Source of the DNA: Ruditapes philippinarum
Lineage: Eukaryota
DNA length: 64,000 nucleotides
NCBI RefSeq assembly: GCF_026571515.1
Contig: NW_026866451.1
Coordinates: 310,001-374,000, forward strand
Direction: 5' to 3'
Shown: positions 1 to 64,000 of the stretch, piece after piece
How the letters are laid out: each line of letters begins with the position of its first letter
Position numbering within the stretch: position 1 is the stretch's first letter
Notes under the pieces: generated by a model
What the model saw: only the letters and a program-made list of their open reading frames with translations
Databases searched by the model: none
What the model was told of the DNA's origin: nothing
Translations under genes and position numbers: made by a program

Positions 1-239
1 CTTACAATGCTATAATGCATAAGTTACATATTATTTAAACAATTTTAACATTTATAAGTCGTCTTATTAATCATTTATTCAAAGTGTCATTTCTACACTA
101 AAATAGAAATGCGGACAAATAATTGTGTACGCAATCGAATATACGTAACAATTTTTATCATACATCATTTTCCCCACCTTACTCTTTATAAACAATATCA
201 TTATTTTGTGGACATTCAATTCAAATAAGTAAACGATCT

Positions 240-392
240 ATGGATCGCTAGCCGTGCGGGTTCAAAACCCGTGAGGGCCAAGCGGTTGTTTCCTTGAGCA
301 AGAAACTTTACAATAATTGTTCAGTACTGGTTCCAGGAACGGATTCGAAAGTGTGTCTTATTAAGCTTATATCTTCCTACACAATCGAAATA
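240..392 (+). mobile_element. tRNA-derived SINE, family A
   Basis: B-box-like GGTTCAAAACCC, then TTTCCTTGAGCAAGAAACTTTAC...CAGTACTGGTTCCAGGAACGGATTCG, shared with six other copies in the window. Confidence 0.8.
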
Positions 393-3300
393 ATACACCA
401 AATAAGTAAACCACATTTATGTATCAAATATATTTATTTTGAGCAGACAATCTTGATATGAAGAAGTCTAACATTTCAATAAAACATTGTTTATCTTTGA
501 AAATGTAAGATAAAACGAATAGTTACTAATGAGGCAATGTTTTCAGACATTGTATATAACATCGTTTTTTTTTTCTTTATTCGCTTTGACTATTTATTTT
601 TTTACTTAATGGCGTTTGTTATGAGGTATTTGTGTGTTTTTTCTTCCATTATTCCCTGTGTAATAAAGATAATGCGTTGACACGTACACAAAAAGGTTTC
701 AGCTTTTACTTCTAGATTATTGTGATTGTCGATCTACAAGTGGATGTCATGAATTTATTGCCGATAAAATCAAAGCTTAAAACTGTATAACCATCCTTTT
801 TGCTTACCATCCTTTTTGCTTTCTATTTTGACGTATTATCGATTGAGACTAAACTCCTTTAAAATAGCACTCTGGCAATTTATAAAATTATCACTTTAAG
901 CTGGCGCCTACGTATACAATAAAATTCACCATTCAGAATTTCTTGAACATATTTTTTGTGTAATTTTGTAATTTAAATTAATTTCTTACAATGTTCAATC
1001 ATTTTGAAAACATTTATTGAAGGTTTTAATTCTTTCTATTTATTGACATTGTAATTATTGTTGTTGTTGTTGTTGTTTTCAGTTGTGTTGCTTTCTTTTA
1101 TTAAACAGGCGTTTCGTGTTGAAAAAGTTATTTTTTTTCTTGTAAGAACAATGTTTCCGACTGAATGATGAAATTTCTACATGTTTTATAAAGTTATTCT
1201 CAACAAATGTTTTCTTAATTGATTCTATTACACAGTTTGATTCTCAAGTGTCTTCTTTATTGCTTTTGTTTAATAAGCTGATGCATACTTTAATTAAACT
1301 ATGTTCATGTTTAAAACACTTATTGTGAAATGAGGGTTTAATGGGTACCCATATGGCGCCATGATTTATTAAACATTTGATATATGGATAATGATAAGAC
1401 GTTTTACGTCGGTACAGATTCATAAATAAAATAAGCAAGTGCAAGAAAAACTGTGCACGTGTAAATGGATTTGATTATGTACAAAATAAATGAGACCAAG
1501 CAAATTTCATATCTATGCACATTGTTTATCATAGTCTTTTGTGTTTTTGTATGATTTCAAACTTATTTTTAATTGTTAATATAATGTTTGTTCTCAAAGT
1601 TATTATAAATATAGTAGACAATTATTAGTAAAACACCAAAAACCAACAATAACGTGCGTGCACATTTTAATTTCAGTCATTTATCAAAGCTTGAAACCGA
1701 GCTTTCAGAGCATTATGTTAAAGCGTTTTAAATAATTACTTTTGACTATTTAGAGGTTCATATAGCATGACATGATCACTGTTGACATTATCACATATTG
1801 GGGTATATCTTTTCAAATGATGGGTAGAGTTTAGTGGGACGACACCTACCCAGCACCGTCTTTAGCAGAATTTAAAAATATGTAAATAGAATAAGATATT
1901 ATAAAAGATGCCATGTGCTTACATGATAAGCGTCATATGACCTTCCATTAATAAATAGTGTGTAGTCTTTAATTACGTCCATTTTGAATTCTTTAATCAC
2001 ATATTAACAAGTTTTGACTTAGAAATAAAAAGAACTCTTTAAAAAAATTAACTAGAATGAAATATCACAAGGGTCTAGCCAGGTAAGGTCCTTTTTAATA
2101 ATTGAAGATTAAAAAATATTACCAGAAAGTCAAATAAATCGTTTTTAAATAAGATAAAATTTGAAGTTAAAGTTGTAAACCGTAATGGCTGATAATTGTA
2201 AGCGACACAATGTTACATGGTACCTTGCTTACTTTTAAGAGGTTTAATACCAGGAACTACACTTAATGCCGATATGTAAATGTCACAATGATTGAACGGC
2301 CTTAAATTTATACAAATTTGTTTCAGTTCGACTTTAGTGGAAGCTGTCTCGAATCCATTCCAGGAACTAACCAGTTTCTTGCTCATGGAAACAAAAAGCT
2401 TGAAGTGTCACAATATCAGTTATTTAATTGTATTTTAGATAATACTTTTAATTGAATGTCCCTTTCCACACATAAAAAACTTCAGGAAGGAAACAGAAAA
2501 ATATTAGTTATAAAGATCGTTAACAGATTATATGGCCCTGTACATATATATTGCAAACAGCCGTTTATATACGGCCATATAACCTGTCAACAATCTTTAT
2601 AACGAATTTATAATACAGCAAGCATCATTTTATAGAGAAAAAAGTAAGATTTCTTCATGAATCGACAGCAGCCGTGTATATAAAACTATATAAACGTCAC
2701 GATTATCCAATGAAAAGTGACGTTACAAACGTGCAGTATTATAATGTGTTTTATAAGTTTTTTTTAACAAGAATGTTTGATTCCTATTATAAACAATCAA
2801 AACAATGTGATAACTAGCCAATCTTATATAACTACAATATTTTTATAGGTCATGTGTTTTGATGAAAAGCCTCTGTCGTCCTGGAAAAGCTGGATTATTG
2901 TTTGATGAACCTTTGTATTACAATGGCTTACCACGTGGTATAACAAATAGTTTTGCTGTTGTATGCTGAATGTATAAGTGATAAATATAAAGTAGGAAGA
3001 TAATGTTTATTGACAAACCATTTATCACTAAATCAAGCATTTACCGACAAGGCAATCACGTTAGAGTCCTCACCGATAGCACGTACCTAGGCAACAATAT
3101 TGTCATCAGTGAACGGTATCGAATTTACAATGTCTGTCCAGATTCAATAAAGTGATTGATATGTCGTCTGCATCCAAACAGATATAATTTTCGGTTTAAT
3201 TTTGGAAAAATAACAAGATAAAACATTCAAATGCATTTTACGCACAAAGAATTCAAAGTTTGTAGTTACAATTAACATATAAAAGTGTTAACAATATCTT

Positions 3301-3504
3301 TAAAGACAAAAACCAGACAATTAAACATGAAGTACATGAACGCTGGGATAAAAAAAATTCTAAAGGTATTTCAAAGGTACAGGAAAAGGGTTATTCTGCT
3401 CGTTATTGATATTTTTCCTGATAATTTTGATAATTATTTTCACTCCACCCACTTAGATCCAAAAGCCTATTAATATTTTTTTTAGATTTCTTACATAGAA
3501 CAGC

Positions 3505-3795
3505 TTGGGCACTTAAAACAGAAAGAAATGCAACAGATAATTAAAAAGTATACTCAGAAACAAATTGAAAATTGTATTTTTATACTATTTAGCCGATTTG
3601 AGAGGAAAGCGTTGCAACGCTTTTCAATTTTAGGTCATTTTACACGATTATAATAATTATTATGGAAAAAAAACGAAGTGAGTTGATGATCTGAAATTTT
3701 GCAAACAAGTTATTGGGCTAGTCCTTCATCAAACGCTAATCTTGAAAAATTAGTTCCAGTCCCGGTATGTAAAAAACTCAGTGAAGTCTCTTTAA
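3505..3795. repeat. Dispersed repeat, also at ~45308-45615
   Basis: TTGGGCACTTAAAACA...AAAGCGTTGCAA(C/T)GCTTTTCAA...CAAGTTATTGG is shared by both loci. Ends in CTTTAA like a TTAA-type transposon end. Confidence 0.7.
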
Positions 3796-4372
3796 TGATT
3801 TCATTTTTTTATTTGAAACAATTGAAGGCCATTTAACTCATTTTTATATAATATACCGGTATTTCTTTTTTTTAAAACAAAAAGCCTATTTCCGGTTGAA
3901 AGTAGTCAAACGTGTCTTTTATTGTCATACCAGAGGTGATTTGTTCCATGTTGTGACACTATAGAAACTCTCCCTGTACAATTAATCTGAGATATTTCCT
4001 ATCCTTGAAGATCACGCAGCACAATATGCATGTGTTTATAGTATTTTTAGTTTCATCAATTTAGCAGTACTTCTACTTGAATTCTATTTAATAACCCTTA
4101 GGATATGTAGCCTGCTTTTAAAATTTGTCTTTTGACACCTGTTTGTGATACACCGTTTTAATAACCTCTATTTCCATATCAAGATTTGATTAAATCTTTA
4201 TCCGCCAATTGTTTTCTCATTTAGAGCACACATATTCTTTTTTTTTTTTTGGGGGGGGGGGGGGCATGCGCCGCGTGTCATGGAATGGCCTGGAAGGAAC
4301 TTTGATAACAACCATATGAACACTTCTGCGAATGTCTGTCAATTCTTAAAAATATTATATTTTAACGGTTAA

Positions 4373-4712
4373 AGGCCAATAATGCCCAAGAAATGCTTTT
4401 ATTCTTTTTTCTTTTTTTTTCAAAAGCTTTTTTTAAATGTTTGTGCCCTGTTTTAAGCCTTATATAGCAGTGAAGAAGATACTCATTGGCCAATTATCTG
4501 AACTTTTGCTTCTGATGCTTTTAGACAATTAGTACATTTATAGTAATTAAATATATTGTTTACTTCTACTTTTATGACAAACAATTTCACATTCAGTGCT
4601 ACTTTCTTTGGATGCTAAGTATCTAATATGCTCTAAAACTATTATATATACGCTATAAAACTAATGTTTGCCTTTTCTAAAGATAGAAAAATTTCAGAGG
4701 TATAATAGGCCT
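4373..4712. mobile_element. TTAA-flanked MITE, Kolobok-type
   Basis: TTAA|AGGCCAATAATGCC ... GGTATAATAGGCCT|TTAA. The internal CTCATTGGCCAATTA is shared with 63148. Confidence 0.65.
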
Positions 4713-5148
4713 TTAAATGTACGTTGGATTATGATTCAAGAGGCGAAATGGGACATGGATAGTAGCGTTCATTTACTACTAGGGGCTTGATCTAACTAAG
4801 CCTGTGACATTTTCAGATTTGCAGTCATATTTTAGTTTTAGAGTTTAATTATTGTAAGATGATTTGTACTGAGTATATTGAAATTCGTCTTTAGTCAAAC
4901 CAACCAAACCAAACAAAAAATATCATCAGTGGGAAATAGAACAAATTGCATCAATGGTTTCTGAAAACAAGTGTTTTTTTCTACCACATCCAATAAATTA
5001 AAGCTGTGTCAATTGAGGTAAAAGACTGCTTTTAAGCCGACGTAAAGCTTTTTATTTTTGGTTTTACTTTTTATAAAACTTAGGTCACATAAATGTTACT
5101 ATGTTCATGTATTTTACCATTACATATAATAATGCTGAATTCTGCTAA

Positions 5149-6603
5149 AGCCGGTGCTGTGGGGGTGCGTGGACTATAAATAGCGTGTTCTACTACATAC
5201 ATGAAAATGCTTATTCAAACTAAGCATGCAGCCGTTTTGGGCGTTCTCTAATGGATTCCGTTATTTTCTAATGAAACAAATTCCTTTTACAGCCTTAAAA
5301 TGTGAACAAAATGTTAAAATGAAGAAATTTTATTAACGTCGAATTATATTGTATATGTTTTCCTGATTGCTTTCTAATATCATTGCATATATAACATATA
5401 ACAATATCTCCTTTTTGATAAAGAAGTAAAACACTTTTTTCGTTTAAGTATAACGATAAATCTTCATTTTAGACAAAAAGGACAAATGTACACATATTCC
5501 ACTGGGAAACTTTTCTTTCACACTTTGATTGATGAATTGACTTCTTGGTTGGAGCTGAGACGCTTTGTTTTTTTTATAGAATACTCCGCTCAGTACAAAC
5601 GATGACGTTTGCATAATTCACAGACATTTACAGATAATTTAAATGTTTTGCTGGCACTTATAATGGTCAATTGTTTTATGGCACTTAGCTTAGACGTAAC
5701 ACCAAACCACGAAATAATTATATTTGGTTGTAATTAACAAATTTGAGATACATGGTCCTTTATTACATATCATTTTATAACCGAAAATAAAATTTTCTTG
5801 AACGCAATACAGAGATGCTACCTGTTATGCAGGTGCACCATCAAACCGGTTATACTCAGTCATTTAGAACTTGATCAACATTTTTTTAAAGCAATATTGC
5901 ATAAAAAATATCCAAAATATGATACATTTTAATTGTTTGTATCAATATTTGAAATACTTATGGAAAGTGTGCTCATTGTAGACCAATCCACTTTAAACTG
6001 AAGTCTTTGAAAACAAATCTCAGCAGAATTGCATTGTGTGTTGTTTTAGCCACTAGTTTTATTTTAAATGAAAAAAAGATAATAAAAGTTCATCTTATTG
6101 ACCAGTTGAAGACATTTTTAATATCATGAGTTTGACTGAGACTTGAAATATTTATATTTCTAAAGGAAAGTTGATTTGTTGAATATTCAACTTTAAAACA
6201 TATAACGCTGGACTACAAATGGATCACCATCAGCGAGTATTTTTATTAAGTTACTCCATAATATGTACGTAAAAGCAAATCATATTACGAGAAATACTGC
6301 AAAATATCATTATCATGAACTGTTAGGATATATGTACGTCACTTCCGGTTTGAGGTCGCACCTGTATAACAGATAGCATCTGTGTGTTTTCGGACTTTAT
6401 AAGGGTTGTATCAAGGCAATTACTGATATTTTTATGCGTCAATTATGAAAAATAAACTTATTTTAAAAAATGGAGAAAAACAGAATCCCTAAAGAAAGTC
6501 CAACACAACACAATTGAAAATGTTGCAGGCTCGGTTTGATTGAGCCTGTTCATGAACCGTACTGGAAGGTGCAAATTACCGTCCACGCCCCCTAGCACCG
6601 GCT
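5149..6603. mobile_element. Segment bounded by ~130-bp diverged inverted repeats (AGCCGGTGCTAGGGGGCGTGGAC family)
   Basis: 5149-5270 and 6470-6603 are inverted homologues. The same terminus also occurs at ~1850, 12014, 23169, 28301, 35231, 44423 and 45704. Confidence 0.55.
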
Positions 6604-8659
6604 AGTTTGTTCTACATGATCAAACATTAAAATTGGCACGTGAATATGTGAGCCACTGACCTTTAAAAGAGGACATAACAAGCAGATTGTTTGTTAAAGC
6701 TGATGAGCTCAAGGGCAAAAAAAAATTATAATAATTAATATCATGAGTTTGACTGAGACTTGAAATATTTGTATTTCTGAAGGAAAAGTTGATTTGTTGA
6801 ATATTCAACTTTAAAAACATATAACGTTGGACTACAAATGGATCAACATCAGCGAGTTCCTCAATAATATGTACGTAGAAGCAAAAAAAAAACAACAACA
6901 AAAAAACAAAAACAAACGCGTCAATTATGAAAAATAAACTTACTTAAGTTTGTTCTACATGATGAAACTTTAAAATTGGCATGTGAATATGTGGGCCTTA
7001 AAACTGACCTTAAAAGAGGACATAACAAGCAGGTTGTTTGTTTACGCTGATGAGCTCAAGGGCAAAAAAAATTATTATAATTAAAATTCTCAATATCATT
7101 TGAATGAAGTTTTAATCAACATAAATACATGAAGGGAGTTTTTGTCTCGGTTGACGTCATAGTTGCATGACAGCGCGCAGTTAACACAGATGCATGGTTA
7201 CCAAAGCTAAATGCATGTAAAGGACAGGTTGTGTTTTTTTCTTACAATTATATATAATTTAATATAATAGATATATAATTAAACATACCTTACATTTAGC
7301 TCTAAATGTGCTCCTAACTACGCTCAATTGTGGATTGGTTTTAAAGTAAAATCTTTAAAATACAGCTGTTGAAAATGTGTTTGAAACGTGAATAGTGCAA
7401 GCACATTAAATTGAAGACATTTTGCAAAGATACTAAATAAACTGCTCACAGCTGTTTCTTGCCTGCGAGATGTTGATATAAATGTTATCACATAAAACTG
7501 TATATTTATGAAACTAACATATAAAGGCAAAAAAAACAACAACAAAACAACAGCAAATTGTTGCTATCTGTTCTCACATTACACTTTTCTAAATAAGAAG
7601 TTGAGCATAAACATTAGCCCATTTAATGGATGAAAGGAAACCAACGCGCAGTTTTTATTTAAAAAAAGTTATAGCTTTATTATAGTTGATGGTGATTGTA
7701 GTTCGATGATTCTGTCAAATAGAGGGTAGTTCTCCGACAAATAAATTGCAAATTTTCAGGACAGTTTAATAGCTTTGTGTTTAAACGTGCAGAATATTTG
7801 ATGTGCATTGTTAGTCGGGTGTAAATTGAATTTTCAAATTTTCTAGATTTTAAAGGGATTCCAGTTGCCATTGTGCCTTTACTTTTACATTGACATTTAA
7901 AATTTTACATTGACATTGTATAAGATCAAATGATCAAACGTGAAGAAATAATCAATAAAAAAATGAATGTTTCTTCAAATTAACCTTTGTTTTGTTTGCA
8001 AATATGTATCTTTTTATAGTAATTTAAAGAATCTATCAATGTATAATGCGCTGGAAAACTTTAAAATGTCAGTGTTATTTAATCTTCTGTTGATTGCATA
8101 TCCCAAAAGATCCCAACAGATATAATTGAAGAAAGTTGCTTGTAACATTTCATTATGTTTTGGTGTTGTTGAAATTTCAGTAGCACCAACACTGTAAAGG
8201 TCATATTACATTTCAAGCTTTACTGTCACATTAAATGTATAACATTTATATTAATTGACATCAGAACACTCTAAATATTATCCTGCTATAATACAATGCT
8301 GTTTTGTCACCCATGTCACATATTCAGCACGTGAAGTATGATTGTTAGACTAAGTAGATGGCAAATATCGTCTGCCGTGGTTTCTAAGAGGATAGCATTG
8401 TCAATAAAAACCGTTGTCTATGAATTGGTGTCTATTCTAATAACAGGATAATAATCCATGGAGACGTTAACAGCCAAGCAAAGAAATAAACCACGGAGTA
8501 AATTAAAATGTAGAAAAACTTCAAATGTAACTTGAAATAATCTGAATCCGATATTGTACAGTTAATACACAATCACTAGTTGGAACTATGTATTACAAGT
8601 GATAATCTGGATAGTCCATACATTTATTTTATTTTATTATCATTTAGTTTATAGGAATT

Positions 8660-8850
8660 TATTTTAGTTCGATTGTGTTGGAAATTATTGAAACACTGTC
8701 GAATCCGTTCCTGGAACCAACCAATACTAAGCAATAAGTATAAGGTTTCTTGCTCACTGAAACAACAGCTTGCCCATGACGGGATTTGAACCCACGCGGC
8801 CAGCAATCCTTAAATTTCTAGTCTGACGCGTTTAATACTTCAATGCTGCC
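8660..8850 (-). mobile_element. SINE family A in unit 1
   Basis: GAATCCGTTCCTGGAACCAACC...GGGATTTGAACCC is the reverse complement of the family A body and B box. Confidence 0.8.
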
Positions 8851-9196
8851 ACTCAAATTTTATTATTTCTTGAAGGAAAGTTAAGAAACATACAGAATCT
8901 AACTGTTGAACTTTAGCAGATTGAATGTATAAACACGTAAAATACAATTCAAGACTTTGACGTTTGATGAAAGAATCTATTACCTGATTTTATACCCGAT
9001 TATAGAATATTGCAATAGCACACAAAAATAATAGAATGTTATTGAACATTTCTAGTTGATTTCGAAGAAATGTTCTGAAATAAAAAAAAATACTATTTCA
9101 CATTTTGGTGTTATCAAATGATAATGTCACGCTATTACTTGAAGACTTACTTTTCCTTTTAGATTTGCCGATATTAATGTCATATACATCCGAATG

Positions 9197-10070
9197 CTAC
9201 TTTTTGGTGAACTTCTCCCTCAGTCCAAAGAAAGCAACAGCAAAAAATTACCGGAATGATTGACATCGATAACTTCACGTACCATTAATTGTTCAAATGT
9301 AAATCATTCTGGAGATTTATCTGGGACTTACCGGCTACTCGAATAAGAGCAGCTTTGTTAAAACTGCTTGAATAAAAATGAAGCAATACCATTGATAGCA
9401 CTTATCACGACCCTATTAAACACGCTACTAGCAATGGAAATATTGTGCATGGCCATGAAAGAACATTGACTCCTTTCGTTAGAGAAACATATCATTAAAA
9501 TATAGTTCAGGTTTATTTTGGCATGTATGGAAATATAACAAATATGTATTTTATACATGTACTTATTATACATCTTGTAGTTTTGGTATAAGAGTAAGTA
9601 AATTTTTACTCACAATATTAGTAATATTTTTACAACCAATTAACTTCAGGGCTAATTGTTAGAACACACAATATAACATTGTAATCCAAGAAAAAGATAC
9701 AGTAGAGCTACAGATTCTTAGTGAGACCAGAAATCAATCATTAATTCTCCTTCAACACAGATATATGGTTTAAAGCAATTTCTTACTAAAAGCCACGAAG
9801 TCAGTCACATGTTATAACAAAGTGAAATCTTAGATAGTATACTTGATACCTCATATATTGACTTTGCAGGGATTTAACAAGATCTCCTAATTGATGCTGC
9901 TCATCTGTTACATCAAATCTATTCATGCTTCCCATTGTTTTTATTTTTTACAGTTGTTTTATTAGGTTCCTGACATCTGCTATGTTACGTCTGAGCAAGC
10001 AAATATCGTACATTGAATTAGCTCTTTCTGATATTGTGTATTTCAAAATTAAGATATTATTGCGGTGCAT
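9197..10070 (-). pseudogene. Decayed intronless membrane-protein (class A GPCR-like) gene, unit 1
   Basis: Homologous to the other four units. ORF fragment 9358..9573 (...NISIASSVFNRVVISAINGIASFLF) and C-terminal VAFFGLREKFTKK*. Many stops and frameshifts. Confidence 0.4.
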
Positions 10071-13000
10071 TTTTATTTTTATCCATACAAGGTCTTAATA
10101 GTTAAAACGTATTTAGAAATCGTGTTTCCCTGATGACAGAATTTGTCATTTAATTGATGTCTATGTTATATATACTCGTATATTCAATTTATAGCACCCG
10201 ACCCATTAAAAATTATCTTGTTTTGTACGCCTTAGAACATATCTTATATGTGTTGAAAACTAACATGTCTCATTTTTTTCTGTATTCTGTATTTCAATCT
10301 TCAACTTAATCTATGATAATAATGATGATAAAATAACGATAGCAAAAGTCTCACATTAAAATATGGTATGGTAAAAATGACACGTCATAATTTAAAATGA
10401 AAATTAATTTAATTTTTATTTCTCAAAAGCTTTTTTATAATCATTTCTTTTGTGAAACAGGTTTTGAAACAGTTCTAAATGCCCGACTGCTCAACAATCT
10501 CTTGCTTTTGGTCCGTAGAAAAGTGCTAGTGATTTAATATTTCATATTGAAGACATTATAGCAATTTATTTACTATTAGTACCTTTTTGCTACTTTATGA
10601 CATTTTTTTTTTCACATTTAATACTGTTTTCTTCACGTAATGGGCATCTAGCATGCTCTAAATCCATTATAAAAACATTACATCATACACAAGTACACCT
10701 GTATGCCTTTTCGTTCAAGTTTATGGCCACTTTTCTGAAGTCAAGCTAGGATTTTGAGGGTCCTTTTTTAGGAGAACCTTTAAATAATCTGCAAATAACA
10801 TTCTAATGAAATGCAATTTTTGGGTAAAAGAAACAAATGTCAGCTAACAATTGAGAATTTTGGTTTTCTACTTAAAATTTATGAAATACTGATATAAAAA
10901 CTGTTACCCTACCCCACCCATTTTTACCACATTGTCCTGACCATTTTTCACTTTAGGGAGCCTAATTCAAAAAAATTCTTAAAATTAACCCAAATGAGTG
11001 CCTGTTTTCAAAGTTTCCCTTAAATTTTTAAAAAAAGTATATTTGGTTGATCTTGTAAAATATGAAATACTTTTTACCCCGGTTAGTTTTGATTAATATT
11101 ACACTTTGAAAATATCAGGTCATTTTCAATGTAGTTAACAGTAATTCTAGCCTACTTGAATACTCTTCAAAGCGGAGGTAATGCATTAGGGTGCTAATAC
11201 CTTAATACAATGTACGATGTACAAATCTCACAATCAGTGTGCTGAACATTGCACATAAAATCTTTCTTTTAATTTTTTTCATTAATTTAAGAAAAAAACT
11301 CCAAAACAATACAAAAGAAATACTTATACATATAAATGAAACATCAGGAAAAATGAAGTGCATCAAAATCAATCATTCTTTTGGTTGCACATTGCATTTT
11401 TACATGATGATTTACGTATATAGACGCGTATTTTAAAACATTAAACATAAAGGAATATATGTTTTACTAGTTGTCTGGTGCCTGTCTATGAAGTCTCTTT
11501 TTACATTCAGTGCTATTTTCTTTGGATGATAAGTATCTTAAATGCTCTCAAACCAGGATTTAAACGTTTGCATTTTCTAAAGGAGGCAAAAATTCTGTAG
11601 CTAGACTTGATTTAACTAAGCCAGCAAAATTTCCAGATCTGCAGTGTTAGTTTAGAGTTTATCTGTTCTTTCTGTAACATACTTTGTATATTGAAATTCT
11701 TCTTTAATCAAACCAACCAAACCATACCAATCCATAAATAAATATCATCAGTGGGAAACGAAACAAATTGTATTAATGGTTTCTGAAAGTTTTTTTTGGT
11801 AAAAAAAACAACAATCCACAACACACAATAATTTAATGCTGTGTCGATTAGGGGTAAAAGACTGCTTTTAATAATCTGAAGTGAAGTTTGTTTTGTTATT
11901 TTTGTTTATGTTGAATAATTATATAACTTATGTCAAATAAATGTTCATATATACATATATACAAATATTTGTGTATTTTACCATTACATGTGTCAATGAT
12001 GCATACTGATAATGCCGGTGCGTGGTGAGGGGGAAGGGGGGCGTGGACGGTAGATTGCATTTTCCACTACATGCCTGAACATGCTCAATCAAACTGGGCA
12101 TGAAACATTTTCAATTATGCCGTTTTGGGCGTTCTCTAGGGATTCTCTTATTTTCTATTGAAACAAATTCTTTCTGCATCCTTGAAGTGTGAACAAAATG
12201 TTAAAATGAAGAAATTTTATTAAAGTTGAATTATATTGAACATATGTATTTTGTCCTGATTGCTATCTAATACGTATTATTGCATAAAACATTTAACAAA
12301 ATATCTTTTTTGTTACAGAAGAAAAACACAGTTTTTTTCAGTTTAACAATAAATCTTCATTTTAGACAAAAAGGACAAATGTAGACATATTCCACTGGGA
12401 ATTTTTTCTTTTCACAGCTTGATTGATGAATTGTCTTCTTGTTTGGAGACGCTTTGTTTTTTTATAGAACATTCAAGATAATTCAACGATAAAGGGTGCA
12501 TAATTCATAGACATTAATAAATAATGGAAAAGTGTTTTTAATGCAAATATAATTGTAAAATGTTTTATATAACTCGGTCGGTTTTTCTTTATTCTTAATG
12601 ATAATTTCATTGCCCCCTCTGTTAAAATCTGTGAAGTATTGAAAATATTATATTTTATGGTCTCTATGAAATCTTATTTGATAATCCAGTTGACAAAGAG
12701 AATGTCTGATTGGAAAATAAGCTTTTTTGAGCAAAGTTACCAGTGTTTAATTGAATTGCACAGTAAATGATTACCAATGTTCATATGACAAGTGATTATT
12801 GCATTCAATATGTAGATTCCAAAAATATCGGGGTTACACCAGACCATGTGATGTTAGCACAAACATACACATTTACATATATGAGCGTCACTTCCGGTTT
12901 GAGGTCACACCTGCGGACTTTGTAAGGGTTATACTCAGGCAATTACCGATTATTTTACGCCTACCTTATAAAAAATAAACTTACTTTGATCAAATATAAA

Positions 13001-15194
13001 AAGGTACGTGAATATGTTGGCCACTGACCTTTAAAAAGAGAAAACAATCAAATTGTTTGTTTATGCTTATGAGCTCACAGGGAAAAAATAATTATCAGCA
13101 AAATTCTGAAAATCATTTGAATGAATATTTAATTAACATAAATACATGAAGGGAGTTTTTGTCTCGGTCGACGTCATAATTGCATGACAGCGCGCAGTTG
13201 ACACAGATGCATGTATACCAAGGCTAAATGTGAACAAACAATGCATGTTCAGGACAGTTTTTCTTTCTGATATATAATTAAACATATTCTCAAATAACAT
13301 TTTCAACAGAAATTTCAGAACGTATAAAGATCTGGAGAAAAAAAGACAAATTAATGAAGTAATAGTAAGAAACCATAAAACGTTGGTATTACGATTACGA
13401 TTACTTTCAAGCACGGCACTCACCTGTTCTTATAATAAAAAAACTGGAAAACCTTTACCACACTAAAATGGACTCGTCGATCTTTCAATCTGGACAAAAC
13501 CATTCTGATGAATGGTTTTGTCCAGATTGAAAGATCGACGAGTCCATTTTTAAGGGACAAATTTCAAAATCAGTACAAACTGAATAGCGAACAGTGTAGA
13601 CCATGGATGTGTCAGCTGTTCATGGCCTGCACTGTGTGCATGCGTACATTCCGTCGCAGACAGCAGGCTAAGTGTTCAAAATATATGACAATAACATTCA
13701 AGTGGTAATTATAAATAGATTTTTTTCCGCCTTGTACGAAAAATTAAGCTCTTTATGTGCTTCCATCCACTGTCAATTGTGGATGGCTTTTAAATTGAAA
13801 TCTTTAAAATACAGCTGTGTCGTGAAAAGTGCAAGTACATTAAATTTAAGACATTTTGCAAAGAAACAAAACAAACTGCTCACAGCTGTTTCTTTCCAAA
13901 TGTTTTTACCTGTGAGATGTTGATATAAATGTTATCACATGAAACTGTATTGATAAACAAAACATATAAAGGCAATGAAAAACACAGCACATTGTTGCTA
14001 TCTGTTCTCACATTACACTTTTCTAATTAAGAAGTTGAATATAAACATTAGCCCATTTAATGGAAAAAAAGGAAACCAACGCGCTCTATATCCTTGATAA
14101 AGTTTTTATTTAAAAAAAGTTTTAGCTTTATTATATTTGATAGTGATTGTAGTTTGATGATTCTGTCAAATAGAGGGATTTGTATCGTAACTACAAGAAA
14201 CACGCTCAAGGAGAATAAATCTTTGTCTCTTTGTAGTTCACCGACAAATAAATTGCAAATTTTCATGACAGTCTCTTAATAGCTTTGTGTTTAAACGTGC
14301 AGAATATTTGATGTGCATTGTTAGTCGGGTGTAAATTGAATTTTCAAATTTTCTAGATTTTAAAGGGATTACAGTTGCCACTGTGCCTTTACTTTTACAT
14401 TGACATTTTATAATTTTACATTGACATTGTATAGATCAAATGTTCAAACGTGAAGAAATAATCAATAAAAATGAATGTTTCTCAAAATTAACCTTTGTTT
14501 CTTGCAAATATGTATCTTTTTACAATCATTTAAAGAGTCTTTAAATCTATGATTCGCTGGAAAACTTTAAAATGACAGTGTTATTTAATCTTCTGTTGAT
14601 TGCATATCCCAATAGATTCCAATTGATATAATTTGAAGAAAGTTGCTTGTAACATTTTATTATGTTTGTGTATAGTTGGATTTTAAGTCGCACCGACACT
14701 GTAAAGGTCATATTACAACTTTTACTGTCACATTATATGTATAACATTTATAGTAATAACATTTATATTACTTGACATCAGAACACTCTAAATATGATAC
14801 TGCTATAATACATTGCTGTTTTGTCACCCATGTCACATATATATTCAGCACGTGAAGTATGATTGCTAGATTAAGCAGATGACCTATATTGTCTGCCGTG
14901 ACTTCTGAGAGGAAAACGTTGTCAATAAATACGGTTGTCTATAAATTAGTGTCCATTCTGAAATTATAGTCCATAGAGACATCACGTTAACAATCATGCA
15001 TAAAATAAACCACGGAGTAAATTAAAATGCAGAAAAAACTTCAAATGTAACTTGAAATAATCTGAATCCGATATTGTACAGTTAATGAACAATTACTTTT
15101 TGGAACTACACATATATATATTACTAGTGATTATTTGGATAGTTCATACATCTATTTTGTTTTATTATTTAGTTTATACGAATTTATTTTAGTT

Positions 15195-15385
15195 CCATTG
15201 TGTTGGAAACTATAGAAACACTCTCGAATTTGTTCCTGGAACCAACCAGTACTAAGCAATGAGTATAAGGTTTCTTGCTTACTGAAACAACAGCTTGCCC
15301 CTGACGGGATTTGAACCCACAAGGCCAGCATTTCTTAGATTACTAGTCTGACGCGTTAAACACTTGTCTGACGCGTCAATTCTGC
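15195..15385 (-). mobile_element. SINE family A in unit 2
   Basis: Same motifs at the equivalent position of the unit. Confidence 0.8.
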
Positions 15386-15580
15386 CACTCAAATTTTATT
15401 ATTTCTTGAAGGAAAGTTAAGAAACATACAGAATCTAACTGTTGAACTTTAGCAGATTGAATGTATAAACACGTAAAACACTATTCAAGACTTTGACGTT
15501 TGTAAAATCAAGTAATAGATTCTAACATGTTTTACAAACGTCAGAGTCTTGCCCATATTTATGTCATATACATCCGAGTG

Positions 15581-16514
15581 TTACTTTTTGGTGAAATACT
15601 ATTTCAGTCCAAGAAAAGAAACAACAAAAAAACCGGAATAATTGACATCGATAATTTCACGTACCATTCATTGTTCAAATGTAAATAATTCTGGAGATTT
15701 ATCTGGGATTTACCGGCTACTCGAATAAGAACAGCTTTGTTAAAACTGCTTCAATAAAAATAAAGCAATACCATTGATAGCACTTATCATGACCCTTTTA
15801 AACACGCTACTAGTAATGGAAATATTGCGCGTGGCCATGAAAGAACATTGACTCCTTTCGTTAGAGAAACATATCATTAAAACATAGTTCATGTTTATTT
15901 TTCATGTATGGTAATATAACAACATGTAGAGAAACAAATATAAAGAAATTATACATGTACTTATTATACATCTTGTCATTTTGGCATACGAGTAAGTAAA
16001 TATTTACTTACAGTATTAGTAATATATTTACAACTTATCAACTTCAGGGCTAATTGTTAGAACTCGCAATATTAGCACTGTTAAACAAGGAGCAGAGACA
16101 GTAGAGCTACTCAGACATCGTTGTCCTTATAAAATGATATACAAAAACACTATGAAAAGTTATTTACAGATACTTAGTGAGATCACAAATCAATCGTTAA
16201 TTCTCCTTCAACACAAATATATGGTTTAAAGCAATTTCTTGCTAAAACCCACAAAGTCAGTCACAAGTTACAGCAATGAGAAATCTTAGGTAGTCTACTT
16301 GATACCTCGTATATTGACTTTGCAGAGATTTTACAAGATCTCCTAATGGATGCATCTCATCTGTTACATCAAATTGATTCATGCTTCCCCTTGTTTTATT
16401 CTTAACAGTTGTTTTTATTACGTTCTTGGCATCTGCAATGTTATGTCTGATCAAGCAAACTCTTATTGATATTGTGTATTTCAAACTTAAGATGCAATTT
16501 CGATGTATTTCCAT
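15581..16514 (-). pseudogene. Decayed GPCR-like gene, unit 2
   Basis: Retains an 85-aa N-terminal ORF 16257..16514 (...GSMNQFDVTDEMHPLGDLVKSLQSQYTRYQVDYLRF); the remainder is disrupted. Confidence 0.4.
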
Positions 16515-19500
16515 CTAAATGGTTGAAACATATTTGAAAATCTTGTTTTCTTGATTACTGAATTGGTCTCTGAATAGACCTTTGTCATATTTTATGATTT
16601 ATAGTTATAATTTATTGCCCCCCCCCCCGATATGATAGTTTTAACTTCCTTTGTACGCCTTAGAACATTTTAGACGTGTTATAAAGTAGTGACTTTTTTA
16701 TACAAAATCTTTATTTTCATCTTCACTTTAATCTATAATAATGAAAACAAAATAACAATAGCAACAAGTTAAGTTTAAGAAAGTATCACATTAAAACATG
16801 GTATCCTATGAATAGTACATCGTAATCAAAATTTGAGCTAAGATGCCTTGATTTATAATTCTCAAAAGCTCTTTTTTTCTTATTTTTTGTGTTCGGTTAC
16901 AGGTTTCAAAACGGTACAGCTAAACAATCTCTTGCTTTTGGTGCGTAGAAAAGTCCTAAAGTGTTAGAGATTTAATATTTTGTATGAAAGACATTATACA
17001 CTTTATTTACTTTTTTGCTACTTTATGACAGATAGTTTCACATTCAATATTGTTTTCTCTACGTTATGAGCATCTAACATGCACTAAATCCATTATTTAA
17101 ACATTACAAAATAGGTTTGCCTTTTCTTCAGAGGGAAGTCGTATCTATCCTGGAGCTTTATATGCCTTTAATGCGCTCTTTTGTAGTCGAGAAATTGAAA
17201 GTGTACATTAATGATCGATATATAAATCTCACAATCAGTTTGCTGAACATTGCACATAAAAACTTTTTTTCACGAATTTAAGAAAAATCTTCAATGCTGA
17301 TACATTTATATGAATGTTGAATTATGCTTTAAGACATGATAGGGTACATGGATGGTAGCTTTCATTTACCACTAGGGTCTTGATCTAACTGCAAAAATGT
17401 CAGATTTGCAGTGTTTTGTACATTGAAATTCTTCTTTAGTCAAACCAACCAAACAAAAAATAATATCAGTGGAAAATGGAACAAATTGTATTAATGCTTT
17501 CTGAGAACATGCTTTTTAAAAAGAAACGGTCCACCACGTCGAATAAATTAAAGCTGTGTCGATTGAGGTAAAAGACTGCTTTTAGGCTGAAGTAAAGTTT
17601 GATATTTTTTGTTTTATTTTTAATCATTATATTCCTAACGTCAAATAAATGTTACTATGTTCATAGTGTCATATATTTGTGTATTTTACGATTACATGTA
17701 AAAAAAATGCCGTTTTGGGCGTTTTCTAGTGGTTCTCTAGTGATTCTGTTATTGAAACAAATTTCTTTTGCAGCCTTGATATGTGAACAAAATGTTAAAA
17801 TGATGAAATTTAATAAACGTCAAATTATATAGTACATGAATATTTTTTCCTGATTGTTTTCTAATTTTGTTGCATATATAACACATAACAAAATCTCCTT
17901 TTTGTTACAAAAGCAAAACATTGTATTTTTGTTTTTTTTTAGTTTAACAATAAATCTTTATTTTAGACAAAAAGAACAAATGTACACATATTCCACAGGG
18001 AAATTTTTCTTTTTACAGTTTGATTGATGAGTTGTCTTCTTGTTATGAGACGTTTTTTTATAGAATACTTCGCACAAAATAAACGATGACGTGTGCATAA
18101 TTCACAGACATTTATTAATAATGGAAAATGTTTTGCATGCACATATAATTGTAAAATGTTTTTAGACATTACACCAAACCACGAAATAATCATTTTTTGG
18201 TTGTTGTTGGCAAATATGTGATACACGATTATTTATATTATTTACTTATATATCCGAAAATAAAATTTCCTAGAGCAAAATATTATTATTCATCGTATAA
18301 ATGGTTATTCTATGAAAAATAAACTTACTTAAGTTTGTTCTACATGATCAAACATTAAAATTGGCACGTGAATATGTTGGCCACTGACCTTAAAAGAAGA
18401 CATCACAAGTAGATTGTTTGTTTACGCTAATGAGCTCAAGGGCAAAAAATATAATTATTATTTTTATTATTAAAATTCAAAATATCATTTGAATGAAGTT
18501 TTAATCAACATGATGACATGAAGGGAGTTTTTATCTCAGTCGACGTCATAGTTGCATGACAGGACACAGTTAACACAGATGCATGGTTAACAAGCTAAAT
18601 GCATGTAAAAGACAGGTTGTGTTTTTTTTTTTTCTAAAAATTATATATAATTTAATATAATAGATATATAATTAAACATCTTCTCAAATAACATTTTCAA
18701 CAGAAATATTAGAACGTATAAAGTGCTGCAGAAAATACAAAAATCAATGAAACAATATATATAAGAAATAATATATGTTTGTTGTACGGTCGCTTACAAG
18801 CACGCACTGTTCTTATAGAGAAAGAAAAAACATGGAAAGCCTTTACCACACTAAATATCTTAAAAGGACTCGCCGATCTTTCAATCTGGACAAAATCATT
18901 CGTCAGTTAAAGGGACAAAAATTTCAAAATCAGTACAAACTGAATAGCGAACAGTGTAGACCATGGATTTGTCGGCTGATCTTAGTCTTCACTGTACGCA
19001 TGCGTACATTCCGTCACAGACAGCAGGCTAAGTGTTCAACCTTCTGCCTTGGTCTCTTTATGTGCTTCCATCCACGGTCAGTAATGGATAGATTTTAAAG
19101 TGAAATCTTAATAATACAGCTGTTGACGTGAAAAGTGCAAGCACATTAAATTGAAGACATTTTGCAAAGAAACAAAACAAACTGCTCACAGCTGTTTCTT
19201 TCCAATTGTTTATGCCTGCGAGATGTTAATATAAATGTTATAACATGAAACTGTATTTATAAAACTTAAATATAAAAGCAAAAAAAAATCAAGAACAAAA
19301 AAAAACACAGCACATTGTTGCTATCTGTTCTCACATTACACTTTTCTAATTAAGAAGTAGAACATAAACATTAGCCCATTTAATGGATAAAAGGAAACCA
19401 ACGCGCTCTGTTTCCTTGATAAACATTTTATTTAAAAAAGTTATAGCTTTTTTATATTTGATATTGATTGTAGTTTGATGATTCTGTCAAATAGAGCGAT

Positions 19501-20489
19501 TTATATCGTTACTACAAGAAACACGCTCAAGGAGGATAAATCTTTGTCTCTTTGTAATTCACCGACAAATAAATTGAAAATTTTCATGACAGTCTCTTTA
19601 TAGCTTTGTGTTTAAACGTGCAGAATATTTGATGTGCATTGTTAGTCGGGTGTAAATTGAATTTTAAAATTTTCTAGATTTTAAAGGGATTCTAGTTGCC
19701 ATTGTGCCTTTACTTTTACATTGACATTTAAAATTTTACATTGACAATGTATAAGATCAAATGATCAAACGTGAAGAAATAATCAATAAAAAAATGAATG
19801 TTTCTTAAAATTTACTTTTGTTTTGTTTGCAAATATGTATCTTTTTACTGTAATCTAAAGAATCTATAACGCGCTGGAAAACTTTAAAATGTTATTTAAT
19901 CTTCTGTTGATTGCATATCCCAAAAGATCCCAACAGATATAATTGATATAAAGTTGCTTGTAACATTTCATTATGTTTTGGTGTTGTTGAAATTTCAGTA
20001 GCACCCACACTGTAAAGGTCATATTACATTTCAAGCTTTACTGTCACATTAAATGTATAACATTTATATTAATTGACATCAGAACACTCTAAATATTATC
20101 CTGCTATAATACAATGCTGTTTGTCACCCATGTCACATATTCAGCACGAGAAGTATGATTGCTACACTAAGTAGATGGCCAATATCGTCTGCCGTGGCTT
20201 CTAAGAGGATAGCATTGTCAATAAATACGGTTGTCTATGAATTGGTGTCTATTCTAAAATTATAATCCATGGAGACATCACGTTAACATGCAAGCAAGAA
20301 ATAAAGCACGGAGTAAATTAAAATGTAGAAAAACTTCAAAACTTGAAATAATCTGAACCCGATATTGTACAGTTAATGAACAATTGTTACTAGTTGGAAC
20401 TACAACAAATATATGTATTACTAGTGATTTTCTGGAAAGTCCCTACATTTTATTGTTTTATTTATTTCGTTTATACGAATTTATTTTAG

Positions 20490-20682
20490 TTTGATTGTGA
20501 AGGAAGCTATAGGCTTATTAAAACACCCTCAAATCCGTTCCTGGAACCAACCAGTACTAAGCAATGAGTATAATGTTTCTTGCTCACTGAAACAACGGCT
20601 TGCCCCTGACGGGATTTGAACCCACGCGGCCAGCAATCCTTAAATTACTAGTCTGATGCGTTTACCACTTGCCCATGCCGCC
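20490..20682 (-). mobile_element. SINE family A in unit 3
   Basis: Same motifs; an A-box-like GGCATGGGCAAGTGG is visible on the minus strand. Confidence 0.8.
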
Positions 20683-21032
20683 ACTCAAATTTTACCATTT
20701 CTTGAAGGAAAGTCAAGAAACATACAGAAAACAACTGTTGAACTTAAGCAGATTGAATGTATAAACACGTAAAATACAATTCAAGACTTTGACGTTTGTA
20801 AAACATGATAGAGTTTATTACTTGAAATGATTATTGAATAATGCAATAACACACAAAAAGAATAGAATGTTATTGAATATTTCAAGTTGATTTTAAAGAA
20901 AGCTTTTGACGTGTGTAAAAAAGACAAAAACTATATACTATTTCACATATTGGTGTATCAAATGATAATGTTACGCTATAACTTGAAGACTTACTTTTAA
21001 TGACGTATATAAATGACGTATACATCCGAATG

Positions 21033-21940
21033 TAACTTTTTGGTCAACTACTCCCTCAGGCCAGGAAAAGCAACAACAAAAAATTACATTGATAACTTCA
21101 CGTACCATTAATTGTTCAAATAAAAATAAATTTATAGATTTATCAGGGATTTACCGGCTACTCGAATAAGAACAGATTTGATAAAACTGTTAGAATAAAA
21201 ATGAAGCAATACCGTTGAAAGCACTTTTTACGACCCTATTAAACGTACGCTACTAGCTATGGAAATATTGCGCGTGGCCATGAAATAACATTTGACTCCT
21301 TTCGTTAGAGAAGCTCCATAATAACATATCATTAAAATATAGTTAAGGTTTTTTTGGCACAGTGTACATATATACATGGTAATATAACAACTTGTAGAGA
21401 AACAAATATGAACAATTTTATACTTATTATACATCTTGTCATTTTGACATAAGAGCAAGTAAATTTTTACTCAAAATATAAGTAATTAAATTTACAACTA
21501 ATTATTAGCATTGTAAAACAAGGAGGAGAGACAATAGGGCTACTCAGAAATCGTTGTCCTTATAAAATGATATATAAAAACATTATTAAAAGTCATATAC
21601 AGATACTTAGTGAGACCACAAATTAATCGTTAATTCTCCTTCGACACAAGTATATGGTTTAAAGCAGTTTCTTGCTAAAAGTCACAAAGTCAGTCACATA
21701 TTATAACAATGAGAAATCTTAGATAGTCCACTTGATACCTCGTATATTGACTTTGCAGGGATTTAACAAGATCTCCTAATTGATGCAGCTCATGTGTTAC
21801 ATCTAATCGATTCATGTATTTTTACAGTTGTTTTATTAGGTTTCTGACATCTGCTATGTTATGTCTGAGCAAGCAAATATCGCACTATAGCTCTTATTGA
21901 TATTGTGTATTTCAAACTCAAGATGCAATTTCGATGCATT
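21033..21940 (-). pseudogene. Decayed GPCR-like gene, unit 3
   Basis: ORF fragment 21228..21458 (...ICYYGASLTKGVKCYFMATRNISIASSVRLI); homologous to the other units. Confidence 0.4.
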
Positions 21941-24900
21941 TTCATCTAAATGGTTTAAACATATTTGAAAATCTTGTTTTCTTGATTTCTGAATTGGTCT
22001 CTGAATAGACCTCTGTCATATTTTATGATTTATAGTTATAATTTATAGCCTCCCCCTCCCCCTGATCTGATAGTTTTAACTTCTATTGTACGCCTTAGAA
22101 CATTTTAGACGTGTTATAAAGTAGTGACTTTTTTATACACAAGCTTGCTCTTTCAAAATCTTTTTTTTAATCTTCACTTTAATCTATGATAATGAAAACA
22201 AAATAACAATAGCAACAAGTTAAGTTTAAGAAAGTATCACATTAAAACATGGTATCCTATGAATAGTACATCGTTATTAAAATTTGAGCTAAGATGCCTG
22301 ATTTATAATTCTCAAAAGCTTTTTTTTCTTATTTTGTTGTGTTCGGTTACAGGTTTCAAAACGGTACAGCTAAACAATCTCTTGCTTTTTGTGCGTAGAA
22401 AAGTGCTAAAGTGCTAGAGATTTAATATTTTGTATGAAAGACATTATACACTTTATTTACTTTTTTGCTACTTTATGACAGATAATTTCACATTCAATAT
22501 TGTTTTCTCCACGTTATGAGCATCTAACATGCACTAAATCCATTATTTAAACATTACAAATAGGTTTGCCTTTTCTTCAGAGGGAAGTCGTATCTATCCT
22601 AAAGCTTTATATGCCTTTAATGCGCTCTTTTGTAGTCGAGGAATTGAAAGTGCACTTTAATGATCGATATATAAATCTCACAATCAGTTTGCTGAACATT
22701 GCACATTAAAACTTTTTTTCACGAATTTAAGAAAAATCTTCAATGCTGATACATTTATATGAATGTTGAATTATGATTTAAGACATGATAGGGTACATAG
22801 ATGGTAGCTCTCATTTACCACTAGGGTCTTGATCTAACTGCAAAAATGTCAGAGTTGCAGTGTTTTGTACATTGAAATTCTTCTTTAGTCAAACCAACCA
22901 AACAAAAAATATCATCAGTGGGAAATGGAACAAATTGTATTAATGCTTTCTGAGAACATGCTTTAAAAAACCCGGTCCACCACGTCGAATAAATTAAAGC
23001 TGTGTCGATTGAGGTAAAAGACTGCTTTTAGGCTGAAGTAAAGTTTAATATTTTTTGTTTTATATTTAATCATTATATGCCTAACGTCAAATAAATGTTA
23101 CTATGTTCATAGTGTCATATATTTGTGTATTTTACGATTACATGTAAAAAATGATGAATTCTGCTGAAGCCGGTCCTGGGGGGAGGCTTGGACGGTAGAT
23201 TGCGTTTTCCACTACATGCATGAAAATGCTCCATCAAACTGAGCATGCAACATTTTCAGTTATGCCGTTTTGGGCGTTCTCTAGTGATTCTGTTATTGAA
23301 ACAAATTTCTTTTGCAGCCTTGATATGTGAACAAAATGTTAAAATGATGAAATTTAATAAACGTCAAATTATATAGTACATGTATATTTTTTCCTGATTG
23401 TTCTCTAATATTGTTGCATATATAACACATAACAAAATCTCCTTTTTGTAAGAGAAGCAAAACACTGTCTTTTTTTTTTTAGTGTAACAATAAATCTTTA
23501 TTTTAGACAAAAAGGACACATATTGTACTCATATTCCACAGGGAAATTTTTCTTTTCACAGTTTGATTGATGAATTGTCTTCTTGTTTTGAGACATTTTT
23601 CTTATAGAATACTTCGCACAAAATAAACGATGTCGTGTGCATAATTCACAGCATTTATTAATAATGGAAAATGTTTTGCATGCACATATAATTGTAAAAT
23701 GTTTTTAGACATTACACCAAACCACGAAATAATCATTTTTGGTTGTTGTTGGCCAATATGTGATACATAATTCTTTATTTTATATACTTATATAGCCGAA
23801 AATAATAATGTTTTTTTCTAACAATCATATATAATTTAAAATAAAAATATATATAATTAAACATCTTCTCAAATAACATTTTCAACAGAAATACTACTAT
23901 ATGAACGTATAAAGTGCAGCAGAAAATACAAAAATCAATGAAGTAATAGTAAGAAACAATATAACGTTTGTATTACGATCACTTTCAAGCACGCAATTGT
24001 TCTTAAAGAGAAAGAAAAACACATGGAAACCTTTACCAAACTAAATATCTTAAATGGACTCGAAAATCTTTCAATCTGGATAAAATCCATTCACCATTTT
24101 ATGAGAAAATTTCAAAATCAGTACTTACTAAATAGCGAACAGTGTAAACCATTGATGTGTCGGCTAATCTTGGTCTGTACTGTGCGCATGCGTACATTCC
24201 GTCGCAGACAGCAGGCTAAGTGTTCAAAATATATGATAACATTCAAGTGTTAATTATAAGAGATTTTTTACGCCTTGTATCTAAAATTAAGCTCTTTATG
24301 TGCTTCCATCCACTGTTAATTGTGTATGGATTTTAAAGTAAAGAAAATGTGTTTGAAACGTGAAAAGTGCAAGCACATTAAATTCAAGATATTTTGCAAA
24401 GAAACAAAACAAACTGCGCACAACTGGTTCTTTCCAAATGAGATGTTGATATAAATGTTATCACATGGAACTGTATATTTATAACAAAAACATATAAAGG
24501 CAATAAAAAACGCATGACATAAGTAGAACATAAACATTAGCCCATTTAATGGATAAAAAGGAAACCACCGAGTTCTATTTCCTTGATAAAATTTTTATTT
24601 AAAAAAAGTTTAAGCTTTATTATATTTGATAGTGATTGTAGTTTAAATAGGGGGATTTATATCGTAACTACAAGAAACACGCTCAAGGAGAATAAATCTT
24701 TGTCTCTTTGTAGTTCACCGACAAATAAATTGCAATTTTTTCATGGCAGTCTCTTAATAGCTTTGTGTTTAAACGTGCAGAATATTTGACAAGCATTGTT
24801 AGTCGGGTGTAAATTGAATTTTCAAAATTTCTTGATTTTAAAGGGATTGCAGTTGCCATTGTGCCTTTACTTTTACATTGACATTTAAAAGTTTACATTG

Positions 24901-25140
24901 ACATTGTATAAGATCAAATGATCAAACGTGAAGAAATAATCAATAAAAATGAATGTTTCTTAAAATTAATCTTTGTTTTGTTTGCAAATATGTATCTTTT
25001 TACAGTAATTTAAAGAATTTATAAATGTATAATGCGCTGGAAAACTTTAAAATGTCAGTGTTATTTAATCTTCTGTTGATTGCATATCCCAAAAGATCCC
25101 AACAGATATAATTGAAGAAAGTTGCTTTTAACATTTCATT

Positions 25141-26400
25141 AATAGGGTCGTGATAAGTGCTATCAATGGTTTTGCTTTATTTTTATTCAAGCAGTTTTAA
25201 CAAAGCTGTTCTTATTCGAGTAGCCGGTAAATCCCAAATAAATCTCCAGAATTATTTACATTTGAACAATGAATGGTACGTGAAGTTATCGATGTCAATT
25301 ATTCCAATATTTCTGTTGTTTCTTTTCTTGGACTGAAATAGTATTTCACGAAAAAGTAACATTCGGATGTATATGACATAAATTTCTTTGTGGGCAAATT
25401 ATAAAGGAAAAGTAAGTCTTCAAGTAATAGCGTCACATTATCATTTGATAGCACAAAAATGTGAAATATATATATTTATATATATATTTTGTTTTCAGAA
25501 CATTTCTTCGGCATCAACTTGAAATATTTAATAACATTTATTATTTTTTTTGGGGCTATTGCATTTACAAAATGATTTTAAAATCAATGATATATTCATC
25601 ATGTTTTACAAACGTCAAAAACTTAAAAAAGTGTTTTACATGTTTTTACATTTTATCTGCTAAAATTCAAAAATTAAATTCTTATTTCTGGCTTTCTTTC
25701 AAGAAAAGGTAAAATTTTAATGCGGCATGGGCAAATGGTAAAAAGCTCGACTATAAACTAAGGTTTGCGACCGCGTGGGTTTTAAATCCCGCCCGGGGCA
25801 AACCTTGTTTCAGGAGCAAAAAAACCTTTTCTTTTGACTATGTTCCAGGGAAAGGTTCGATAGGTTTCTATATTTCCAAAAACAATGAAAATAAAATAAA
25901 TTCGTATAAACTATTTAATAAAATAAAATAAATGTATGGACTATCCAGATAATCTCTAGTTATACATAGTTCCAACTAGTAATTGTTCATTTACTGTACA
26001 ATATCGGATTCAGATTATTTCAAATTACATTTGTAGTTTTTCTACATTTTAATTTACTCCGTGGTTTATTTCTTGCTTGGTTGTTAACGTGATGTCTCCA
26101 TGGATTGTAATTTTAGAATAGACACCAATTCATAGAAAACTGTATTTATTGACAATGCTATCCTCTTAGAAGCCACGGCAGACGATATTTGCCATCTACT
26201 TAGTCTAGCAATCATACTTCACGTGCTGAATATGTGACATGGGTGACAAAACAGCATTGTATTGTAGCAGGATAATATTTAGAGTGTTCTGATGTCAATA
26301 AATATAAATGTTATGCATTTAATGTGACAGTAAAGCTTGAAATGTAATATGACCTTTACAGTGTGGGTGCTACTGAAATTTTAACAACACGAAAACATAA
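25141..26400 (-). other. ~1.26 kb inversion within tandem unit 4
   Basis: Reverse complement of ~8155-9417 of unit 1. Junctions are ...AACATTTCATT|AATAGGGTCGTGATAAG and ...AAAACATAATAAA|AAACACGC. Confidence 0.92.
25720..25880 (+). mobile_element. SINE family A in the inverted part of unit 4 (error-distorted)
   Basis: GCGGCATGGGCAAATGGT...GCGTGGGTTTTAAATCCCG...GGGGCAA; equivalent position in the unit. Confidence 0.65.
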
Positions 26401-26404
26401 TAAA

Positions 26405-27140
26405 AACACGCTTCTAGCAATTGGAATATTGCGCATGGCCATGAAAGACCATTTGACTCCTTTCATTAGAGAAACATATCATTAAACTATAGTTAAGGTT
26501 TATTTTAGCATGTACGGTAATATAACAACATAAAGAAGAGAAACAAATATAAAAAAATATACATGTACTTATTATACAGCTTGTCATTTTGGCATACGAG
26601 TAAGTAAATATTTAGTTACAATAATAGTAATATGTTTACAACTAATCAACTTCAGGGCTAATTGTTAGAACTCGCAATATTAGCATTGTTAAACAAGAAG
26701 CAGAGACAGTAGAGCTACTCAGAAATCGTTGTCCTTATAAAATGATATATAAAAACACTATGAAAAGTCATTTACAGATACTTAGTGAAATCACAAATCA
26801 ATCGTTAATTGTCCTTCAACACAAATATATGGTTTAAAGCAGTTTCTTGCTAAAAGTCACAAAGTCAGTCACATGTTATAACAATGAGAAATCTTAGTTA
26901 GATAGTCTATTTGATACCTCGTATATTGACATTGCAGGGATTTAACAAGATCTCCTAATTGATGCAGCTCATCTGTTACATCAAATCGATTCATGCTTCC
27001 ATTCTTTTATTTACAGTTGTTTTTATTAGGTTGCTGACATCTGCTATGTTATGTCTGAGCAAGCAAATATCGCACATTGAATTAGCTCTTTTCGATATTG
27101 TGTATTTCAAAATTAAGATGCAATTTCGATGCATTTTCAT
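26405..27140 (-). pseudogene. Decayed GPCR-like gene, unit 4, 5' part (its 3' part is inverted to ~25141-25359 on +)
   Basis: Homology to units 1-3 and 5. Split by the 25141-26400 inversion. Confidence 0.38.
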
Positions 27141-29699
27141 CTAAATGATTTAAACATATTTGAAAATCTTGTTTTCTTGAATTGGTCTCTGAATAGACCT
27201 CTGTCATATTTTATGATTTATAGTTATAATTTATAGCCCCCTCCCCCCCCCCCCGATCTGATAGTTTTAACTTCTTTTGTACGCCTTAAAACATTTTAGA
27301 CGTGTTATAAAGTAGTGACTTTTTTATACACTTCCTCTTTCAAAATCTTTATTTTCATCTTCACTTTCATCTATGATAATGAAAACAAAATAACAATAGT
27401 TAATAGTTAAGTTTAAGAAAGTATCACATCAAAACATGGTATCCTATGAATAGTACATCGTAATTAAAATTTGAGCTAAGATGCCTTGATTTATAATTCT
27501 CAATAATTTATAATTCTTGCTTTTGGTGCGTAGAAAAGTGCTAGAGATTTAATATTTTGTATGGAAGACATTTTACACTTTATTTACACTTTTGCTACTT
27601 TATGACAGATAATTTCACATTCAATATTGTTTTCTCTACGTTATGAGCATCTTACATGCACTAAATCCATTATTTAAACATTACAAAATAGGTTTGCCTT
27701 TTCTTCAGAGGGAAGTCGTATCTATCATCCTGGAGCTTTATATGCCTTTAATGCGTTCTTTTGTAGTCGAGAAATTGAAAGTGTACATTAATGATCGATA
27801 TATAAATCTCACAATCAGTTTGCTGAACATTGCACATAAAACTTTTTTTCACGAATTTAAGAAAAATCTTCAATGGTGATACATTTATATGAATGTTGAA
27901 TTATGCTTTAAGACATGATAGGGTACATGGATGGTACCTTTCATTTACCACTAGGGTCTTGATCTAACTGCAAAAATGTCAGATTTCCAGTGTTTTGTAC
28001 ATTGAAATTCTTCTTTAGTCAAACCAACCAAACAAAAAATATCATCAGTGGGAAATGAAACAAATTGTATTAATGCTTTCTGAGAACATGCTTTAAAAAA
28101 AAACCCGGTCCATCACGTCGAATAAATTAAAGCTGTGTCGATTGAGGTAAAAGACTGCTTTTAGGCTGAAGTGAAGTTTGATATTTTTTGTTTTATTTTT
28201 AATCATTATATTCCTAACGTCATATAAATGTTACTATGTTCATAGTGTCAAAAAATTTTGTATTTTACGATTACATGTAAAAAAATGATAATTCTCCTGA
28301 AGCCGGTCCAGGGGGGAGGCTTGGACGGTAGATTGCGTTTTCCACTACATGCATGAAAATGCTCCATCAAACTGAGCATGCAACATTTTCAGTTATGACG
28401 TTTTGGGCGCTCTCTAGTGATTCTGTTATTGAAACAAATTTCTTTTGCAGCCTTGATATGTGAACAAAATGTTAAAATGATAAAATTTAATAAACGTCAA
28501 ATTATAAAGTACATGTATATTTTTCCTGATTGTTGCATATATAACACATAACAAAATCTCCTTTTTGTTACAGAAGCAAAACACTGTCTTTTTTTTAGTG
28601 TAACAATAAATCCTTATTTTAGACAAAAAGGACAAATGTACTCATATTCTACAGGGAAATTTTTCTTTTCACAGTTTGATTGATAAATTGTCTTCTTGTT
28701 TTGAGACGTTTTTTTATAGAATACTTCGCACAAAATAAACGATATCGTGTGCATAATTCACAGACATTTATTAATAATGGAAAATGTTTTGCATGCACAT
28801 ATAATTGTAAAATGTTTTTAGACATTACACCAAACCACGAAATAATCATTTTTGGTTGTTGTTGGCCAATATGTGATACATAATTCTTTATTTTATATAT
28901 TTATATAGCCAAAAATAAAATTTTCTAGAAAATAAATATTATTAATCATCGTATAAATGGTTATACTATGAAAAATAAACTTACTTAAGTTTGTTCTACA
29001 TGATTAAACATTAAAATTGGCACGTGAATATGTTGGCCACCGACCTTAAAAGAGGACATAACAAGCAGATTTTTTGTTTACGCTTATGAGCTCAAGGGCA
29101 AAAATATTATAATTATTATTATTAAAATTCTGAATATCATTTGAATGAAGTTCTAATCAACATAAATACATGAAGGGAGTTTTTATCTCGGTCGACGTCA
29201 TAATTGCATGACAGACGCAGTTTACACAGATGCATGGTTACCAAAGCTAAATGCATGTAAAGAACAGGTTGTGTTTTTTTCTAACAATCATATATAATTA
29301 AAAATAAAAAATATATATAATTTAACATCTTCTCAAATGACATTTTCAACAGAAATACTACTATATGAACGTATAAAGTGCAGCAGAAAATACATAAATC
29401 AATGAAGTAATAGTATGAAACAATATAACGTTTGTATTACGATCACTTTCAAGCACGCAATTGTTCTTAAAGAGAAAGAAAAACACATGGAAACCTTTAC
29501 CAAACTAAATGTCTTAAATGGACTCGAAAATCTTTCTATCTGGATAAAATCCATTCACCATTTTATGAGAAAATTTCAAAATCAGTACTTACTAAATAGC
29601 GAACAGTGTAAACCATTGATGTGTCGGCTAGTCTTGGTCTGTACTGTGCGCATGCGTACATTTTGTCGCAGACAGCAGGCTAAGTGTTCAAAATATATA

Positions 29700-30394
29700 T
29701 CCTGCGGGAAACATTTATAAAGATTTAAAGATATTTCATTTAACTATTTTCAACATGGTTTGGGAAAAAAAAATAACGTTTGTATCAGGAATATAGTTGA
29801 CAATAATCGATCAATAGAAGAAGGTCTTTGGTCTTGGTCGAAAATAAAACAATATTTCTGTTTAAGAAAATGATTAAATACCACTGTATGAATAATTCCG
29901 TGCAAAAAAATAATAAAATAAAATAAAGTAAACACACAAGTTTACGCAGAAAATATCTCTATGTTTTAATTCTGTGGATTTTCACTATAAACAATTTATT
30001 GTCTGTAAAATTTCAGATAGATATTAAAGAAACAATTATAATTTTCAAACACATCATGCAAGTTTTTCCACCTTAAACGGTAAAATAATAATAGAAAATT
30101 AGAAATATCACGTAATAGTGTTATGTTCTTAATTAGGTGTAATTCGGACTAATTCCCTAGCATTGTGTACACCGGTCATTTGAGAGACCGGTGTGTATAC
30201 AATGATTCCCTAGAGGTAAATCCGTAACGTACCGGGAAACGGTATTTAGCTAGGTTTTCGAATAGGTCAATTAACCAATCATGTACGGTTTACAGATCAC
30301 ATGCTCCTCCATGTACCGAAAACAGGTCACGTGCTCCTCCATGCCTCAAAAATTAAACGCGTACCAATACCCTGCGGGCTCCGGCCCGCAGGGA
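29700..30394. mobile_element. ~695-bp insertion unique to unit 5, with short TIRs and a 3' hairpin
   Basis: Absent from the equivalent site of unit 4 (24225-24250). Ends are TCCTGCGGG...CCCGCAGGGA, with a terminal hairpin CCCTGCGGGCTCCGGCCCGCAGGG. Confidence 0.8.
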
Positions 30395-31874
30395 ATAATA
30401 TTCAAGTGTTAATTATAAGAGATTTTTTACGCCTTGTACCTAAAATTAAGCTCTTTATGTGCTTCCATCCACTGTTAATTGTGGATGGATTTTAAAGTGC
30501 AATCTTTAAAATAAAGCTGTAGAAAATGTGTTTGAAACGTGAAAAGTGCAAGCACATTAAATTTAAGATATTTTGCCAAGAAACAAAATAAACTGCCCAC
30601 AACTGTTTCTTTCCAAATTTTTATGCCTGTGAGATGTGAATATAAATGTTATCACATGAAACTGTATTCTAAACAAAACATATAAAGGCAATAAAAACAC
30701 AGCACATTGTTGTTATCTGTTCTCACATTACACTTTTCTAATTAAGAAGTAAAACATAAACATTAGCCCATTTAATGGAAAAAAAGGAAACCAACGCGCT
30801 CTGTTTCCTTGATAAAGTTTTTATTAAAAAAATATTTTTAGCTTTATTATATTTGATAGTGATTGTAGTTTGATGATTCTGTCAAATAGAGGGATTAATA
30901 CCGTAACTACAAGAAACACGCTCAAGGAGAATAAATCTTTGTCTCTTTGTAGTTCACCGACAAATAAATTGCAATTTTTCATGACAGTCTCTTAAAAGCT
31001 TTGTGTTTAAACGTGCAGAAAAAATTGATGTACATTGTTAGTCGGATGTAAATTGAATTTTCAAATTTTCTAGATTTTAAAGGGATTCCAGTTGCCATTG
31101 TGCCTTATCTTTTACATTGACATTTAAAATTTTATATTGACATTGTATAAGATCAAATGATAAAACTTGAAGAAATAATCAGTGGAAATGAATGTGTTTA
31201 TTTTAAATAAACCTTTGTTTTTTTTTAATTTGTTTCATTTTGTTAGCATTTACACAGTATATAATTGTATCATGCGCTGAAAGAAAACTTAAAAATGTCA
31301 TTGTTATTTTATCTTTTGTTGATTGCATATCCCAATAGATCCCAATTGATATAATTTGAAGAAAGTTGCTTGTAACATTATACATTCATTATGTTTGTGT
31401 ATAGTTGGATTTTAAGTCGAACCGACACTGTAAAGGTCATATTACATTTCAAGCTTTACTGTCATATTAAATGCATAACATTTATATTTATTGGCATCAG
31501 AACACTCTAAATATTATCCAGCTATAATACGATGCTGTTTTGTCACCCTTGTCACATATTCAGCACGTGAAGTATGATTGCAAGACTAAGTAGATGGCAA
31601 ATATCGTCTGCCTAGGATTCAGAGATGATAGCGTTGTCAATAAATATAGTTTTCGTCTATTCTGAAATTATAGTCCATAGAGACATCATGTTAACAACCA
31701 AGCAAGAAACTAAACAACGGAGTTAAAATTTAGAAATATTCTAAAAGTAACTTGAAATAATCTGAGCCAGATAGATAAAGAATTCGTACTAGTTGGAACT
31801 ATATATTAGTAACAGAAAAGTCCATACATTTTATTTATTTTATTATTTAGTTTATATGAATTCAATATAGTTTC

Positions 31875-32050
31875 ATTGTGTTGAATTAAAACACTCACGA
31901 ATCCATTCCTGGAAACCAATTTGTATTAAGCAATGAGTGTAAAGAGTTTTTTCACGGAGACAACAGCTTGCCCCTGACGAGGTTTGAATCCATGCGTCCA
32001 GTTATCCTTTGATTACTAGTCCGACGCGTTAATCACTCGGCCATGTCGCC
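31875..32050 (-). mobile_element. SINE family A in unit 5
   Basis: GAATCCATTCCTGGAAACC...CAGCTTGCCCCTGACGAGGTTTGAATCC. Confidence 0.75.
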
Positions 32051-32395
32051 AATCAAACTTTACCATTTCTTGAAGGAAAGATAAGAAATATACACAGAAT
32101 AACTGTTGAACTTTAACAGATTGGATGCACAACTATGTAAAATATGATTCAAGACTTTGACGTTTTCTTGAAAGTATATATTACTTGAATAAAAAACTTA
32201 TGATAGAATATTGCCACAGCACACTAAAAGAATATAATGTTTTTGAACATTTTAAGCTGTTTTGAAGAAATGTTCTGACATGTATGAAAACAAAACAAAA
32301 ATACTATTTCACATTTTGGTGTTATCAAATGATAATGTTACGCTTGTACTTGAAGACTTATTTTTGCCGATATTAATGACGTATACATCCGAATG

Positions 32396-33325
32396 TTACT
32401 TTTTGGTGAACTTCTTCCTCAGTCCAGGAAAAGCAACAACAAAAAGTAGCGGAATGATTGACATCGATAACTTCACGTACCATTAATTGTTCAAAAGTAA
32501 ATAATTAAGAGATTTATCAGGGATTTACCGCCTACTTGACTAAGAACAGCTTTGTTACAAATAAATAAAAATGAAGCAATACCATTGATAGCACTTATCG
32601 CGACCTATTAAACGTACAATACCAGCCATGGAAATATTGAACGTTGCCGTTAAAAAACATCTGGCTTCTTTCGTTAAAGAAGCTCCATATTGTTCATTTA
32701 AATATAGTTTATTTTGGCACAATGTAAATACATACATAGTGATATTACAACATGTAGAGAACGAAATTGAAAGCAATTTTGATAATTAGTATACATCTAT
32801 AAGCGTAAGAAGTAAATATTTACTCAATATATTAGTAATGTATTTGTTAGAGTTGATTAACTTAAATTAACACACAATATATTAGCATTATAAAACAAGG
32901 AGCTGATACATTAGACAGTGGTAGAGTTACCCAGAAATTGTTGTCATTACAAAATGATATAAAAACATTTTTAAAAAGATAATTTATCAATACATTTCCT
33001 TCAACACAATTACTATAGTTAAAAGCAATTTCTTGCTAAAAAAACACCACGAAGCCAGTCACATTTTATAACAACGTGAAATCTTAGATAGTCCACTTGA
33101 TACCTCGAATATTGACTTTGCAGGGACTTAACAAGATCTCCTAATTGATGCAGCTCATGTGTTACATCAGATCGATCCATGCTTCCCATTGTTTTACTTT
33201 TTACAGTTGTTTTATTAGTTTCTTGACATCTGCTATGTTATGTCTGAGCAAGCAAATATCGCACTTTAAATAAGCCCCTTTTGATATTGTGTATTTCAAA
33301 CTTAAACCACAAAAGCGGTGCATTT
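32396..33325 (-). pseudogene. Decayed GPCR-like gene, unit 5 (best-preserved C-terminus)
   Basis: 32482-32396 reads WYVKLSMSIIPLLFVVAFPGLRKKFTKK* (hydrophobic helix with Pro, then basic helix-8-like LRKKF). ORF 32555..32776 gives GASLTKEARCFLTATFNISMAGIVRLI (TM6-like). Confidence 0.45.
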
Positions 33326-36300
33326 TTATCCGTACATGTTGTAGTTTTATTTTAGTTGTTGTTATTAGTTTCTTTGACATCTGCTATGTTAAGTTTGGCA
33401 AGCAAATATCGCACTTTAAATAAGCCCTTTTTGATAGTGTGTGTTTCAAACTTAAAACACAAAAGCGATGCATTTTTATCCGTACATGTTGTTGTTTTTT
33501 TTATTAGTGAATTTGTTCCTTAACTGACGTTTATGTTATATATTCATATATATTCGTTTCATACTCGTAGCCCATGAAAATGCTGTTGTTTCCTATTTAT
33601 TATTTTTATGTGTTCGGTAACAGGTTTCGTGTTCGGAAACATATTTCGAAACGGAACTCATTGTCAAAACTGCACTACAATCTTTTGCTTTTGGTCCGTA
33701 GATTAGTGCTGGTGATTTAATATTTTATATGAAAGACATTATACCACTTTTTTGCTACTTTATGACAGACAAATTCACATTCAATATTGTTTTTTTCACG
33801 TAATGAGCATCTAATATGCTCTAAATCCATTATAAAAACATTACATAACACAAGTTTGCCTTTTCTTCAGAGAGAAAGTCTATCTTTTCCTGTTGCTTAA
33901 TATGCCTTTAATTCACTTCTTTGTAGTTGAGAAATTGATAGTGTACATAAAACAAATCTCACAATTCGCGTGCTGTGCTGAACATTGAACATAAATCTTT
34001 CTTTTTTTTCATGAAAAAACTTCAAAATGATACAAACGAAATGATGGCCTATTCTCGAGAGATTTGTTACATAGACTGTATTATTTATCCATATTATTTA
34101 ATACACATGAATATTGTATGTAAACAGAAAGAAATGTTAGGAACAAAGAATTATGTTTTTTATTTTAATTAAGATTTTTTACCGTTTAGCAATGATATTT
34201 TAAATATGTCAAAATATTCAAACGTATATCGTATACAGGTAATTATAGAAGTTTACTTTTTTTCAAAATTTCAAAATTCAACCAATTATTTTGTAAACTA
34301 CCGGCAACAGATGTATAGGTTAATAGATTTTAAAGTATCAATCCTAAACAGACACCAAATTCACTTTTTAATGCTTATTGATATTAAATTTAACTTCCTT
34401 ATTTTACAGTTTTGATGAAGCGAGCGAACATTACAAGAAAGGATGAAAGTGAAATTACATTATGACGTCAATTGTCAAAAAGGTAAATTGGCCCTTACCC
34501 GCATGCTCAATAAATATACATAAAATACAACATATAATTCAAAAGTTAAAAAATAGCCAAAGAAAGTGTACTGGATTTAAGCCTAACTCAATAACATGGG
34601 GCAGACAATACAGTGAAGCACTTATCAAAATAAGTCAAAATATATAAAACTGCTCCACTCGGAACTAAATATATTAATATAAATCGATTAGTTTTTTAAT
34701 ATACTATCGATGATGCTGGTATAGCAGAGAAGCTTTACCGGTCTTTGCCATGGCCCAATTGTGTATTCCACCATTGACCCGACACTTGACCTAAAACATT
34801 ATTATTAGCTTTATTTTATAACATAAACACTTTATAACATAGCTTGCATCTTATATTAAATGAGCATACAAACTTTATGTAAATTATGACTGGTTATCTT
34901 AAAGGATTCATTTACAAAGGTACTAATTCATTTACTTCCTTATATCAGATATGGCATGTCTTAAAATAATTCTATATTACTTTGAGGCACAATGAAAATC
35001 TATTTCAACAATGTTATGAATACCTCAACCTTACTTGAACATTTACTCCAATCATTAACTATCTTATATTTCAAAGAAAACCAAACACTAAATACGTATG
35101 TGGAGATATGTTTAAAACTATCTCTTATAAAAAAGAGTAAATAAGAACCACTGAAGAACGTCCAAAAGACAAAATTGAAATGTTTACAGTCTCGGTTGTA
35201 TTGAGCCTGTTCATGGAAAATACAAGCTCCCGTCCACGCCCCCTAGCACCGGCTTAAGATGAATTTAACAAATTTAGCAAGTCTGTGACACGTTTACCAG
35301 AAAAGCTTATACGATTTATTTGAAATTTAGACAATTAGACTAATGCATTTTAAGTTAAATAACCTAAATATATGTCATTAAGTTGAAAATGAATGTTAAC
35401 AAACATGCCCCGATCAAGAATATGGAAAACGCTATCAAAAAAGAAAAGATCACAAACGTGTCTACAGTTATGCAAAAATGTGACTTAAGGTGCTGTTTAA
35501 CTTAAGTAATAAATTCTTTGAAATTAAAATTGCATTTGCATCGACTTAGTTATAATGTTATTTATATATGTATAATTTCTATACAAAATAATCTTGAAGG
35601 CCGTGACTCATTTGGATTTAAAATGACATAGTGAGTGTGTAAGTCGTTGGAGTTAAGATAATTAATACTCAAAAGAAGCATTTCCATCTAAAATGTCAAT
35701 GAAACCAAACAGTTTCTCTAAAATGAGAATACTAACATTAATCTAAATATTTACATGTACTTGGAACGTGAACACACAATTACGGGGGATGAATTCTAGA
35801 GCATGAGACATGTTTAACTAATTAAAATTCGAAGCTAAAATCTATATAAATTGCATGTTCAGATAAGATATCCTTCATATGTGTATTGATTTATGCCAAT
35901 TGAGTCACGACTAGATGATGAGTTTGAACATGGAAAATATGCATCATCTATAGTATGATGTTAAAACTATGTTCAGCTTAATTAGACAAACTACAAATAG
36001 TAGAATCGAAATGAGAAACTAATCAACTTCAACTAATATAAAAAGCACAGGAAAGGTAGACCAAATGTATCAATATAAACTATCTAATTAGTCCAGTTTC
36101 AGAATATGGACCAGGGAATTACTTGTTTTTCAAATGCTTATTAACTTAATATCACAAATTAAGACAAATAGTCAGAAAGAATGTTCAAACTGAATGAATA
36201 TTTCGTTTGGTTAACTCCGAAGAGAGATCCTATATGTCTTGCAAAGCATCTAAATTAAGGCAATTTGTGACAGTCATTGGCGTGGCATAACAATATTTTT

Positions 36301-37478
36301 GGCTCTGAACATTTACAACGAAACAAAACTGAAAAAATGTCGGAAAATAGTCAGCAAGGGTGTGGTGGCAATGATAATATAAAGATATCTTTACAAATTG
36401 GCCGCTGCTCAACATTTATGCGTGTGTAAATCAATCGAGAGGGGAAAAACAAGGACCAGACGAAATTTTTAAATGATTGTTATAGCTATCTTCTGCTTCA
36501 TTTGAAAATAGTCCATTATGCCTTAGAAAATATTGCATTTTATTTTTTTATGTAAATCATAATCTATTAAATTTGTCGTAGTCAAAAGACTCATCCCTCG
36601 TTTCTAGGAATTAATTAAAAGCCAACCTAATTTATGTTTTCTGGTTTTTACACATTGCAATTTTAGGACGTCTTTTATAGAAATGTCGTTTTTTTTCATA
36701 AAAAATGATTTTCTTGTCGTGTTTTACTTTACTTTTTTCCAGCTATTTCGGGTTATTTCAATATAAAGACACCATAAAGTCATTTTAGCCAATGATTGTC
36801 GTAGTTTATTTCCATATTCCAGAAAAACATGTACTCTTCATTTCCAAGAATAGTGCCCCCTACAGGATCCGCTTTCTCAGCAAAATTCCAAATTTACTGG
36901 ATTGCTTTTAAAATTGGATCAAAACTGAATTTCTTTAAAGAAAAACAAAAAATGACATGCATGTTAAGTTGTCACGTAATTGTTTCCATGTATATCAAGT
37001 ATATATCTTATTTACCGTGTATACTTTTTTCTTTTGAAGCCAATTTTTGACTCATTTCGTCACCATCTACAAACTCAATCCTAGGGAAAAAAACAACAAA
37101 GTTTTGTCATGATTTCAATACTGCAAATTATTCATTTACCAAGTTTCACTAACTTCTTTTAATTATTTCACTCTCTTTTATTTGTGAAATTATATGCATG
37201 TATTTATTTTTCTGTTACCTTATCAACTCAATTCTGGCCCAATGGAAAAGCAAAGCTCTCTCCGTGTGTCAGACTTCAAAGTTTCGAACAGCCAGGCACG
37301 CTTACAGACAGACAAATTGACAGACGGAATGTAAACCAATATGTACCGTTATATACGAGTATATATATATATTGATTTCTGGTTACATGCACAATTGGTT
37401 TATATTGTAATCTATTCTTCAGACATGTTTGATTGAATAAACCTCGAAAAATGTCTTACATAACTAAATCTGTTTTAG

Positions 37479-37657
37479 GTTTTACGAACGTCTGGTAAAA
37501 AGAAAAAGAATAACAATTCTGAAAAAAGAAGGGCGTCCGTGCCCGAGAGTCCACCATCCCCTGATTTAACGGGACTAAATCCAGAAGAAATAGCCATCCT
37601 TAAAGATGTCCTGAAACGGCAAGAGGAGTTTGAGTCTGAGGAAGTAGGCAGACAAAG
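37479..37657 (+). CDS. RIMS-like: RIM/Piccolo/Fife-family active-zone protein, first identified coding exon (N-terminal Rab-binding/SHD-type helix)
   Basis: ttttag|GTT...CAAAG|gtaaag. Translates VLRTSGKKKKNNNSEKRRASVPESPPSPDLTGLNPEEIAILKDVLKRQEEFESEEVGRQ. The PDLxxLxxEExxIxxxVLxRQ pattern is typical of RIM/rabphilin Rab-binding helices. Ends in phase 2, matching the next exon. No in-frame ATG, so an upstream exon is required. Confidence 0.88.
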
Positions 37658-38857
37658 GTAAAGTTCAAATAGGTACTTTATACATCGTCATTCGCTGCCA
37701 AAAATACTAATTATACACTCACCATTTCCCACCTTGTTTGTTTTTTTTCAATGAACGTAACGTTAAAAGCATATGTCATGGGTTTGCTGTGAAGAGGCTG
37801 TAACTCCTTTTAATGTCGTATGAGTTATCAACGTTTCCCACCAAACCCTCGATGTACTGACAACATTAAGGGTAGTTATGCCGGCTCGCCACGGCGAGCC
37901 GGTATTACGGTAGGATTTTACTGAGAAACAACCTAAAACTCCGAAGCTATCCAAAAATTTAATCGAAGCTTGGCTTCCAGCTTTCTACAAAACTTATCTA
38001 TCAGGGCTAGGATCCAAAATTATTTTAGCCAATCAAATTTAATCTTACATAGCGTCAAAAAAACCTTCAATTTTCACGCCATTTTTTAAAAATCAGCAAG
38101 TATTGTTTTGAGCGCAAAAGATATAATGATGATTAAAATGTTTTGTCTTTATGAATTCTTTTCAATAAATCATATTTACACTGACTTTGATTTAGCGATT
38201 TCACCTGTTTTCTCTGTAGTAAAGTTTTCGTTTGGTTAATTAACATAAGTGTACATCTGGTTCTGTGCATTTTTTATTTTCCTTTTTTCCGTCATTTTAT
38301 CCTTTCCGGTATTTAGTGTATGCATTTAGCTGGCCGGATCCGGGACGCCCGGGATCCGGGATCTCATATAAGATTATGGAGGGAAAAAAACCACATGAAC
38401 TAATATTGTGTTGATTGTTGTCGTAATGAAAGGCTTTAAACGTTATTTTTTTTTATGTATTATAATGAAACGTTAGAATTAATCTTAACTTGAGAATATA
38501 GATATATTTAGAGGTATTTATTTAACAAACTTAAAATGCGGAAATCACAATACTTATAATTTATATGCCAATTAATTGGAAAAATCAAAGATTATTTCTT
38601 TGAATTGCGTCAAATCCCGGCATCCCTATATGTTTTTAAAACGATCCCAGCTTTCTCTGAAAACTATATTACTTGAACTGGCCAATCCGCTGAGATCTAT
38701 TGTACATTTTTAATACGATACCGGCTTTTTTCTTGAAAAACTATAATTAACTTGAATTGGTCAATTCCCGGATTCGCCTATATGGTTTTTAACTAGGATC
38801 CCGGCTTATCTTTAAAAACATTCTTCTTTAGACTGGTCAATTTCTGGGATCCCTATA

Positions 38858-40640
38858 TTTTTAGCTCACCTTGCCAACAAAGTGCAGGTGAGCTTTTAGG
38901 ATGGCCAACCAAATGGCGTCCCGTCGTCTGTCGTCCGTCCACATTTTAAATATTCTAAGGACATCTTCTATGCATATGATACTGCAAGGCCAATGTTAAT
39001 GAAACTTGCGAGGAATACTCTTTGTATGAAAGCTCTATCAAGATTGTTCAAAGCAATTCCATTTCATGCAGAACTCTGTTTGCCATGGCAACCGAAAGAA
39101 AAAATCTTTTGCATATCTTCTTTTAAAGAACCGTAAGAGCTAGAGCTTAGATATTTGGCATGAAACATCTTCTAATGCAGTGTCTACCAAGTTTGTTCAA
39201 ATAAAAGCCCTAGGATCAAAAATTTGCCCCCGCCCCAGAGGGGTCATTGATTTTCCCTATATGCATTATAGTAAAACTTAAAAAATCTTCTTTTAAAGAA
39301 CCCAAAGAGCTAGAGCTTAGATATTTTTGCATGAAACATCTTCAGGTGCAAGTGTCTACCAAGTTTGTTCAAATAAAAGCCCTGGGGTCAAAAATGGCCC
39401 CCATGACCCCAGGGCGGTCATTGATTTCCCTATATGCATATAGTAAAAACTTAAAAAAAATCTTCTTTTTAAAGAACTGTAAAAGCTAGAGCTTAGATAT
39501 TTGGCATGAAACATCTTCTAGTGAATGTCTACCAAGTTTGTTCAAATAAAAGCCCTGAGGTCAAAATTGGCCCTTGCCCCAGGGGGTCATAGAGTTTCCC
39601 TATATGCATATGAGTAAAAAAACTTTAAAAATCTTCTTTTAAAAAGAACCCAAGAGCTTAGAGCTAAGATATTTGACATGAAATATCTTCTAGTGAATGT
39701 CTACCAAGTTTTGTTCAAATAAAAGCCCTTGGGTCAAAAAATTGGCCCCGTCCCAGGGTGTCATAGATTTTCCCTATATGCATATAGTAAAAACTTAAAA
39801 AATCTTCTTTTAAAGAACTGTAAGAGCTAGAGCTTAGATATTTGGCATGAAACATCTTCTAGTGAATGTCTACCAAGTTTGTTCAAATAAAAGCCCTGGG
39901 GTCAAAATTGGCCCCGTCCCAGGGGGTCATAGATTTTCCCTATATGCATATAGTAAAAAACTTAAAAAATCTTCTCTTTAAAGAACCCAAAGAGCTAGAG
40001 CTAAGATATTTAGCATGAAACATCTTCTAATGAGTGTCTACCAAGTTTGTTCAAATAAAAGCCCTGGGTCAAAATTGGCCCCGCCCCATGGGGGTCATTG
40101 ATTTTCCCTATATGCATGTAGTAAAAACTTAAAAAAAATCTTCTTTTAAAGAACTCAAAGAGCTAGAGCTAAGATATTCAGCATGAAACATGTTTCTAAT
40201 GGGTGTCTACCAAGTATGTTTCAAATAAAAGCCCTGGGGTCAAAACTGGCCCGCCCCGGGGGTCATTGATTTTCCTTATATGTGTATAGCAAAAACTTAA
40301 AAATCTTCTATGAAAAAACCCAAAATAGCTTGAGTTTAGATATTATACATGAAACATCTTTAAGAAAATATCTACAAAAGTTTGTTCAAATAAAAGCCCG
40401 GGGGTCAAAACTGGCCCCGGCCCCAGGGGTGTCATTGTTTTTAACTATATGTGTATAGTAAAAACTTAAAAAATCTTCTTTTAAAAAACCCAATGAGCTA
40501 GAACTTAGATGTTTAGCATGAAACATCTTCTTATGGGTGTCTACCAAGTCTGTTCAAATAAAAACCCTTGGGTAAAAATTGGCCCGGGGGGGGGGCTATA
40601 TACAGGTGAGCGACCTCAGGGCCATCATGGCCCTCTTGTT
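38858..40640 (+). mobile_element. Non-autonomous Helentron-type element (HINE/DINE-like) with ~9 internal ~169-bp tandem repeats
   Basis: 5' TTTTAGCTCACC...CAGGTGAGCT inverted repeat, then a GTCC/GTCT microsatellite. The AGAGCTAGAGCTTAGATATTT unit recurs from ~39136 to ~40493. The 3' end has CAGGTGAGCG and the palindrome AGGGCCATCATGGCCCT. Inserted in a T run. Confidence 0.85.
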
Positions 40641-41777
40641 TAATAGGATCCCGGCTTTTCTGGCTGAATTGATTGACAACTTGTGTTTACTTTAGGACGT
40701 GTGCCTCTCATTCCAATACTAAATAACATACATGTATTACAACTTAATTTTGTATAAAGAGACATCTTTATGAAATCTACCTATCTAACATTTTGTGGTC
40801 AAGGTCATCAGGCCATATAGTAAATGTGCATAGGACAAAGGTTCTTTATTCAATCTGTTTACATGCACTTCATATATACTCATACTCATCTTGGTTAAAC
40901 TGAGAGAAACTTTATATGCCACTTTCAGTCAATGAGTTTAAGATTTTGAATTTACTGGCCCGAATTCTAGTTTTGAATTTATTCTACTAAATAATTAACA
41001 AAATTTTCTTAAATTTACACTGGCCTGAACTTATATACACTGGCCATCGGGCAACGGGCCAGTGTTGACTTCACTTTTATTTTGATGTTCGCTGAAGTCT
41101 ATTCAGCTAACAGAACTGTCATTTTTACATTAAACACACCCCTTGAAAAAAAAATTACAAAGCGAGTCGCTACTAGCTTTTTTAAAAGCTAACCTTGTTT
41201 GTATAATATATTGCTTTTCTTTTGACTTTAGTTTTCAAGAAAATTAGAATGTTAGAATAATGGTTTCATTGATGTAAGAACAAGTAAAGTTTTATTCAGA
41301 GATTTAGTCAATAGTCAATAGAATGTATCTATCTTTTTTCTTTTTGTTCCTGTACATTTATTTTCTTTTTGTTGTTTTTGAAATTGTTAACGAACATATG
41401 TTTAAAGCGACTATTCAGAAATTGAATACATATAATGTTTACTGTTTAGAAAGAATTTCTGGTGTTCTTGTACTCAGTTTTTCAATTTGTCATGATATTA
41501 TTCAAGTTGATTTTGTTTCCGTTACAGTATGTTTTTGATTGGAGGAATGGTTTATAATTGCTAATGGCGACATGTACACAATCCTTTTAAGTCCTGTCAT
41601 AAAATGCTAGAGTTTGTAATAATTTGTATTATTTTGCGGATTATTAGTGTTACTTGGTGAGGAGATGTAATTGCCTATAAGATTAAATCAATAAAATGCA
41701 TTAATTCTAAGATTGTAGACGATGTTACTACGCGTCAACTTATAATTATACGACGAATTACATCAGTATGTTGTTTA

Positions 41778-41940
41778 GGAAGCTATCCAGGTAGATTACG
41801 GAACGTCGGTGGTTCTACTCAGATGCCCGTTCGTGCCTGAAATAATGCACAGAAGGGCGTCTGAGGTCTTCCTCCAGCAGTAAAGCTGGAACGGCGCTGT
41901 GTCGATGTGACGTAAACCCCAATCAAACAAACAAACAAAT
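41778..41940 (+). mobile_element. SINE family B, 5'-truncated, (CAAA)n tail
   Basis: GTCGGTGGTTCTAC...GAGGTCTTCCTCC...TAAAGCTGG is shared with 58611-58870. Ends in CAAACAAACAAAC. Confidence 0.7.
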
Positions 41941-42874
41941 ATGATCGTGTATCTATAAAAACGACAAAATAACATTAAGTGATGTTTGAAGTTACAATTG
42001 GTATTAGAGGCTGGATTAAATAAGTTATTTTATCGTCTGCGTAGTAATACACTTGTTAATAACAGTACTGTTAAGCGGTGGATAGCATTTTGTTGCTTCC
42101 AAGACCAAGTAATTAAGCATGTGAAACTAAGCACCGTACTTTCTCAAAACGAAATTGGAAGTCTAGAAGTCTATGGACACAAGACACTTCCCAATTAGAA
42201 CGAACCGTGTTTTATTTAAAATGATATATGGGCATTAATACTTAGACCTTTAAAAACTTGAGAAACCTTCCTTCAATAATAAATTAATGATATTTGATCT
42301 GGTTGTTGATTCTGTGAACATTTTAAAGATGTACTATGCTCAAATTTGATATAAGAAAATATTGATAATTGCAACTCAGTATTTTTGTAAATTTAAAATA
42401 AACATGTTTTGACTTCACACAAAGTAGATATGTATTGTTTAAAATTTTACACATTATAGGTGGTCACAGTATAAATGTATAGAGTGTCATTAAAATACTG
42501 GCTGTTTTTTTGTTTTTTTTTGTTGTTGTTGTTTTTTCTTTGTTTTTTTTTTGGGGGGTGGGGGTGGTGGGGGCGTATGGTTTTTTGTTTTTTTTTAAGA
42601 AAAGACCAACCTACTTGACCAATTAATAAGAAACGAATCTTCCCACACATACATACATTTAGTTTATTTATTCTTTTATCCAAATTAGACATATTCAGTA
42701 AGATTTTCATAGATTTCAATAAATTTCTGTGCTCAAGGATGAACATGATATATCTTTAAGTTGTAAATATTTTATATTATAACATAAAGGTCTACTAATG
42801 TGGTCAACTCTATTACAACAATATACATGTATTTGACCAGTTTCATTTCATTATCATTGATATAACGCAAACAT

Positions 42875-43830
42875 GTCAATATGTCGAACATGATCAATCA
42901 ATCCAATTAATCAAGGTTGTTGGTATTGCATTCTCTTGTAGTTTGTCATAATAGTGTTCTTCTGACAGGTGCGCTATTCATAAAAGAATTGTATATTAAC
43001 CCTATTAGGATCAAACAGTATAAATAGAAATTGTCATGTTAATTTCTCAGTATTGGCTTTTCTTTGTAGGATAGATACAACAATGTTTTTCACAATGCTG
43101 GTCTCTGATAAATATACTTGTAACTGACTAATTAGTCTGCTTGCAATCTAAATAATTTTATTATGTAACAAATTGTTTTTTTTCTGAACAATTAATTCAG
43201 CAGCACATCAGCTGTCCTACTTTCTAACTTTCTATTAATTTCTGTTCGTTTCTTTTTGTTTCCATTCGTTTCGACACTCCTTATGAACAAGTTTGTATTT
43301 TTAGTCAGTCATTACTCTATAAACGTTAATTATTGGGCAAGGTTACACTTTAAATAAAGATACACAATCGCGGTAAATTTTCTATAGAACTAGTGTAAGA
43401 AAATGATTGCAACAAGAGATTTCAGTAAAAAAAGAAATTCCTCTGAATGTCATCATGATTTTAAGTTTTTAAGACGAGACCATGGCGGACACTAACAATC
43501 TACAAAACATAAATAACAAAATCCTATAGTTATAATAATTATTTCAAACTTGTATTTTTACATGTTAATTGCTCAAAATAAAGTTTAGATGTTTATATTA
43601 TAGTGAAGTACGTTTACTTCAATAAGGTTCGGTGTAAACAAATTTGCAGTTAAAAGACAGCAAATGGTTAAATAACGCAAATAAAGTAACATTAAAATGT
43701 CAGTATGTCGAGCATGCGCAATGAAGCCAATTAAAGCTATTGGTAATGCATTCTCTTGTAGTTTGTCATAATAGTGTTCTTCTGACAGGTGCGCTGTTCA
43801 TAAAAGAATTGTACATTATCCCTATCAGGA
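42875..43830 (+). repeat. ~130-bp direct repeat pair, 820 bp apart (42875-43010 and 43700-43830)
   Basis: GCATTCTCTTGTAGTTTGTCATAATAGTGTTCTTCTGACAGGTGCGCT is identical in both copies. Confidence 0.9.
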
Positions 43831-44926
43831 AATGGTTTCCGTTATCTGATTGTTAAACTGACACACCATCGCACAATTAATGCGTTTTATTGATTAACTT
43901 GTCTTATTGGTGATTAAGAAATTATAGACTGGAAAGCACTGCAGACATTATACAGTATGCGATAGGACTTTTGTTACATATTTTTGTGTTTAAGACGAAT
44001 GGTTGCCTTTTTAGGTTGGCTATCTACTTATGTATTTTAAAAGGTCATTTTTGTACAGATATTCCATACATATTAACACCACACTTGCCAACTTTCGTTC
44101 TTGTACTTTGCCGTCGCGCTAATTCCATATTATCAACGATAGCATTTAATGGTGAAATAGTATTAATTGGCAGTAAGGTATCACAGTTATAAAACAATTA
44201 TTCTAAACCTTATCTTTTCTTTTGAGAGTGTAAATTCTATGCCAATTTCCGACCGAATAAATTGCTGAGTTTTAGTTTCTACCTTTCGTTAAATTGGCTT
44301 ACATTTTGACTCAAATACACATTTAATTTGTACATGTTGAAACGTGCTAAAATAAAGTGTGTGTACTTTCCATCTGTATCCATCCATCTCATGAACAGAG
44401 TCAATTCAACTGTACACTTTAGTAGCCGGTGCTAGGGGGCGTTAGGAATATAGCACATTGCATCATCTCTCATGACTAAATCATACCAAGTCTACAATAT
44501 CCACCTAATTAATTTTGTTACATTGACCTTTAGGGATCCCCTATTTCGAGAATATTGATATTTATTTTGGCACAGATATTTCAAGCACTGTACAGAACTT
44601 TGTGCACGTGTACTTGTTGCATGGTTTTTGGCGATCCCAATATATTAACACTAACAAATGCACAATTTAAGGACATTTAAGTTCTTTTTTAAGTATTCAC
44701 TTGTAATCGCCAATATCACATTATATAAAATTAATAGAAATGCATACTGAACGATTTTCTTGTCGTGTTCGTTTTACTTTAATTTTGTTCAATTCCACCA
44801 AATTTATCATCTTGAATATTGTTAAATCAACCCTATAATATGTTGCTTGCTTTCACTATCTTCTAAATGACCTTATACTATTTTCGTAATTAAAGTTCTA
44901 TTAAAGACGTCGTTTAAAATTTAAAT

Positions 44927-45161
44927 GAGCCGCGTCACGACAAAACCAACATAGTGGGTTTGCGACCAGCATGGATCCAGACCAGCCTGCGCCTCCGCGA
45001 GGTCTGATCAGGATCCATGATGTTCGCTGTCAGTTTCTCTACTTGTAATAGGGTTTGTAAGCGAACAGCATGGATCCTGATCATACTGCGCGGATGTGCA
45101 GGGTGGTCTGGATCCATGCTGGTCGCAAACGCATTACGTTGATTTTGTCGTGACACGGCTC
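44927..45161. mobile_element. 235-bp fold-back MITE, Sola-type
   Basis: Almost fully palindromic. Termini GAGCCG...CGGCTC with a 4-bp TSD AAAT on both sides. Confidence 0.85.
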
Positions 45162-46827
45162 AAATGTCTGAGAGTATTATCCATATCCATAGACAGTCAA
45201 ATCGACTGTCAAATTATCGCCTGATCGAATGATTTCATTATTTCATTTATAAACGAATTAGTTTTGAAATAGCAAGTGTAAAATATTATAGTAAAATAAT
45301 AAATCAGTTTGGGCACTTAAAACAAAAAGATGTGCAAAGGATAATTAGGAAAACTATGAATTATGGGGGGCATTAAATTTTAAAAAAAAAACGTTTTTCT
45401 GTGCTATTAAAGCCCAATTTGAGTGAAAAGCGTTGCAATGCTTTTCAACTTTTGGTCATTCTTCACAATGAAAATTATTATAAAAACGGAAAAAGCGAAT
45501 AATCTGAAATTGTGTACACAAGTTATTGGTCTAAACCAACATCAAATGGAACATTAATCTCGAAAAACTATTTCCATTACCGTCGTGCGAAAAAGCTAAA
45601 TGGAGTCGCTTTGAAATATCAAAGTTTGATCAATTTATGAGAGGTGTGACTATTTGAGTTATTTACCTTTTATCGTGATAGATGAACTTTTTTATATTGC
45701 ATAAGCCGGTGCTTGGGAGGGGGCGTCAGATATATTGTACTTCCCATTATAATTTCATTATAAACAAACAAAATAAAACCGAGTCTGAGTTTTTTTCAAT
45801 TATTTCATTCGGGTTTCATTTATTTTTATATCCTTTTATTTTCTGAAGAAGACATTAAAGTCAAAACTTGTAGACTGTGTTGTTTTGAAAGTTTACATTT
45901 TTGCGATTTCTAACGTCATTTCACTCAAGGGATCTCTTCTTCTCAGACAGATTTTTGACATTGAGATCCTTAGACTACCCGACATAAGAATGATTGATTC
46001 TTTCTTCTTTACATTGTAGGTACAGGAAATAGAACATTAATGAAAAAATAACTTAATATGAGCTCGAACTGGTAATATTTAAGATGCAACATTTTAAGGC
46101 ACATTTTGTCTGAGAAACGAAATATATTTCCTTCTCTAAAAAGGGCAAATTTAAGTTTTATAATGATAAGGTAAAGGTTTAAGAACATGTAAGATGTATA
46201 TCACTTGAAAAAAGTAGCACAGAATGTGAAACTATTGGTCAAAAAAGTAACAAATCTAAACAAAGTATAGTATTTTTACTTCGATACAAGATACTTAATC
46301 ACTATAACTGTAGTTATTGACAAAAAGCAACAGAAGAAAAGGATGGTTCTGAGGCATAATGGGCCTTTTAAAAAGCTGTTGTTCGGTATATTGCCATACT
46401 GGTCAGTTTGTAAAACAATTCAGGATCCTTTCAAGCTGAATTCAAGAAAAATACATGTATAAGGAATACGAATTACCTTTTTTCTTACACAAAAACATAT
46501 TAGTCTTGAATATACCCGGTATTTGGTTTGTGTATTATTATTGAACGTTGCAACAAGTAGACAATTGTGTGAAGGCAAATTAAATCTGCTAGTATTCAAC
46601 CACGGGGAATATACCTAGGGAAATGAACTTAGAGCCAGCAGAATATATCAAATCTCGTAAATTAAACGAAGTTATCCTGGATTGCAAAGTTTAGGTAAAT
46701 CAATCTATTATTGATGTATGCTTCAAACATTTTAGCAAAGCTTCAAGATCAATCTTGATATTTATTGATAATACAGGAGTGCTCAAGGGTCAAATAAATG
46801 TTGGTCCTTGCGTGAACTGAAACATTT

Positions 46828-47062
46828 GAGCCGCTCCATGACAAAACCAACATAGTGCGTTTGCGACCAGCATGGATTCAGACCAGCCTGCGCATCCGCG
46901 CAGTCTGATCAGGATCCATGCTGCTCGCTATCAGTTTATCTACTTGTTATAAGGTTTGTAAGCGAACAACATGGATCCTGATCAGACTGCGCGGATGCGC
47001 AGGCTGGTCTGGATCCATGCTGGCCGCAAACGCACTATGTTGGTTTTGTCATTGTGCGGCTC
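46828..47062. mobile_element. 235-bp fold-back MITE, Sola-type, second copy
   Basis: Same length and termini; 4-bp TSD ATTT on both sides. Confidence 0.85.
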
Positions 47063-48018
47063 ATTTATGCTTACACTTGCCAGTTAGATGTAATTTTTTT
47101 TCTTACAGATTTGACTATTCATAACAAACGTTTTTCATGTTCTAAGTATAGATTAGCTATTTCTTAAGCACTAAGACATTATATAGATCTTAGGTATGGA
47201 GTATCAAGATAAGACTTTGACCATAAAACTCCACCATAAAAACCGTATATTCTTGTTCCTTGGGAAATTTAAGTTTCTGTAGACGTAATAACGTATTACT
47301 TGTTATCTGTTTTAACGGGATGATCGTCGGCATATGTGACAGATTCAGCATGCTTTTATCGTTAAACCGGCTATAAAATAACCATTATATCACGACAATT
47401 GCGTGATGGTGTTACATAGAAGACACGTATTTAATGGACCTTTAATGAGAAAATGGAGTTTTAAATAATAAGATGCTAGTGCAAGGAACTGTGGTGAAAT
47501 CATTAGGAATTTCTTAAATTATTTCACTGGCTGAAGAACGTTTTTATCAAAACATAAAAAATTTGAAAAACTAAATGGTGTCTTTGTCCTGGTTATCATA
47601 ATAGTTTTGAACATAAAAGGTGACCAAGATTATTTAGAAGCGTAATTTCAAAAAGGTAAATATAAGGAGAGCTTTCAGAGCTGATTATCATGACTAATGT
47701 TATGTCATATTCCAGTTACAGACATAACTTTAACAAATGCAGGTATTTAATTTTAATCTAAATCTATTGAAAAACAATCCAGTTTACTAAAACCCATGTC
47801 ACACCAGGACCTCTTAATAAAAGCATAAAGCTGAGGTATGAGCAGTTATTTAAGATGTCCCAAGCATCGCCAAAGCAATGCAGTAGCATTGCCAGTATAC
47901 ACGTAGAGGTTACAGAGCGACAGGTGAATAGTGAGACAGGGACATTACATTTAATTTGTTTGTTACATAATTGTTAAAATTATCTGAAACATAAAATACA
48001 AACACTTACATATTTCAG

Positions 48019-48235
48019 ACGGCTTCGTGAACATTTGATAACTTACGAAGACGAGGTTAAAAGACATGCGAGTCAGAAAAGCAAGTTTAAGAATGTTGAC
48101 CTTCGCCTTTGTAGACTCTGCTTCAAAACCAAGTTTGCTGACGGTATCGGGAAAGCTTGCTCCGACTGTCACAAACGTGTTTGTAATAAATGCGGCTCCT
48201 TCTCACAATCAACATGGAGTGCAAAGAAAAATAAG
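48019..48235 (+). CDS. RIMS-like: RIM/Fife-family exon: zinc finger part 1 (FYVE-related Cys8)
   Basis: tttcag|A CGG...AATAAG|gtaaat. Translates RLREHLITYEDEVKRHASQKSKFKNVDLRLCRLCFKTKFADGIGKACSDCHKRVCNKCGSFSQSTWSAKKNK. CxxCxKTKFADGxGxxCxxC is the RIM zinc-finger signature. Phase 2 in, phase 0 out. Confidence 0.95.
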
Positions 48236-48651
48236 GTAAATCATGTTATTTTGGTGTATTATAAGTAACTTCGATACTGACAAATAACGCATTTTATAAT
48301 ATGATATTAAATTAGTTAAAAGAATATGTTTTAGTTTATAATTCACAGCGAGTTCATCTTTGAGATATATTTTTGAAATGTTATTTGTACCATTAAGAAG
48401 TATTTTGATATATGATGGAAGGCCAGTCCATTCAGAAACTTGGCGAACGGAAGTATTAATTTAGATTATCACAAAAGCTCTTTCGTGCATATATGTTCAA
48501 AATTCTTAATCACATTATTACTGGAAATTATGCGACTGTTTTATTATAAAGTAAAGTTATGTTGCCAGAACGGGGGGGGGGGAGAGAGAGAGGGCAAGGA
48601 AATGGACCACTTCAGAAATTAACAATTTTGAAATATTTCATATTTGGTTAA

Positions 48652-48996
48652 AGTTGCGTGCCTCAGATGAGCTAAAATATTTCAAGAAAATTAAACTTGA
48701 GAAAAATATACTGAGATTTTAAGAAAAGTAAAAAGATTCAAGTAATTTAATAATTTTCAATGTTAAGTGCGATTAGTGGTCGATTATTCAGCACTTATGA
48801 ACATAGATCTACTGCGTGACTAACTCAGTAAGAGTTAACTTTGCAAATTTTGACCTCTTTTTGGAAATTTACATAGGTTGTAAGTCCCGTTTTTTTATGT
48901 TAAAATTACTTTCTTTGTTCACCACTTAATATTTACGTTTTAATACATTTTCAAAATTTTACATGAAAATAGGCAAGAATCTGGAGGCATGCTGCT
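48652..48996. mobile_element. TTAA-flanked MITE, Kolobok-type
   Basis: TTAA|AGTTGCGTGCCTCAGAT ... ATCTGGAGGCATGCTGCT|TTAA imperfect TIRs. Confidence 0.7.
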
Positions 48997-49068
48997 TTAA
49001 ATCTTTAAAATATCAATGTGACTTAGTAATAGTTTCTATAGTTAATATTTTTTAAATATGTAATTTAG

Positions 49069-49227
49069 ATAGTGAAAGGTAAATGGCGATGTAACATGTG
49101 TCAGATGAAGAGAGATGTCGTAGCTAAAACAGGTGTCTGGTATCATGGAGATGACGGACCTGTTATACCATCTCAGAAGTTCAAAACCAAACTGAGCATC
49201 TCTGAAATTGACTCTTCTGAAAATGAC
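49069..49227 (+). CDS. RIMS-like: RIM/Fife-family exon: zinc finger part 2 plus SGAWF-like motif
   Basis: tttag|ATA...AATGAC|gtaata. Translates IVKGKWRCNMCQMKRDVVAKTGVWYHGDDGPVIPSQKFKTKLSISEIDSSEND. WxCxxC completes the finger and TGVWY corresponds to the SGAWF(Y) motif. 159 nt, phase 0/0. Confidence 0.9.
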
Positions 49228-49294
49228 GTAATAACTTACACTTTCATTTTTTTAACATGGCTGACACTGTTTCTTTGTTATCGTCGAATTCTTT

Positions 49295-49297
49295 TTT

Positions 49298-49349
<52 letters not shown>

Positions 49350-49402
49350 GTTGTTGCTGTTTTATGTATGTCTGCGTGTGCGTGCGTGCGTGTGTGCGTG
49401 TG
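49295..49402 (+). repeat. (TTTC)n and (TGCG/TG)n microsatellites
   Basis: Directly visible. They explain the ERKK-, SFFL- and HTHA-type spurious ORFs. Confidence 0.95.
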
Positions 49403-51016
49403 ATACCAAGATCCATGCAAACTACATTTTTCCATATACAAATACATTGTTTACGTGTCCATTGCGACAGTGGGGAGTGGGGACTACGCATATCATTTTT
49501 AGAATATGAGTGTGCATATACGATGTATATAACTTTTCTGTTAAGAAAAGATTCTATAAATTTAACCTATTTTTGAAACCTAAAAATTTGCGGGCCCCTT
49601 GCCCCGGGGGTTTTAAACACTTTGGTATATCACACCCTTTTATCACCCATTTATTTTATAAAAAATTTAATTGTTCTTATGTTTTTCGCGACTCGCAAAG
49701 GGTTAAAATTTTTAAAAAAATTAAAATGTAAAAAATCATAAAGAAAAAATTTTCCAATAAAACTGTGGATAAAAACCACGAGACTATTTTTCATACATTT
49801 TATATTGGGAAAACCGGGTGCCAGGAAAGGGGCTGTTTTTAATTAATTTTTTTTTGTTTTTTAAAATGAATAAAAATTTTTTGGGAAAAAAAATTTCAAA
49901 AAATTAAATTTTCGTTTTAAGAAATTGCATTTTTTGTGTTTTAGCGATAATTGATTTTTTAAATTTAAAATTTTGCTTTCGCTTTTTTTAATTAAAATAA
50001 ATTTTAAATTTAAGTCGCATCCGAACTTTGTATTAAATATAAATCAAATATGTACATGTATAGTATAATCAAAAAAACTTAAAATACAATGTACATGTAA
50101 ATGGTCATTCTTATACAAGCATTTTACATGTATCATAATATACAATCCATTAAACATTTCTCTGTACATGTATATACTAGCTAATTTGAGAAAAAACACT
50201 CTAAATACACGGACTGGGTTTGTATCATTTTAATCCCAGAGTATACTCCTTTTTGAAACCTTTTTTTCGTCTTCACACGCTATTAAAAATTTATCTCAGT
50301 GGTGTTCATGGGCTCAATACTGCAAAATAAATATTAACAAAAAAAAACAACAAACAACAACAACATTAAAACTGTATGGCAAGGATAGCTCAGTTAATGA
50401 TAATAAGAACACATTTATTCCAAGATATCACAAACCTTTAGTTACTTTTAATCAAATTCAAACACAAACACAAAATCACAATACAAAATCAAAGAGAGAG
50501 GTTACATGCATTGTCAGATTTATAATCATACAATAACACGTGATAGATTTGATTAATAAAACATAGCTAGTCATTCATCTAGAGAAATATTTCTACTAAA
50601 CCAAATGTATTTTTTTAAAAAAGAAGGAACAAATTTTTAACAATTTATTTTATATATCAAGCCAGGTGTATAGCATTGTAAAATTTAATGAAAAATAATG
50701 TATCATTTCATATCATAAATAAAAACCAAATATCACAATCGATATAGTTTTACGGTTCAGATATTCCTCTAACAGATTCTGCATAAATTATTCAGGGACC
50801 TTTCATGCATACAGAACCCTCCTCCCCCGATACTAGACTAAAAATAAACATTGACGGAAATAAAATTGTATCAGTTCCATATTATAGATATTTTCAAATC
50901 AGAATAATTCATCGGATATAAAGTATGAATTTTAAATCATAAGTTAACACATTCAAAGAAAACTATTCAAACATTGATAAAGGAATAAGTTGAATGAACG
51001 GTGTTTCTATTTAAAG

Positions 51017-51144
51017 GGTCAGCATCAATTCTCAACCACCGATCAGACGCCGGAGAACGAGGACAGGGGGGAATCAGACGTTTTTTCTGAAGAATGTTCA
51101 GGTACATCACGACTAAAAACAACCAAAAGGCCTCCCAAATCATG
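51017..51144 (+). CDS. RIMS-like: RIM/Fife-family linker exon
   Basis: tttaaag|GGT...TCATG|gtaaat. Open frame GQHQFSTTDQTPENEDRGESDVFSEECSGTSRLKTTKRPPKS. GC-richer than its flanks. Phase 0 in, phase 2 out, which exactly bridges its neighbours. Confidence 0.75.
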
Positions 51145-51515
51145 GTAAATATAATATATTCTCCAGAAAACTACAAAATATATTGTATTTTTGATTTTGT
51201 AAATAAAATTTTATCCTGATGATATCAATAACATTTTCCATTTATAACAAACCAATCCAACAGAAAATAATTAATTCGTAACGTAAGACTACAGGTTCGA
51301 TAAAACTTGATTTGTTTTTATTTCTTCTTTTAGATTTTATTAGTTATTAATAAATAATTGCTATTACAGAAGACAATCTATCTATGATACGTAGTATCAT
51401 AAAACCATATACCGGATTATTTTCGCGTACGGCAAATTTCGCGATGTTGGCAGTTATCTTATTTTAGCGATGTTGGTGTAACTTTTATTCTTTATCATTT
51501 ATAATTACATTTTAG

Positions 51516-51656
51516 TTTACGGCGCCGTAGTATCTCTCAGTCTGAAGTAGATGATGAAATTGATGACGGAATTGATGATGAAATCAATATAGAACAGTTT
51601 CAGAAAGAGCGGCAGTTATGTCGTATGCAAAGGCATAGTAAACGATCCAGAAGGAG
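51516..51656 (+). CDS. RIMS-like: RIM/Fife-family linker exon (acidic then basic)
   Basis: ttttag|T TTA...AGGAG|gtaatt. Translates LRRRSISQSEVDDEIDDGIDDEINIEQFQKERQLCRMQRHSKRSRR. 141 nt, phase 2/2. Confidence 0.85.
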
Positions 51657-52593
51657 GTAATTTTGTCGGATTTAAGTTGGAGCAAAACCTCTAGAGACTT
51701 GCTTAAATTATGATCAAAAAGTAGAAAAATATCGTGTTTTTTTTTCTTTAATTCTTACATTTTTCATTCATGATCGTATATAAATCAGTGTGAACAGACA
51801 ATCTAACTAAAGTTCAGATCTACTTTTTTTTCATGTAGATCTGATAACCACCTTATATCGCCTTTTTGATAATTCGGATTTCCAGAAAAAGCTTTTTTAG
51901 CTATGCAATCAATCCGGTTTTTGCAGATAGGCATAAGAAGAAGAATCAAAATACCGTTGTCCGTGGAAGTTAAGCAAATTGTTGATTTTTGTTAAAAAAA
52001 TATATAAGAAGTAATTTTTTAAAAAATTAACGTGAAATAACAGAGTCAATCTTAAATGGGCAATATTGTTTTGCCAGTTTATTTGTCGGCTATATGGACA
52101 ATCGAAATTGTGAAAATTACCTACTCAGTATTGGTTTTTCAAGGGTTAAAATTACAAATTAGAAATCTCATTTCTTTCAAAATAATAAAAACTCGCCAAT
52201 GATTGGTTGTTGAAAAGACCGCGAGAAGGTGACAACCTATGAGTCAAAGTTTTGCTTTATTATGAGCTGATTTTAATCAGATTGTGCGAATAGATGAATT
52301 AGAAGTGCATTTCGACGCTTGAAAAGGCGAGACTAGCATTTAATCACCCAAGCGCCTTGTCATGTATATACTAGAGTACGGTATTTAATGTGGTCCTCCA
52401 ACACTTATTTTTAGTCTCACTTTATTTTGTCAGCCGTAATATCTTTCTAACTCTTGAAGTTTTATTTCAAATACTCCGTTGAATATGCAGAAACAAAATT
52501 GATATGTTGTACTTACATAATATTTAATGTACTGTACATGCATTTGCACGTATTTTAACCATTTGAACTTATTGTTTTTTTATGTTTTCTAAG

Positions 52594-53640
52594 ACTTCGA
52601 AGTGGGAGTATGTCTGAATGGAGTTCTTGTAGTAAAGACGGATACACGGACAATGAGAAAACGAAAGATGTATCCGGAAGTGACGTCGTCGCACAAGAAA
52701 ACAGTTCCACGGATTATTATCAATCTACGGACCAAGATCGTTATTCTCACAGCGACAGATCACCTGATGTTAAAGCAAAAAGTTATCGTTCTTCAAAACG
52801 AACACCATCAATTATGAGTCTTGAGGAAAATGTGCGCCATCGTGAAGATGGTGCAACAAGACATTCGAGTCGTTCACTTTTCCGACAGAAACATTCTTTA
52901 GATTATATGTGTGATCCAAGAAGTGCAAGTCACGAAGAACAAAGCCCAAGTAGATTAGATAGACGAGATGGTGCTTCAAACAGTGAATCAAAACCTGCTT
53001 CTAGAAATAATAGTGTCGAATCAATTAGACACAGACGTCAGAAGCATTCCGCATTACGTCACCAACAATCAAATGACAACATGCCAATCATCGAAATTTC
53101 AAAAAATCAAACTGATGATGTGCCTTCTATAAATAGCTCAAAGGAAAATCTTCATAAAAGGAATAAATCCAGTGGATTTTATTTAGACAACAGTCATTCA
53201 AGCGAAAGGGAGCAATATGCTTCAGGATATCCATGTGAACCTCGCATATCACGTGACTCAGTTTCTTCTCAAGATTCTAATTTATACCGAGAATCTCGTT
53301 TCTCACGAGAATCGTGTACGTCATATGACTCTATCGACATGTCACCGGTACCTATTGCTGGAACAGCGAGGCGAAAGCTAGAGAGACAGAATGAGACATG
53401 TTATAGCAGTTCATCAAGTATTTTCTCTGACAATAAACCATATCATACGAATGAAACGGCTCAATTTGAGTTCTCTGATGTATCTCCGTCCAAAGTTGAA
53501 AGTGTTCAGGATGAAATAGAAAGACAAAAGTTTGCTCAAAAGTTACCACGGAATATGAAGAAAGGGCTCACTGCCAACAGGCTTTCATCAAATAGTCTTT
53601 CTCCTGATATGGCCTTACACAGAAGTCATCGAGAAAAAAG
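52594..53640 (+). CDS. RIMS-like: RIM/Fife-family large low-complexity Ser/Arg/Asp-rich linker exon
   Basis: ttttctaag|A CTT CGA...GAAAAAAG|gtaata. 1047 nt, phase 2/2. Contains the 344-aa ORF 52610..53644 of the ORF track. Confidence 0.9.
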
Positions 53641-53714
53641 GTAATAATTTGAATTATTTCTTTATACTTTTAGTATTTCGCATTCCTCTTTAATTTTTTC
53701 ATTTTCGCCTAAAA

Positions 53715-56700
53715 CGAATTTATCAATTTTTTTTATATATATTTTGTGTCGACCTTTCGCCTGCAAGAATATTTGTCTGCGGTTTTATCGATATTAAAGA
53801 CATAAAAATATATGTGTTATTATTTTACCGATATCAGAATACAGTTTTATATAACATTCTCAAGAAAAGACACATTGGGTTAATATTTTGCATATGAGAC
53901 ATCAAGTAATGATTGCATCATTGAAATTTAGACGTTCGATGTGAAAACGATGACGTTGTAGACAGAAACGTATTTTCCAAACTGCCCATGATGACGGAAA
54001 ATGCTCTGAAACTTGCTAACATTCTGACAGAATATCAAGCTCACTATTTTATTTTATTTTACTCTTATTGTACATTTATCCACAATTGGGGCTTTAAATT
54101 ATCATTTGTAAAAAGGTTTCTGATGACAGGAACATTTTTATGTGAACGGTGCATCGAAAAAAACTATTTTAATGACACACAGTTACAGGACAAGACAATA
54201 TTCGGAACGACCAAATTTTCCTATGTATGTAAGTAATCTGTTATGTCACTCACTGTTAAGGTCATAGACAAAGGGTTATTCGTTATATATACTTTCCTAT
54301 AGTGTGAAATGGCATTGAATTGATGGACTCTGAGTGATTTGAAATTAAGTTTACTGTGTGTCATTAAAAAGTGATGTAACTTCGGTGCACTTATCCCATT
54401 GATAACTTTTTCATCATTTGAAAATATAACAAATGAAAGTTTTAAGGCACATGCTACAGTTACATAGGCATAAAGGCCTATTGCAAATTGTACAATAGAA
54501 TTTGTTTAAACTATAAATGAGCTTAGATCAAAAGTAATTGTGTAAATATGACCAATGTAATACCAACACTGCATGTTTACACTTCTTAAACTGACTATTG
54601 TCGTTTATAAACCAGTTCAAGACATATTTGTGAAATAAGCCTTCTTATCAATTACAATAAGAAAATGGCATATTTTAAAATCTGCCCTCTAAAAAAAGGG
54701 AGGACAACTCTTTGTCCCTTTCTCGTAAGAGAAGGGGAACCCTGTGATGCGTGTATGTGGTAACTTTCCTTACATGTCCTCGCTGTATGTACGTGGTCGC
54801 ATGGTCGTAAACCTACAATAAAAATATAACGTTTTCAAATGAGTATTGGTACGGAACAGTCTGGTGCCAAATTTTAATCTTCTTCAAAAACTGTTGAAAT
54901 CGTAATAAAGCCTAATTAGGACTTTGTTACCTCTGTTTAGTAGTTGTAAGAGCCTAAGTTAAGGCGAAAAAAACTTTTTAGGACTGCATGTCCTAATTAG
55001 TTAAAACTATTTGGAAGTTTTAAAAGTTATTTGGAGAAATAAAGTTCTTATTTGTTTTTGGTATATAAAAAAAAACTTATAAGAAGGTACAAAGTTCAAA
55101 TTAGGTTTTAATTTTACGCTTAGAGTTTTAAAGTTGCTCCTAATATCTCTTTTATTTCTTATTAACAGGCTTTATAACTAAACTTCTTATTAATACATGT
55201 AGTAACAATGTGACTTTAAGAGGTAACAAAGAACCTTTAAAAACTCAATATAACGTTTTCAAAAAGTGTTTTTAGAATATTAGAATTTTGCAAAACCGGT
55301 TACACCTTTTGAAAACATTGTCGTTTTATTTGAGATTTTCGACCATGCGACCACATACATGCATCGAGGACATGTAGGAAAAGTGACCGTGCGACCACAT
55401 ACACGCATCACAGGAATCCCCCTTCTCTTACGAGAAAGGGACAAATAGTTGTCCGCCCCTTTTTTAAAGGGCAGACTTAAAAATAATGCCATTGCCTTAT
55501 TGCTATTGATAAGGAAGCTAATTTTAACAGATATATCTTGAATTGGTTTATATATAACGATAGTAATGCAAACCGAACGGGTATCAGTTTACGTCCATTT
55601 AAGTCCGCTATTAAATTTTGAGAAGATCATATTTAAGTTTTTGGAAAATTTTTAGTTTTAAGATATTTTTACTTTTTAATCTTTGTATATGACAGAATAA
55701 TCTTAATTTTGCAAAGCATGAACGTTTCTAAAACGTTTCACATGCATTAGATATCGGAGGTATATTTCACACTTTGTTTATATTAACGGTTAACCTGGGG
55801 GCATTTTTGCAAAGTACGCATTTAATTCCCTATTCGACTTATTCTACTTGTAATAAAAAAGGTAGTGTGATGGGCTGCACGAAAAAAATATTTAAACTTG
55901 AGCAGCCGACAATTCTGACACTGGTAAGACTGTACATATTTGCAAGTATTATCTTACCTGAGTCATCTATGAGTACAGAGCTGGTTCAGTCTGCAAGGAT
56001 ATGCAGCCTGGAATACATGTGTGCAGTGTTGTTAACAGAAGTCATATATGTAAACAACTACTTTCGAGCTAAGCTCTTTCAAAGTAAAATTTAGATAAAT
56101 TCTAATACACAGTTTTCAATCTGCCTTTATGGTTATGTAACAATAGCATATGGCTTTAAACTTTCATTTATTATATTTTCTCAAGATGGAAAAGTTATCA
56201 ATATGATAGATGAACCAAAGTAACAGCACTTTTTAATGATACACAGTAAACTTAATTTCAAATCACACGGAGTCCATCAATTCAATGCCATTTCACACTA
56301 TCTAAAAGTATAACAACAGTGAGTCTCATAACAGATTACTTACACATACAGGAACATTTGGTCGTACCGAATCTTGTATTGTCCTGTAACTACATGTCAA
56401 TAAAATGGTTTTCGATGCACCTTTCACATTAACATTGTTTCTGTCAACAGATTTTTACAAAGATAGTTCAAAGCCTCAGTTGCGGATAAAAGGTACATTA
56501 CGAATAAAACAATAACAAAAGAGTGGGGTTGATTTTTGTCGGAATGTTAGCAAGTTTCAGAGCATTTTCGTCATCTTAGAAAATTCATTTCTGCCTACAA
56601 CGACAGCATTCATAACATTCTCAAGAATAGACACACTGGGTGATGAGTGCATCAATGAAATTGTAAAACTGTAATCTGATAGTGGCAAAATAATAGCAAA

Positions 56701-56800
56701 TATAGTATAAAACCTTAAATGCCGATAAAACCACAGGCAAACATACATGTAGGTGAAAGGCCGACACAAAAAATAAAAAAATTCTGAACTAAGATTGAGT
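53715..56800. repeat. Long diverged inverted repeat (fold-back): arms ~53715-54845 and ~55300-56800
   Basis: For example TGTCCCTTTCTCGTAAGAGAAGGGG (54713) against CCCCTTCTCTTACGAGAAAGGGACA (55419), and AGTGTGAAATGGCATTGAATTGATGGACTC (54301) against GAGTCCATCAATTCAATGCCATTTCACACT (56270). Confidence 0.9.
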
Positions 56801-57699
56801 TTAATTGAATCTTTCTTGAATAAACTTCTCGGTGTGTTGGATCTATCTCGAGCTGACGTCGTAGCTTGAATCCACGACATCTGGGTTGCTAAATGAAAAA
56901 CGTATACAAATGTTTTTTTATCACCAAGGGGCTCTTTGGCATGACTTGTGGTCGTCAATTTATAATACCGACTAAGATACATTCAATGTCCATCAATGAC
57001 TTTGTACATCACAGCAGATCCTTTCCTATTTTTTTATTTTGCTAGTCCCCAGATCACCTACATAACGTTAATATAGACATACTAGTAATACAAAGCTTGT
57101 TTTAAACATGAATTTAGTATATTGCGAGAAAAAAAATTGCCGAAAAAACATTTAACGGTAAATGTTGTGACAATTAACGTAACGGAAACTGATCGGCATT
57201 TTAACGGCCCCATCATTGCGACTTTGAACGGCCAATATAGCGGCCCAAAAAGAGGTTTGCGACATTTTTGGGGGTTGTTGCCCGGGCCCAGAATGGGAGT
57301 TTTTTAACGTTTGTGAAAAGGCTAGGGGTAAAGGTTTTTTTCAAAACCCAAAAATAGTTTGGAAAAAATTTATCTTAACTTTAAATCCCTTTACCCCTTT
57401 TAAAACATTTTCCAAAATTAAAAATGGGTAGTAAATTTTTGTTTATTTTTATTTTTTTAAATTTCGATGTTGTTGGGTTATTTTTAATGCACATGTACAT
57501 ATCAGTATTTCACAATTTACATTTAATAATCTATAAGCAAAACAAGTTATTTTATGCATGTTGTAATGATAACAATACCCAACATTTAGCAGTAAAAAGT
57601 AAACATCAGATAAGTAACAAATTTTACAATCATACTCAATCCTCGCAAACGTGTCTGACTGTATTAAGAAATTTATACGACACGATTGTCCAATGAAAT

Positions 57700-57872
57700 T
57701 CGACGTTAAAAACGTGTAAAGCGGGAGTTTAATCGTCGGACTAGTAATTCTCTAGTCGCGTGGGTTCAAAACCCGCCAGGTGCAGGCCGTGGCTTCCTTG
57801 AACAAGACATTATACATTTATTGCTCAGTACTGGTTGGTTCCAGGAACGGATTCGAACATGTGTCTCAATCG
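57700..57872 (+). mobile_element. SINE family A, intronic
   Basis: GGGTTCAAAACCCG...TTCCTTGAACAAGACA...TGCTCAGTACTGGTTGGTTCCAGGAACGGATTCG. Confidence 0.8.
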
Positions 57873-58225
57873 AACTTAAATAACTTGTTGTATGTATAAA
57901 CTAATCTTACAGTAATATGAGAAGTCGTGAATATATTCTATCCACCAAATTTTGGCCAAGTATAAATTTAGGCGTTGTGCAAAACGTTGGCAGTATACAG
58001 ATCTGATGAACATTTGTATGATATTTACGTTATAACCTAATGATATCAATGGAAAAAAAGTTAGCCCCAAAATTTAAAATCCCCTTTATTCCCAAAACCC
58101 TTTAAAAAATCTTCCAAAATTCCTTAATCACCCCTTAAAACTAGCTTTTAATATATTTAAAAATTGCGTTTTATTTTTTAAAAGGGCCCGTATGTTAAAG
58201 GGGATCTCCCCTCCTTTTTTTACAG

Positions 58226-58399
58226 GAGAAACGGGGGGGTTTTACTACAGAGAGCTGGCCCCAGTTTTCTCCCAAGATGAGTTCAACTTTTAATGAAAGG
58301 GGTTTCCCCTTTGGTAACGATGCTTTAAAGGGGTTTAACATATAGCCCAAAAGAAGGGACACTCCCAACTGTATTAATTTGACTTTTCCCAGCGAAAAG
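58226..58399 (+). CDS. Probable RIM/Fife-family exon corrupted by sequence errors
   Basis: Strong acceptor tttttttacag|G. Phase-2 reading gives RNGGVLLQRAGPS... and then breaks. Ends at GAAAAG|gaagtc, which looks like gtaagt missing its T. An exon with phase 2 in and phase 1 out is required between 53640 and 59093. Lies in a homopolymer-distorted segment. Confidence 0.45.
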
Positions 58400-58610
58400 G
58401 AAGTCTTTAAAAATTTTTTAAAAAGCTTTTAAAAATAAAAATCAAAATGGAAAATACCTTTATGATAGGGTTTTTCGGGATTTTTTTTCCCTATAAATGA
58501 CATATTTAACTAGCCATGCTTGATAAAGTTTACATTAAAAAAAATAATTGCCTTCGTGCGTGATTAATAGTGATATTAGTTATAAGTTAGATGAATGGCA
58601 GGTAATTTTA

Positions 58611-58870
58611 GAGGCGTCCATGACTAAGTAGTAAAGGTTTCTCATTTCGCATCACTTGTCACTCACTGTTTTTGGTTTGAATCCTGTAAGAGTCTTCAAC
58701 ATGTATTCATTCATTGTGGAATGTACTCAGTTAATTAAACAGAATGTCGGTGGTTCTACCAAGATGTCCTATCGTTTTCGAAGAGGCCTATGAGGTCTTC
58801 CTCCTGTAATAAAGTTGGGAAGTCGCCACATGGATTTTACTATTTCGTTTTTATTCAAAACCAAATCCAA
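58611..58870 (+). mobile_element. SINE family B, diverged
   Basis: tRNA-like head with GGTTTGAATCC; body shared with the 41778 copy. Confidence 0.65.
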
Positions 58871-59092
58871 AAAGAAAAAGAAGAAAAACATATAGCTTGT
58901 TATATTTTTTATATGAATAAACTGCAAATCCATAGGCGCTTTATTTCCTCGCAGACTTTTTTTTAAGGAGCAATTATTTTCAAGATGCCTCCTTTTGCCT
59001 CCTTTTTTGTCAATAACTCACAAATTGTTTTATATTTATTATTGTATACATATATGCGTGGTCAATATAATACAGTATTATTATAATTACAG

Positions 59093-59167
59093 GACAATCG
59101 AGTCATTCTCCGTCAAGTTCACACCAAATTATCATTCATCGAAATAAGCGAGATCACTCCATAAGAA
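59093..59167 (+). CDS. RIMS-like: RIM/Fife-family exon: start of PDZ domain
   Basis: ttacag|GA CAA...AGA A|gtaagt. Translates QSSHSPSSSHQIIIHRNKRDHSIR. Phase 1/1; the other two frames contain stops. Confidence 0.8.
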
Positions 59168-59419
59168 GTAAGTATATGCTTGTGTGGGTAAAAATAACAT
59201 TACACATACACGTACAACTTAATGTTTCAATCAATTATATTTGATTGATTATTTCATTATATTAATTACTAATGATTTTAATACTTTATCATCTATTCTG
59301 ACATATCCAGATATCGGTGGTTCAAATGAGTTCATTTTACATGATTTAAATAGTTTATAAGACACATGACTTTTAAAATATCAAGATGTGTAACTGTTCC
59401 AATTCAATTTGTTCATCAA

Positions 59420-59810
59420 AACTTACCATGAACTTTTGACACCATTTTAACCATCTCAACTATCTTACACTTACTTTTTGACACCTAATTTCATTATTTT
59501 TGACACCTGCATTGTAGTTCCATTATAAACTTTTTGATACTTAGTTCCATGATGAACTTTTTGACAACTTATTCCACTATGAACTATTTGACACCTGGTT
59601 CTATAATGAACTATTTGAGACCTAGTTCTGTATCTAGTCCCGTTATGAACTCATTGGCACGTATATATATTATGAACATTGAAAACCTAGTTCATTCATG
59701 AACTTTTCGACTTATGGTTGCATTCACTAAATTCCATTGTTAACTTTTTAACACCTGGTTTCATTATAAACTTTTTGATACCTAGTTTTTATTATGAACT
59801 TTTAGCTATT
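59420..59810 (+). repeat. Degenerate ~31-32-bp tandem repeat
   Basis: Recurring TGAACTTTTTGACACCTAGTTCCATTA-like unit. Confidence 0.8.
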
Positions 59811-59977
59811 TAACTCCTAATTCGATTATTATTCAATTTACACCTTTGTATTCTTTTTTTGTAATGACGCACAGATCAATTGCATTCTTGAATTTCTTGA
59901 AAAGAGATAGTTCTGGAGTAATTTTAAAAGGTTTAAACAAGTTGTTTTAGATACAATGATGAGTTTTGTTTATTTAG

Positions 59978-60094
59978 CGCAAGGTTTAGGAATGCGCGTT
60001 GTCGGAGGAAAACGAGCGTCTAATGGTCGTCTGTGTGCTTACGTCACTATGGTGTCAAAAGAAGGTCCGGCAGATAGGCAGGGTATAGCCGAAG
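59978..60094 (+). CDS. RIMS-like: RIM/Fife-family exon: PDZ domain core
   Basis: tatttag|CG CAA...GAA G|gtattg. Translates TQGLGMRVVGGKRASNGRLCAYVTMVSKEGPADRQGIAE. LG(M/L/I)(R/K)VVGGK...GRLCA is typical of RIM/Piccolo PDZ domains. Confidence 0.95.
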
Positions 60095-60454
60095 GTATTG
60101 ATTTTGTAGTTTAGTTTAAGTCACATTGATAGAACAATGAGCATAATTTTATTTGTTCATAGGAAAAGAAATAAAATTAAAAAAGAAGAAAAAAAGCAGT
60201 TCTTGTTTTGGAAACCTTTGGCAATTCATTAACAATGCTGCAAATATTTAGCAATCGTAACACTATACGTTAATTAATTCGATTTTATTAAATTTTAATC
60301 TGCTACATGTATAATATAAACGTGATCCACTCAAACTTTTTTAAATAGTTCATTAACCCCTTCTCCTCAAAACAATATTTTCGTGAATTGATTGATTGAC
60401 CAAGTAATAATATCTGCCATTTCAAAAATGATTATTACTGGGTTTTTTATGAAG

Positions 60455-60575
60455 GTGACCAAGTGTTGGAATGGAACGGCAGATCGTTACTCGATGTTAC
60501 ATTTGAAGAGGCTCAAGAAATTATCAACCAGTCAGGAAGCATTGTTCAGCTTTCTATAATTCATGGGGCTCTGAA
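60455..60575 (+). CDS. RIMS-like: RIM/Fife-family exon: PDZ C-terminal half
   Basis: ttttatgaag|GT GAC...CTG AA|gtaagt. Translates GDQVLEWNGRSLLDVTFEEAQEIINQSGSIVQLSIIHGAL. GDxVLEWNG...TFEE is a RIM/Piccolo PDZ hallmark. Phase 1 in, phase 2 out. Confidence 0.95.
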
Positions 60576-61410
60576 GTAAGTTTGTCCTCCAACATTCTGT
60601 AGTTCATGGAGCTCTGAAGTAAGTTTGTCGCTCCAGATTTCTATAATTCATGGGGCTCTGAAGTAAGTTTGTCGCTCCAGATTTCTATAATTCATGGGGC
60701 TCTGAAGTAAGTTTCTCGCTCCAAGATTTCTATAATTCATGGGACTCTGAAGTAAGTTTGTCGCTCCAACTTTCTGTAGTTCATGGGACTCTAATGTAAG
60801 TTTCTCTCACCAGATTTCTTTAATTCATGGGGCTCTGAAGTAAGTTTGTCGCTCCAACATTCTGTAGTTCATGGGGCTCTGAAGTAAGTTTCTCTCTCCA
60901 GATTTCAATAATTAATGGGGCTCTGAAGTAAGTTTCTCTCTCCAGATTTCTATAGTTCATGGGGCTCTGAAGTAAGTTTCTCTCTCCAGATTTCTATAAT
61001 TCATGGGGCTCTGAAGTAAGTTTCTCGCTCCTACTTCCTGTAGTTCATGGGGCTCTGAAGTAAGTTTCTCGCTCCTACTTTCTGTAGTTCATGGGGCTCT
61101 GAAGTCAGTTTCTCGCTCCAGCTTTCAATAATTCATGGGGCTCTGAAGTAAGTTTCTCGCTCCAGATTTCTATAATTCATGGGGCTCTGAAGTAAGTTTC
61201 TCGCTCCAGATTTCTATAAGTCACGGGGCTCTGTAGTAAGTTTCTCGCTCCAGATTTCAATAATTCATGGGGCTCTAAAGTTAGTTTCTCGCTCCAAATT
61301 TCTGTAATTCAAGGGGCTCTGAAGTAAGTTTCTCGCTCCAGATTTCTGTAATTCAATGGGCTTTTAAATAAGTATGTCCCTCCAGCTTTCAATAATTCAC
61401 GGGGCTCTGT
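60549..61410 (+). repeat. 44-bp minisatellite (~19-20 copies) spanning the PDZ exon/intron boundary
   Basis: Unit ATTTCTATAATTCATGGGGCTCTGAA|GTAAGTTTCTCGCTCCAG. Donor GT positions run 60576, 60619, 60663, 60707, 60752, 60796 and then every 44 nt to 61324. Confidence 0.97.
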
Positions 61411-61588
61411 AATATATAATATAATTCTCGCTTAAGTTTCTGTACTTCTAGAACAGAGTGATTTTTCGACATTGTAATGAAAAAATGGAATATATGGATC
61501 TATCAGTAATAATATTATCATTCATTCCAATATTGTACAACAGATATAATATTATATAATTCTTCAATCAACTAATTTGTGTTTTCAG

Positions 61589-61641
61589 AAGTGGTAGTAA
61601 CCAAAGTTTGAGAAGAAATCATCCCATAATTATTAAATCCG
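61589..61641 (+). CDS. RIMS-like: RIM/Fife-family short linker exon after PDZ
   Basis: gttttcag|A AGT...TCC G|gtatgt. Translates SGSNQSLRRNHPIIIKS. Phase 2 in, phase 1 out, fitting both neighbours. Confidence 0.75.
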
Positions 61642-61804
61642 GTATGTGCAAACATGATACATGTATATTTATCTAGGCATCTTATTGTGGATGTTTCAGT
61701 TTTAATCACTCGTAACTAATCCTGAAAAGAAGAATCCGTGAAACAAAAATGATTTTATATTTTTTCTTATAATTTTCTCGACTGATTGCAATAAATTTAA
61801 TAAT

Positions 61805-63415
61805 TAGGCCCATTAGTTTTAGAATGGCTTTTTTTTCTCAAAAGCTTTTATTTTGGGTACATTTTTATTGTGTCGCCTTGAAAAGGCGACATATAGGTGT
61901 TACTTTTGTCGGCGGTGTCGGCGGCGTCTGTGTCGGCGGCGTCGGCGTCGTTGTCGGCGTCGTTGTCGGCGTCCCCTAAAGCTTGTCCGGAACATAACTC
62001 AGTCACTATAAGACTGATTGACTTCAAACTTGGTATGCATGCTTCTTTCAATAATCCGAAGTGCAGTGCACAAGGACCGGTACTCTGCAGTTCTTAATTT
62101 TTGAGTTATTGCCCTTTGTTAATTTTCATACTTTAATTTTGTCCGGGCCATTTCTCTTCAACTAAAAAAGCTATGGACTTGAAACTGAATAGGATGATAG
62201 ATCTCATTAAGAAGAAGTGCAGTGCACAAGAACCGGTACTCTGCACTTCCTAATTTTTGAGTTATTGCCCTTTGTTAATTTTCATACTTCATTTTTGTCC
62301 GGGCCATTTTTCCTAATGTATAAAAGCCATGAACTTGAAACTTCATAGGATGATAGATCTCATTAAGAAGAAGTGCAGTGCACAAGAATTGGTACTTTGC
62401 ATTTCTTTTTTTTTTGAGTTATTGCCCTTTGTTTATTTTCATACTTTAATTTTGTCCGGGCTATATCTCCTGAAGTATAAAAGCTATGGACTTGAAACTT
62501 CATAGGATGATAGATCTCATTAAGAAGAAGTGCAGTGCACAAGAATCGGTACTCTGCATTTCTTATTTTTTGAGTTATGGCCCTTTGTTAATTTTCATAT
62601 TTAATTTTTGTCTAGGCCATTTCTCCGAAAGTATAAAAGTTATGGACTTGAAACTTCATAGGATGATAGATCTCATTAAGAAAAAGTGCAGTGCATAAGA
62701 ACTGATACTCTGCATTTCTTATTTTTTGAGTTATTGCCCTTTGTTGATTTTCTTACTTTATTTTTGTCCTGGTCATTTCTCCTCAAGTATGAAAGCTATG
62801 GACTAGGATGATAGATCTCATTAAGAAAAAGTGCAGTGTACAAGAACCGGTACTCTGCACTTCTTATTTGTGAGTGATTACCCTTTATTAATTTTCATAC
62901 TTTATTTTTGTCCAGGCTATTTCTCATAAATTATAAAAGATATGGACTTGAAACATCATAGAATGATAGATCTTATTGATAAGAAGTGCAGTGCACAGAA
63001 ACTGCTGCTCTGCACTTATTAATTTATTAGTTATTGCCCTTTGTTATTTTTCATATTTCATTTTTGTCCTGGCCATTTCTCCTAAACTATATTGTTCACA
63101 AGGCGACACATCCGACTCGCGGAGTTCTAGTTGTTTTCATAAAATTACTCATTGGCCAATTACCTGAACTGTTTTTTGTCGTCTGCTTCTTTTTTGGCAA
63201 TTTGTACCACAGTTATAGTGACTGTATTTTGTATGGAAGTCATAGTACTACTTTGTTTACATTTCACTACTTTTTGGTACATTTTATTTTACATTTATCG
63301 CTACTTTCTTCAGTTAACAAGCAATTAACTTAGCTCTAAAATTATAATTTAAACTTTTAGAAAAAAATCATGTTTGCCCATTCTAAAGAATAAAAAAAAT
63401 TTCTGAGGCCTAATG
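61805..63415. mobile_element. Degenerate copy of the 4373-4712 MITE, interrupted by the HINE at 61862-63136
   Basis: Left part AGGCCCATTA...TCAAAAGCTTTT and right part CTCATTGGCCAATTACCTGAACT...TGTTTGCC...TTTCTGAGGCCTAAT match the two halves of the 4373 element. Confidence 0.6.
61862..63136 (+). mobile_element. Second HINE-type element with ~7 internal ~156-bp tandem repeats
   Basis: 5' TGTCGCCTTGAAAAGGCGACA hairpin, a (GTCGGC)n microsatellite, the AAGTGCAGTGCACAAGA unit from ~62058 to ~62985, and 3' CAAGGCGACACA. Flanks are T-rich. Confidence 0.82.
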
Positions 63416-63705
63416 TACAATTTCTTGTATATACATAAACTATTTTGATCAGTCATCTTATTAATGAAACTTGAAAGTTGAAACAAACTATAAGTTAGTT
63501 ATTCTATTGTTTTTGTTCAGTTATTTGGGTGTAATGTCATTCCTATTAGAAAAAATATTTAAGGTGAAGACATACGTACATGCATATCTTTCTATTCATG
63601 TGGGTGATAATTATGTCTAATAGGCTGGGTGATATATTAATTGTTATATGTTTTTATATTGTTGTCACGTATGTCACTAAAATTATTTGTATTTATCTTG
63701 TTTAG

Positions 63706-63788
63706 AGACTGTGCCGATGGAAGGTTCCTTGCCACCAGATACGCTTACGTTTGCTCGCCCTAAACGAAGATTGCTACCTAAAACTCCT
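63706..63788 (+). CDS. RIMS-like: RIM/Fife-family exon with RRLLPKTP proline motif; gene continues beyond the window
   Basis: tgtttag|AG ACT...ACTCCT|gtaagt. Translates ETVPMEGSLPPDTLTFARPKRRLLPKTP. Phase 1 in, phase 0 out. Confidence 0.82.
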
Positions 63789-64000
63789 GTAAGTTATACG
63801 TTTGTATATACCGTTTATTGTTTTGTTTGTTTGTTGTTGTTGTTGTTGTTGTTGTCGTTCGTTTGTTTTTGTTGTTTTTGTTTGTTTTGTTTTTTAAAGA
63901 ATTAAGAAGTTTGCTGATTTAAAACATTTGAGTTGAGTCATATACAAACTTTAAGAATATGTAATATACTATAAGGGATTTTATAATGATTAACTCGACA

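What the first reader, a model, noticed from the sequence alone, without database searches (positions are those of the whole stretch)
60549..61410. Splice-donor minisatellite: ~19-20 tandem copies of a PDZ exon end plus its 5' splice site
Seen in the sequence: the 44-bp unit is the last 26 coding nt of the PDZ exon followed by GTAAGT and the first intron bases, so most copies reproduce the authentic GAA|GTAAGT donor. Many units also end in a pyrimidine tract plus CAG (TTTCTCGCTCCAG), giving acceptor|26 nt|donor cassettes. Use of any downstream donor reads CTG AAG TAA, a stop just after the PDZ. Inclusion of a typical 26-nt cassette reads AAA TTT CTA TAA, also a stop. Only the first donor yields full-length protein. 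Inference: the array could be a copy-number-tunable dial for donor competition, U1 loading, NMD or a truncated ZnF-PDZ isoform of a synaptic scaffold. It also resembles an intermediate of exon/intron gain by tandem duplication. It may equally be a neutral VNTR.
Basis: partly seen in the sequence, partly recalled or inferred. Interest (0 to 1): 0.8.

Follow-up and report, generated by a model that had tools for sequence, protein, structure and literature searches.

The report
Splice-donor minisatellite in clam RIM gene
An intron of a mollusc's RIM synaptic-scaffold gene starts with about 20 tandem copies of the preceding exon's end and its splice donor, but this kind of repeat is already known ("mirage", or F7-type boundary minisatellite) and the assembled mRNAs use only the first, real donor.

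Summary
A 44-bp unit is repeated 19.6 times at 60547-61409. Each unit holds the last 26 coding bases of the second PDZ exon of a RIM-like gene, then GTAAGT, then 12 intron bases. Thirteen downstream copies carry the same nine-base donor, GAA|GTAAGT, as the real one. The array occurs nowhere else in the 1.41-Gb genome.

Those contigs hold no array sequence beyond the exon end.

No test pointed to a function. The decoy donors are not conserved more than the rest of the unit, and RNA folding does not set the first donor apart.

This design is already described. Examples are human F7, IFI6, CBS, LMNB2 and PDGFA, and the amphioxus "mirages". In most of these only the most upstream donor is used. 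Earlier notes of this scan report many such arrays in this same genome.

The best reading is a tolerated, probably length-variable intronic minisatellite. Low-level use of decoy donors followed by mRNA decay is not excluded. Interest is low.

The parts
48056..48235 (+). RIM-type zinc-finger coding stretch (exon limits not mapped)
   Evidence: Pfam PF22601 RIM2a_ZnF, E 1.4e-10, 41.3 bits against a cut-off of 27
49072..49230 (+). Second part of the FYVE-type zinc finger (exon limits not mapped)
   Evidence: Pfam FYVE_2 profile positions 93-115, E 0.0012, below the cut-off; ORF
52610..53644 (+). Large serine-rich coding exon (given as ORF limits)
   Evidence: 344-aa ORF; relatives at 77%, 56%, 48% and 54% identity in other assemblies; no Pfam family
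59093..59167 (+). Small coding exon whose donor has the same 9-mer, GAAGTAAGT
   Evidence: RNA contigs X15 and X17, joint 59167>59978 GT..AG; sequence; 9-mer
59978..60094 (+). First PDZ exon
   Evidence: RNA joints 59167>59978 and 60090>60451 (cut +4, so 60094>60455); Pfam PDZ profile positions 10-46
60455..60575 (+). Second PDZ exon; its last 26 nt (60550-60575) are the exon-derived part of repeat unit 1
   Evidence: RNA joints; Pfam PDZ positions 45-80 of 81, E 7e-5; best solved-structure matches are the RIM2 and RIM1 PDZ domains
60576..60581 (+). Real 5' splice site GTAAGT (GAA|GTAAGT), the only donor seen in assembled RNA
   Evidence: Joint 60575>61589 GT..AG in X15 (side 53) and X17 (side 36)
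60547..61409 (+). 44-bp x 19.6 minisatellite; units 2-18 are decoy donors, 13 of them with the exact GAAGTAAGT, and 12 units end in CCAG
   Evidence: unique in the genome
61410..61450 (+). Decayed remnant of one more unit (TTCTCGCT...TTTCTGTA) after an AT-rich insertion
   Evidence: Read directly from the sequence; unit 20
61589..61641 (+). Next coding exon, 53 nt, opened by the acceptor ttttcag|
   Evidence: RNA joint 60575>61589 with 53 nt on the right side in X15; the frame stays open through this exon

Best explanation
This is a boundary-spanning ('mirage', F7-type) minisatellite. A 44-bp segment straddling the junction of the second PDZ exon and its intron, in a mollusc RIM gene, was duplicated in tandem. 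Slippage or unequal exchange then expanded it to about 20 copies, all lying on the intron side.

The splicing machinery pairs the first donor after the exon with the acceptor at 61589, so the whole array is removed as part of a 1,013-nt intron. The decoys have the same intrinsic strength as the real donor but are not used productively. Extra copies therefore cost little, and the array persists as a tolerated, probably length-variable repeat.

Shown here: the anatomy, the local origin, the canonical junction in RNA, and the stop codons in every alternative. Inferred: first-donor preference as the mechanism (by analogy with the F7 experiments), neutrality, and length variation.
For: - **Array and register:**
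- **Gene identity:** RIM zinc finger plus a split PDZ domain; the best solved relatives of the PDZ exon are RIM2 and RIM1.
- **Local origin:** the unit is absent from the rest of the 1.41-Gb genome.
- **Canonical junction:** RNA contigs of two separate studies (X15, X17) show 60575>61589.
- **Array absent from RNA contigs:** their depth in bin 60550-60718 is what the 26 exon bases alone would give, and it is zero from 60719 to 61563, while the flanking exons stand at 5.6-6.9.
- **No constraint on decoys:** 5 of 9 donor columns vary, against 21 of 35 other columns.
- **Ordinary repeat turnover:** the edge units are the most divergent, and the 5' units share the TTGTC variant of the original junction.
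- **No structural masking:** array MFE z = +1.9 against shuffles; predicted accessibility of the first donor is 0.053, against 0.002-0.08 for the decoys.
- **Literature:** the same design in F7, LMNB2 and PDGFA uses only the most upstream donor, IFI6 and CBS use the first three, and F7 mutagenesis shows that the first functional donor wins (PMC1557585). Amphioxus mirages do not disturb splicing (PMC3087553; PMC3902484).
Against: - Contigs drop rare variants, so decoy use below roughly a third of the canonical form would not have been assembled.
- Products carrying early stops may be removed by nonsense-mediated decay before they can be seen.
- The one raw RNA run (X24) had depth of only about 1-2 on exons and a similar depth on introns and the array. 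It gave no junction reads at all, so it does not bear on minor isoforms.
- The donor is strong (perfect GTAAGT) and the intron is short. In some two-site test systems the donor nearer the acceptor is preferred (conflicting results are discussed in PMC1557585).
- Neutrality and length variation were not tested.
Confidence: 0.78

Rival explanations
1. The decoy donors, or the 26-nt and 16-nt cassettes, are used at an appreciable rate. The products carry an early stop and are either degraded or translated into a truncated ZnF-PDZ RIM. Array length would then set the share of productive RIM mRNA.
For: Thirteen decoys are identical to the real 9-mer, and 12 units supply a pyrimidine tract plus CAG. 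All alternatives stop early, so they would be hard to see at steady state. In IFI6 and CBS the two nearest pseudo-sites are used (PMC1557585). X17's main contig breaks at 60562, where the repeated sequence begins; this could reflect a branch in the assembly graph, or simply the repeated words.
Against: No such junction is listed in any run, and RNA contigs of two studies hold no array sequence. In F7, identical pseudo-sites are silent unless the sites upstream of them are destroyed. The decoy donors show no sign of constraint.
Confidence: 0.14
2. The array acts as a landing pad for U1 snRNP. This could protect the long RIM transcript from premature cleavage and polyadenylation, or alter the speed or retention of the pre-mRNA, without the decoys being spliced.
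For: Seventeen GT-bearing U1-type sites lie within 750 nt. RIM genes are long (established knowledge). This is inference only.
Against: The donor positions are not preserved more than the other positions. Earlier notes of this scan report the same kind of array in many unrelated genes of this genome, built from acceptors as well as donors (unchecked). That pattern argues for a mutational by-product, not a U1-specific device.
Confidence: 0.04
3. The array is an assembly artefact, or its length is wrong.
For: Independent DNA contigs (X1) cover only parts of the array, with no depth at 60719-61056. Short-read contigs collapse such repeats.
Against: The units are diverged (87% matches) and show an ordered pattern of variants along the array, which assemblers do not invent. 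Array sequence appears in X1 DNA contigs (61057-61225, depth 4.8) and in raw reads of a separate 2026 RNA run (X24, several array bins).
Confidence: 0.03

Closest known systems
Human F7 intron 7 minisatellite (37 bp, 5-9 repeats; Borensztajn et al. 2006, PMC1557585)
   Same: The first monomer spans the exon-intron boundary, so the real donor is followed by identical pseudo-donors. Only the most upstream donor is used.
   Different: The F7 unit holds only 4 exon bases and a weak donor (UGG|gugggu), and has fewer copies. Here the unit holds 26 exon bases, the donor is a perfect GTAAGT, there are about 20 copies, and most units also carry an acceptor-like CAG. First-donor preference is shown by mutagenesis for F7 and is only inferred here.
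Human IFI6 (6-16) and CBS boundary minisatellites (as summarised in PMC1557585)
   Same: They reiterate the splice donor (25 pseudo-sites in IFI6; 15-20 repeats in CBS).
   Different: In those genes the two nearest pseudo-sites are used constitutively. Here no pseudo-site use was seen, and any such use would end the protein right after the PDZ domain.
Amphioxus 'mirage' minisatellites (Adh3, TnC, globins, PGBD5; PMC3087553, PMC3902484)
   Same: Tandem duplications of an exon-intron boundary in an invertebrate. Regular splicing is undisturbed, the edge units are excluded from homogenisation, and they have been proposed as raw material for intron gain.
   Different: A different phylum (mollusc) and a different gene. 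Length variation and somatic instability are documented in amphioxus but were not tested here.
Intron gain by tandem duplication across an AGGT site (Rogers' model; PMC3265369, PMC4974935)
   Same: A duplication creates extra donor and acceptor pairs.
   Different: In those cases the duplicated segment becomes a spliced intron inside a former exon and the frame is restored. Here the copies lie in an existing intron, and no new exon or intron is in use.

Membership tests
Boundary-spanning ('mirage' / F7-type) minisatellite | Head-to-tail repeat with a minisatellite-sized unit | tested here: met
   44 bp x 19.6 copies, 87% matches
Boundary-spanning ('mirage' / F7-type) minisatellite | The first monomer contains a real exon-intron junction | tested here: met
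   Unit 1 is 60550-60592. The junction 60575|60576 is used in RNA contigs of two studies (register)
Boundary-spanning ('mirage' / F7-type) minisatellite | The splice-site sequence is reiterated inside the intron | tested here: met
   17 further GT-bearing copies, 13 of them with the exact GAAGTAAGT
Boundary-spanning ('mirage' / F7-type) minisatellite | The unit derives from the local junction, not from a dispersed repeat family | tested here: met
   Only a self-match in the 1.41-Gb genome; 16 of 16 pattern hits lie inside the array
Boundary-spanning ('mirage' / F7-type) minisatellite | Normal splicing is kept: the real or most upstream site is used | tested here: met
   Only 60575>61589 appears in X15 and X17, with zero contig depth inside the array. 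Minor use below the assembly threshold is not excluded
Boundary-spanning ('mirage' / F7-type) minisatellite | Copy number varies between individuals | not testable with these tools
   The assembly holds no second haplotype copy.
RIM (Rab3-interacting molecule) family | N-terminal RIM-type zinc finger | tested here: met
   PF22601, E 1.4e-10, above the cut-off
RIM (Rab3-interacting molecule) family | Central PDZ domain of RIM type | tested here: met
   PDZ split over two exons. The best solved matches to the second exon are RIM2 1wfg (E 1.3e-4), then a KIAA0559 chain 1ujd (E 5.7e-4), then RIM1 1zub (E 7.6e-4) and RIM1 2css (E 1.3e-3)
RIM (Rab3-interacting molecule) family | C-terminal C2A and C2B domains | not tested
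   They would lie beyond the end of the window

The most novel reading that the evidence does not exclude
In this short-intron invertebrate the identical strong decoy donors do compete. A sizeable share of RIM pre-mRNA is then spliced from downstream copies, or includes 26-nt cassettes, and is removed by nonsense-mediated decay. Array length would become a heritable dial of presynaptic RIM dosage, or the source of a ZnF-PDZ-only isoform.
Probability: 0.08. Interest if true: 0.6.

Novelty: new member of a known kind. Interest (0 to 1): 0.2.

Why it matters
On its own this adds one more example, in a mollusc synaptic gene, of a repeat type known from human disease genes and from amphioxus.

Its practical value is as a natural test case. 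Fourteen identical strong donors stand in a row, and any donor but the first ends the protein. That makes a clean substrate for asking whether the first-donor-wins rule shown for human F7 also holds in an invertebrate with short introns.

The wider point rests on unchecked earlier notes of this scan: this genome appears to carry many such junction-derived arrays. A genome-wide count against a geometric expectation would be more informative than any single locus. Gene annotators should also expect mis-called donors at such arrays.

Tried and rejected
- **Dispersed satellite or transposon origin:** rejected. The unit is found nowhere else in the genome.
- **Second haplotype or paralogue for comparing array length:** none in the assembly. 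The single weak 85-bp hit on another contig is unrelated.
- **Selective preservation of decoy donors:** no signal.
- **RNA structure hiding the decoys or exposing the first donor:** no signal. Array MFE z = +1.9, and accessibilities are similar.
- **Isoform survey through predicted proteins:** the 344-aa exon found only four genomic ORFs of other species, at 48-77% identity. The 42-aa PDZ exon found no candidate. Given the tool's length limits, neither blank says anything about absence.
- **Comparison of this intron across species:** no eukaryotic relative's genome could be reached, and the relatives' contigs (1.2-3 kb) do not extend to the PDZ exons.
- **Raw RNA reads (X24):** too shallow, and intron depth was about equal to exon depth, so they say nothing about minor junctions.
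- **Joined spliced model:** only walked codons across exon coordinates and printed the positions of stops.

Full report
**What is there.** Tandem Repeats Finder reports one array at 60547-61409 with period 44, 19.6 copies, 87% matches, no indels and score 1227. Put in register with the exon, each unit is 26 nt matching the exon end (consensus ATTTCTATAATTCATGGGGCTCTGAA), then GTAAGT, then 12 nt (TTTCTCGCTCCAG-type).
- Units 1-18 keep GT at the donor position, and 16 keep GTAAGT. Unit 13 has GTCAGT and unit 17 has GTTAGT.
- Fourteen units, the real one included, carry the exact 9-mer GAAGTAAGT.
- Twelve units end in CCAG.
- A decayed further unit follows at about 61410-61450.

**The gene.** The window holds a RIM-type zinc finger (PF22601, E 1.4e-10), the end of a FYVE-type finger, and a 344-aa serine-rich exon. 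It also holds a PDZ domain split over two exons, matching profile positions 10-46 and 45-80 of 81. The second PDZ exon matches RIM2 best among solved structures; a KIAA0559 chain comes second and two RIM1 PDZ chains follow. This is a RIM (Rab3-interacting molecule) gene. The GC content is about 31% and the genome is 1.41 Gb. Earlier scan notes call the organism a clam; I did not check that. Exons were searched separately, and I built no joined protein for any search.

**Exon structure from RNA.** Contigs of two runs from different studies (X15, X17) behave as RNA, with zero depth in the introns. They give these joints (sequence):
- 59167>59978
- 60090>60451, read with the cut 4 places to the right, so 60094>60455
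- 60575>61589, GT..AG

The exons are therefore 59093-59167, 59978-60094, 60455-60575 and 61589-61641.

**Are the decoys used?** In X15 and X17, the contig depth in bin 60550-60718 (0.90 and 1.39) is what the last 26 exon bases alone would give at contig depths of 5.6-6.9. From 60719 to 61563 the depth is zero. No assembled transcript therefore carries array sequence, and no junction from a downstream donor is listed.

There are limits to this. Contigs drop rare variants, and products with early stops may be degraded. The raw RNA run X24 had depth of only about 1-2 on exons and much the same on introns, which suggests unspliced RNA or DNA, and it gave no junction reads. Minor use of the decoys stays open. 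Read laying allowed one call, so this could not be taken further.

**Consequences of alternative choices.** Walking the codons over exon coordinates gives:
- The canonical path stays open through 61641.
- Every downstream donor stops at TAA 60577 (...HGALK*).
- Every 26-nt cassette stops 7 nt into the cassette.
- The three 16-nt cassettes that use a TAG acceptor stop at TAG 61595.

**Origin.** The array matches only itself in the genome. All 16 hits to a 34-nt unit pattern at up to 3 mismatches lie inside it, and the reversed control gives none. It therefore arose by local tandem duplication of the junction, not from a dispersed element. The 5' units share the TTGTC variant of the original junction, the 3' units share TTCTC, and the edge units are the most divergent. 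This is the usual picture of repeat turnover, with the edges excluded from homogenisation. No second haplotype or paralogue exists in the assembly.

**Tests for function.**
- Donor columns vary as often as the others: 5 of 9 against 21 of 35.
- The array folds less stably than shuffled sequence (z = +1.9).
- Predicted accessibility of the first donor is 0.053, within the decoys' range of 0.002-0.08.

Nothing marks the decoys as preserved or masked.

**What is known.** Borensztajn et al. 2006 (PMC1557585) describe this same design. In human F7 a 37-bp repeat of variable copy number has its first monomer spanning the exon 7 / intron 7 boundary. The pseudo-donors are identical and functional but silent, and the most upstream functional donor always wins. 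The paper lists further cases:
- IFI6: 25 pseudo-sites, of which the first two are used
- CBS: 15-20 repeats, with two pseudo-sites used
- LMNB2 and PDGFA: only the real site is used

In amphioxus such arrays are called "mirages". They do not disturb splicing, they vary in length, and they have been proposed as a route to intron gain (PMC3087553; PMC3902484). Intron gain by tandem duplication is documented separately (PMC3265369 and PMC4974935).

Earlier notes of this scan list many such arrays in this same genome, built from donors and from acceptors. One follow-up judged the link to exon edges to be only about twice what geometry predicts. These notes are unchecked and I treat them as leads only. 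I found the F7 paper before reading them; the term "mirage" came from them.

**Verdict.** The locus is a new member of a known kind of repeat. The most likely mechanism is first-donor selection, which leaves the copies inert and tolerated (confidence about 0.78). A dosage dial that works through unproductive splicing remains possible, at about 0.1, but nothing found here supports it. Within this window, 8 arrays and about 18 exon edges in 64 kb give roughly 0.1-0.2 boundary-spanning arrays by chance (my estimate). One such array is therefore not surprising.

Noticed in passing
window 7000-34000: A macrosatellite of about five tandem units of 5.1-6.5 kb, 60-97% identical, lies upstream of the RIM zinc-finger exon. 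It is seen as 20 repeat families with matching spacings and as recurring ORFs.
   Followed up: partly
window 39115-40585 and 62058-63091: Two satellite arrays, 168 bp x 8.7 and 156 bp x 6.7. The second shows higher-order periods of 313 and 469 bp.
   Followed up: no
window 57677-58014 and 61733-62050: Very high-copy dispersed repeats, with word depth in the thousands to tens of thousands in DNA and RNA runs alike. Stretch 61906-61973 is a GC-rich CGGTGTCGG-type microrepeat with many length variants.
   Followed up: no
window 59515-59803: A 27-bp minisatellite in two blocks (4.2 and 2.5 copies) lies in the intron before the first PDZ exon.
   Followed up: no
window 59165-59173: The donor of the small exon 59093-59167 has the same 9-mer, GAAGTAAGT, as the amplified donor, but has not been amplified.
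   Followed up: no
window 49289-49349: A (TTCT)15 microsatellite lies directly after the second zinc-finger coding stretch.
   Followed up: no
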